NCBI GenBank assembly: GCA_963850305.1
Contig: CAWKKR010000008.1
Span: forward strand, 1,376,001-1,440,000
DNA: 64,000 nt
Direction of reading: 5' to 3'
Source of the DNA: an uncultured delta proteobacterium
Lineage (GTDB): Bacteria; Myxococcota_A; Polyangia; Polyangiales; Polyangiaceae
Shown: positions 1-64,000 of the stretch, one piece after another
Numbering within the stretch: the stretch's first letter is position 1
Layout: every line of letters starts with the position of its first letter
Position numbers and translations under genes: made by a program
The notes under the pieces: generated by a model
Told to the model about the DNA's origin: nothing
The model's input: the letters and a program-made list of their open reading frames with translations, nothing else
Database searches by the model: none

Positions 1-14337: not shown

Positions 14338-14771
14338 CGGAAAGCGGGCTTTCGCTCGGTCTCCGACAGCTCACGTAGGAACGAGCGATGCCCCAAATCA
14401 GAAGCGTCGAACTCAGCGCGGACGCGTCTCAGGAAATAGATGAGCTGCGGCGAGCGCAGCCGACCCTCGACTTCCACCGCGCCGAACTTGTAGGTCTTTA
14501 CGCCCTCCTTGTCGGCCTCGGTTTTGACCTCGGTGACCGGATTGGCAGGAGGGTTTGTTGGCGCGACTTTGTCCTCCGTCGCTCTCCCGTGAGGCGAAGA
14601 AGAAGCGGCCGGAGCCGGCACTGCGGTCACGGCAGTCCGCGGCGAATGACGCTTCGCGGGTCGCGCCTTGCCCGCACCAAAGCTCGACGTCGTCACGAGC
14701 GCCGAAGCGAGCACGAACACCCAGCCGCCGATGCGCCCGCGACCTCCCTTCGTCGACCGTCGTTCGGACAT
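14334..14771 (-). CDS. GltF/CglF-like small exported protein
   Basis: Signal peptide, Pro/Ala linker, C-terminal YKFGAVEVEGRLRSPQLIYFLRR...RSFLREL resembling CglF/GltF; stop overlaps start of the gltG-like gene. Confidence 0.65.
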   Translation of the reverse strand: MSERRSTKGGRGRIGGWVFVLASALVTTSSFGAGKARPAKRHSPRTAVTAVPAPAASSSPHGRATEDKVAPTNPPANPVTEVKTEADKEGVKTYKFGAVEVEGRLRSPQLIYFLRRVRAEFDASDLGHRSFLRELSETERKPAFR

Positions 14772-14961
14772 GGGATTTCGAGAGCTTAACCCGATCCCGT
14801 CGGGGGCTAGAAGGCGCGGCAGGCTCATCGGAGCGGGCCAATCGAGGATTACTGAACCTGCGTGCGGTTCCTCGCGCGTCCGTCCCTCGATTTCGAGAAG
14901 GTTTGACTCGCCTTCGGCTTGCGTGGACCAAGGGCTAAGACTAGGGTGTGCGCCCTTCATC

Positions 14962-15273
14962 ATGGCAACGGCGGTCATTCGAACTGGCGGTAAGCAATAC
15001 CGCGTCACCGAGGGCGATACGCTGTCGGTCGAGCTTCTCGGCGGCAGTCCCGGAGACGTGGTCGAGTTCTCGGAGGTTCTGCTCGTCGGTGGAGACACAC
15101 CGAAAATTGGAGCTCCCCTCGTCGCAGGCGCCAAGGTGCGCGCCGAGATCGTCCGGCATGACCGCGGCGAGCGGCTGGTCGTATTCAAGTTCAAGCGACG
15201 CAAGCGCTTCAAGAAGCGGAACGGACACCGACAGCATCTCACGTCCGTGAAGATCACTTCCATCCAGGGTTAA
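14962..15273 (+). CDS. rplU: 50S ribosomal protein L21
   Basis: [12 protein letters not shown]...GHRQ. Confidence 0.98.
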
Positions 15274-15277
15274 GCGA

Positions 15278-15541
15278 ATGGCACACAAAAAGGGCGGCGG
15301 CTCGACCCGCAACGGACGTGAATCCAACTCCCAGCGACGCGGCGTGAAGGTTTACGGCGGCGAACAGGTGAACGCCGGCGGCATCCTCGTGCGCCAGGTC
15401 GGTCAAACGATTGCTCCGGGTCGTAACGTCGGGCTCGGTCGCGACTTCACTCTCTTCGCCCTCGTGACCGGCCAGGTCGCTTACGAATGGGTGAACAAGA
15501 AGAAGAAGCGCGTCTCCGTTTACCCGGCCCAAGTGGTTTGA
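15278..15541 (+). CDS. rpmA: 50S ribosomal protein L27
   Basis: [16 protein letters not shown]...GILVRQ. Confidence 0.98.
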
Positions 15542-15555
15542 GCGGGGTACGAGCA

Positions 15556-17334
15556 TTGCCGCGCATCGCGGTGCTGCCGCCCGGTTTGGCCAGCCAGATC
15601 GCTGCCGGAGAAGTGGTCGAGCGACCCGCGAGCGCGGTCAAGGAGCTCGTCGAGAACGCCGTCGATGCAGGGGCGACGCGAGTTGACGTCGAAATGGACG
15701 GCGGCGGCATCACGCGCCTGCTCGTTTCCGACGACGGCCATGGGATGGATGAAGCGGACGCGCGCCTCGCCGTCGAGCGTCACGCGACGAGCAAGCTGTT
15801 CGCGTTCGGCGACCTTGCGCGCGTCACGACGTACGGTTTCCGCGGCGAGGCGCTGCCGAGCATCGCCTCCGTGAGCAGATTTTCGATGCGCACGCGCCGC
15901 GCCGGCGACGAAGCAGCGACCAGCGTCGTGGTCGAGGGAGGCGCGTCGCCCATCGTCTCGATCGCCGGTGCCCCCGTGGGCACGACGATCGAAGTTCGAG
16001 ATCTCTTCTACAACGTGATTCCGAGGCGCAAATTCCTGCGATCGGCGAACACCGAGTCCGGCCACGTCGCTGACGTCGTCGAGGTTGCTGCGCTGATGCG
16101 ACCCGACATCACTTTCACCGTTTCGCGCGATGGGCGGCGCGTCCGTGAATGGCTCCGCGCCGAGTCGCGCGAAGAGCGGATCCAGAGCCTGCTCGGCGAC
16201 GGGCTGACTCGCGTGACGGGAGAGCGGGGCCCTCTGTCCATCGAGGCGTTTCTGTCGCGCCCGGAACACGCCCGCGCGGGCGCCGGTGGTCTCCGGCTCC
16301 TCGTCAATGCGCGACCCGTCCGGGACCGCTCACTCGTTCACACGATCGCACAGGCATACGGCAGCATCCTGGAGCGGGGGCGCTATCCGCGCGGCGTCGT
16401 GTATCTCGAGCTCCCGCCGTCTCTCGTCGACGTCAACGTGCATCCGCAAAAAGAGGAGGTGCGATTCGCCGACCCTCGCGCCGTGACGGACGCCGTTTAT
16501 CACACGCTCAGCACGGCCCTCGCTCGCGCATTTGCGTTGCCGACGCCGTCGCGGTCGCCCTGGGTCCAGCGGCCATCGCCGGCCGCGTTCGTCGTCCGCT
16601 CGATCGACGCGCAGTCGCCGCCCGACGTGTCCTCCCGGATAGCGACGGTTCCCGACGCGCGGGAAGTCGAGCCGATGGATCTTGCGGCTCACGCGCCCGA
16701 CCGCGCGCTCGAGGTTCGGGATTCGGCCGCGCCTATTCAACCGGGCCCCGCCCTCCGCTGGGCGAGTCTTCGGTTCGTCGCCCAGGTCCGTCAGACCTAC
16801 CTGATCTGCGAAGGTCAAGAAGGGCTTTACGTCATCGACCAGCATGCCGCCGCGGAACGCGTGAACTTCGATCGTCTGCGCAAGCAATATCGCTCGCGTG
16901 CGGTTCCGTCCCAGACACTGCTCTTTCCGATCACCATCCATGTCAATCCTCCGGAGAGCGAGATCATCGGGCAGAAGTCCGAGAACTTCGCGTCGCTCGG
17001 GCTCGATCTCCGCGTCCGCGGGCCGGAGATGGTGAGCGTCCATTCGGTCCCGAGGCTCCTGTCGCGCGCGAGTCCCGAGCGCCTGGTACGTGACCTGCTC
17101 ACCGAGGTGACGCGCGTCGGCGGGCGGGCGTTCAGCGATGCTGTCGATCTGGCGCTCGCGACGATGGCTTGCCATGGCTCGATTCGCGCCGGGGATCCGC
17201 TCGAGGAGGGGGAAGCAACGGCGTTGTTAAGCGCCCTGGATCTCGCGGACTTCGCCGGCCATTGTCCGCACGGTCGTCCCGTCGTCGCCGTGACGAGCTG
17301 GAGCGAGCTCGAGCGCAAAGTCGGCCGACGCTGA
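15556..17334 (+). CDS. mutL: DNA mismatch repair endonuclease MutL
   Basis: IAAGEVVERPASAVKELVENAVDAGA, GFRGEAL, VDVNVHP, DQHAAAER, ACH, CPHGRP; TTG start inferred. Confidence 0.97.
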   Translation: MPRIAVLPPGLASQIAAGEVVERPASAVKELVENAVDAGATRVDVEMDGGGITRLLVSDDGHGMDEADARLAVERHATSKLFAFGDLARVTTYGFRGEALPSIASVSRFSMRTRRAGDEAATSVVVEGGASPIVSIAGAPVGTTIEVRDLFYNVIPRRKFLRSANTESGHVADVVEVAALMRPDITFTVSRDGRRVREWLRAESREERIQSLLGDGLTRVTGERGPLSIEAFLSRPEHARAGAGGLRLLVNARPVRDRSLVHTIAQAYGSILERGRYPRGVVYLELPPSLVDVNVHPQKEEVRFADPRAVTDAVYHTLSTALARAFALPTPSRSPWVQRPSPAAFVVRSIDAQSPPDVSSRIATVPDAREVEPMDLAAHAPDRALEVRDSAAPIQPGPALRWASLRFVAQVRQTYLICEGQEGLYVIDQHAAAERVNFDRLRKQYRSRAVPSQTLLFPITIHVNPPESEIIGQKSENFASLGLDLRVRGPEMVSVHSVPRLLSRASPERLVRDLLTEVTRVGGRAFSDAVDLALATMACHGSIRAGDPLEEGEATALLSALDLADFAGHCPHGRPVVAVTSWSELERKVGRR

Positions 17335-17337
17335 ACC

Positions 17338-18339
17338 TCAGTGAGCGAGCCACCGCGAGGGCGGCGCGGGCGCAAATTGCCCCGGAAACGGATTGGCGGT
17401 CTCGCGGCGCTGGAGCTCTTGCGGTGTCCAGCGCAGATCGGTGCCGCGCTCGTTGAAGATCGCCACGCCCACGACGCCCACGTTCCTGTCCTTGCCCATG
17501 CGGCTCGCATACGAGTCGCTCACCTTGCCGAAGCGGAACGCTCGAACGAACCCTTGGCTCTCGCGAAATCCTTCGATGTCGAGCGTGTCGTACGGCCCGA
17601 CCACGTATCCCCGCTTCTCGAAACTGCCGTCTCCGCCGTCGACGACGTCGAGTCCATCCACGCTCGCCACCGTTTCCAGTCGAAATGGCGACCGATTGTC
17701 GATGCGCACGATGTACCGATCGCCGTCGTGTCCGATGGCCGTCGTCCGCCCGTCGATGAAGGCGGCGCGGAGCGGCCGACCGCTCTCGTCGACCAGACTC
17801 ACGATCACGTTCCCGTTCGCGAGCGGCATGACGCTATCACCCCAATCGACGAACCTTCCATGGCTCTCGGCGCTCACGCCAGCCTCGTCGTTGTAAAAGA
17901 AGGAGGCTGCGGCAAAAGGGTGTTCGTCGCTCTGACGTTCGAAGGTAGTCGTCGAAACGCGGCTCGCGACCGACTCTCCCCAGGACGTTCCGAGACCCAG
18001 GCGCGATTTTTTCTCCGCTCGATCGAGCTCCGCGGGGGCTCCGGACCCGGCGAGCGCGTCGTCGTTGCTCGGCGCGGCCGACCCTGCAGATGCGCGTGAC
18101 GCCGCTTCGGGTTCGTCTCTCGGCGCCGGTGGAGCCTGGGGCTCGTCTCTCGGCCCCGGTGGAGCTGCAGCGACGCGGGGGAGCTCCTCGACGTCCGTCG
18201 CGGGCGCATCGCCAGGGAAGGGCCGAGCCTGGTGACCGAAATGCGCCGGAGTTCCGGTCGCTTCCGGCGTGGCGCCGTGACCGCAGCCCGTGAGCGCGAG
18301 TGACGTCAGGAAACCGAGAATCGAGACTCTTGCGACCAT
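17338..18339 (-). CDS. conserved hypothetical lipoprotein
   Basis: GGAGG RBS, lipobox LTGC, Pro-rich linker, LGTSWGE and VASVDGLDVVDG...GVVGVAIF domain. Confidence 0.8.
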   Translation of the reverse strand: MVARVSILGFLTSLALTGCGHGATPEATGTPAHFGHQARPFPGDAPATDVEELPRVAAAPPGPRDEPQAPPAPRDEPEAASRASAGSAAPSNDDALAGSGAPAELDRAEKKSRLGLGTSWGESVASRVSTTTFERQSDEHPFAAASFFYNDEAGVSAESHGRFVDWGDSVMPLANGNVIVSLVDESGRPLRAAFIDGRTTAIGHDGDRYIVRIDNRSPFRLETVASVDGLDVVDGGDGSFEKRGYVVGPYDTLDIEGFRESQGFVRAFRFGKVSDSYASRMGKDRNVGVVGVAIFNERGTDLRWTPQELQRRETANPFPGQFAPAPPSRWLAH

Positions 18340-18474
18340 TCCGTTTGCCTCCATTTGATGATTCGACGGATGAGTCCGGAAAAAGTGCTGCGCGTTCTGA
18401 TCGAGTTTCGACCACGGTCGGGTAAGACACTCTGCGACCGTGTCTCCACACGATGCCAGGAGTGACGAAGGCGA

Positions 18475-19380
18475 ATGACGGATCCTGCGCTGCCGCTGCT
18501 CGTGATCGTCGGACCAACGGCATCCGGCAAGACGGCCCTCGCGGTGCGTGCGGCGGAGGTGCTGGGAGGCGAGATCGTCAGCGCCGACAGTGTCCAGATC
18601 TATCGCCGATTCGACATCGGTTCGGGCAAGCCGAGTGCCGAGGAGCGGCGGGGCGTGCCCCATCACCTCATCGACGCCGTCGAGCCGCTCGCACCGATGG
18701 ACGCAGCGCGATGGGCGTCTCTCGCCTCGGACGCGATCGACGGGATCCGTGCGCGCGGCCGCGTGCCGATCGTGTGCGGCGGCACGTTCCTGTGGGTTCG
18801 CGCGTTACTGTTCGGACTGTCGCGTGCGCCGCCCGCGGACGAGCGAGTGCGCGCCCGACACGAGGCGCTGGTTGCCTCCGAGGGTCGAGCCGCGCTTCAC
18901 GCTCTCCTGGCCCGCGTGGATGAAGCGACGGCCTCGCGCCTCGCGCCGAACGACTTCGTTCGGGTCAGCCGCGCGCTCGAGGTCCATGAGCTGACGGGAA
19001 CCCCGCTCAGCGACTGGCACGCCGCCCACGGCTTTCGAGACCCGAAGTACGACGCGCGTCTGGTCGGCGTGCAATGGACGCCCGACGAACTGTCCGTCCG
19101 CATCGCGACCCGCGTGGCCTCGATGCTGACGGCCGGCTGGGTCGACGAGGTTCGCGCGCTCGTGGCGGAGGGCTTCCGCGCCGCGCGCGCGATGACGTCC
19201 GTCGGCTACCGTCAGATCGCCGACGCGGTCGAGCGGGGCGCGCCCGATCTGGCGACGCTGGAGCGGGAGATTGTCCGGGCCACGCGCGTCTTCGCTCGTC
19301 GTCAGCGCACCTGGTTACGAGACGAACCCGTGGAGTGGCTATCGCCGATCGACGCGGTGGGTTTCAAGGGCCGGGCTTGA
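18475..19380 (+). CDS. miaA: tRNA dimethylallyltransferase
   Basis: GPTASGKT, SADSVQIY, DIGSGKP, PHHLID, GGTFLW, ARRQRTW. Confidence 0.96.
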   Translation: MTDPALPLLVIVGPTASGKTALAVRAAEVLGGEIVSADSVQIYRRFDIGSGKPSAEERRGVPHHLIDAVEPLAPMDAARWASLASDAIDGIRARGRVPIVCGGTFLWVRALLFGLSRAPPADERVRARHEALVASEGRAALHALLARVDEATASRLAPNDFVRVSRALEVHELTGTPLSDWHAAHGFRDPKYDARLVGVQWTPDELSVRIATRVASMLTAGWVDEVRALVAEGFRAARAMTSVGYRQIADAVERGAPDLATLEREIVRATRVFARRQRTWLRDEPVEWLSPIDAVGFKGRA

Positions 19381-20384
19381 GGCCCAGCGACGCGTCGAGG
19401 AACTCGAGGAACGTCTCCGGTAGCTTCGAGGGCTTTGCGAGCACCACGTCCGAGGGCTCGGCGACTACCGCGGGACGTTCCACGATGAGGGGCGCCGCAC
19501 TTGCGGCGTGCATGCTCGGCGGCACCGACGCGGCGAACCCCGGCGACGTCAGCGACTCGGGCGCGGCCTGCGCCACCGGCTCGAGGCTAGTCTGGTGACG
19601 CGCGAGAATCGGCCTGCACGTCCGAAGGCGGCGCGAGGTCGGCGTGATAGCCGCCCGAGAACTCCTGTCGCGGGAGCGAAAGCTCGAGCTCATCGAGCGC
19701 GTCGGGCTTCTCGTCGGCCTCGGGGAGCGCGGCGAGCTCGAGCCGAGCTCCCGGCGCGTCGGCTCCTTCCAGCTCGACGGTTTCACCGAGTTGCTCCATC
19801 GTTGGAACGCCCGGTGGCGCCTTCGGAATCGGGCCACCCGAAAGGTCGGGTTGCAACAGGTCATCGACGTCGGCACCCCCGCCGAGATCCGCTTCCTCGG
19901 CCTCGTCCTCGCGGTAGGCGACGGCCGGGGCGGCGGGTGCCACGGGCGCCATGATCTGCCGCCCCGATTCTGGCGGCGGGGTCTTGATGGGGGCCTCGTG
20001 TTCCGCCTCGTCCCGGAGCGCGTGCGCCGGTCGTGGAGCGGACTCGGGGACCGGCTCTTCACCGTCGAGATCCGCATCGAGGGTTCGCGCCGCAGTCGTG
20101 GGTTCCGCGAGCTCGACAATCTCCGCGTCCATCATGTCGATCTCTTCCAGCTCGGCCTGCTCCGGTTCCGGGGCGGGCAGCGCTCGAACGGGCTCCGGCA
20201 TGGGCGTAGGTCGCGTTCTCGTTGCGTCCACGCGGGCGGTCGGAGGCAGCGCGCTCGGCGGCGATGCTTCGGCAGTAGCACTCGATCGGGCGGGGCCGTG
20301 CGTCCCCGCCCGTGGAGCTTCCGAATTTTTCCGGATTCGCTCGAGCAGTGATTCGAGCTTTGCGATCTGTTTCTGGACGTTCAA
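19364..20384 (-). CDS. acidic Pro/Glu-rich hypothetical protein (one +1 frameshift at about 19608)
   Basis: ORF 19587..20384 joins the tail of 19364..20119 after removing one base (VQAD-LARHQTSLE), ending TFLEFLDASLGL. Confidence 0.65.
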
Positions 20385-20400
20385 CGGGGCCTGCCTCGAT

Positions 20401-20943
20401 CTATGGAGACGCGTTCAGCCGCGTCAGAGCGTCGCCCCACGACGAGCCCTGAGTGAGCCACTTCTCGACCGTCGCGGCTGACGCGCGGTTCACCGCGACG
20501 AGGCGAGCTTTGCTATCGGTTCGATCCAGCGGGACGATCGCGCCGTCCCGCGACAGCGCGCGTTGCAGCGCGCCTTCGAGAATCGCCGAGAGCATGCGGT
20601 CACCGCCGGCCCCGAGGGGTGAGTTGGTCACGGTGAAGACGAGCGCGCGTCCCCAGACCTCCACGCCGAGAGAGCCAAGGCCCGACAGGGCGAGCTCGCC
20701 GCCGAGGTGTTCGACGAAGGCTGCGATCGAGCTCGTACCGTCGATGCGGGAGGCGACGCGACGCCCCATCTCGGTGCCCAGGTGGCGCCCGAAATCCGTC
20801 GTGCCCTCCGTGCCTGCGCTTTTGCACAGCGCGGCAAGCGCTTCCGTGGGAACCAAGAGTCGTGCGTCGGCGCCGTCCAACGACACGTGCCCGCGACCGA
20901 GTTCGAACCGAACGGAGTGAGTGGGATTGAAGGGCTTCGTCAT
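20401..20943 (-). CDS. V4R/XylR-N-like small-ligand-binding fold protein
   Basis: RLLVPTEAL...GRHLG...SGLGSL.VE...NSP...ILEG pattern recalls V4R-like folds. Confidence 0.55.
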   Translation of the reverse strand: MTKPFNPTHSVRFELGRGHVSLDGADARLLVPTEALAALCKSAGTEGTTDFGRHLGTEMGRRVASRIDGTSSIAAFVEHLGGELALSGLGSLGVEVWGRALVFTVTNSPLGAGGDRMLSAILEGALQRALSRDGAIVPLDRTDSKARLVAVNRASAATVEKWLTQGSSWGDALTRLNASP

Positions 20944-20995
20944 CACGGATCGGAAGACGCGCGATCGAGCGCGATTTTGCGAGTATAGGCGGGGT

Positions 20996-22367
20996 GTGCG
21001 ACGGGCTGTCAAATGCCGCGGGGGTTTCTGGCGAGCCGCGCTCCTGGCGAGCCTCTTCCTGGCGTCCCCGAGCCACCCGCAGCTCTTGCTCGGACAGGGG
21101 CCGAACGTGCCGCGTCCCCCGCCGACGCTCGACCCACGACTCCCGCGTGGCGCGGCGCAGGTCTTCGACGAGCGGCCGACCACGCCCGCGGTCTGCTCCT
21201 TCAAATACCCGGTTTGTTTCCACGCCGCACCAACAAAACTAAAAGAAAATCAGATGCTTGAATGGGTCGGTGCCCTCGAATCCGCGTACGAGCGGCTCGT
21301 GGTCTTGCTCGGACTGCCCGCACCGCTCGACGACGTGAATCACGGGGGCGGTCCGAACTTCGATGTGTACTTCGTGCCCGGTGCGCATGGCGTTCATGCC
21401 TCGCCCGATGCGGTGGATGAAGCCGCGGCGCACGATTCGGCGTCCGCATTCTGCGTCGTCGGCGACGACGCGCTCCCGATCGCTCGGGCAGCCACTCTGT
21501 GTCTCGGCGAGGCGATCGCGTTCGAGCTCGACGCGAGCGAGACGCCGTTTTCGCGCCGCGCGCTCGCGACCGAGCTCTGGCTCACGACGGGGACGCCGAC
21601 GTCCGCGGATGCGCGGGCCATCGATGACGTGCAAGCGTCGCCCGAACGCGCGATCGTCGCGCGCGACGCATCGAGTCGCGCGGAAGGGGGCGCGCTGCTC
21701 CTCGAATATCTCGACCGCGCGAAGGGCCGCGGCGCGCCTGCCGAAGTCGGACTCGCGACGTACGCGCTCTCTGCCGGCAAGCGGAGTCCGGCCGGATTGC
21801 GGTGGGTGAACGAGCCCGACACGCTCGACGTCCTTCGCGCGACGTTCGGCCCGACACCGAGCGACGTGGCGCGTTTGTTTGCCGATTTCGCCGTCGATCG
21901 CGCTTTTCTCGGCTCGCGCGACTCCCAGGGGCTCTGGCCGTCGTTGCGATGGGTCGGCGATTTCGGCCGGGTGCGCTTCGAGTGGAGCGTGCGGATTCAG
22001 CTCGTTTCCGCGTCGGCTGGCTCCGGCGCGGCCGGTCGAACCGACGGGCTCGACGTATCTATGGGTCACGCTCGACGAGCCGCCGCCCGTGCAAGGGTTC
22101 GGGTTCGAGGCGGACTGGGAGCCACCGGCCGCGTTTCGGTGGGCGCTGGTCGCGGTGGACGCTCGCGGTGTTCCATTGCGACGCATCGACGTTCCTTTTC
22201 TGGAGCGCGAGACTCACGTGGAGCGCATCATCGGCGATCTCACCGGTGCGGCGGGGGTGCTGATCGCGGGAACGAACCTCGGCGGGCTGGGTCCTAGCTA
22301 TCCGTTCGATCCCGATTTCGAGCCTTACGAGCCCCACGCCTATACCGTCTACCTCGCCATGCCATGA
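20996..22367 (+). CDS. secreted protein, degenerate zincin-like (one +1 frameshift at about 21995)
   Basis: Signal peptide; LGLPAPLDD...GGGPNFDVY; removing one A joins EWSVR-FSSFPRR to the ORF ending at 22367. Confidence 0.6.
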
Positions 22368-24843
22368 ACGCGAGCGCGAGCGCTCCGACACTCGCCGTTC
22401 GTCCCTGTCGCGTTCCGACGGAACAACCGCCGCGCGCGGCAAAGCCTGCTTGCGCGACGTTCACGTCCACGGCGATCGGCACGGTCGCCGACGCGAGCAT
22501 CTTGCCGCCGAGCAACGCATCCACCTCGAGCGCCGTGCCGCCCGTTCCCGCGCTCGCCGCGACGGCGAATTCGTACAACCCCGGAGCCGCCTTCGAGAGC
22601 GCCGACGTGACGGTGCCGTTTCTGACCGAAATCGTGAGCGCAGATTCGTCGAAGCCGTCGGCGGCGCGAGAGTTCGCGTCGCGAAGCTGGAGCATCGCCG
22701 CGACGTTCCACGCCGGGTCTGGATGGGCGTAAGTATCCCCGAGGACGAGCCAGCTCGCCTTTGCCGACGGGGCGCGAGTCACGGGCACGGCGAGCGCCTG
22801 TTCGACGTCGAGAGAGTCCGGCAGATAAAGCATCCCCGCGCCAAGCTGCGACGAGAGCGGTACTGCGCCGGACGGATGTCGAGCGCCCGCTTGAAGCAGA
22901 GTCAGGATCTCGTCTTCGGTGAGGGTCGGATCGCCTTGGAGCAGGAGCGCGACCGCGCCGGCAACGATCGGCGACGACATCGAGGTGCCGGCCGTCACTG
23001 CGTGCGTCGAGTCGACCACGGCGCAATCCGTGGGGGGCTCGCACGACCCCTCTGCAAAGATACTCGCAGCGTTCGTTGCGGGATCCGCGGCCCCGCTCAT
23101 CGCGCCCACGACGAACGCGCCCGGAGCGACCAGGTCTGGCTTGATCCGGAAATCCGAGGTCGGTCCTGCGGCGCTGAAAAACGCGATCGAATCCGGCGTC
23201 GGATCCGCGACGCTTCCGAACGGGCCGATCGTCTGCAGTACGCCTTTTCGATCGGTCCACGACGTCCGGTTCAGGGTTGCACCCACGGCGATGAGCCCGC
23301 TGCTCGCCGCAGGCAGCGATATCGTCGACTCCTTCGTCGCTGCGGGAAACACGGCGCCGAGCGAACCAGTATCGGGCCCGAGATCGCCGGTCGACTGTAC
23401 CCACAGATTCGCGGTTCCGTGCCCCTCGAGTCGGATCGCGAACGTCTCGTCGCGTGCCCACGTTCCGTCGATGATGACCACGGCCGCGTTCGCGTCGCCG
23501 AATCCCTCGTCGAGCGGCGTCAATGAACCGTTCGCGATCAGCGCGATGGGGTTCGCGTCGCCTCCCTGGACGGGCGCCGTCTTTCCGACCGGCGCTATCC
23601 AGGGCCCGCTTCGTCGATCGACGCCGACCTTGAGATCGTCGCCAGGCTGAAAGGCGAGGTAGACGAAGATCGTCGCGTTCAGCGTGCTGGCGGTCGTCGT
23701 GGACGCGGTGATGATGGGAATCCGCACCGACGAAAGTTCAGGCACGTTCACTTCGGTGTGCTCGCCGACGGGATTCGGGAACGACGGGATCCCGTCGTAG
23801 AGCGCGGCGCTGTTGCCCGCGGCGACGACGATCGCGCGACCCGGATGCATCGGTCCGACCTCGTCCGCAAGAGCGCGTTCGAGCGACGTGGTTCCGTCGT
23901 GTGGTCCAAAATCGCTTCCGAGACTCAGATTCACTACGGCCGGGACGCGATCGAGCCCGGCCCCGGCTCCCTCCTGCTCGGCGAGCCAGAAGACCATGTC
24001 AGTTGCGGACAGCAGTGAAGAGTCGTCTATGTTGCCGTCGGCATCGACGACGCGCGCAATGATGATGTCTGCGTCCGGCGCGACGCCGACGTATTTCTTC
24101 TCGGCGCCCCCGTTGCCGGCGGCCAGCGACGCGACGTGCGTGCCATGCCCCACGGAGTCCGTCGGGAGTTCGCCGCCGAGATTTTCGGCGAGGCGCGCGT
24201 CGATGTCGGCTTTTGCGTAGACGGCGCAGGGCAGCTTGGTCGTACACCGCGCCTCGGCCATTCCCGCGATCGTCGACGCGCTCGAGCCGGTTTGAATCGG
24301 AGCGCTGCCGTAGTCGATCAGATACAGGACGCGCGACGTACCATCCGGGTTTCGAAAGTCGGCCAGCGTCACGTCCGCGCCGGTGTCGACAATCCCGACG
24401 ATCACGCCCTCGCCGTTCCGCCCGGTCTGGTCGCGAAACGTCGTTGCGCCGGTCCAGACTGCCGCACGATCCATGAGCGGTCGAAGCGGCGCCGTCCAGG
24501 TCATTTGCCACGTCGGGTGCGCGCGTGACAGCGTGTCCAGGTCGGCGCGCGGCGCGCGTATTGCACTCCACTGATCGCCGAACCGCGGCAAGCCCCACAC
24601 TCTCGGGTCCTCACCCGCGGGAACCTCGATGATCGCGGAGAGTTCGCTTCGGCCATATAGTCCGCGCGCGGAGAGCGTCGCACCCGTGTGAGGCGCGGCG
24701 CGGATGATGCCACGCAGGTCGACCTGGGCGTTCGCCGCCGGTGCGAAGATGAGCGCGCCGACGACCATGGCCCTGACGGCGGCGCGACGTGACGTCGGAA
24801 GACGAATGCGGACCTGGGTGTTCAAAGTGTCCGAGCGACTCAC
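22294..24843 (-). CDS. S8 subtilisin-like serine protease with MYXO-CTERM-like tail
   Basis: IVDTG, GHGTHVAS, AAGN, GTSMSSP catalytic motifs; C-terminal GGCSVG + hydrophobic segment + Arg cluster. Confidence 0.93.
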   Translation of the reverse strand: MSRSDTLNTQVRIRLPTSRRAAVRAMVVGALIFAPAANAQVDLRGIIRAAPHTGATLSARGLYGRSELSAIIEVPAGEDPRVWGLPRFGDQWSAIRAPRADLDTLSRAHPTWQMTWTAPLRPLMDRAAVWTGATTFRDQTGRNGEGVIVGIVDTGADVTLADFRNPDGTSRVLYLIDYGSAPIQTGSSASTIAGMAEARCTTKLPCAVYAKADIDARLAENLGGELPTDSVGHGTHVASLAAGNGGAEKKYVGVAPDADIIIARVVDADGNIDDSSLLSATDMVFWLAEQEGAGAGLDRVPAVVNLSLGSDFGPHDGTTSLERALADEVGPMHPGRAIVVAAGNSAALYDGIPSFPNPVGEHTEVNVPELSSVRIPIITASTTTASTLNATIFVYLAFQPGDDLKVGVDRRSGPWIAPVGKTAPVQGGDANPIALIANGSLTPLDEGFGDANAAVVIIDGTWARDETFAIRLEGHGTANLWVQSTGDLGPDTGSLGAVFPAATKESTISLPAASSGLIAVGATLNRTSWTDRKGVLQTIGPFGSVADPTPDSIAFFSAAGPTSDFRIKPDLVAPGAFVVGAMSGAADPATNAASIFAEGSCEPPTDCAVVDSTHAVTAGTSMSSPIVAGAVALLLQGDPTLTEDEILTLLQAGARHPSGAVPLSSQLGAGMLYLPDSLDVEQALAVPVTRAPSAKASWLVLGDTYAHPDPAWNVAAMLQLRDANSRAADGFDESALTISVRNGTVTSALSKAAPGLYEFAVAASAGTGGTALEVDALLGGKMLASATVPIAVDVNVAQAGFAARGGCSVGTRQGRTASVGALALAFMAWRGRRYRRGARKARNRDRTDS

Positions 24844-26369
24844 ATCGGGGGGATGAGGTGTTTCTTCGGCGGCGTGGCTTCTGCCTTGTCGCGATACCGA
24901 TCGAAGCGCGCCGCCACTTCCGCGCGAAGGCGGTCAAATGGAATCACGGCGTCCACGACGAGCTCGCTCGCGAGCTTCGCGATGTCCACGTCGTTCCGGT
25001 AATCTTCGCGCAGAGACTCCACCAGCGCTGCCCGCTCGGGTCCGTCGGGAACTGCCTGGATGCGATTGTAATAAACGGCATTCACGGCCGCCTGAGGTCC
25101 CATGACGGCGATCGACGCCGTGGGCAACGCGATACACGCGTCGGGCTCGAAAGCCGGACCGCACATCGCGTAAAGGCCAGCTCCGTAGGCCTTGCGCACG
25201 ATGACGCTGACCTTCGGCACCGTCGCCTGGCTCACCGCCGCAATCATCTTCGCGCCTGCCCGGATGATGCCTTGCCGCTCCACCTTGGTCCCGATCATGA
25301 AGCCCGGAACGTCCGCGAGATAGAGGAGCGGGACATTGAACGCGTCACACAGCCAGATGAAGCGAGCCGCCTTGTTCGCGCTATCCATGAAGAGCACTCC
25401 GCCGAGGTGCTTCGGCTGGTTCGCGACGATGCCCACCGCGTGACCCTGGATCCGACCGAACCCCGTCAGAATCTCCCTGGCGAAGCGATCCTTGAGCGGC
25501 AAGAAACTGCCGTCGTCCACGACGTGATCGATGACCTCGCGCATATCGAATGCCTTGTTTTCGTCCGCGATGACGACGTCTGCGAGCGGGCGCAGTCCGT
25601 CGCGCGGCTCTCCGGGTCCGGTCTTGCCGGGCGCGCCGCGATGGTTCTGCGGCATGTACGACAGGTAGCCCTTCGCCCACGCGATCGCCTCGTCCTCCGT
25701 CTCGACCAGCACGTCTCCGCAACCGGAGACCGACGTGTGCATCTTTGCGCCGCCCATTTCCTCGAGGGTCACCTTTTCGCCGATGACCACCTCCGCCATC
25801 CGCGGCGAGCCCAGGTACATGGCCGCGTTTCCGTCCACCATGACCACGACGTCGCAAAACGCGGGAATGTACGCACCGCCGGCTGCAGACGGTCCGAACA
25901 GCAGGCAGATCTGCGGCACTCGTCCCGAGAGCGCGACCTGATTGTAGAAGATCCGCCCGGCTCCACGTCGGCCCGGGAACATCTCCACCTGGTCGGTGAT
26001 CCGCGCGCCTGCGGAGTCCACGAGATAGAAGAGCGGACACTCGAGATCCCGTGCCACCTCCTGAATCCGGAGGATCTTCTCGACCGTGCGGGCACCCCAC
26101 GAGCCCGCCTTGACGGTCGAGTCGTTGGCCATGAGCGCGACGATCCGACCATCGATCTGGGCAGTTCCCGTGACGACTCCGTCCGCGGGCAAATCCTCTG
26201 CGCATGCGTTCGCGAGCAACCCGTCCTCGACGAACGAACCGGAGTCCACGAGTCGCGCCACGCGCTCGCGTGCGAACAGCTTGCCGTCCGAGGTGTTCTT
26301 CTCGTGATACTTGGTCGCCCCACCTGCGCGGGACGCGGCTTCGAGCGCTCGCAGCTCTTCGTCCTTCAC
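24840..26369 (-). CDS. acyl-CoA carboxylase carboxyltransferase subunit
   Basis: GKLFARER, DSAGARI, AAGGAY, EMGGA, DVPGFMIG, RKAYGAG. Confidence 0.94.
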   Translation of the reverse strand: MKDEELRALEAASRAGGATKYHEKNTSDGKLFARERVARLVDSGSFVEDGLLANACAEDLPADGVVTGTAQIDGRIVALMANDSTVKAGSWGARTVEKILRIQEVARDLECPLFYLVDSAGARITDQVEMFPGRRGAGRIFYNQVALSGRVPQICLLFGPSAAGGAYIPAFCDVVVMVDGNAAMYLGSPRMAEVVIGEKVTLEEMGGAKMHTSVSGCGDVLVETEDEAIAWAKGYLSYMPQNHRGAPGKTGPGEPRDGLRPLADVVIADENKAFDMREVIDHVVDDGSFLPLKDRFAREILTGFGRIQGHAVGIVANQPKHLGGVLFMDSANKAARFIWLCDAFNVPLLYLADVPGFMIGTKVERQGIIRAGAKMIAAVSQATVPKVSVIVRKAYGAGLYAMCGPAFEPDACIALPTASIAVMGPQAAVNAVYYNRIQAVPDGPERAALVESLREDYRNDVDIAKLASELVVDAVIPFDRLRAEVAARFDRYRDKAEATPPKKHLIPPM

Positions 26370-26392
26370 GCGACGTTCCTAGGGTTCGAGGC

Positions 26393-27397
26393 TCATCGTT
26401 CGGCGATCAACCGCTCTACGAGCGCGTCCAGTTTCGGCAGATGCACGGCATCGTAGCCGACCATGACGTCGCGCACCGTCCCTCTTCGATCGATCACGAA
26501 TACTGCGGGAATCGCCATCGCCTGGTACGCGGAGACCGTCTTTCCGGACTCATCCGACGCCACGGGGTATTTCATCCCGAGCTCCGAGGCCGTGGCTGCG
26601 GCTTGATCGGCGGGGTCCGCCGTAATCGCGATCATTCGCAACCCTCGCGCCGAGTATCGGTCGTGCCACTGGTTCATGTGAGGGACCAGTGCGCGGCATG
26701 CGACGCACCAGGGCGCCCAGAACTCCACGACCAGAACCTGCCCCCGCTGCGCCTGGAGTGTCGGCTTGAAACTCCCATTAGCGATCTTGAGTGCATCGAA
26801 GGGCGGCGCTGGTTGATCGACGAAGGTCATCCGATAGATCTCGTCGCGTTCCGGCAGCGCACCCAGGATCACGGCAACGAGGCGATCTGCTCCGCGTCGC
26901 TTCAACGCCAGGCCGAGCCGCGCCCCCGCGTGCTGCCCGGACACGATCCCGATCACGTCCGATGGCGATGCCACGGGCTGATCGTCGATGCGCATGACGA
27001 GGTCTCCGGCAAGGATCCCCGCAGCCTCAGCCGGCGACTTGGGCACGACTCGGCCGATGCGCACCCCTGCTTCCGCTGGCGCGGCGGCTTCGAGCTCGAC
27101 CCCGAGCCATCCGCGGGCGTCGTTCGTATCTTCATTGACCACGGCCTCCGTCTGGGGCGCGGCGCTGGCTGCCGTCGGGACGTCGCGCGGCGCCGCCGCT
27201 GCGGCGGTTACGTCCGGCCGCGCCCGACTGGGTGCCAGGACTGCTGCGGGAGGCGCGCTCACGGGAGCTGGCGTCGGAGCGGCGAGCGCGGCGCCGGGAG
27301 GTGCTGTTACGGAAGGTGCTGCGACGGGCCGCCGATTGGCGCAGCCGACTGCGATGAGAACGGCGAACGCGGCAGAACGGCCTTGAGGAACATGCAT
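26393..27397 (-). CDS. PDZ + TlpA-type thioredoxin lipoprotein
   Basis: Lipobox VGC, PDZ (GWLGVEL...SPAEAAGILAGD), FWAPWCVAC. Confidence 0.85.
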   Translation of the reverse strand: MHVPQGRSAAFAVLIAVGCANRRPVAAPSVTAPPGAALAAPTPAPVSAPPAAVLAPSRARPDVTAAAAAPRDVPTAASAAPQTEAVVNEDTNDARGWLGVELEAAAPAEAGVRIGRVVPKSPAEAAGILAGDLVMRIDDQPVASPSDVIGIVSGQHAGARLGLALKRRGADRLVAVILGALPERDEIYRMTFVDQPAPPFDALKIANGSFKPTLQAQRGQVLVVEFWAPWCVACRALVPHMNQWHDRYSARGLRMIAITADPADQAAATASELGMKYPVASDESGKTVSAYQAMAIPAVFVIDRRGTVRDVMVGYDAVHLPKLDALVERLIAER

Positions 27398-27420
27398 TTG
27401 GACCTTGCTACCATGGCGCG

Positions 27421-27939
27421 ATGGTGTGCTCGCGTCGAGGCAAGGTGAGATGGGGGTTCGCCGTGTGTCTCTTCGTCTGGCCCTGGGGCGCAGCTTGCGC
27501 GTCGCCTGCGACGACGGCCCTCGCGCCGGTGCCGCCCACGGCCAGGTGGGCGCTCCTCGACACCGCGCGCCGGTGGCCGAGCGCGAGCCCGCCTTTCCCT
27601 TCTCGCGGTCACGGCGTTGGAGACTACTTGATCGACGTACACGTCTCGCCGTCGAGTCTCGCCGCGTACGTGCGCGGCGATCGCGAGGGGATGTCGGGCG
27701 CCGTGACGATAGCGGCCTTTCACCGTCGTGAGGCCGACGGGGCCCTTGGCTCCATTTTCGTGATGACCCGCTCAGCCGTCGGGAAATTTCGGTTCATGGT
27801 CGTCGACCCGGAGGGCCGTCTTTCGGAGGACGGCCCGCTTCCCCTTTGTGCGCGGTGCCACGCGGAAGCGTCTCGACAGCTCTTCGGGCTCCCGAACGAC
27901 GTCCCGAACGCGACAGAAAAGAGCGCAGCCGGGAATTGA
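27421..27939 (+). CDS. exported monoheme cytochrome c (P460-like)
   Basis: Signal-like N-terminus, C-terminal CARCH heme motif; start uncertain. Confidence 0.6.
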   Translation: MVCSRRGKVRWGFAVCLFVWPWGAACASPATTALAPVPPTARWALLDTARRWPSASPPFPSRGHGVGDYLIDVHVSPSSLAAYVRGDREGMSGAVTIAAFHRREADGALGSIFVMTRSAVGKFRFMVVDPEGRLSEDGPLPLCARCHAEASRQLFGLPNDVPNATEKSAAGN

Positions 27940-27977
27940 CGGCTATCTCTGGACGTTCGGTGGGTGAGAGGAAATGT

Positions 27978-28186
27978 TACAAAACATGACGACCCGCGGG
28001 TGCTTGCACACCAACGCGGGCCATCCGAAAGCCTCTCAAAGGACTGCGAAAAGAGCTAAAAAAGCTAGGAAACCAAGGAAGCCTAAGGTTCGGTTAATTT
28101 AAGGGCCTGCTCGGAGCAGGCGAAAAAAAGGGGGAAAGTCAAAAGTCCCGTGATGCGACGTCGCTGACTTCACGAGGGCTATCGGG
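27978..28186 (-). ncRNA. candidate sigma54-dependent small RNA
   Basis: No ORF in the track; three GC hairpins separated by U/C-rich linkers; terminal hairpin followed by TGTTTT; sigma54 motif immediately upstream. Confidence 0.55.
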
Positions 28187-28196
28187 CAGGTCTCCT

Positions 28197-28212
28197 AGCA
28201 GGGGTCGTGCCA
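28197..28212 (-). promoter_or_regulatory. sigma54 (-24/-12) promoter
   Basis: Minus strand TGGCACGACCCCTGCT, exact GG-N10-GC spacing. Confidence 0.65.
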
Positions 28213-28441
28213 GGAGCGCAATCCCTCGGGTAACACGGCCAAAACCGGGCTCTCCGGAGCAGGTTTTCGACGCAGCGCGGTGCGCCCCACGACGCCCCTG
28301 TCCGAAGACGCTCCCGGTATCGCAAAGTTTGCGAACTCGCTCCTGCAGGGCCGGTCGTTCGCGACGTCCGTGGTTGGCAGATCCGCCGAGGCCACGCGAT
28401 TGTGATATTACGCCGTCCCTCGGCGGGCCATCCGTCGGTAC

Positions 28442-28539
<98 letters not shown>

Positions 28540-28754
28540 TCGGGGACGAAAGCGAGCGTGGCAACTCGGAGCGACAGGGTTCCGATGCGTCTCGCGATGA
28601 GCATGCCTTCCGTGGATCTGACGGTCGTTCGGATGGAGCGTGGGAGTGCTCGTCGAGCCAGCATCCCGTCCCGCAGGGGGTATCCATGCTCCGGCCCCTG
28701 TGACATCCTTCAAGCAGTCGACCAGTCTCAGCACCAAACAAAGGGAGGTATCGG

Positions 28755-29777
28755 ATGGCGAACGACGCGAACAACCCGATGAAGCCTCTCTACAAGCGGC
28801 TCGGCGACCTCGGTCTCACGAAGGCGTACGTACAGGGGAAGGTGCTCCCGAGCTGGTGGAGCGACGAAGCAGCGACGAACCCCGCCGGGTTCTCGGAGGC
28901 AGTCGTGCTCTTGTCTCGCCATCTTGGGCTCGACAGCGAGACGCTGCGAGGCTCCGGCGAGATCCGACTAACGGGTGAGCCGATGGTCAAATTGAAGAAG
29001 GCGGCTAACGCTAACGACGATGATCTCGCCGTCGCTCGGAGGCTCGCGCTCCAGGTCGCTCGACTCGCCTTGCTCGGCGTGTCTGCGCCAGCGCCCAAGG
29101 TGCCCTCTTCGGGAATCGAGCTGCGCCAGCAGATCCTCGACCAAGATCAGCCATGGGTCAGTCTCGAAACGCTGCTCGACTACTGCTGGTCGATCGGGAT
29201 TCCGGTGCTTCACGTGTCTGCGTTCCCAAAGAACGCGAAGCGCATGCACGGTCTCGCTGCAAAGGTCGCCGGTCGTCCCGTAATCGTGATCTCCAAGGAG
29301 GTTCAGCAGCCGGCCTGGCTGCTCTTCATCCTCGCCCATGAGTTGGGCCACATCGCGCTTGGGCACGTCGAAGAGGAAGACGCCGTCGTCGTTGACGCCG
29401 AAATTGACCAAGATAGCGCCGACGACGAAGAGCGTCAGGCGAACGCCTTTGCGTTGGAACTGCTTTGCGGAAATGCACAGACCCGTTTTCGAGCGGAGCG
29501 CTGGCCGAAGGCAGCCGTGCTTGCTCAGGAAGCGGTCAGGATCGGCCAGCAACAGCACATCGATCCGGGTCATGTCGTCCTGAACTACGCGCACTCTATG
29601 GGCCCCGAGTTCTTCGCGGTCGCCAACGCGGCGCTCAAGAACTTGGAGCCAAACCCTGACGGTGTTGGGACGATCCGAAAAAAGATGGCGGCAGCGCTCG
29701 ACTGGTCGCTCCTTCCCACCGAGGCCGCTGAGTTCGTCTCTCGGATGACGCAGGCAGAACTCGCCTCGGCAGCGTGA
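28755..29777 (+). CDS. ImmA/IrrE-family (M78) metallopeptidase
   Basis: GGAGG RBS; FILAHELGH zinc motif followed by EERQANAFA. Confidence 0.9.
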   Translation: MANDANNPMKPLYKRLGDLGLTKAYVQGKVLPSWWSDEAATNPAGFSEAVVLLSRHLGLDSETLRGSGEIRLTGEPMVKLKKAANANDDDLAVARRLALQVARLALLGVSAPAPKVPSSGIELRQQILDQDQPWVSLETLLDYCWSIGIPVLHVSAFPKNAKRMHGLAAKVAGRPVIVISKEVQQPAWLLFILAHELGHIALGHVEEEDAVVVDAEIDQDSADDEERQANAFALELLCGNAQTRFRAERWPKAAVLAQEAVRIGQQQHIDPGHVVLNYAHSMGPEFFAVANAALKNLEPNPDGVGTIRKKMAAALDWSLLPTEAAEFVSRMTQAELASAA

Positions 29778-30403
29778 AGGCGTTCTGCGACAACGACATC
29801 CTCCACAAGCTCTGCGCGTTCGATCTCCTCGAAGACGCGACGGCAGGAGCCGGGCTTGCACCGGGCGACCTGGTGGCCCTTCCGACCGCGAAGTTCTTCT
29901 TTCTTCGGAAGCAACCAGACAAGGGTCGGCAGCGCTTCGGTGACCTCGTGTACCAGCGCATTCACGGTGCGTTGAACGCGGCTGGGGAGGTGGGCGTTCA
30001 GCTACACCCCGAGGACGAAAAGATCCTGATCAACAGGCTCGGCATCGACCAGGGGGAGGCGCTCCTGTTCTCCTACGCCTCTCGGGACGAGGGTTCACTG
30101 CTTACGGGCGATAAGCGAAGCCTTCTGGCGCTCACGGCGGAGCCGTCGTGCAGCGACATCGTTGCTCGCTTGCAGGGTCGAGTCGTCTGCCTGGAGCAGC
30201 TCGTGCTCGGCGCAATCGCACGCGCCGGGTTCGTGTCGGTTCGAGAAAGGATCGTGCCCGCGATCGGGTGGGACAAGGTCATGCGGGTGGCCTTCGGATC
30301 GGGCCTCAGCACCGAGGAGGGCTCAGCCGTGGCAGCGCTCGAATACTACGTCGCCGACCTGCGCAAGCAGACGGGTTCGCTGCTGCGGCAGGAAAGCGTG
30401 TAG
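29774..30403 (+). CDS. PIN-like domain protein
   Basis: FCDND, IDQGEA, LLTGDKR acidic PIN-type motifs; GTGA overlap with the peptidase stop. Confidence 0.75.
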   Translation: MKAFCDNDILHKLCAFDLLEDATAGAGLAPGDLVALPTAKFFFLRKQPDKGRQRFGDLVYQRIHGALNAAGEVGVQLHPEDEKILINRLGIDQGEALLFSYASRDEGSLLTGDKRSLLALTAEPSCSDIVARLQGRVVCLEQLVLGAIARAGFVSVRERIVPAIGWDKVMRVAFGSGLSTEEGSAVAALEYYVADLRKQTGSLLRQESV

Positions 30404-30629
30404 CCTGACGCCATGCTTGTCGCGACGGGAGAGTGCCACCGCGGCTGGGCGAGAGAGCCGCCGCGACGGCATCGACGGGAAGATCGAGGAACTTGAGCGC
30501 GCTCAAAGTCCCAATGTGAGCAACTGACCTGGTCGCAGCGTTGTGTCGCCGGTCCACTCCGGATATCGTGCCCGCGCGGGTGGGTCGGTACCGAGGTTCG
30601 ATCGAGGTCGAACGGGAGCCGTCACGTCC

Positions 30630-31298
30630 GTGACGAAGGCCGTCATCTTCGATTGCGACGGCACGATCGTCGATAGCCTCGGCCTCGCGAACGAGGTTCT
30701 CTCGGAGTACCTGGGTGAACTCGGTTTTCAGGTCACCCACGCTGAGGCGGCGGCGCGGTTCGGAGGCGGGAAGCTCGCCGATTCAATCGCGAAGTTCGAG
30801 GCTGACTTCGACCGGAACCTTCCCGAGACGTTCACCACGGAGCTGCGACGCCGACGGGACGTAGCTTTCCAATCCCGGTTGATGCCGTTGGAAGGAGCAG
30901 AGGAAGTCGTTCGCAGCCTGGATGTGCCCCGGTGCGTCGCCAGCAACGGGCCTCGTGAGCAGACGGAGCTGAGCCTCCGTGTCACTGGTCTCTTGCCGCA
31001 CTTCGAGGGCCGAGTGTTCTCAGCCTACGACATCGGCGTCTGGAAGCCCGACCCCGGTCTGTTCCTTCACGTCGCAGATGCACTTCGGTTGCGCCCCGAG
31101 GACTGCCTGGTCGTCGAGGACAGCCTTCCCGGAATCGAGGCGGGCCTCGCCGCTCGAATGAGCGTGGTGGCTATCACCTCCACCGAGCCACCGTTTCGTA
31201 TTCCTCCCGGCGTTCGCCGGATCCGACGACTCGCCGAGCTTGCGGACCATGTTCCCTTCGATCCGCCACGCCGAGGGGGCTCGGCCGATCTCCGGTGA
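30630..31298 (+). CDS. HAD-IA family hydrolase
   Basis: IFDCDGTIVDS, VASNG, KPDP, VEDS. Confidence 0.92.
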   Translation: MTKAVIFDCDGTIVDSLGLANEVLSEYLGELGFQVTHAEAAARFGGGKLADSIAKFEADFDRNLPETFTTELRRRRDVAFQSRLMPLEGAEEVVRSLDVPRCVASNGPREQTELSLRVTGLLPHFEGRVFSAYDIGVWKPDPGLFLHVADALRLRPEDCLVVEDSLPGIEAGLAARMSVVAITSTEPPFRIPPGVRRIRRLAELADHVPFDPPRRGGSADLR

Positions 31299-31346
31299 GG
31301 AACAAGCATTCGCGGCGTGGTGGGCTGCGAGGAAGGGGGAGCGGCG

Positions 31347-31610
31347 TCACGGTTGAAGCACTGGGTATCGTGCCGACCTCCGGCGCCCTGGAATCTGCCG
31401 TCCTGGAAGATCCTCCATCCCCCAGAGGGCCTTCTCACGGGCGATGTGCGGCAGAGCCTCGACATCGGCGGCGCCGGGCGCACCTGAAGGCCGCGACGCT
31501 CCGGAGTCCTCATGAACGAGCCCTCCGTGATTCTGAGCTAGGAGCCCGACGCTGATCACCATGAAGACCGCCAAGGCGACGAGGAGCATGGTCTTGGTGG
31601 TCTTGGGCAT
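31347..31610 (-). CDS. small membrane-anchored hypothetical protein (possibly a fragment)
   Basis: MPKTTKT followed by a hydrophobic helix. Confidence 0.35.
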   Translation of the reverse strand: MPKTTKTMLLVALAVFMVISVGLLAQNHGGLVHEDSGASRPSGAPGAADVEALPHIAREKALWGMEDLPGRQIPGRRRSARYPVLQP

Positions 31611-31665
31611 CGGCACGGCTTCCGGGATGGACACCGCCGCCCCGAGAAGGTTCCGGTGGTGCCTC

Positions 31666-32061
31666 TCACGTCAGGAAGAACCGAGCCAGCGACATCCCGA
31701 ACGCGAAGCAGGCCCCGCCGAAGAACGTCGTGAGCCTCGTGGTCTTGATTCCCCGCCGCCTCCGCCTCTCACCGAAGCGGTGCATCACGACCCCGGAGAT
31801 CACCGGGTACAGAGCGAGCCCCACTAGCCGGAGAGGAACGCCGCGGGTGATCCGCGATGGCAGAACGTGGGCGGAGATCGCCCCGACCAAGCCGCCGAGG
31901 AGGACATAGCCGACACCTGCAAGAATGGGGTCGGCCTCTTTGCTCTCCCTCGCGCTGTGCTTGAGGGACTCGACTCCGAGTTCGATCAGAACCTCGAATG
32001 CTAGCTGGAGAAGGATCTCTCCCAGGAACCAGATGGCGAATTCGAGCAGAAGAGTGAGCAT
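31666..32061 (-). CDS. membrane protein
   Basis: 131 aa with about four hydrophobic segments. Confidence 0.75.
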   Translation of the reverse strand: MLTLLLEFAIWFLGEILLQLAFEVLIELGVESLKHSARESKEADPILAGVGYVLLGGLVGAISAHVLPSRITRGVPLRLVGLALYPVISGVVMHRFGERRRRRGIKTTRLTTFFGGACFAFGMSLARFFLT

Positions 32062-32302
32062 GGTTCGTTCGCCGTCGGGCCTTCACGAGGAGACGACGTC
32101 GTTGGTCATGGAAGGGTACGCCGGTCTTCCCGTGGTCACGCTGATCACCCTGGTCATCCAGGAAGACGACGGCACCGTGGCCACCGTTTCCGTGCCCAAC
32201 GAGCAAAGTCGGAACATGTTCCGGGCTTGACCCGGGTGGGTCGGGGCCATGACGCGAGCTGCCCGTGGACCCGCCACCCCCTTCCGGGAGATGCTCCCCC
32301 CA

Positions 32303-32680
32303 ATGCGCACGGTAGGGAACATCCTCTGGCTGGTCTTCTCCGGCTTCTGGATGGCCGTGGGCTACGGCCTCTCGGGCGCTCTCCTGTGCCTGACGATCGT
32401 CGGCATTCCCTTCGGCGTCCAGGCGTTCAAGCTCGCGGGGTTCACCCTCTGGCCGTTCGGGAGGAAGGTGATCGATGCCCCTGGCGGAGGCGGCTGCTTG
32501 TCCGTCGGGTTCAACCTGCTCTGGCTCGTCCTCTTCGGCTGGGAGCTGTTTGTCGGCCACCTCGTGACGGGGCTGCTCCTGTGCATCACCGTGATCGGGA
32601 TCCCGTTCGGCATCCAGGCGTTCAAGCTGAGCGTCCTGGCGCTCTGGCCGTTCGGGAAGATGATCGTGGAGGACCGGTAG
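32303..32680 (+). CDS. YccF-domain membrane protein
   Basis: Duplicated N.LW...GW...LC.T..GIPFG.QAFKL...LWPFG motif. Confidence 0.92.
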   Translation: MRTVGNILWLVFSGFWMAVGYGLSGALLCLTIVGIPFGVQAFKLAGFTLWPFGRKVIDAPGGGGCLSVGFNLLWLVLFGWELFVGHLVTGLLLCITVIGIPFGIQAFKLSVLALWPFGKMIVEDR

Positions 32681-33103
32681 TCAGGCCGTGCGCTTCGTCG
32701 GGTACATCCCCGCCGTGCTCCGTGGCATCAAGGTCGAGTGGGACATCCCGGTCGAGATCACCGACGAGAATCCGCCGGGCGATGCATCCGCAAGATGAAC
32801 TCGAACGTCTTCGCGTCGGTCGGCTTCGACGTCCGTTTCATGTTCAACCTCACCGGCCCGGAACGAGAACATCTCGGACACCAATGCGGGAAGACGTCGT
32901 TCATCCGAGGGGCGCGTTGATCTTCGCGAACGAGACCGAGACCTGGTTCTGGGTGCAGGCGGGGGACGAGGAGTGAGCTTGTGGTTCCTGATGAAATATC
33001 AGGGAGCCGTGTACCAGCTCGTGGTCGTCGTCCCGTTGTCGCTGGCAGCGTAGTGAGCCGCGAAGACGGGGGGAGCGGTCGTGATGTCGAAGACGACGAG
33101 AGG

Positions 33104-33352
33104 CTACGAACCGCTCCCGGCGACGGGCTCGGAATCGGCGGCGGGCCTGTACTCCCGCAGGTCGATATAGCTCACGATGTCGAAGAGCGGACCCAACGTG
33201 AGAACAAGCGTTTCTCCGTCGATCGGCGTCCGTGTCACGACGCGACATTCCTTCTGATACTCGTATGTCTCCAGCTTTCGGAAGCGGAAAAGCGACTCGC
33301 GAACGATGTGGCAAGCATCGAAGCTGGGAAACCCTTCGCGAAGGTAAGCGGA
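33104..33352 (-). pseudogene. C-terminal gene fragment (F.K..Y.YQ.E.R motif)
   Basis: FRKLETYEYQKECRVV...LTLGPLFDI without a plausible N-terminus. Confidence 0.35.
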
Positions 33353-33642
33353 TCGGCGACGTCCCGTCCTTCGGGGAAGCACTGGCAAGCCGCGAAGAGG
33401 CCCACCGCTTCGACCCTGACACGGGGCCGGTCGTGCTCGAGCTGCCACCAAGGGGAGCTCGAGCTCCGGCCGTGCCCCTCCGCCGATTTGACGAAAACAC
33501 CGAGCTCACGGTCGTCGAGCGTCCGCCGTTTCGGCCTTCAGAGCCGCCGGTTCGTGAGGCGCTGCACCCGTTTGATGACATCGAGGAGAAGACGACCGTC
33601 GATGCAGTGCCGCTCCGTCCGTCCGAGCCGCCGAAGCGGTGA
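33232..33642 (+). CDS. Pro/Glu-rich hypothetical protein
   Basis: Repeated RPSEPP motif; start uncertain. Confidence 0.35.
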   Translation: MSRRDIPSDTRMSPAFGSGKATRERCGKHRSWETLREGKRIGDVPSFGEALASREEAHRFDPDTGPVVLELPPRGARAPAVPLRRFDENTELTVVERPPFRPSEPPVREALHPFDDIEEKTTVDAVPLRPSEPPKR

Positions 33643-33750
33643 ATGGCGAGGCGGAGCGCACACGCGAACGCGCGGCGTCGGACTCTGGCGCAATTCGCGT
33701 GGCACCGTCAGTCTCCGTGTCGATCTTTCACACCCGAACGTTGGCAGTGC

Positions 33751-33966
33751 TCAGCCAGTTTCGGTCCGCGACACTCGCGTCCCCCACGATCGGTACTTGC
33801 TCGCAAGCTTGCCCGTTGCGTCGAGGATCCCGACCTTGCGGAGCATCTGCAATTTCTCTTCGCGCGACGGGCGTTCGATCGCGGCAAGAAGATCCTGTGG
33901 CGACCAGACGCCGAGAGCCGCCTGCCGGCCGACGCGCCTCTTCGTGCGTTTACTCGTCTTCGCCAT
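33751..33966 (-). CDS. small basic protein, putative antitoxin partner
   Basis: 71 aa MAKTSKR...LRKVGILDATGKLASKY; start overlaps the end of the upstream ART-like gene. Confidence 0.6.
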   Translation of the reverse strand: MAKTSKRTKRRVGRQAALGVWSPQDLLAAIERPSREEKLQMLRKVGILDATGKLASKYRSWGTRVSRTETG

Positions 33967-34470
33967 AGCGTCCGTCCTTCCGCACCGGCCACACTGCGAG
34001 GATGTTGCTCGGCTCGCGCACGCACAGCTGCACGTGAGCTCCCTCGAACACTCCGCTGCGCGTCCAGAGCCTCGGCATCTTCGCTTGTTGTAGCGGCACG
34101 AAGACCGCCCGGCAACTGTCGACCATGCGACCGTCCCGTGCCAAGAGCTCGTAGAGCCAGTTGAAAGCGGCGCAGTCGAGGTACTTGTGATTGTTCGCGT
34201 TCCGAGACGCACGAGGGCCCCGACGACCGCAGCTTCGTCGCCGTACCTCCGATGCGCCCACCACCACGCTTGCTGCGGCGCGAACTCCCAGAAGTAGATC
34301 CCGTGCCCGAGCCAATCGTCGTCATTCTCACTGACACCGAAGGCGTCGCCGCGGATGAGCTTCTTCGCGGTGGACCGTCGTGTACCGTGGAACGCGACGA
34401 GCGTCCGGTCGTAGTCGAACGCGGTTTGTCTCGTCGGCACCTGGGCCGACGCTTGCTTGGACCCGCTCAT
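33950..34470 (-). pseudogene. ADP-ribosyltransferase-like toxin gene with internal frameshift/deletion
   Basis: FHGT...SENDDDWLGHGIYFWE in one frame and YLDCAAFN...HVQLCVR in another; junction at about 34200. Confidence 0.65.
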
Positions 34471-34484
34471 TGCTTCCGTCCGTC

Positions 34485-34885
34485 CTATCGGGTCACGGGG
34501 AACACGGGCCCGTCCTTCGCTGAGCCCGTGAGGGTCCACCAGAGGTGCAGGACGTTCCGCAGGTGTTCCGGCGTGACGAAGAGCTGTGGATCCATCGTCT
34601 TGTTCCTCGGAGCCCAAGCAGTTTCGAACCTTTCGTCCGGGAACAGGTCAACGTTCCACTTCCAGCGATGAAGGTCTGAGCCGACCCGTAGCCCGCCGAG
34701 GTACCGAGAGCATGTTGCGAGAACTTGTCGCTCGACGACGCCATACCTCCACGAAGGAGATCGAGGATCGTGCCGGAGCGGATGGCTGTACGCCATTTAG
34801 AGCTGCAACTCTCTGTCTGTGAGCACCTCGCGTCGTCGCCGAGGTTCTTTCGGGATGTCCAAGTCCGGCAGGCGCACCGTGACCC
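34485..34885 (-). pseudogene. tyrosine recombinase/integrase remnant
   Basis: REVLTDRELQL*MAYSHP...SRYLGGLRVGSDLH...PRNKT...WW...GPVFP; in-frame stop at about 34797; N-terminus and catalytic C-terminus absent. Confidence 0.65.
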
Positions 34886-34949
34886 ATCAGCGACGGCGGG
34901 ATGATTTCGGACGGGGCGGGATTCACGCTGGAGCGCAACACGGAGGTTG

Positions 34950-35126
34950 CGCTTGGCAGAGCTGCGGGACAGTCTCTTGCTCACGGATGGCGGCCAGCGC
35001 CACCTTGGCCTTGAATGCTGCGCTGTGACGGGTGCGGGTGCTTTTCATGATTTCTGCTCCTTTTTCGAGGAGCAGGCGCCACCTACACCACCTTAGCTGC
35101 TGGTCCGAATTTTGGGGTCCACTTCA
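34950..35126 (-). mobile_element. IS3-family left-end remnant
   Basis: IR TGAAGTGGACCCCAAAATTCGGACC from 35126; orfA start MKSTRTRHSAAFKAKVALAAIRE at 35048, truncated. Confidence 0.8.
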
Positions 35127-35267
35127 TCGGTCCACTCGTCAACGCGGTCGGGGGGCGCGTTCGTCGATTCAGCGAGATTCATGCCAATTTTGCGGCTGTC
35201 CATGGGGTCCATGTTGAACTACGCTCGGAAGAACCGGGGCTGGTCCGGGGTTGATGGTTGACGAACG

Positions 35268-36038
35268 ATGGTCTGGAAGCTGACCCCCAAGGAGCACCGG
35301 GTGTACCCGCGGAATCCGCTGGTCGCTGTCGTTGCCGACCTCCGGTACCATCCGATCCTGAAGATCGGGAGCAAAGTGCCCGACTTTCAGGAGGCGGTCC
35401 GGAGCGTCTTCACGGAGTACCAGGAGCAGCCTCAGCAGTTCGTCACCGTGCAGCCGTTCGGTCTGATGCAGGTGTCCCAGGGCATGGCGCACATCTTTCG
35501 GAAGAGCAGCGGAACGGCGGCGCTGAGCCTGACTACCACGTCGCTCACGCTGGACTCCAGGCGGCACGCCAGCCGGGACCAGCTCATCTCGGAAGCGTGT
35601 CTCGGCTTCGACGGACTGCTTGGCCTTTACAGCCCAGTCAACGCGATCAGGTTCGGTCTCAGGTACATCAACGTGATCGACCGCCAAGAGATCAATCTTG
35701 CGCTGGGAAGGAAGGTCGCGTGGACGGACCTGATCACGCCGACCTTTTTCTCAGTGCCATCCGGTCTGGCGGACGAGCATGGGACGCTCTACGGCGTCGA
35801 GGTCAGCTCGCCCATGGACGAAGGTGGGCTCACCGTTCGGTACGGACTCATGCAAGATCCGAAGGATGGGCGAGAGAAGTTCCGCTTCGATTCGGACCGC
35901 TACGTCGATGCGCCCGTGGAGCAGAGCCAGATCCGGGCCTTGCTCGCCCGGTTCGCCGACGACATCTATTCCGTGTTCATGGAAGCAAAAGCGCCGGCCT
36001 TGGAAGAGTGGATGGAGAAGGGGGACGCGACATCATGA
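35268..36038 (+). CDS. TIGR04255-family protein
   Basis: YPRNPLVAVVADLRY, RFGLRYINVI, FDSD motifs; 256 aa. Confidence 0.85.
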   Translation: MVWKLTPKEHRVYPRNPLVAVVADLRYHPILKIGSKVPDFQEAVRSVFTEYQEQPQQFVTVQPFGLMQVSQGMAHIFRKSSGTAALSLTTTSLTLDSRRHASRDQLISEACLGFDGLLGLYSPVNAIRFGLRYINVIDRQEINLALGRKVAWTDLITPTFFSVPSGLADEHGTLYGVEVSSPMDEGGLTVRYGLMQDPKDGREKFRFDSDRYVDAPVEQSQIRALLARFADDIYSVFMEAKAPALEEWMEKGDATS

Positions 36039-36370
36039 GCCAAGAGATCGTACCGATGTTCACGCTGGCGCTGTCGTGCAGCATCCCCTTGCAACCGACC
36101 GTCCACCTCGCCATTTCGAGCACCCGTGGCATCGAGACTCCGGCCCCTCCGGATCTCCCCCTGCCGACCTTCTCGACGCCGCCCTCTGGCAGGATGCTCG
36201 TCCACGTTGATTCACGGGAGGCGCTCGTTCGTGCATCCGCCGACCTGGTTCGAGCCCTGGCGACGGCTCTGCCCCAGAACCCGGATGATGAGCGACTTGT
36301 GGCAGCTCGTGTCGCCGAGGTCATGGGTGCCGAGAAGCCGAGGCCACTCAGACGGAGGCTCGGCGGGTAG
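36035..36370 (+). CDS. hypothetical protein, putative antitoxin
   Basis: 111 aa; ATGA overlap with the upstream gene and TAGTG overlap with the downstream gene. Confidence 0.7.
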   Translation: MSQEIVPMFTLALSCSIPLQPTVHLAISSTRGIETPAPPDLPLPTFSTPPSGRMLVHVDSREALVRASADLVRALATALPQNPDDERLVAARVAEVMGAEKPRPLRRRLGG

Positions 36371-36951
36371 TGGCCGGGGAAGATGGAAGGTGGCCGCCGG
36401 TCTACGACGCCGACGACCTCGTCGCTCAGATCAAGGAGTTGACGACGCGACCAGACTTCGAGTCGGTCTTCTATGAGTGGCGGCTCGACAGGGCTGTCCA
36501 ACCCCTGACCGATGTCTGTCAGGGCGACGTCGTCAGGCTGGCGAGCGAGGTGCCCGTAATCGGGGATGACGGGCAACCCGGGACGATTTCGAACGCTACC
36601 GGCATGTGGATGGTCCTGGGAAACACGTGTGACTTCGACCGGGACTTCGATGACGGTCCATGGACGCACGTTGCACCCCTCGTGGATCTCGGCGGACCGG
36701 ACGTCGGGCAAACGCTCCGTGATGCTCTCCGGAAGTACAGCCAGTTTAGGCGCTTCTACGCTCCCCCCTGGGCGGACGGGTCAGAGCATCGGTACCACGT
36801 CGTCGAGTTGCCCCTCATGGTCTCCATCGACAAGCGGGCGTTCTCCGGCGTCGCCCAGGTTCAGGCCCGCCTGAGCCGGCCGGCGTGGATCCTGCTCAAC
36901 GCTTGCCTCGTGCGGTTCCTGGCCCGAGACGACGGTCGGTACGCTGCGTGA
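36370..36951 (+). CDS. hypothetical protein with PemK/MazF-like QGD...TCD motifs
   Basis: VCQGDVV...MVLGNTCDFDR...HVAPL pattern. Confidence 0.7.
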   Translation: MAGEDGRWPPVYDADDLVAQIKELTTRPDFESVFYEWRLDRAVQPLTDVCQGDVVRLASEVPVIGDDGQPGTISNATGMWMVLGNTCDFDRDFDDGPWTHVAPLVDLGGPDVGQTLRDALRKYSQFRRFYAPPWADGSEHRYHVVELPLMVSIDKRAFSGVAQVQARLSRPAWILLNACLVRFLARDDGRYAA

Positions 36952-37085
36952 CGAGGAGTTTTGCCACCAGCCCTGGCAAAACTCGGAACCAGCACCCGCA
37001 AATCCCAGGCAAATCCCCGAACGCACCCCTGACCGGGTGCTGGCTCAAGCCGTGGAAATACTTACGTTTCGGGGCTCTCCCGCCA

Positions 37086-37153
37086 GTCTACGGAACCGAA
37101 AGTCGGAAGTTCGAATCTTCCCGGGCGCGCAAAGGAAATCACAGGGGATTTCG
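37086..37153 (+). repeat. attR: 68-bp direct repeat (tRNA-Arg 3' fragment)
   Basis: Identical to 28472-28539. Confidence 0.95.
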
Positions 37154-37398
37154 GCGAGCGCCGAATCGAGCGTGGCAACGAAGCGACGGCCGAGTCGAAT
37201 GAGAGGAAGCATGGGGCGGACGAGCCGCAGAGCCAACAAGACGATGCGGCTGTCGCAAGAGATGACGCAGCGGTGGGGGGCGTCGCCCGAGGCTCGCGGC
37301 ACATGCCGGAAAAGCGCAACTACGGGTCAGGCCGGGACGCACATGAGGGATTGCCCGGCGAGTCAGGGACGTGCACGATCGCCCGTTCGCGTCGTAGA

Positions 37399-38961
37399 TC
37401 AGGGCGTGATGAGTGCTGGCTGCGAGAATGCAGTGAGCGCGGCGTGGTCGGGTTCGAGGACGAATCCGGCGTTGATCACCTCTTCGGCATCGGCTTCGTA
37501 CTGCTGCTGGTAGGCAGCGCGCGTCGGGTAGAGCGCGGTAAGGCGAGCCGTGGGGAGCGGCGTGGTCGAACCGAGGAGGAGGCAAATGAGACTGCTGTTC
37601 GGGCCCGGCGCACCGGAGAGCACCTCGACAGGAACGTCGACCGGCGGCGTCCGGACGCCCCCGAGTGCGATGCCGTCGCCATCACGAAGGACCGTGGCCG
37701 CCCCCGCGTCCGTCACATTCACGCTGAGGCGCGGCGCGATGGGCGGAACCGCACCCGTCCGCAACCACGTTTCGAGGCCTCGAAAGGCGGCCTTGGCGAT
37801 GAGATGCAGGGGGCCGTCGTTGATCGGCACGCCACAGTCGATGGAGCTCGCGGCCGAACCGAGGAGGTGGAGGTCTGCGTGAGACGTGCCGGCGGTTTCC
37901 CAGAGCCGGAATCTGTCGCTGTCCGGCTGGCGTACGACGACCGAATCCAGGATCCCGGTGACGTCGCTCTCCGCTTGCACGTCGATGACCGGGGCGTCGA
38001 GATCGTCGCGGAAGATCGGGTGCGACGGGCTCGTGATCGACGTGGCGAGGTCGGCGGAAGCGCCGGGCCCGACCAGGGGCAGTGCCGTCGCTCCGCGGCT
38101 GTGCACGAAGAAGCCGTCGAACGCGAGAGTGAGCGGCTGCACGCCATCGTAGTACGTCGTGAGCGCGAACGCGGACTGCGACTCGCCGGCGGCGACCACG
38201 AGCCGTGGCTTCACCCCGCCCAGCACGGTTCCACCTGCCAGCAGGGCGCGCGTCACTTGCGTGAAGATGTCGAACGAATAGCCGTCGCCGGGGTGCGCAA
38301 GCGACCCGTACCGGACGGGATCGATCGCTTTCAGTCCCTTGCCTACGAAATTGTCTCCGCCGGGAACGGGTACCGACACCAGCACGGCGCCGCCCTCCAC
38401 ACCGATGATTTGCGCCGAGACGCCGACCCAGATGTGGCCCTGTCGCGTGATCTCTTCCGAGAGGCTGGCGTATTCCGGGTTGGCGTCGACTCCCCCGCTC
38501 ACGTTCAGCCACTCGACAACGACGGTGCCGCTCGCGTCGGCGGCGTTCGCGGGACGCTCGACCAGGACTCGCGTGCGGTAGGCCGCGGTCGTGCTCGGCT
38601 CGAACGTCCAATGGCCGTCGTCCGTGAGGGAGCCCGTCGCCTCGTAGGCCGTTGCCGTTCCCGCCGCGACGTACTCGTGCTCGACGTAGCCGTCGGGGAC
38701 GGTCAAGCCGTTTGCGGCACCGATGAACACGCCGTTCCCTCCGGTGAGCTCCTGCGACATGTCCGCGGCCGGTCCCGCCGGACGCACACGGGGCGCGGGG
38801 CTCGACGCATCCGGTGTCTCGGTCTTCGCCTTCGTGCTGTCCGTGCTGGAGCAAGCAAGCTCGCACATCGCGAGGAGCGCCGTTCCGGCGAGGGCGCGAC
38901 GCGTCGCGGCCCGTCCGATTGTGCGAGAGCCGCGCCGAGCGGTGGCATCCGGGAGTTGCAT
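37399..38961 (-). CDS. alpha/beta hydrolase domain lipoprotein
   Basis: Lipobox-like LAC; VVVEWLNVSGG, GESQSA nucleophile, GTSHAD. Confidence 0.85.
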   Translation of the reverse strand: MQLPDATARRGSRTIGRAATRRALAGTALLAMCELACSSTDSTKAKTETPDASSPAPRVRPAGPAADMSQELTGGNGVFIGAANGLTVPDGYVEHEYVAAGTATAYEATGSLTDDGHWTFEPSTTAAYRTRVLVERPANAADASGTVVVEWLNVSGGVDANPEYASLSEEITRQGHIWVGVSAQIIGVEGGAVLVSVPVPGGDNFVGKGLKAIDPVRYGSLAHPGDGYSFDIFTQVTRALLAGGTVLGGVKPRLVVAAGESQSAFALTTYYDGVQPLTLAFDGFFVHSRGATALPLVGPGASADLATSITSPSHPIFRDDLDAPVIDVQAESDVTGILDSVVVRQPDSDRFRLWETAGTSHADLHLLGSAASSIDCGVPINDGPLHLIAKAAFRGLETWLRTGAVPPIAPRLSVNVTDAGAATVLRDGDGIALGGVRTPPVDVPVEVLSGAPGPNSSLICLLLGSTTPLPTARLTALYPTRAAYQQQYEADAEEVINAGFVLEPDHAALTAFSQPALITP

Positions 38962-39150
38962 GGGGATGCTGCCTACTTCACCACGCTGGACGGGGGCGGC
39001 TCAAGATCCTCACGCACACGCGCTCCGCGAGAATCATCCAACCGTCATTTCTCTCATGAGGCAGGGCGAGCAGTCCAGCTAACCGAAGATTCCACGGCGG
39101 TGTCATTCCGGGCGCGGCGGGCGATGAGATGCGTGGTGCAGGAGCTTGGT

Positions 39151-39166
39151 ATATGCTTTTGCATAT
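39151..39166. promoter_or_regulatory. palindromic operator of the toxin-antitoxin operon
   Basis: ATATGC-tttt-GCATAT overlapping the antitoxin start codon. Confidence 0.6.
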
Positions 39167-39443
39167 GAAGCAATTCCTCGTCGAGCTGGATGAATCTTGC
39201 GCCCGCGACCTGGAGCGCGTGGCGCCATCGAAGAGCCGCAAGCGGTCCGAGTTCGTGCGACTCGCGATCCGTCACGCCGTCGATCTCGCGCTGGATCGCG
39301 AGACGGCAGCGGCGTACGCGCGCCAGCCGATGCCGCTCGGCCCGATCGCGGCGGATCTCGTGGGGTGGGACCCGCACAACGCGCTGGCTCGCCCCATCCG
39401 GAAGCGACTGCGAGGGAAGCGCACCGCCAAGAGTGCCGCGTGA
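39165..39443 (+). CDS. ribbon-helix-helix antitoxin
   Basis: MKQFLVELD...RSEFVRLAI...AYARQP. Confidence 0.8.
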   Translation: MKQFLVELDESCARDLERVAPSKSRKRSEFVRLAIRHAVDLALDRETAAAYARQPMPLGPIAADLVGWDPHNALARPIRKRLRGKRTAKSAA

Positions 39444-39805
39444 TTGCAAAGACGAGGGCGGCCGAGCCACGGCAGTTCGACGTCTTCTGGGCGTCCCTCC
39501 CGGCGCCCGTGGGGCGGCGTCCCGTGCTGCTCCTCGGTCGCACTCCCTCCTTCGAGTATCTGAGCCGCGTTCTCGTCGTGGAGGTTACCACGACGATCCG
39601 CGGCATCCCGCAAGAAGTCGTCCTCGGCAAGCGCGAGGGCCTTCCGCGCCCGTGTGTCGCGAACCTCGACGCGCTCAGAACCATGCCGCGTGAGTTTCTC
39701 GCCGATCGGCTCGGCCGGCTCCGGCACGAGCGGCAGGTCGAGGTCAAACGGGCACTCGGCCACGTCCTCCTCTGGCCGGAGCTCACGGAGCTATCACGTG
39801 AGTAG
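39440..39805 (+). CDS. PemK/MazF-family toxin
   Basis: GRRPVLLL, VTTTIRGI, ANLD, GRL; GTGA overlap with the antitoxin. Confidence 0.88.
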   Translation: MIAKTRAAEPRQFDVFWASLPAPVGRRPVLLLGRTPSFEYLSRVLVVEVTTTIRGIPQEVVLGKREGLPRPCVANLDALRTMPREFLADRLGRLRHERQVEVKRALGHVLLWPELTELSRE

Positions 39806-40002
39806 TTGCCCCGCACGCCAATCGTCAGTTCAAAGGCCAGGAACCACCGGTGTGGTGATCCTGCAACAGTGCGCCGGGTCTGGTCGCGATGTCGTCGCGA
39901 TCGTGTATTCAACCGCCGAGATCGGCGACGACCGTCGCGACCTCATCGGGCCGTCTTCGTGGCACGAGCGTCGGATGGCTCGGATTCAGTGGCAACCTCG
40001 TC

Positions 40003-40380
40003 GGGGTCACGCGTGAACCCGCCGCAATCGAGGGTGAACCGGTCGGGATCCGTCGCCTACCCGGGCGAGGTCAACCATATGACCGAGGCGGGTCTGTGCT
40101 GATCGCGACGGGTTCGCCGCTGACCCGGGGCAGGGCAATGAGTTGACCCAGACGGGTCCATGCATGATCGCGACGGATTCACCGCTGACCCGTCAGGGTC
40201 AATGGGTGGACCCTGGCGGGTCCATGCGTGATCGCGACGGGTTCGTCTCTGACGCGCGACAGGGCAGCGACATGACCTCGATGGGTCCATGGGTGATCGC
40301 GACGCGATCATCGACGATCTCGTCCGGGTCGCTCATGATGCCGACGGATCGCGCATGGACCCCGGCGTGGGTTGCCTTCG
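40003..40380. repeat. degenerate tandem array of about 21-22-bp imperfect palindromes (64-65-bp super-period)
   Basis: TGATCGCGACG at 40100, 40165, 40229 and 40294; subunits resemble GGGTC-N5/6-TGACCC. Confidence 0.75.
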
Positions 40381-40544
40381 GTTCCGTCGGAACTACGCGT
40401 GAGCTCGGCGAGGTTGCCGCTCATGTCGACTTCGGCAGCCCTTGAACACCATCGGGTGAGGGCCGGTCCACAGTAACCAGTCGTTGCAACTGACGGGGCC
40501 GCCGGTCGAGCTTCTCGCTCGCTCTGGCGCCCGCAGCCGAACCT

Positions 40545-40720
40545 CTGGGCCCGCCCCCGAGCTTCGACTGTTTCCGCTCGATCGGGAAGCTGCTCGCCGT
40601 GCCCTCGAACGGCTGCTGGCGTGGGACTTCGATCGCGCCGTCATCGCCCACTGCGAGCTGCTCGATCACGAGCCGAAGGACGCCATCCGCGAAGCGTGGC
40701 GGTGGCTCCTCGATCAGTGA
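40545..40720 (+). pseudogene. DUF4336-like C-terminal fragment
   Basis: DREAARRALERLLAWDFDRAVIAH...AWRWL with no N-terminal part. Confidence 0.55.
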
Positions 40721-40822
40721 CGCTCGTACCTCCGGTCCGTCGTTCTGAGCGCGCGGCACGCTGTTCCCGACACGCAGTCTTCCGCGTCCGCGGTCCGTCG
40801 GCCGATCACGGCGCGGCAGGGC

Positions 40823-41737
40823 CTACCAGTTTGCGTTCTTGCGTTGAATATCCGTCCAAGGTTCCTTACAGAGGATGCAGTCATCGCCGTAGAAGTATTT
40901 CTTGGCACCCAGGTCGCCATAGATCCAGAGACGCAGCCACGCGATGGCGGGCGCTCGTTCGTCCCCGCCGTCTCCGTTGTTTTCGAGGACGTACAGGTGG
41001 CCCGCGAAGCTCGCTGACGCGTCGGGGACGTCCAAGGTTGCCATGACCGTCGGCACTACCGTGGACGAGTCGTAACACGGTTGTACGAACCCCGACTTCG
41101 TCACGAATCCGTCCGCGGTGGACGTGAAGAGCAAGAGCGGTCCCTGGAGCGCCGCGGCCGCGCCGGGCAGGCCATGGAACGAAACCGTGGCGAGCACGCC
41201 CGGGTGACTGCCCGCGTTCACTGCCGCGCCTCCGCCCAGGGAGTAGCCAACGGTAGCGGCGCAATCGACGTTGAGCTGGCCTTCGAACTGACCTCCGGCG
41301 GCGTTCTGTGCGATCAGCCAATCGAGTCCGGCGTTCATCAGATCCGCGGTGACGGTGGTGCTATCGCTCGCGACGATCACGAAGCCGTGAGAGGCGATGT
41401 CGCTCAGCAATCCCGGATAGGCCTGAGGCGTGGTGGTGATGCCGTTGCCCCACGTGATGATCGGGTGCTTGAATCCGTTCTGTCCGAGGACGGTCGGGCG
41501 GATCACCGTATATGTTCCGTCCGGTCCGGTGCCGTCGGTCGTGGTCGTGTCGGGGAACGGGCCGGGGAGTGAGTAGTCGTCGACGGGCGGCAGGGTTCCG
41601 CACATCGAAGCGGCCTTGGCCCGAGCGTCCGCCGCACCGGAGTCCCGGCGCTCGGCGCCGACGATGTCATCGTGGGAGCTGCATGCCATCGAACCAAACG
41701 CCCCAAGCATGGCTGCCCCGAACCAGTATTTCTTCAT
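40823..41737 (-). CDS. cutinase/lipase-like alpha/beta hydrolase lipoprotein
   Basis: Lipobox SMAC; HPIITWGNG, ASHGFVI, GYSLGG, DGFV, GH. Confidence 0.85.
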   Translation of the reverse strand: MKKYWFGAAMLGAFGSMACSSHDDIVGAERRDSGAADARAKAASMCGTLPPVDDYSLPGPFPDTTTTDGTGPDGTYTVIRPTVLGQNGFKHPIITWGNGITTTPQAYPGLLSDIASHGFVIVASDSTTVTADLMNAGLDWLIAQNAAGGQFEGQLNVDCAATVGYSLGGGAAVNAGSHPGVLATVSFHGLPGAAAALQGPLLLFTSTADGFVTKSGFVQPCYDSSTVVPTVMATLDVPDASASFAGHLYVLENNGDGGDERAPAIAWLRLWIYGDLGAKKYFYGDDCILCKEPWTDIQRKNANW

Positions 41738-41770
41738 GTCGTCACGTTCCTTCCGTCAGGGATGCGAAGA

Positions 41771-42649
41771 TCATCGGAAGACCATCGTCCGGTTGTCGAA
41801 GACGAGAATGCGATTTTCGAGATGCGCGCGAACGGCGGTCGAGAGCACGACGCGTTCGAGGTCGCGGCCCTTGCGGATCAGATCGTCCACCGAGTCGCGG
41901 TGCGTGGTGTGCGCGACGTCCTGGTGAATGATGGGGCCTTCGTCGAGCGCATCCGTCACGTAGTGCGCCGTTGCACCGATGACCTTGACGCCGCGCTCGT
42001 GGGCCTGGTGATACGGCTTCTTCCCGACGAACGCGGGCAAGAAGGAGTGATGAATGTTGATGATCCGCTCCGGCAGGGCCCGGACCATCGTTGCGCTCAG
42101 GATCTGCATGTACCGGGCGAGCACGACGAGATCGACGCGGCGCGAGGAGAGCAGCTCGAGCGCGGCCTCTTCCTGTGCATCGCGAGTCTCCGGCGTGACG
42201 GGCAGGAACCGGTACTCGACGCCGAACTGAGCGGCGACGGGTTCGAGATCTGGATGATTGCTGATGATGAGAGCGAGCTCGCACGGAAGCTCGCCCGCCC
42301 GGTGACGGAGGATCAGGTCATACAAGCAATGATCGTATTTCGAGACGAAGACGGCCACTCGCGGCACGTGGCTCGAGTACGCGAGTCGGTACCGGAGCGA
42401 GAGCCGTTCGGCGACCTCGGCGATGCCGTGCTCGAGCGCGACGCGGTCGGTATGGAGATCGGCAAGGTCGAAGTGTACGCGCTGGAAGAACTGCTTCGCT
42501 TGCTGGTCGGTGTGCTGATCGGCGTCGAGGATGTTCGCGCCGTGCCCGTAGAGCAGCTGCGCCAGCGCCGCGACGATCCCCTTTCGGTCCGCGCACGAGA
42601 CGAGCAGGGTCGCCGTTTTGCCAGGATGCCCGTCCGCTCGCGTCGTCAT
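41771..42649 (-). CDS. purU: formyltetrahydrofolate deformylase
   Basis: ACT domain SCADRKGIVA; VSKYDHCL, LARYMQIL, INIHHSFLPAF, GATAHYVT, LDEGPII. Confidence 0.95.
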   Translation of the reverse strand: MTTRADGHPGKTATLLVSCADRKGIVAALAQLLYGHGANILDADQHTDQQAKQFFQRVHFDLADLHTDRVALEHGIAEVAERLSLRYRLAYSSHVPRVAVFVSKYDHCLYDLILRHRAGELPCELALIISNHPDLEPVAAQFGVEYRFLPVTPETRDAQEEAALELLSSRRVDLVVLARYMQILSATMVRALPERIINIHHSFLPAFVGKKPYHQAHERGVKVIGATAHYVTDALDEGPIIHQDVAHTTHRDSVDDLIRKGRDLERVVLSTAVRAHLENRILVFDNRTMVFR

Positions 42650-43788
42650 GACCAGAAGCGACGGGCCGTGTTTGCGACGAGCTCGAGCTTGCGCCACTGA
42701 TCGTCTTCGGTGACCAGGTTGCCCTTCAACGTGGAAGCAAAGCCACATTGGGGCGACACGGCGAGCCGGCTCGGGTCGAGATACTTCGACGCCTGATCGA
42801 GCTCGGCGAGCAATCCCTCCGACGTCTCCATCGTCGCTAGCTTCGAGCTGACGATGCCGAGGACGACCACGGAGTCGCCCGCGGGTACGTGACGAAGAGC
42901 GGAGAAGTCGCCCATGCGTTCCTTGTTTTCCCATTCGATCAGGAACGAGTCGTACGGGAGAGAGAAGAGCGCTTCGGAGACGGGGTCGAGGCGTCCTTCC
43001 GCGACGTAACGGCCCTGATTGTTGCCGCGGCAGACGTGCATCCCGGTCCGCACGTGAGCGGGCAGCCCGGAGATGACTTCTCGATCCGCCCACTCCGCGA
43101 GCTCCAGCGTCGCCTTCCAGTCGTACCCATGCCGTTCCATGCGGGCGCACCAGTCCGGATCGCAAAGAAACGGGTACACGGGGAAGTCGAGCTGCACGTA
43201 CCGGCAACCGGCTCGAACCACGTCGGCGATCATCGCTTTCTCGATCGCCACCACATGCTCGACGAGCTGCCGGTGCGATTCGTACGCGTGCCCGTTGAGC
43301 TCCCGGTTGTAGTTGTACGGGAGTGCGAGAAATGATCCCGCCGGGAAGGTCACCTTGTACAGGTGGTCCGTAATGCCGGACATGAACGCGGCTTCCTGGG
43401 CCGCGGGGCTACCGACCTGCTCCAGCCGGTTCACGACGTACTGCATGTTCCACTCGATGACCGAGCCGTCCGCGGCCTTGAATTTTGCCTTCGAAACTTC
43501 GCTCGAGAAGCCCGTGATGCCGTCGAACAGGGAGTTCAAGAACATGTATCGCCGGAACTCGCCGTCGGTGACGACGTCGAGGCCGATGTCGGTTTGCTTC
43601 TGCACGACGCGCCGCGCCTCTTCTTCGGCGATGGCGTAGAGCTCGTCCATGCCGTGCGCTCGCTCCGCATCTTCCACGGCGACGTGACCGGGTTCGTAGA
43701 CGGCCTCGTTCGCCGCGATGAGGCGAGCGGAGCGTTTCAGACTGCCGACTTGCTCGGCGCGGGGTACGGGCTTCTTCGGAGGGGTCAT
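42646..43788 (-). CDS. cobalamin-independent methionine synthase II family (single barrel)
   Basis: QVGSLKR, TDGEFRR, HVCRGN, IEW, SPQCGFAS zinc ligands. Confidence 0.9.
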   Translation of the reverse strand: MTPPKKPVPRAEQVGSLKRSARLIAANEAVYEPGHVAVEDAERAHGMDELYAIAEEEARRVVQKQTDIGLDVVTDGEFRRYMFLNSLFDGITGFSSEVSKAKFKAADGSVIEWNMQYVVNRLEQVGSPAAQEAAFMSGITDHLYKVTFPAGSFLALPYNYNRELNGHAYESHRQLVEHVVAIEKAMIADVVRAGCRYVQLDFPVYPFLCDPDWCARMERHGYDWKATLELAEWADREVISGLPAHVRTGMHVCRGNNQGRYVAEGRLDPVSEALFSLPYDSFLIEWENKERMGDFSALRHVPAGDSVVVLGIVSSKLATMETSEGLLAELDQASKYLDPSRLAVSPQCGFASTLKGNLVTEDDQWRKLELVANTARRFWS

Positions 43789-44729
43789 CGCGTTTCCTTT
43801 CGTGGCGGTCCGGATGCCATGTTGCGGGCCACAAGATCTTGCCGCCTGAGCCGATATTGCGCGGATGTCGGCGGTGCACCCGGGGCCTTGAGCACGTGGT
43901 AATCGGAGCCGAGCGCGACGCCGAGGCTCGTCTTGGAAATGGTCGGCGGAAACCCGCGATGGGCGTCGGTCGCTACGCCATCGACCACACGATTGGACAG
44001 ACGTCCGATTCCGTCGACTTCGACTTCGACGAGGTCTCCTGGATAGACGGGGCGCGAGTGCCAGGGCGTTCCAGTCAGCACGATGTCGCCCGGGCGCAGC
44101 GTGACGTGACGCGTGATGTCCGCGAGCAGGTCTTCGATCCCCCAGACCATCTCGGTGACCGCGCCTTCCTGCACTTTTTCGGAATTCACGTACGTCCGGA
44201 GCGTCGACTTGCGAATGTCGATCCCGCTCACGATCCCGGGCCCGACCGGGCAGAACCCGTCCTGCCCTTTCACCCGCAACATGGAGCCTGCGTCGGTGTC
44301 CCTGAAGTCGTGGACACCGACGTCATTCGCGCAGGTGAATCCTGCCAGGTGGTCCCAGACGTCCCCCGGGCGAACACGCTGCATCGTGCGACCGACGACG
44401 GCGGCGATCTCGCCCTCGTAGTTCATGAGCTGGCAGTCCGGCGGGCGTACGAGATTCGCGCCGTGCGCGCCGATCGCCGTGGGCGGCTTGAGAAAGTAGG
44501 TGGGATGGGCATCGTCGATGCTCACGCCGAACTCCGCGGCGCGCGACCCGTAGTTCAAGTGAACGCAGACGATGGTGCGCGGCTCGACGGGCGGCGCGTG
44601 TACCGCCTCGAGGGGCGCGATGGATCGACTGCCGCCCACGAGCACGTCGCCGTCCAGGGTGCAGAGCTGTACGGTGCCGTCGATCACGATCCGGCGGATT
44701 TCTCGACGCGGCCCTTCGAGCACGCTCAC
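43785..44729 (-). CDS. fumarylacetoacetate hydrolase family protein (HpaG-like)
   Basis: YFLKP, NYEGEIA, ANDVG, KGQDGFCPVGP, GDIVLTGTP. Confidence 0.92.
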   Translation of the reverse strand: MSVLEGPRREIRRIVIDGTVQLCTLDGDVLVGGSRSIAPLEAVHAPPVEPRTIVCVHLNYGSRAAEFGVSIDDAHPTYFLKPPTAIGAHGANLVRPPDCQLMNYEGEIAAVVGRTMQRVRPGDVWDHLAGFTCANDVGVHDFRDTDAGSMLRVKGQDGFCPVGPGIVSGIDIRKSTLRTYVNSEKVQEGAVTEMVWGIEDLLADITRHVTLRPGDIVLTGTPWHSRPVYPGDLVEVEVDGIGRLSNRVVDGVATDAHRGFPPTISKTSLGVALGSDYHVLKAPGAPPTSAQYRLRRQDLVARNMASGPPRKETR

Positions 44730-45509
44730 AGGGGTTCCACCTTTCCGCCGAGCACCGAGAACGCCATCGAGAACACGCAGCCGGCGCCCACTGAGAGGGG
44801 TCCGAGCGCGTCGAGCTCTTCGTACTCGGTGCGCCCGAGCTGGAGCATGCCAGCGCCGGTGTGGACCGTGCCGCACTCGAAGTTCGCGATCGTCCCGGAT
44901 GCGAGCTCATTCACCGACGGCGCGTCGCGATCGATCGATGGAAAGAGTCGCGTGTGCACAAGGGGCAGCGTGGCGGCTCGCGGGAGGCGGTCCGACGTGC
45001 GCTCGAGGGTGACGCTCGCGGTCACCACGCGTCGCCAGTGGCTGGTTGCGTGGGCGGCGAACACCGCTCCGGCTTGCTTTCGAACACCACCTCGACCGAG
45101 AGCGACCGGTCTCGTCATCGCGATGGCCCCGAGCTTCTTCGGGAAATCCCTGGATCTGGCCGCGGAGCAGCGAGAGCTCGCTGTCCACCCAGATGAACGG
45201 GACGCGCCCGATCTTCTTGTCCCCGCGCAACGCGTGCAGGACGACGTAGGCCTCGCGGTACTGCCCGACGGCGGGATCGGCGAGCACGCGTTCGTCATGG
45301 TCGCTCGCGGAGCACCAATCCGCGAAGACGACGCTCGCGGCGCCGTCCGGGGACGGCTCGAATCCTCGCGGAAGAAGCGCCGCGACGGCGTCGACCGGCG
45401 CCGTGAAATCGACGGCGATGATCTCGCCCGAGTAGTGCCACGGCGGCGGCGCGACGATCGACGAGCGTCCGGTTGCCGTCTGCGGAAGCGTCCAGCCTTT
45501 CAACGTCAT
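44726..45509 (-). CDS. acetoacetate decarboxylase-like protein (MppR-like; +1 frameshift at about 45145)
   Basis: PPPWHYSG, QYREAY, QGFP|KKLG Schiff-base lysine motif split by one extra base. Confidence 0.82.
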
Positions 45510-46390
45510 GGGGCGACTCCCTCGGACGTCGTGTGGAAGAACACGTGCGTTTGCCCCGTGCCGACGGCATTCTCGTATTCGGAGAGTCGCTCACCCCGCG
45601 CCCGGCATTCGCGCCCACCGACCGCGCCGAGCGCCATCAGATAGTGAGCGAAGCGCCCTTCGGGATGATACTTCGACTGATATTCAGGCCAGAGCTCGAG
45701 CACCGCGGCGTGCTCTCCGCGCTCCCAGTGCCCGAGAATTCGAAGGTCCATGGCGCGCGCTTCCGCCGAGATGACGTGCGAAGCGTCGTAGCCGAAGTGG
45801 TTCCGGATGGTCGCGAGCGGCCAGAAGCGATGACTCATGCCGCCGCTCCCGAGTACCGCGACGCGCGCGCCGTCCACGTGCTTCACGGCCTCCGCGAGCG
45901 CGCTCCCGAGAGCGAGGTAGTCCTCCATCGCGCCCGTCTGAACGATGCCGCACGACAGCACGGTCTCCGCTCGCCGCAGATGATGCACCAGGTTGATGGT
46001 CGCGTAGTGCTGCGGCAGGGACGGCGTGGTGACGTTCACCGTGTAGAGTCCGCGCTCCTTGCCCACCCGGTGCCAGGCTTTGGCAAGCTCCGGTGCGCCC
46101 GGGTAGTCGTACGGGACCTCACAGATGCTGCGGGGCATCTCGTCGCTCGTGTAATTGCCGAGGAAGTGATCCGCGCCCGCGAGGACGTGCTCGGTCGTCG
46201 TGTACCAGTGCGTGTCGAGGATGACGAAGGTGTTCACCTCGAGCTCGGCAAAGCGCTCCCGGAGGCGCCGATAGCCGGGCTCGACCAGCGTGGTGTCCGC
46301 GCCGGTGCCGCCGAGCTCGACGCGGATCTTCTCGTCCACCATCACCATGGGCTGGTGGGCGACGACTGCGGCGGCGACGATGCTACCCAT
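45506..46390 (-). CDS. class III extradiol ring-cleavage dioxygenase (LigB/HpaD type)
   Basis: AHQP, DTHW, YPGAPELA, GSGGMSH, EGRFAH, YENAVGTGQ. Confidence 0.9.
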   Translation of the reverse strand: MGSIVAAAVVAHQPMVMVDEKIRVELGGTGADTTLVEPGYRRLRERFAELEVNTFVILDTHWYTTTEHVLAGADHFLGNYTSDEMPRSICEVPYDYPGAPELAKAWHRVGKERGLYTVNVTTPSLPQHYATINLVHHLRRAETVLSCGIVQTGAMEDYLALGSALAEAVKHVDGARVAVLGSGGMSHRFWPLATIRNHFGYDASHVISAEARAMDLRILGHWERGEHAAVLELWPEYQSKYHPEGRFAHYLMALGAVGGRECRARGERLSEYENAVGTGQTHVFFHTTSEGVAP

Positions 46391-47855
46391 GCGTCGCCTC
46401 CCCGGGGAACGTGCAGCGCTTGATCGCGACGTTCTTCACGTCGCAATGAAAGTCGAAGCTCCATTTCCCGCCCTCGCGCCCGATGCCGGATTTGCGAGCG
46501 CCGCCGAACGGGGCATCGAGATCCCGCGCGAAGTAGCAATTGACCCAGACGGTTCCTCCGGCGATGCGCGACGCGACGCGCGTCGCGCGGTCGCGGTCGC
46601 GCGTGTAGACGACGGCAGCGAGCCCGTAGCTCGTACCGTTGGCGAGTTCGACCGCCTGCGCTTCGCTTTCGAACGTCTGCCAAGTGAGTACCGGGCCGAA
46701 CACCTCGTGTTGCACGACCTCGGACGACTGCTGGACGCTCGTGAGGATCGTCGGTTGGTAATAGAGCCCCCCGCGTTCGTGCCGGGCGCCGCCGAAGATG
46801 GCCGTCGCCCCGGTTCCGAGCGCGCGCTCCACGAAACCCGAAACGCGCTCGAGCTGTCGCGGGTGGATGAGCGGTCCGACGCGAACGCCTTTCTGCCGTG
46901 GATCGCCGACGGTGAACGCCGTGGCTGCTTTGAGGACGCGCGCACGAAATTCCGGTTCGATCGACGCATCCACGAGGATGCGGGTCCCCGCGAGGCACAC
47001 CTGGCCGGCATTGTTGAATTGCGCGACCACCGTATTTGCTGCTTCACCGAGATCGGCGTCTGCGAAGACGATGAACGGCGACTTTCCGCCGAGTTCGAGG
47101 CTCACCGGTGTGATGTTTGCCGCGGCGGCGCGCCCTACCGCGCGCCCCGTTGTCGTCGAACCGGTAAAGCTAATGCGATCGACCCCTGGGTGCTCGACGA
47201 GCGCCTGACCCGCTTCGGAACCGATCCCCTGCACGACGTTGAAGACGCCGCGCGGAACGCCGGCACGCTGCGCGACCTCCGCGAGCAGCGAGCACGAGAG
47301 GGGCGCCCATTCCGGCGGCTTCAGCACGACCGTGTTTCCAGCGGCGAGCGCCGGACCGAGCTTCCACGTCGACAGCATGAGCGGCGCGTTCCATGGTGTG
47401 ATCAGCGCCGCGACACCTGCGGGTTCGTGGCGCACGTGATTGTCCACCTCGTGACCCGCGATGACCTCCTCTCCGAGGGTGCACGCGAGCGATGCGAAGT
47501 AAGAAATGTTGTGTGCGGACCGTTCGACGATTCGCTTCAGATTGGCTATGAGGAGCGAGCCGTTATCGGCTGTCTCGACTGCCGAAAGCTCCGCCTTGCT
47601 TTCGAGGATGCCTTCAGCGAGGCGCTTCAGGATCTGACCGCGCCCATCTGGACCGAGGGCCGCCCACGCCGGAAACGCGTCCCGCGCGGCCGAGACGGCC
47701 TGGTCGACGTCCTCCGCGCTCCCCGCGGCGACGTCTCCCAAGATCGCGCCATCGATGGGAGAGAACACCTCGAACGTTTTCCCGTTGAAAGCGCATCGCT
47801 CTCCACCGACGAAGTGACGGGTGTCCACCTGTACATTTTCGACGCGAATCGACAT
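46383..47855 (-). CDS. aldehyde dehydrogenase (hydroxymuconate-semialdehyde/HpaE-like)
   Basis: ITPWNAP, FTGSTTTG, LELGGKSP, GQVCLAG, EVFGPV. Confidence 0.94.
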   Translation of the reverse strand: MSIRVENVQVDTRHFVGGERCAFNGKTFEVFSPIDGAILGDVAAGSAEDVDQAVSAARDAFPAWAALGPDGRGQILKRLAEGILESKAELSAVETADNGSLLIANLKRIVERSAHNISYFASLACTLGEEVIAGHEVDNHVRHEPAGVAALITPWNAPLMLSTWKLGPALAAGNTVVLKPPEWAPLSCSLLAEVAQRAGVPRGVFNVVQGIGSEAGQALVEHPGVDRISFTGSTTTGRAVGRAAAANITPVSLELGGKSPFIVFADADLGEAANTVVAQFNNAGQVCLAGTRILVDASIEPEFRARVLKAATAFTVGDPRQKGVRVGPLIHPRQLERVSGFVERALGTGATAIFGGARHERGGLYYQPTILTSVQQSSEVVQHEVFGPVLTWQTFESEAQAVELANGTSYGLAAVVYTRDRDRATRVASRIAGGTVWVNCYFARDLDAPFGGARKSGIGREGGKWSFDFHCDVKNVAIKRCTFPGEATHG

Positions 47856-49387
47856 CAGGCTCTTCCTAGGGTGTCCATGGTTTCGGAGGCTCTCGAGAAG
47901 CGCTCGCGAAGCGCTCGTTTCAGGATCTTTCCGGGACCGGATTTTGGCAGCGGTGTGACTTGCACGTAGATGCGCTTGGGTACTTTGTACCCGGCAATGA
48001 AGCTCCGGCAGTGGGACCTGAGCTCGGCCGCCAGCTCATCGTGCGCGACCTCACCGTCTTCACGCACGACGACGATGGCATGAACGGCTTCCCCCCAGGT
48101 CGGATCGGAGACACCGAACACGGCGGCTTCGACGACCGCCGGATGCCGGTTGAGAACGTCCTCCACTTCGATCGAGTAAACGTTTTCTCCTCCCGAGATG
48201 ATCATGTCCTTCTTGCGATCGACGACGAAGACGTAACCGTCGTCTCGCATCAGCCCGAGGTCCCCCGTGTGGTACCAGCCGTCCGCGATAGCCTCCGCCC
48301 CGGCCGCGGGATCGTTCCAGTAACCGACAGTCACGTTGGATCCCCGGACGAGAATTTCGCCGACCTCACCTGGATCGCACTCGGTGCCGTCCGGACGCAC
48401 GATCTTCACCGACACGCCCGGCACCGCGCGACCGCACGAGCCAAGGAGCGGCGTCCCGATCACCGTCTCTTCGTTCCGAAGGCAGGTCACGATGGAGGCG
48501 GTCTCCGTGGCGCCGTAGAATTGCGCGAGCTCCGCCGAGGGGAACGTCTCATGGGCCGCCTCGATGACGGCGTTCGCGATGGACGAACCGGCATGGCCGA
48601 GCATTCGCAACGAAGAGACGTCTCGAGGACGTCGCCGCTGCGACTCCACGAGGGCGGACAGCATCGTCGGGACCGGCATGATGACCGTGATGTGGTGCTC
48701 CGTCATTGCGTCGAGGCAATTCTCCGGTTCGAACGACGGCAGCGTCACGGTCGTCGCCCCGAGCCACACGAGGCCCACGAGTGGCGCCACTCCCGCGACG
48801 TGAAACATCGCGGCGATTGCGAGGAATCGGTCGTCACCGGTCAGCGAGCACGCGACGACCTTGTGGAAGGCGTTCGCTATCAAGTTACGATGGGTCGTCA
48901 TGACGCCCTTCGGTCTTCCGGTCGTGCCGCCGGTGTAGAAGAGCGCCGCGATGGCATCCTCGTCGCGGCTCGGGGGAGGCGCGTCCCCGCTCCCGGAGAG
49001 CAGTGCTTCGTAGTCGTCGGGAATGAACACCACGCGCTCCACGTGGGCCGCCAGCCCGCCCGGGTCGCGATCGGTAAGGAGAATGCGAGCGCCGGAGTCC
49101 ATGAGGATCGCCTCGAGCTCCGGCTCCGCAAGGCGCGTGTTGAGTGGAACCACGACCAACTCGAAGGCGGGGATCCCGAAAAAAGCCTCGACGTAGCGAT
49201 GGCCATTCGCGGCCAGCACGGCGACCCGATCGCCAGCGTGTGCGCCGAGCACGCGGAGACCCGCTGCGAGGCGCGCGCATCGGTCGTACAGCTCCGCGAA
49301 GATGACTGGCCGGTCTCGATCGATCACCGCCACTCGACTGCCGTGCTGACGCCGCGCGTGCTCGATCGGATCGATCATCGTCGACAT
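47855..49387 (-). CDS. AMP-forming acyl/aryl-CoA ligase
   Basis: YTGGTTGRPKG, YGATE, HTGDLG, DRKKDMIISGGEN, PKSGPGK. Confidence 0.94.
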   Translation of the reverse strand: MSTMIDPIEHARRQHGSRVAVIDRDRPVIFAELYDRCARLAAGLRVLGAHAGDRVAVLAANGHRYVEAFFGIPAFELVVVPLNTRLAEPELEAILMDSGARILLTDRDPGGLAAHVERVVFIPDDYEALLSGSGDAPPPSRDEDAIAALFYTGGTTGRPKGVMTTHRNLIANAFHKVVACSLTGDDRFLAIAAMFHVAGVAPLVGLVWLGATTVTLPSFEPENCLDAMTEHHITVIMPVPTMLSALVESQRRRPRDVSSLRMLGHAGSSIANAVIEAAHETFPSAELAQFYGATETASIVTCLRNEETVIGTPLLGSCGRAVPGVSVKIVRPDGTECDPGEVGEILVRGSNVTVGYWNDPAAGAEAIADGWYHTGDLGLMRDDGYVFVVDRKKDMIISGGENVYSIEVEDVLNRHPAVVEAAVFGVSDPTWGEAVHAIVVVREDGEVAHDELAAELRSHCRSFIAGYKVPKRIYVQVTPLPKSGPGKILKRALRERFSRASETMDTLGRA

Positions 49388-49390
49388 GCG

Positions 49391-50368
49391 CTACTGCTCC
49401 GCGACGTCGATGACGACGTTGCCGAATAGATCTGGCTGTTGGGTCCTCGCAAGAGCGTCCCGGATGCGCTCAAGCGGAAACGTCGAGTCGATCACCGGTC
49501 GGAGGTCCGCTGCTTCCATGAAACGCAGCATGCGTAGCGTCTCGGCGCGCGTGCCCGACGTCGATCCGATGATGGAGACCTGATTGTAGAAGATACGTGG
49601 CAATTCCGGCGGAAGGTCGGAACCCGTCGTCGCGCCCGACGTCACGATGCGTCCGCCCGGGCGCACGGACCGCAAGCTGTGCTTGAAGGTGGCCGCGCCG
49701 ACGGTGTCGAAGACGATGTCCACCGGGCTCACACGTTCACCCGTCGGGATCGCCTCGTGAGCGCCGAGGGTGAGCGCGCGCTTGCGCTTCATCTCGGAGC
49801 GACTCGCGACCGTCACGTGGAGCCCCGCGGCGCGCGCCATGGCGATCGCCGCGGTCGCAACACCGCCTCCTGCGCCCTGGATCAAGAGCCGCTCCCCCGG
49901 CTTCGCGCCGCCCCGAGTGAAGAGCGCGCGATACGTCGTCGACCAACCGACGTTCAAGCAAGCGGCCTCGCGGAACGAGAGGCGCGCGGGCTTCGGGATG
50001 ACGTTTCGGACGGGGACGACGGTGTATTCTGCGAAGGAGCCCGGGGAGACTTCGGATACCAACGATCGGTCCGGGTCGAAGGTCTCGTCGCCGTCCCCGG
50101 CGTCGGGGTCGCCGAAGCACCCCGTAACCATCACCTCGTTCCCGCGCGCATCCCACCCGACGATGTCGCAACCGAGGATCCTGGGAAACGAATCCGCCTT
50201 CACCCCGACCCCACGAAGCGACCACAGGTCATGCATGTTCACGGTCGTGGCAGCGACGCGGATGCAAACCTGACCCGGTCCCGGCTCGGGCAACGGCCAG
50301 TCCTGCTTCAGTTCGATCGCCGAGAATGGATCCCGCTCGTCCACGCGAAGCGCCACGGCTGCACGCAT
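49391..50368 (-). CDS. medium-chain dehydrogenase/reductase (quinone oxidoreductase-like)
   Basis: NMHDLW, ILGCD, QGAGGGVA, GATTG, IIGST, RPVIDSTFPL. Confidence 0.9.
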   Translation of the reverse strand: MRAAVALRVDERDPFSAIELKQDWPLPEPGPGQVCIRVAATTVNMHDLWSLRGVGVKADSFPRILGCDIVGWDARGNEVMVTGCFGDPDAGDGDETFDPDRSLVSEVSPGSFAEYTVVPVRNVIPKPARLSFREAACLNVGWSTTYRALFTRGGAKPGERLLIQGAGGGVATAAIAMARAAGLHVTVASRSEMKRKRALTLGAHEAIPTGERVSPVDIVFDTVGAATFKHSLRSVRPGGRIVTSGATTGSDLPPELPRIFYNQVSIIGSTSGTRAETLRMLRFMEAADLRPVIDSTFPLERIRDALARTQQPDLFGNVVIDVAEQ

Positions 50369-50393
50369 CGAAAGCCTCCGACTCCCGATCGAG

Positions 50394-50414
50394 AGTATCA
50401 AGCCACTTGATACT
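50394..50414. promoter_or_regulatory. probable MarR operator
   Basis: Perfect inverted repeat AGTATCAAG-cca-CTTGATACT between the divergent operon and marR. Confidence 0.75.
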
Positions 50415-50441
50415 AACGAAGGCAGGGGTAGACTGTCAACG

Positions 50442-50936
50442 GTGCCGCGAATAGCGTATCTCGTGAAGCAAATCGAGCGAGCACTACGGGCGCAACTCGA
50501 TGGAGCGCTCCTGCCGCTCGGTGTCACCACGTCCGAGTACACGGCGCTCAGTATCCTGGGTGCGCGAAGTGGGCTCTCCTCGGCCGCGCTCTCGCGCCGG
50601 GTGTTCGTCACTCCACAGGCGATGAATCAGATCGTGCTCGAGCTCGCTCGCCGGGGGCTCATTCGTCGCAAAGTCAGCCCGGATCATCGCCGTGTCATGC
50701 ATATCAGCCTGACTTCTCGGGGCCGAGCCATGCTCGAAACCTGTGATCGGGCAACGCTTCCCGTCGAGGAACGGCTGCTCGAAAGCCTCTCGAGAGCGGA
50801 AGCGGCGGCGTTGCGAGGCGTGCTGTCGAGCTGTGTGCGCTCGCTCGCCGGCACGGCGGCGCCGCGTAACGAGCGAGGAGAGGACGGTCATGTCGAGCGC
50901 GGCAAGCAAAACGGCGCGCGGATTCAGGAAGACTGA
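50442..50936 (+). CDS. MarR-family transcriptional regulator
   Basis: SSAALSRRVFVTPQAMNQIV..L...GLI.R...LT..G. Confidence 0.92.
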   Translation: MPRIAYLVKQIERALRAQLDGALLPLGVTTSEYTALSILGARSGLSSAALSRRVFVTPQAMNQIVLELARRGLIRRKVSPDHRRVMHISLTSRGRAMLETCDRATLPVEERLLESLSRAEAAALRGVLSSCVRSLAGTAAPRNERGEDGHVERGKQNGARIQED

Positions 50937-51026
50937 CGGCGACGCGATTCAATACGAGCTCTTCAGGGGCCGCCAGATCTTGCCGACGCGCCACCAGGAG
51001 CGCATAAAGCCCGCCGTGAAGCGGTT

Positions 51027-52118
51027 GTGATGAGCAACGAGGAACCGAAATCGAGATCGGCTCTGTTGCGCGCCGAGCTCGCCGTGGCGCGCGCCCTTTT
51101 CCGGCTGCCTGCTCCGGTGCAATTCGCGCTGTCCGGCAGGCGTCCGGTGGTCGTGGACGGTCAGGCACTGCTGCCCGAGACGCAGCTTTTGCTGCGCCTC
51201 CGCGCGCTCCGGGGCGGCAAGGGGTTGAAGCGCGAGACGCCGGAGCTCGCGCGGGCCGCGATGCGACGCGAGACGGCAGCGTATCCGTGCGCGCCCGTCG
51301 CGCTCCGGAGCGTGCGTGATTTCGAGATCCCTGGGGCGGCGGGTCCGCTCCGCGTCCGTCATTACGCGCCGGACGAACTGGGCGACGTACCGCTGCTCGT
51401 GTTCTTCCACGGGGGCGCGTTCATCATCGGGGACCTCGCCACACACGACGATCCGTGTCGCCTCCTGTGCCGGCACGGCGCCGTTCACGTGCTGTCCGTC
51501 GAATATCGTCTCTCGCCCGAGCATCCATTCCCCGCTGCTCCCGACGATTGCCTCGCGGCGTTCCGCTGGGCGGCCGCGCACGCGACGGAGCTCGGCGCCA
51601 ATCCGGCGCGCGTCGGTGTCGGAGGAGACAGCGCAGGCGGGAACCTCGCCGCCGTGGTGTCGCTCGTCGCGCGCGACGACGGAGGCCGAGCTCCGTCGTT
51701 CCAGATCCTCATCTATCCCGCGACCGACAGGACGACGGTGCGGCGCTCCGTCGTCGCGTTCGGCGAGGGGTTCTTGCTCACGCGAGAGGACATGCAATGG
51801 TCGACGCGTGCGTACCTAGGTGATCGCGTCGAGCTCGGCGCGGACCCTCGGGTCTCGCCGCTCGTCGCGAAAGATCACACGGGACTCGCGCCCGCGCTCG
51901 TCGCCACGGCTGGATTCGACCCGCTCCGCGACGAGGGCGACGCCTACGCGAAGGTTCTCGAAGATGCGGGTAACCATGTCGTCTGGTTGCCGATCCCCGG
52001 CGTCCTTCACGGCTTCCTGCACATGGCGAGCGTGAGCCCCGCACCGCTCGACGCGGTCCTGCGGATTGCATGCGCGACGCGCGAGCTGAGCCGGCGCACG
52101 CGGCGCGGCATCGCCTGA
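51027..52118 (+). CDS. HSL-family esterase/lipase
   Basis: HGGAF, GDSAGG, DPLRDEG, HGF. Confidence 0.94.
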   Translation: MMSNEEPKSRSALLRAELAVARALFRLPAPVQFALSGRRPVVVDGQALLPETQLLLRLRALRGGKGLKRETPELARAAMRRETAAYPCAPVALRSVRDFEIPGAAGPLRVRHYAPDELGDVPLLVFFHGGAFIIGDLATHDDPCRLLCRHGAVHVLSVEYRLSPEHPFPAAPDDCLAAFRWAAAHATELGANPARVGVGGDSAGGNLAAVVSLVARDDGGRAPSFQILIYPATDRTTVRRSVVAFGEGFLLTREDMQWSTRAYLGDRVELGADPRVSPLVAKDHTGLAPALVATAGFDPLRDEGDAYAKVLEDAGNHVVWLPIPGVLHGFLHMASVSPAPLDAVLRIACATRELSRRTRRGIA

Positions 52119-52334
52119 ACGCCGGATCTCGGACTTGGCCCGGAACTCCGGAGTGTTCCCACCCGAAATCTGTAACGCGACCGGAAGACGGCGCGCTCGT
52201 AGCTCGGGTCGCGAGGGTCGTGAGCTCCAATCGATAAACTGCGACGTGTGGAAGGTAGCGACGGTGTGTGCCGTTCACGTACGTGGGCTGAGTAGGGCGG
52301 AGCTCGATTGGAGCTCGACCGAAAGGAACTCACC

Positions 52335-53516
52335 ATGTTTCGTTCTTGGGTCACTCTGGCGGGTATCTGTGCGGCAACCTGTGGGGCGGTCGCGTGCGGG
52401 TCGAGCGCATCGCCTCCAGGCGGGCCAGGCGACTCCGGGGGTGTATACGGCTTCGGAAACTACGGAAGCGGCGGCATCGGTTCGAGCTCGGGCGGCTTCG
52501 CTACCAACGAGTCAGGCGGGGTGCCCTTCGGCTCCGGCGGCGAGAGCATGGGCAACGGTGGCTACGATACGTCGATCGGCGACGGTTCGGGCGGCGCTTT
52601 CGGGGGTGGTTCGGGCGGTTCGAATGACGGCAATGGCGGCTTCTTCTCGAGCGGCGGCTCACCGAGTTCCGGTGGATTTCCCGCGGCTACCGGCGGGATG
52701 TCGGGCGCTGGCGGCGCGACCACCACCCCCGGCACGAATCCCCCTGCAGACAAGCTGCCGACCGTCACCGGGACCTGCCCGTCACTTACCACCGGGCCCA
52801 TCACCGTGAATGGCACGGCCGGAAACATCTGGGTCGGAACGAAGCCGGGCCCCATGTACATCTACTGGCACGCGACGGGCACGACCTACACGGAGATCGA
52901 CCAGGGCATGCCCGGAGCGACCAGCGGCGTTGCCACGAACGGCGGCATCGCGCTGTCCTTCAACACGACGAACAACCAGGGGACCGATACGGGCGACGCG
53001 GTGTGGTTCACGGGAGACTTCGATTCCTCGGATCAAGTCCTCGCGTGCGGCATACAGAAAGGTCTCGTCGATACGAGCCGCATTTACACCGCGGGCTACA
53101 GCGCCGGCGGTCTCCAGGCGTGCGCCATGGTCGCAACGCGCGGCAAGTACCTGGCCGCGGCGATCTGCTACTCGGGCGGCGCGGCCATCATCTCGGGCAC
53201 GCCGCAGGACACGAGCAACCTTCCTGCGACTCTCCTCCTCCACGGCGCGGCCGGCAAAGATACGTTCATCCTCGACTTCAACGCGCAGAGCCAGACGTGG
53301 GCCAACCAATACACGACCGCCGGCGGCTTCGCGATCAACTGCGACGACGGGGGAGATCACATAACGTCCGCATTCACCCGAATGGGGTTCGGCGGTCGTG
53401 CGATGCCGTTCCTGCAAGCACACACGTGGCATCAGACACCGGAGCCCTATGACCCACTGCCATCCGACTGGCCCAGCTACTGCACGATCTGGACGCCGAA
53501 CCACGCGGCCATCTGA
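52335..53516 (+). CDS. lipoprotein esterase-like hydrolase with Gly/Ser-rich linker
   Basis: AAAGGA RBS, lipobox VAC, Gly/Ser linker, GYSAGG, LLHG...D, H. Confidence 0.8.
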   Translation: MFRSWVTLAGICAATCGAVACGSSASPPGGPGDSGGVYGFGNYGSGGIGSSSGGFATNESGGVPFGSGGESMGNGGYDTSIGDGSGGAFGGGSGGSNDGNGGFFSSGGSPSSGGFPAATGGMSGAGGATTTPGTNPPADKLPTVTGTCPSLTTGPITVNGTAGNIWVGTKPGPMYIYWHATGTTYTEIDQGMPGATSGVATNGGIALSFNTTNNQGTDTGDAVWFTGDFDSSDQVLACGIQKGLVDTSRIYTAGYSAGGLQACAMVATRGKYLAAAICYSGGAAIISGTPQDTSNLPATLLLHGAAGKDTFILDFNAQSQTWANQYTTAGGFAINCDDGGDHITSAFTRMGFGGRAMPFLQAHTWHQTPEPYDPLPSDWPSYCTIWTPNHAAI

Positions 53517-53528
53517 AAAACACCCGAC

Positions 53529-54542
53529 TCAACCCGCCGCTGTTGCCCTCAGCTTCATCCGGTGTTCGAGCGGCGACGATCCCGTCCAGCGGCGGAACGC
53601 CGTCCCGAACGCGCTCTGAGTGGAGAAGCCGAGCAGGAACGCAATCTCTCCGATCGCGACGCGGGGATTCGCGACGTACCCAAGCGCGAGCCCGCGACGA
53701 AGCTCGTCCACGATGGCCCGAAATGTCGCATTTTCTTCGCCGAGGCGGCGCCTCAATGTCGCCGTGCTCATATGAAGCTCCGCCGCCGTCTCCTCGATGC
53801 CGATGTCTTCGCGCCCGATCCTTGCCTCGAGCAGGCGGCGCACTTTTGCCTCGACCGTATCGGCGCGATCGAGCTGCCGGAGCAGCTGGTCCGAGCGCAA
53901 ATCGAACACCGAAAAGACGTGCGGATTGGCGGTAGCGACGGGCAGATCGAGGAGTGAGCGCCTGATCACGACGGCGTTGTGCGGGCGCCCGTAACGAACC
54001 GGAGCGCGGAGCAAGCGCGCGTACTCCGCGGCGTCGGTCGGCACCTCGTGCCGCAAGTGCACTTCCAGCGGGGGTTCTTGCCTGCCGAGGCGGCTCGACA
54101 CGAAGAAAAGGATCGCCGCCGCTTGAAAGTCGTTCGTCGCAGGGAGAAGCGTCGGGATGGCGTTCCGGAGTTCGATGGCGACGCGGTCCCCTTCTTCCAC
54201 GAGCACGACATCGAGGACATCGTCCTGGAGGTGCGTGTAGCGTGCCATGCACGCGAGAGCACGCCGCAGGTCCGGGCACGCGCGAGCGGCGTGATCCATC
54301 ATACCGAAATCAGCTGACTCGCAATGCTCCGCGGCGTGCAGTCCGAGCGCGACGTCGCGGGTCGTCTCGACGGCGAGCGAGATCATTTCACCGAGTAGCT
54401 GGCGTGGGATCCGCGCGTCGGGATCGGCGAGCAAGCATGGATCGATTCCCGCGTCCGACAGAACCTCGAGCTGACGCGCAAAGTCCGGGGTCGTTCTCAT
54501 GAACGGCCACACCATCCGGACGGAGACGGTCCCTTTGGTCAT
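53529..54542 (-). CDS. AraC-family transcriptional regulator
   Basis: TLRRRL...IAFLLGFS..SAF..AFRRWTG.SP. Confidence 0.93.
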   Translation of the reverse strand: MTKGTVSVRMVWPFMRTTPDFARQLEVLSDAGIDPCLLADPDARIPRQLLGEMISLAVETTRDVALGLHAAEHCESADFGMMDHAARACPDLRRALACMARYTHLQDDVLDVVLVEEGDRVAIELRNAIPTLLPATNDFQAAAILFFVSSRLGRQEPPLEVHLRHEVPTDAAEYARLLRAPVRYGRPHNAVVIRRSLLDLPVATANPHVFSVFDLRSDQLLRQLDRADTVEAKVRRLLEARIGREDIGIEETAAELHMSTATLRRRLGEENATFRAIVDELRRGLALGYVANPRVAIGEIAFLLGFSTQSAFGTAFRRWTGSSPLEHRMKLRATAAG

Positions 54543-54575
54543 TCTCCCCGCCCGAACGTACCACTGGACTCTCGG

Positions 54576-55292
54576 GTGCGTGAGACGAGACCCGGCATTG
54601 AGGATGCGCCCGTGGTTTGCAGTCGTGGCGCTTCTTTGCGCGTGCGGCGGAAGGACGGCGGCCCGCCGTCAGCGGATGGCCTAATCTTCTCGAATGACTC
54701 ACGGACTCATGGGAGACGTCTCGCGTTGAGAGAAGTCGTCTGGCATTTCGATCTGCTCGGGCTGCGTACGTTGTATGGAGGCACCGGTTCGTCGGCGCTG
54801 ACGGAAGCGATGATTCTCCTGACGCTGTCCGGCGGTGTGTGGCGCGACGCCGTGGTCGCGTCGCTGCTGCTGTTCCGACGCACTCGAAGGGTGGCCTGTG
54901 GCCTTGCCGGCGTTTTGATTGTCGCCGGACTCTCGACGGCGGTTCTCAAGCACGTCGTGGGCAGACGCCGCCCCCCGTTCGCGGTTTCGGACGTGCACGC
55001 GCTGTGGGGCGCCGCCACGACCCCTTCGTTTCCGAGCGGGCACACTGCCGCGGCGTTCGCGATGGCGACGTTTCTCGCGGCGTGGGGCGGGCAGCGCATG
55101 CCTCGAGGTTTCGCGACCGTCGTCGGCGGTCTCCTGCTGCTCTGGGCGGCCGGCGTCGCGCTGTCGCGCGTGTATCTCGGCGTTCATTTCCCGAGCGATA
55201 CGATCGCTGGAGCCGTCCTCGGCGCGATCGTCGGCGCGATCGGTGCGATCCTTCACCGGCGCGCCGACGCCGCACCCCGGTCGAATGGCTAG
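54576..55292 (+). CDS. PAP2-family phosphatase
   Basis: K...GRRRP, PSGH, SRVYLGVHFPSD; start uncertain. Confidence 0.85.
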   Translation: MRETRPGIEDAPVVCSRGASLRVRRKDGGPPSADGLIFSNDSRTHGRRLALREVVWHFDLLGLRTLYGGTGSSALTEAMILLTLSGGVWRDAVVASLLLFRRTRRVACGLAGVLIVAGLSTAVLKHVVGRRRPPFAVSDVHALWGAATTPSFPSGHTAAAFAMATFLAAWGGQRMPRGFATVVGGLLLLWAAGVALSRVYLGVHFPSDTIAGAVLGAIVGAIGAILHRRADAAPRSNG

Positions 55293-55398
55293 AGATGCGA
55301 GCGTCGAACCCAGAGGACTCGAATCGACCGGATCAGCGGGCCCGGGAACGCACCGGCACCGTCAAAGCGGCGCCTCCTGCGAGCGGGTAGCGCATGCT

Positions 55399-55545
55399 TC
55401 AATGCGCGGCTCTGGCGTAGAAGAGGCCGATCACCGTCGCGATGACGGCGAGCACGGAGAGCACGGCGAGCACGTAGAACGTCCACGGTGGGCCTCGCTT
55501 GGGGATGCTCTCGGTCTTCGGCGATCCATGAGCGGTAGTTGCCAT
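55399..55545 (-). CDS. 48-aa single-pass membrane protein
   Basis: MATTAHG...WTFYVLAVLSVLAVIATVIGLFY. Confidence 0.5.
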   Translation of the reverse strand: MATTAHGSPKTESIPKRGPPWTFYVLAVLSVLAVIATVIGLFYARAAH

Positions 55546-55556
55546 GTCCCCGGCGA

Positions 55557-55572
55557 TGCATCGGGCGTGCCT
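55557..55572 (-). promoter_or_regulatory. possible sigma54 promoter
   Basis: Minus strand AGGCACGCCCGATGCA with GG-N10-GC spacing. Confidence 0.4.
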
Positions 55573-55972
55573 GCGCCGCCATCGCACCTCAGGATGGCTG
55601 CCTGTGCCGATGGGGCAATCGCCTGACGCCTCTGCCCCTCCCGTCGGTCGGCGCAAGATTGGAAGCGCGGTGCACGAATTGCAGCCCCCAGATCTCTTCG
55701 AACGTCAACAGGAGAAGTCGAGTCGATCCCCGCAGTGGAAGGTTTCGGCGCTCGGGCAAAGGGGCCCCTCTGAGCGCTGGTGGCACAGAAACGCCGAGGA
55801 AGATACAAACCCACTGATTCACGTGAGGAGGCTGTTTTTGGCGACGTTCCGCTGCTGCTTGCATAAGGTCGCTCGACAGGACGCCATGATGATGAGCACA
55901 TGGTCGTCAAGCAGCGCACCCGGAAACGGGCGACGCTTCCCTCGATATCTTCCAGGCTGGAGTGCGTGATCC

Positions 55973-57013
55973 GTGAAGCGTGCGCTGGCCTTCATCGGGA
56001 TTCTGACCGTTGGCTTGATCATCGCGCTCGGTGTGCGCGTTGCCCAGCTTCGTTCGGGGGGTCGAGGCCCTCCTGGTGGCAGCGGGGTCATCGAGGGCGT
56101 CGATGTCGATGTGATGAGCCGCATCGCGACTCGGATCGTCAAGGTGAGCGTTCGCGAAGGGGACATGGTCAAGCTGCACCAGCCCGTGGTGGAGCTCGAT
56201 TGCACCGACCAGGAGGCTGCTCTCGCGCAGGCGCGCGCCGAGCTCGCGGCCGCGACGGCTTCGGTCGATGCCGCAACCGCCACGGCGGTCTCGGTCAAGA
56301 ACTCGGCGTGGGCCGCCACGAGCGACGTTTCCGCGGCGAGCTCGCAGCTCGCGGTCCTCGAGTCACAGGAGAAACTCGCGCAGATCGATCTGGAACGCAC
56401 GCGTCGATTGGTCGGACGCGGGGCGATGCCGCAGGCAGAGCTCGATAGCGCCACCACGCGCGACGACACACTGATCGCCCAGATAGCAGCACAGCACGCC
56501 GCCGAGAGCGCGACCCGCGATCACGCAGGCGCCGCGCGCAAGTCCGGCGCGGCGGCAACGGCGGAGACCGTGGTGGCCGAGCGCAACGTCGACGTCGCGG
56601 CCGCGTCCGTGACGCGCGCCGAGCTTTCGGTCCGTGAGTGCACCCTGCTCGCGCCGAGAGCGGGCATCGTCGCGACGCGCGTGCACGAGCCAGGCGAGCC
56701 GGTTCAACCCGGGACCATCGTCCTCACGATCACCGACCTCAGCGAGGCCCGCACGCGCTTCTATTTGCCCAACTCCGAGCTCGCTGCCGCCGCTCCGGGT
56801 CGCAAGGTGCGGGTGGTCGCCGACCCGTACCCCGGCACGTCGTTCGAAGGCACGATCTTCTACGTTTCCCCCCGCGCCGAGTTCACGCCTCGCAACGTTC
56901 AAACCCGAGAGGACCGGGAGCGACTCGTCTACGCGGTGGAGGTTCGAATTCCGAACCAGGACATGCGGTTGCGATCCGGCATGCCCGTCGAGGTCGCGAT
57001 CGAGGGACGATGA
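55973..57013 (+). CDS. HlyD-family membrane fusion protein
   Basis: N-terminal TM, VREGD, coiled coil, [16 protein letters not shown]. Confidence 0.93.
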
Positions 57014-57932
57014 GCCATCCCATCGAGGCGACCGGACTAACCAAGCGCTTCGGGAAGCGGCCCGCGCTCGCGGAGCTGTCGCTGCACGTCGAAGCCGGCG
57101 AGATCTTCGGGCTCGTCGGTCCGGACGGGGCGGGCAAGACGACGGCGCTGCGGATCGTCGCCGGCCTGCATCGACCCCGACCTTGGCACGGTGCGGCTCG
57201 TGGGAGGAGACCCGTTCGACCCCCGGACGACCGTGCGCGCGGCACTCGGTTACATGCCGCAGCAGTACAGCCTTTACGGGGATCTCGAGCGTCGTCGAGA
57301 ACCTCGCTTTCTTCTGCGAGATGTACGGGCTGACGCGCGCGGTGTTCCACGCCCGGCGGGACCGCTTGCTCGCGATCACCCGGCTGACGGAGTTCAAATC
57401 GCGGCGCGCCCGGGCACTGTCAGGTGGCATGTACAAGAAGCTGGCGCTTGCGTGCGCCCTGCTCCACGAGCCGAAGGTGCTATTGCTCGACGAGCCGACG
57501 AACGGGGTCGATCCCGTGAGCCGTCGCGAGTTCTGGGATCTGCTCCACGAGTTTCTGGCCGAGGGTGTGGCGATCGTGTTGGCGACGCCGTACATGGACG
57601 AAGCAGCTCGTTGCCACCGCGTCGCCTTGCTCCACGAGGGACGGTTACTCGAGGAAGGCACGCCCGACGCCATGCTCCGCGGGTTCTCACATCCGGTGTT
57701 CGCCATTGCCGGTGACCGCAACCGCCTCGAAGCTTTGGTCGCGCACGATGAGGACGTGCTCGCGTTCACGGTGACCGGCGACCATCTACGGATCGTCGTG
57801 CGGAGTGGCCGGGAGGATCGCGTGCTCGCGGGGCTCCGGAGCTCCGGCGGACAGGTGTCACCAGCGGTTGCCACTTTCGAGGATCTGTTCCTCGCGAGTA
57901 TGCACGAAGCCCCGCCGCGGAGCGAGACGTGA
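57010..57932 (+). CDS. ABC transporter ATP-binding protein (+1 frameshifts at about 57169 and 57287)
   Basis: [25 protein letters not shown] distributed over three frames. Confidence 0.85.
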
Positions 57933-58851
57933 CCGAGAGCGTCGCCATCTCCGTAAAGGGTCTGATGCGCCATTTCGGTGAGTTCGTCGCCGTGCGCGAC
58001 GTCTCGTTCGAGGTCGGTGCCGGCGAGATCTTCGGCTACCTCGGAGCAAACGGCGCCGGCAAATCGACGACGATCCGGATCTTGTGCGGACTGCTCGCGG
58101 CTTCCGGAGGGGCCGCCACCGTCGCCGGAGTCGACGTTGTCCGCGACCCGCGGCGCGTGCGCCGATCAATCGGTTACATGTCGCAGAAGTTCTCTCTTTA
58201 TCTGGATCTCTCCGTCAGCGAAAATCTCGCGTTCTTCGGGGGCGCTTACGGTCTCTTCGGAGCGAACTTTCGCCGGCGCCGCGACGAAGTCGCGGAAACA
58301 CTCGAACTCGGCGTCATCGCCGACCAGATCACCGGCTCCCTGCCAGGTGGCTTGCGCCAGCGGCTCGCGCTGGCCTGCGCGATTCTACATCAGCCGCGCA
58401 TCGTGTTTCTCGACGAGCCGACCGCGGGAGTCGATCCCGGGGCGCGCCGCAGATTCTGGCAGCTCATCCGCCGCCTCGCCGCGGGCGGCACGACGATCTT
58501 CGTCACCACCCATTACATGGACGAGGCCGAATATTGCGACCGCGTCGGTCTGATGGTTGCGGGTCGCCTGGCCGCGCTGGACACCCCGCCGGTACTCAAA
58601 CGCACCTACGTGCCGGGGCGCATGCTCGAGGTGCGCGGCCTGCGTGCGGAGGACGTCGCGAATCGCTGCCGGGCGTGCGAGCGTCGAGCCGTTCGGCGCC
58701 GCGCTCCACGTGCGCGTCGCGGAGGGCGGCCCCGACGCCGCCGCGCTGGCGGGCGAGCTCGTTCGACGCGGCTTCTCGGGGAGCGGCGTCGCCGACGCCG
58801 AGGTCACGCTCGAGGACGTGTTTCTCGCCGTCGTCGGGGGAGCGAGCGTGA
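57929..58851 (+). CDS. ABC transporter ATP-binding protein (frameshift at about 58665)
   Basis: GANGAGKST, GYMSQ, FLDEPT, TTHYMDEA; TLEDVF tail in another frame. Confidence 0.88.
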
Positions 58852-59951
58852 ACCTCGCGGCGCGCCGGACCCTCGCGATCTCCCACAAGGAGATTCTCCA
58901 CATCATCCGCGACGTCCGCGTGCTCTACCTCGCGCTCGGGCTGCCCGTGGTGATGCTGCTTCTCTTCGGCTACGGGATCTCCACCGACGTCGACCACATC
59001 CAGATCGCGGTCGTGGACCAGGATCACACGCGGGCGTCGCGGCGGCTCGTCGAAGGGCTGGTCGCCGGCGGGCAGTTCGTCGTCGCGCGCTCGACTCGCG
59101 AACGCCGACGACTCCGAGCCGCTCTTCCGCCGTGGCCTCGCCGCCGCCTCGCTGGTGATCCCACGCGACTACCAGCGCCACCTCCTGCGGGGCGAGCCGG
59201 CCGGCGCGCAACTCCTCGTCGACGCCGCGGATAGCTCGACCGCCACGATCGCGATCGGCAATGCGCTCGGCATCGTACAGGCCATCACCGCGCCGAACGC
59301 GAGCGCGAACTCGTCGCCGATCAACACACGGTTCAACCCCGCGATGCGATCCGCGTACGGGATCGTACCCGGCGTCATCGCCCTGATCTTGTCGATGGTT
59401 TCCTCGCTCCTCGCCGCGCTGACCGTGGCGCGCGAATGGGAACGGGGCAGCATGGAGCAGCTCTTCGCCACGCCCGTCCGGCGCGCCGAAATCATCGTCG
59501 GCAAGCTCGTTGCCGTACGCGGTTCTCGGGATGGTCCAGACCCTGCTCGTGGTCACGCTGGGTTCGTGGATGTTCGACGTGCCGATCCGAGGGTCGCTCG
59601 CCCTGCTGTTCCTGTGCTCTCTCCTGTTTCAGCTCGCGATGCTCGGCCTCGGCCTGCTCGTGAGCGTCGCGACCAAGAGTCAGCTCTTGTCGTCTGCAGT
59701 TCTCCATCATGATCGCGATGCTGCCGACGACGCTGCTCGGGGGCTTTCTGTTCCCGATCGCGAACATGCCCTGGCCCCTCCGGGCGATCTCGGCGGTCGT
59801 GCCCGGTCGCTATTACATCGTCGCCTTGCGAGGCGTGTTCCTCAAAGGCAACGGGCTGGCGGTACTGGCGCCGCAGGTGCTCGCGCTCGCCGCATTCGCG
59901 ACCCTGGTACTGGTGATCGCCGTCCGGCGATTTCGAAGGAGACTCGAATGA
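58848..59951 (+). CDS. ABC-2 type permease (frameshifts at about 59095, 59510 and 59700)
   Basis: KEILHIIRD, FGYG, VAREWERGSME, GK.PY, GFLFPIANMP segments in successive frames. Confidence 0.82.
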
Positions 59952-59960
59952 CGCTCCTCG

Positions 59961-61052
59961 ATGGATCTGCGTTCGCTACTGAACGTGGCGAAGAAGGAAA
60001 TGATCCAGACGCTGCGCGATCGGCGCATGCTATTCACGCTGATCGCCGCGCCCGCGATCCAGTTGATCGGGTTCGGCTATGCCGTGAATCTCGACGTCGA
60101 TCACATCCCGACCGTCGTATGCGATCAGGACCGCACGGAGACCAGCCGGGGCCTCGTCCAGGCATTCTTTGCCGGGGATACGTTTCGCGAGCACGCGGAC
60201 GTCCTCGATCCGTCCGAGGCTCAGACCGAGCTCGAGTCCGGCGAAGCGGCGGCGGCGATCATCGTTCCGCGCGACTACGCGACCCGCGCCGCACGCCGAG
60301 ATGCCCCGCAGGTCCAGGTCTTGGTCGATGGCGCGGATGCCATGCGTGCCCAGGTTGCTTCAGCCGACGCAACCCAGTTTCTGGCGAGCCGCGGCGCACC
60401 GCCGGCGACATCGCCGCCGATCACGCCGCGCATTCTCTACAACCAGCGGCTCAAGACCCCGATCTACATGGTCCCCGGAATCCTCGCGTCGCTGCTTCTC
60501 AACATCAGCGCGATCGTCACGGCGATGGGGCTCGCCCGCGAGCGCGAGACCGGAACGCTCGAGCAGCTCATGGTCACGCCCATTCATCCTGCGACTCTCT
60601 TGACGGGCAAGTGCCTACCGTTCGTCGTGTTCGGGTTGGTCGACGTCTGCGCGATCCTGCTCCTCGGTTCGGTGCTGTTCGACATGCCCATCCGCGGCTC
60701 GCTCTGGGTGGTGGGGCTCGGCGCGTTCCTCTACCTCTTCTCCACCCTCGGCATCGGTATCCTGATTGCGACGCTGAGCGGGTCGCAGCAGCAGGCGATG
60801 CTCGGCGCGCTCGCATTCATGCTCCCCACGATGCTCCTGTCGGGGTTCATGTCGCCCATCGCGAGCATGCCGGCGTGGCTGCAACCGCTGACGCTGCTCA
60901 TCCCGATGCGTCATTTCATCGAGATCCTGCGGGGCTGCTTGCTGAAGGGCGCTACGTTCACCGATCTCATGCCTCAACTGTTCGCCCTGGCGATCCTCGG
61001 GGCCGCAATCCTGGCCATCTCCGTCGCGCTGTTTCGGCGGCACGTCGCGTGA
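59961..61052 (+). CDS. ABC-2 type permease
   Basis: KEMIQTLRD, ARERETGTLEQL, LSGFMSPI..MP. Confidence 0.93.
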   Translation: MDLRSLLNVAKKEMIQTLRDRRMLFTLIAAPAIQLIGFGYAVNLDVDHIPTVVCDQDRTETSRGLVQAFFAGDTFREHADVLDPSEAQTELESGEAAAAIIVPRDYATRAARRDAPQVQVLVDGADAMRAQVASADATQFLASRGAPPATSPPITPRILYNQRLKTPIYMVPGILASLLLNISAIVTAMGLARERETGTLEQLMVTPIHPATLLTGKCLPFVVFGLVDVCAILLLGSVLFDMPIRGSLWVVGLGAFLYLFSTLGIGILIATLSGSQQQAMLGALAFMLPTMLLSGFMSPIASMPAWLQPLTLLIPMRHFIEILRGCLLKGATFTDLMPQLFALAILGAAILAISVALFRRHVA

Positions 61053-61109
61053 GCGAGGTTCCTGGGTTGGGTCTGCGCCGCCGCGCAAATCTTGGATATC
61101 ATTTTGACC

Positions 61110-61931
61110 ATGCAGCATCCTCCATCCGTCCGTCGCGGGCCCGTCCTCGCGTACAAGAACGAATCCTTTCTCGACAGCGAAGAGGGGCGGCCACTTCGCA
61201 TTCTCGCGGAGTACCTGGAACCACTTGCGGCGCTCCGTCGCGAGCGCATCCACGACACGGTCGTTTTTTTCGGATCGGCCAGGCTTCGCGAGGACGGTCC
61301 GCTCGGCCGCTATTACACGGAAGCGCGCGAACTCGCTCGGCTGGTGACGGAATGGTCGAAGGGTCTTCCCAGCGGCGCCCATCGCTTCGTCGTCTGCTCG
61401 GGCGGAGGCGGGGGGATCATGGAGGCAGCCAATCGGGGGGCGTCCGATGCGAGGGGCAATACTCTGGGATTGAACATCGGTCTGCCTCACGAGCAACGGC
61501 CGAATCCGTACATCACGAACGGACTGTCGTTCGAATTCCATTATTTCTTCATGCGTAAGCTCTGGTTCGTCCACCTAGCGCGAGCGCTCGTGGTGTTTCC
61601 AGGAGGGTTCGGAACACTGGATGAACTCATGGAGACGCTGACTCTCGCGCAAACACGGAAGCTCGGAGGGAAGATCGTGATTGTTCTTTACGGATCGTCC
61701 TACTGGAAGGAAATATTGAACTTCGAAGCCCTCGTCCGACACGGCATGATTGCTCGAGAAGACCTCGAGTTGTTTCAGTTCGCGGATGACCCATCGACGG
61801 CGCTGGAACTCCTTCAACGAGGACTTGACTTGGAGACGCCGGCGACCCTTCCTGCCTTCGCGAAGTCACGCATTCATCTGTCCTCGGCAGACTCAGTCAG
61901 TGCGACGGACACGGACGGAGAGCGATCTTGA
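61110..61931 (+). CDS. LOG/SLOG-family nucleotide phosphoribohydrolase
   Basis: FFGSAR, GGGGGIMEAANRGA, FFMRK, PGGFGTLDE. Confidence 0.93.
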   Translation: MQHPPSVRRGPVLAYKNESFLDSEEGRPLRILAEYLEPLAALRRERIHDTVVFFGSARLREDGPLGRYYTEARELARLVTEWSKGLPSGAHRFVVCSGGGGGIMEAANRGASDARGNTLGLNIGLPHEQRPNPYITNGLSFEFHYFFMRKLWFVHLARALVVFPGGFGTLDELMETLTLAQTRKLGGKIVIVLYGSSYWKEILNFEALVRHGMIAREDLELFQFADDPSTALELLQRGLDLETPATLPAFAKSRIHLSSADSVSATDTDGERS

Positions 61932-63334
61932 TCGAACTGGAGTTCATTGGTGCGGCCCGGACCGTGACCGGGTCGAAACATCTTCTTCGAACCTCTCGCG
62001 CCACCGTTCTGCTCGAGTGCGGTCTTTTTCAAGGCCACAGACATGAAGCTCGGGCGCTGAACGAGAAGCTTTCCGTGGACCCAGGGGCGTTGGACGCGGT
62101 CGTTCTTTCCCACGCGCACATCGATCACTCGGGAGCGCTGCCACTGCTCCACAAGCGGGGCTATCGCGGGCCGATCTACGCGACTCCGGCGACGCGCGAT
62201 CTCTGCGTTCCCATGCTCCTCGACGCCGCCATGATCCAGGAGTCGGATGCAAAGCACATCCAGAAGCTGATCGCGCGGGGTCACGTCGACATCGAGCCGG
62301 TCCTTCCTCTTTACGAACGGCAAGACGCGATAGGAGCGGTCGGGCTCATGGTCGGCGTGCCCTACGGCCGCAAGCAGGAGGTCGCGCCCGGCATTTCCGT
62401 GACATTCCTGAACGCAGGCCACGTCCTTGGCAGCGCGATCGTCGTCATCGACATCGAGGACGAGGGTGAATGCAGGCGGGTCGCGTTCACCGGGGATCTC
62501 GGACGTCGCCATCTGCCCATTCTCCGGGATCCCGAGATCCCCGAAGGCGTCGACTACCTCATGACCGAGAGCACGTACGGAGACAGACTTCACGATCCCA
62601 TCGAAAAGATGGGCGACGCGCTCGCCAGTACGATCAAGCGAACTTTCGATCGCGGGGGAAAGGTCGTCATTCCTTCTTTTGCACTCGAGCGTGCGCAGGA
62701 AATCATCTACGAGCTGCACCGCCTTCAAGAGCAGAACCGATTGCCACCAATGCCAGTGTACGTGGATTCCCCGCTGACGGTGAAGCTCACGGATATCTTC
62801 AAGCTGCATCCCGATTGCTACGACGAAGAAGCGTTCGCGCTCCTTCATGGAGGACATTCGCCCTTCGACTTCGATGGGCTTCACTACGTCTCGGACGTCG
62901 CGGAGTCGAAGGCCATCGATACCGATCCTCGACCGTGCATCGTCATTTCCGCGAGCGGCATGTGTGAAGCGGGACGCATCCTCCACCATCTTCGCGTGAC
63001 CATCGAGGATCGGAAGAACACGGTGCTCATCGTCGGCTTTCAGGCGCCGGACACGCTCGGGCGACGCCTCGTGGAAGGGCGCAGCGAGGTACGAATCTTC
63101 GGCGTCATGCTTCGACGCGAGGCGGAGATCGTCGTGCTCAACGGGTTCAGCGCGCATGCCGACCAGAACGGTCTCGTGGACTTCGCCGAAAGGGTGAGTG
63201 CAAAAGGCAATCTCCGGAAGATAATGCTCGTCCATGGTGAGCCTGAGCCGCAGGCGGTGCTTTCGAAGGTCCTCGCCGCCCGAGGCTTGCCGCCCGTCGT
63301 GGCTCCGGCGCCAGGGGATCGCATCCGGCTTTGA
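61928..63334 (+). CDS. MBL-fold beta-CASP metallo-hydrolase
   Basis: GAARTVTGS, SHAHIDHSG, AGHVLGS, TGDLG, ESTYG, SAHAD, VHGE. Confidence 0.93.
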   Translation: MIELEFIGAARTVTGSKHLLRTSRATVLLECGLFQGHRHEARALNEKLSVDPGALDAVVLSHAHIDHSGALPLLHKRGYRGPIYATPATRDLCVPMLLDAAMIQESDAKHIQKLIARGHVDIEPVLPLYERQDAIGAVGLMVGVPYGRKQEVAPGISVTFLNAGHVLGSAIVVIDIEDEGECRRVAFTGDLGRRHLPILRDPEIPEGVDYLMTESTYGDRLHDPIEKMGDALASTIKRTFDRGGKVVIPSFALERAQEIIYELHRLQEQNRLPPMPVYVDSPLTVKLTDIFKLHPDCYDEEAFALLHGGHSPFDFDGLHYVSDVAESKAIDTDPRPCIVISASGMCEAGRILHHLRVTIEDRKNTVLIVGFQAPDTLGRRLVEGRSEVRIFGVMLRREAEIVVLNGFSAHADQNGLVDFAERVSAKGNLRKIMLVHGEPEPQAVLSKVLAARGLPPVVAPAPGDRIRL

Positions 63335-63382
63335 CCCGCATCTCTCCGCGGCGGCGCGGTTAGGCGCCGCAGTACGAGGCGC

Positions 63383-63622
63383 TCAGACGCTCGGGGGCCG
63401 GGCAGCTCCGGGTCGATCGGCGCTGCCGACCGCGGAGTCGTCACCGTGAGCATTCGTCTTCTCGCCGCCGCCATCATCCGGGGCGTCGTGGTCATGAAGA
63501 ATTCGAAGGGCTGGCGTTTCGAGATCATCGAACTGTCCCGTCTTGGCAGCCCACAGAAATGCGAAGACCGCGGTGACTGCCATGAGCAACGCGAGGGGAA
63601 CGAGGATGTAAAATACGCTCAT
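63383..63622 (-). CDS. ccoS: cbb3-type cytochrome oxidase assembly protein
   Basis: YILVP...[14 protein letters not shown]. Confidence 0.9.
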
Positions 63623-64000
63623 GGCCTGGCTCCGAACGTCCGGGCTCGGTACGAGCTCGCGATGAGGCCGATGGAACTCGCCGGCATGAGGACGGCAGCC
63701 AGCAGCGGTCCGGCGAAGCCGAGAACGGCCAGAGTCCCGACGGTCACGTTATAGACGAGGGACCGAGCGAGGTTCGTCCGAACGACGCGCAGGGTGCGCC
63801 GTGCGCCCTCGAGCAGTTCGACCAGGGGCGCGAGCCCCGCTGTCGTCGCGAAGACGTCCGCGGCGGCGAGGCTCGCCTCGGCGCCCCCGTGGACGGCAAT
63901 GCCCACCGTCGCGGCGGAGAGCGCGGCCGCGTCGTTGACGCCGTCGCCGACCATGAACACGGGGCCCCGCCGGGCCCGCTCCTCGATGAAGGCGAGCTTG
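63619..64000 (-). CDS. heavy-metal P-type ATPase (CcoI-like), 3' end only
   Basis: [24 protein letters not shown]; adjacent to ccoS; runs off the window. Confidence 0.88.

Follow-up and report, generated by a model that had tools for sequence, protein, structure and literature searches.

The minus strand of a 64,000-nucleotide stretch of DNA from a Polyangiaceae genome (the window) carries, at 28212-27978, a promoter-like sequence that points into a stretch without an evident gene, raising the question of whether a stand-alone RNA is encoded here and what it might do. A preliminary description had proposed an unannotated sigma54-dependent small RNA (sRNA). Its sigma54 box, second hairpin, pyrimidine tracts, terminator stem, and U-tail were all recovered at their minus-strand positions, and the AT enrichment is real (GC content 53% versus 60–77% in flanking windows). 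The stretch was also said to be free of ORFs, which holds for the sense strand inside the predicted RNA, where no ATG ORF occurs; antisense to it, however, a 38-codon K/R-rich ATG frame spans 27986-28102, and GC-rich spurious ORFs overlap the 5' end. An upstream activator site (28333-28290) and a divergent tRNA-Arg(ACG) gene, both absent from that description, complete the locus:

28321-28333, minus strand: part 1 of the upstream activator site (consensus YGCAA-N3-TTKCR), lying 120 nt ahead of the -24 box
28290-28303, minus strand: part 2 of the upstream activator site (consensus TGACA-N4-TGYC), at a distance of 30 nt to part 1
28197-28212, minus strand: predicted sigma54 -24/-12 promoter, with the presumed sRNA start near 28186
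27981-28186, minus strand: predicted CUU-repeat sRNA, 206 nt, 11 CUU units, U 32%, A 15%
28178-28170 and 28153-28146, minus strand: arms of the proposed hairpin 1, letters present, stem unsupported
28105-28121, minus strand: central hairpin (hairpin 2), z -4.1, conserved at genus level
28030-28104, minus strand: weakly structured CUU/GCUU-rich linker with the genus-conserved word CUUCCUUGGUU at 28081-28071
27981-28025, minus strand: intrinsic-terminator-like hairpin and U-tail (stem 28025-27988, U-tail 27986-27981), z -4.3
28442-28516, plus strand: tRNA-Arg(ACG) by ARAGORN (Rfam: tRNA, 28442-28515), divergent neighbour of the sRNA and synteny anchor
27421-27939, plus strand: cytochrome P460-like gene, convergent, behind the sRNA terminator and outside the RNA
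26393-27397: PDZ-TlpA gene near the sRNA locus

The sRNA has tRNA-Arg(ACG), an M78 gene, and the P460-like and TlpA genes as neighbours. The top ESM Atlas clusters for the P460-like gene bear PF16694 (score 0.96); a Pfam search of the same gene was without match. As this gene is convergent, the sRNA cannot be its leader. On the other side, an island of approximately 8.6 kb lies at the 3' end of the tRNA-Arg gene (28517-37134), closed by an exact 49-bp repeat (28472-28520 = 37086-37134) and containing IrrE/M78-like, HAD hydrolase, YccF-type, and TIGR04255 genes; no integrase was found among the part of its ORFs that was scanned.

The motif TGGCAC-N5-YTGC has a single occurrence in the window, the box at 28212-28197, and among 202 sigma54-like sites of the genome this box is followed by the highest number of CUU triplets (11). 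In a scan with a matrix built without the own locus, the activator site was the top match of the genome, and of ten matrix matches it is the sole one followed by a sigma54 box, a ranking that suggests an activator with few targets. The genome contains rpoN and about 31 sigma54-activator domains (E < 1e-40).

Folding of the 221-nt stretch gave a z value of -3.9, beating all 200 shuffles. This signal derives from the central and the terminal hairpin, both confirmed as described; no gain over shuffles was obtained for the segment of hairpin 1 (z +0.06) or for the linker (z +0.77). With a chance-level fold and arms that vary in the genus alignment, hairpin 1 was rejected as a structural element. 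The terminal hairpin 28025-27988 was not listed by a simple terminator scan.

BLAST analysis of 61 genomes matched the 3' part of the sRNA in the own genome and four congeners, all from one genus, plus two weak matches to promoter-side words only. The BLAST comparison suggested earlier thus succeeded within the genus (five genomes), but gave no match to the RNA between genera. A pattern for the 3' half matched in 5 of 383 genomes, four inside the genus and the fifth being G177. Anchoring on the tRNA located the element in six of the seven genomes of the genus; in G005, the divergent side ends at the contig end and the promoter was found across the tRNA. A metagenome pattern yielded 15 matches with four homologues (L037, L039 [partial], L043, and L044), of which the three full ones, one identical to the G002 copy, were added to the genus set. 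The alignment of eight close homologues shows no variation in the sigma54 box, in CUUGGUU, or at the terminator base. TGGCACG and CCTGC of the promoter were found in 8/8, as were GCAA and TTGC of activator part 1; GACA of part 2 is invariant as well and begins, at fixed spacing, 19 nt after GCAA-N3-TTGC. The 11-nt word CUUCCUUGGUU is kept in most genus members. In the central hairpin, which is missing in L013, three of nine pairs change on both sides among the eight sequences. Together, the two helices are 97% paired with four two-sided changes (2/500 shuffles; slid controls 40–58%). Because only eight related sequences are compared, covariation support for the two helices is modest, and the conservation of stems anticipated in the preliminary description applies to the central hairpin and the terminator, but not to hairpin 1.

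Beyond the genus, the distribution of the sRNA module was traced by DNA patterns and synteny. The module pattern, composed of the two-part activator site and the sigma54 box with no RNA sequence included, matched in 120 of 383 Polyangiaceae genomes (41 of 89 genera; reversed-pattern control 2), a tally that includes G307, which is flagged unpublished and absent from the other counts. The module occurs nearly always once per genome, two genomes having two matches. Downstream CUU was examined at 69 of 122 pattern places, and in 61 of these promoter-picked loci at least nine CUU followed within 250 nt (leaving out the eight loci from which the pattern was derived, in 53 of 61), compared with 299 of 20,000 random windows; site-to-box spacings were 82–102 nt in seven of the eight failing loci. 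The pattern undercounts, given that five of five missed large genomes (11.5–16 Mb) bear the full module, four of them with spacings outside the pattern range. Among the 80 matches listed for a first loose contig pattern, L083 alone was a clear member, with the module and 13 CUU.

The flanks of tRNA-Arg(ACG) were compared at 55 loci in Polyangiaceae and 35 in sister families of the order, taken from 112 listed places. Within 600 nt of the tRNA, 29/55 versus 0/35 loci had a strict sigma54 box, and 26/55 versus 0/35 had a box with at least nine CUU (random windows: 2/20,000). Among 77 member loci, 72 have a complete tRNA-Arg(ACG), which is divergent, set apart by a single inserted gene, or following on the sRNA strand, and 69 have a P460-like or PDZ-TlpA gene. 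One gene family is inserted between tRNA and sRNA promoter at 11 loci, among them L269-L271, L290, L297, L298, L302, L305, L308, and L309. In many relatives (L274, L278, L295, L331, and others; 16 loci in one cluster) the tRNA is directly followed by a tadA-like deaminase gene, named from sequence motifs, for which tRNA-Arg(ACG) is the expected substrate; in the own genome the tadA-like gene is located about 108 kb away (G000:C8:1512852).

In activator part 2, positions beyond the search pattern are conserved across 61 loci (G 59/61, C 61/61). Spacings between activator site and box group around 86, 98, 109, 120, 130, 142, and 156 nt, corresponding to a phasing of approximately 11 nt (R = 0.82, n = 18, roughly one value per genus; period picked from seven tried). 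DNA looping of a bound activator to the sigma54 polymerase predicts helical phasing, and the distances observed are in agreement with this expectation.

By eye, no relation is apparent between RNA bodies of different genera, and what persists are repeated (G)CUU units. As the 28- and the 73-member set were both filtered for at least nine CUU, the raw CUU excess is partly built in and less weight is given to it than to word contrasts. In the 28 members, CUU occurred 455 times versus 304 in dinucleotide shuffles, and CUU, CUUA, GCUU, CUUC, UCGCUU, and CUUCCUU were the leading enriched words. In the 73-member set, GCUU was present in every member (490 seen versus 134 expected from mononucleotide shuffles) and CUUCCUU in 42 (65 versus 5); UCCUU was also enriched, and GCUUGGCUU was found in 19/73. 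Triplet counts were 1229 for CUU, 849 for UUC, 538 for UCU, and 480 for UCC; CUU leads the enriched 3-mers, and GGA is outside the top 12. The pyrimidine tracts had been called anti-SD-like, but CCUCC was depleted (31 seen versus 57 expected; CCUCCU 10 versus 16; 73 members) and the tracts are thus not typical anti-SD sequences. Adjacent CUU units favour a 4–5 nt spacing (320 versus 218 expected) without 3-nt codon phase (147/184/167), and the A content ranges from 6 to 19%. The 5' word GGGCUGC occurs in 29/73 members; as GGGCUGC(R)GC it is located about 20 nt into the RNA, the own locus excepted.

No conserved ORF was found on either strand of the RNA. The antisense ATG frame is missing in 16 of 33 members and of unrelated length in the others; a small basic antisense protein was rejected on this ground. 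CUU was predicted to be more open than the rest of the RNA in 33/33 members, with other U-rich triplets equally open; in GCUU, the G and C are often predicted to be paired (unpaired probability 0.19 and 0.31, respectively). A hairpin plus U-tail ends the sense strand in 61 of 73 nonredundant members and the antisense strand in 7 of 73. The stem sequences are unrelated between genera, and the median RNA end is at 234 nt, about a dozen calls representing early false stops. With promoter, phased activator site, strand-specific terminator, and non-coding repeats all conserved in these comparisons, an unannotated sigma54-dependent sRNA is the best reading of the locus, and we consider it very probable that such a gene exists.

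The module pattern was absent from 30 genomes of sister families of the same order, and in 301 genomes of the phylum it matched nine times, always in Polyangiaceae and never outside the class. Within the class (301 genomes), there were five matches beyond Polyangiaceae: two look like chance, and three are divergent from an Rne/Rng gene and followed by a short terminated stretch. The Rne/Rng gene was then sought in 30 chosen genomes and found in 29; a box behind a similar activator site was located divergently beside it at 14 of 29 loci (one doubtful box left out), i.e. in 14 of 24 other-order genomes and in none of five from sister families of the order. Fifteen Rne/Rng-linked RNAs (the three and, after removal of a near-duplicate and a truncated sequence, 12 from the 14), assembled with no CUU filter, had CUUA, GCUU, and AGCUUA as top words (AGCUUA 13 versus 1.1), and several hold just 2–5 CUU. 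Judged from activator site and word alone, the tRNA-linked and Rne/Rng-linked RNAs may share ancestry across the sister-family gap that separates their occurrences. In the own genome, the Rne/Rng gene lies about 110 kb from the sRNA.

An Rfam 15 search over 26000-30000 found the tRNA and no match on the sRNA at E ≤ 5; no known housekeeping RNA covers the candidate and, as anticipated, no RNA family could be assigned. For 12 Polyangiaceae and eight other-order loci, the search returned only tRNA and unrelated subthreshold matches. The comparison drawn earlier with Pxr (RF01812) is apt for the promoter type but for nothing else. Pxr is described as a myxobacterial intergenic RNA with a predicted sigma54 promoter, an upstream enhancer, and a 3' terminator (PMC5568312, PMC5684412). 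It differs in being 108 nt long and alignable across genera, with a C-run loop (PMC5568312), and in being placed behind the activator gene pxrR/nla19 and known from Cystobacterineae only, according to the text available; unlike Pxr, the sRNA here is not behind an NtrC-like activator gene. A genome search with RF01812, in which 150 of 1361 candidates received a score and which had no positive-control genome, gave no match at E ≤ 1; a phylum-wide search, also without positive control, gave 0/151 and is given no weight. Identity with Pxr was rejected for lack of a model match, other neighbours, and other sequence (compare the available text of PMC5568312, PMC5684412, and PMC11928866). MXnc1, a candidate M. 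xanthus sRNA compared by description only, is likewise intergenic, myxobacterial, and Hfq-independent (10.1101/2025.09.11.675593).

CsrB, CsrC, RsmY, and RsmZ resemble the predicted RNA in poor sequence conservation, variable short repeats, and an own promoter and terminator (as described in PMC11882849). Their repeat is GGA rather than (G)CUU, and CsrA was not found in the genome. CrcZ titrates Hfq/Crc by A-rich repeats. CrcZ and NrsZ of Pseudomonas share the sigma54 promoter, and NrsZ is reported to depend on an enhancer-binding protein and to vary in repeat number (PMC4253122); in contrast to both, the RNA here is A-poor, has words of 3–6 nt rather than repeated stem-loops and no Rfam match, and occurs in a genome in which no Hfq was found. 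LhrC of Listeria has several CU-rich single-stranded motifs, an internal hairpin plus terminator, and is Hfq-independent, but pairs by CCC-containing motifs with AG-rich SD regions (PMC13350326), whereas the present gene occurs once per genome behind a sigma54 promoter and its RNA is depleted of CCUCC. FopS/GibS with RbpB in Bacteroides are sRNAs of a bacterium using small RRM proteins; FopS differs in being multicopy, about 65–70 nt long, with a conserved seed, and in acting by pairing (PMC11697453). No description of a CUU-repeat RNA was found in the literature searched, including the accessible text of the review PMC8538405, subscription journals being mostly beyond the search. Those regulatory RNAs of myxobacteria for which we did find descriptions belong to Myxococcus and its suborder. 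The sigma54-dependent sRNA family seen here, with its new repeat word, is widespread and apparently undescribed so far. It has one copy per genome, occurs in at least 41 of 89 Polyangiaceae genera and, it appears, in other orders as well, and escapes BLAST comparison of different genera.

As to function, we give an even chance to a stand-alone sRNA gene whose product titrates an RNA-binding protein via (G)CUU in a CsrB-like manner. A single enhancer-binding protein, bound to the two parts of the upstream site, would turn on the RNA of about 200 nt in response to a signal. The working parts of this RNA would be many short single-stranded (G)CUU units that draw a sequence-specific RNA-binding protein off its mRNAs, a role played by GGA repeats in CsrB/RsmZ. 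Many short words in variable number and order, with no family-wide seed, would fit the design of protein-titrating RNAs; Csr RNAs are described as unconserved in sequence with GGA repeats in common (PMC11882849). Hfq (PF17209), CsrA (PF02599), and a cold-shock domain were not found in the own genome (94.8% complete), which has four RRM genes, making RRM proteins the candidates; that one of these small proteins is the titrated partner is a guess. A cold-shock protein was rejected as partner, its gene being found neither in the own genome nor in four of five congeners scored; across Polyangiaceae, the domain was detected in 43 of 60 genomes. Against titration, CUU and GCUU are not visibly enriched before the start codons of the genome (crude gene calls), where a CsrA-like partner would have its sites, and AAGGA(G)G leaders are open to pairing by CUUCCUU and UCCUU. 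The frequent predicted pairing of the G and C in GCUU also counts against it. An RRM partner is further disfavoured by the Bacteroides RbpB RRM motif, reported to be G/U/A-rich with a C/U-rich probe unbound (10.1101/2021.04.27.441718). If titration applied, the sRNA would point to a missing global RNA regulator of these bacteria. Extended to the whole class, a further kind of protein-sequestering RNA with (G)CUU/AGCUUA repeats, controlled by one ancient sigma54 activator and exposing a global post-transcriptional regulator, possibly an RRM protein, is conceivable but somewhat doubtful.

Rather more doubtful, yet still a serious candidate, is that the same gene acts by Hfq-independent pairing, with redundant CU-rich seeds on AG-rich leaders or lysine-codon-rich starts in the manner of LhrC, for which such seeds working without Hfq are described (PMC13350326). 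The enriched CUUCCUU and UCCUU would suit this role, CUUCCUU fitting AAGGAGG with one wobble. AAGGAG is enriched at -15..-5 in the own genome (48 sites), where it is used as SD; glnA leaders are AG-rich in many Polyangiaceae, and the 11-nt word is maintained in most of the genus. For the two described M. xanthus sRNAs, Pxr and MXnc1, Hfq-independent contacts with mRNAs are reported close to the SD (10.1101/2025.09.11.675593). The depletion of perfect anti-SD words and the top word of the other orders, AGCUUA, which is not SD-complementary, argue against pairing. The target tests, although crude, point the same way. The complement of the 11-mer occurs in no gene common to the own genome and five congeners, two sites being common to two sister genomes only. 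The target prediction proposed earlier gave no duplex with start regions clearly beyond shuffles: the best over 3072 start regions had -51.7 kcal/mol compared with -49.4 to -58.5 in six shuffles, the first percentile being slightly stronger than in all six. glnA ranked in the top tenth in 3 of 22 genomes (median percentile 0.3). Single-seed targets and glnA are thus not supported by complement, duplex, and rank tests. If pairing applied nonetheless, the sRNA would be a broad chaperone-free regulator; under either reading, activator and partner can be tested directly by way of the conserved site and repeat.

It is unlikely that the transcript serves general RNA machinery (RNase E/G, Rho, or ribosomal protein S1), and not a dedicated regulator, as a decoy or guide. 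Its U/C-rich, A-poor, weakly structured body and the other-order module beside Rne/Rng (14 of 29 loci) would be in line with it, but the excess of CUU over UUC, UCU, and UCC favours a specific word, and in Polyangiaceae the neighbour is tRNA-Arg, with the own Rne/Rng gene far off. Instead of an independent RNA, the locus could hold the leader or an attenuator of some downstream gene or encode a small basic protein antisense, a reading that is highly improbable and largely refuted already: the K/R-rich antisense frame exists here and a TlpA gene or tRNA follows on the same strand in some relatives, but the downstream gene is convergent at this locus, neighbour and direction vary by genus, and the antisense frame and CUU spacing behave as noncoding. 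An equally remote reading, a silent or DNA-level element, would agree with no transcript having been seen for the sRNA, but hardly with a strand-matched promoter, a phased activator site, and same-shape terminators with unrelated stems.

Some further features of the genome were recorded. Its most CUU-dense stretches are the antisense strands of small Lys/Ala-rich histone-like ORFs starting with MAAKK or similar (G000 C6:~220400, C8:~1039700, and C1:~134700), ORFs that are possible pairing partners of the sRNA. In the window, the gene at 39197-39805 (plus strand) encodes a PemK/MazF-like toxin domain of a toxin-antitoxin system (PF02452, E = 5.5e-12), and a tRNA-Ile plus tRNA-Ala pair at 2207-2416 is typical of an rRNA spacer.
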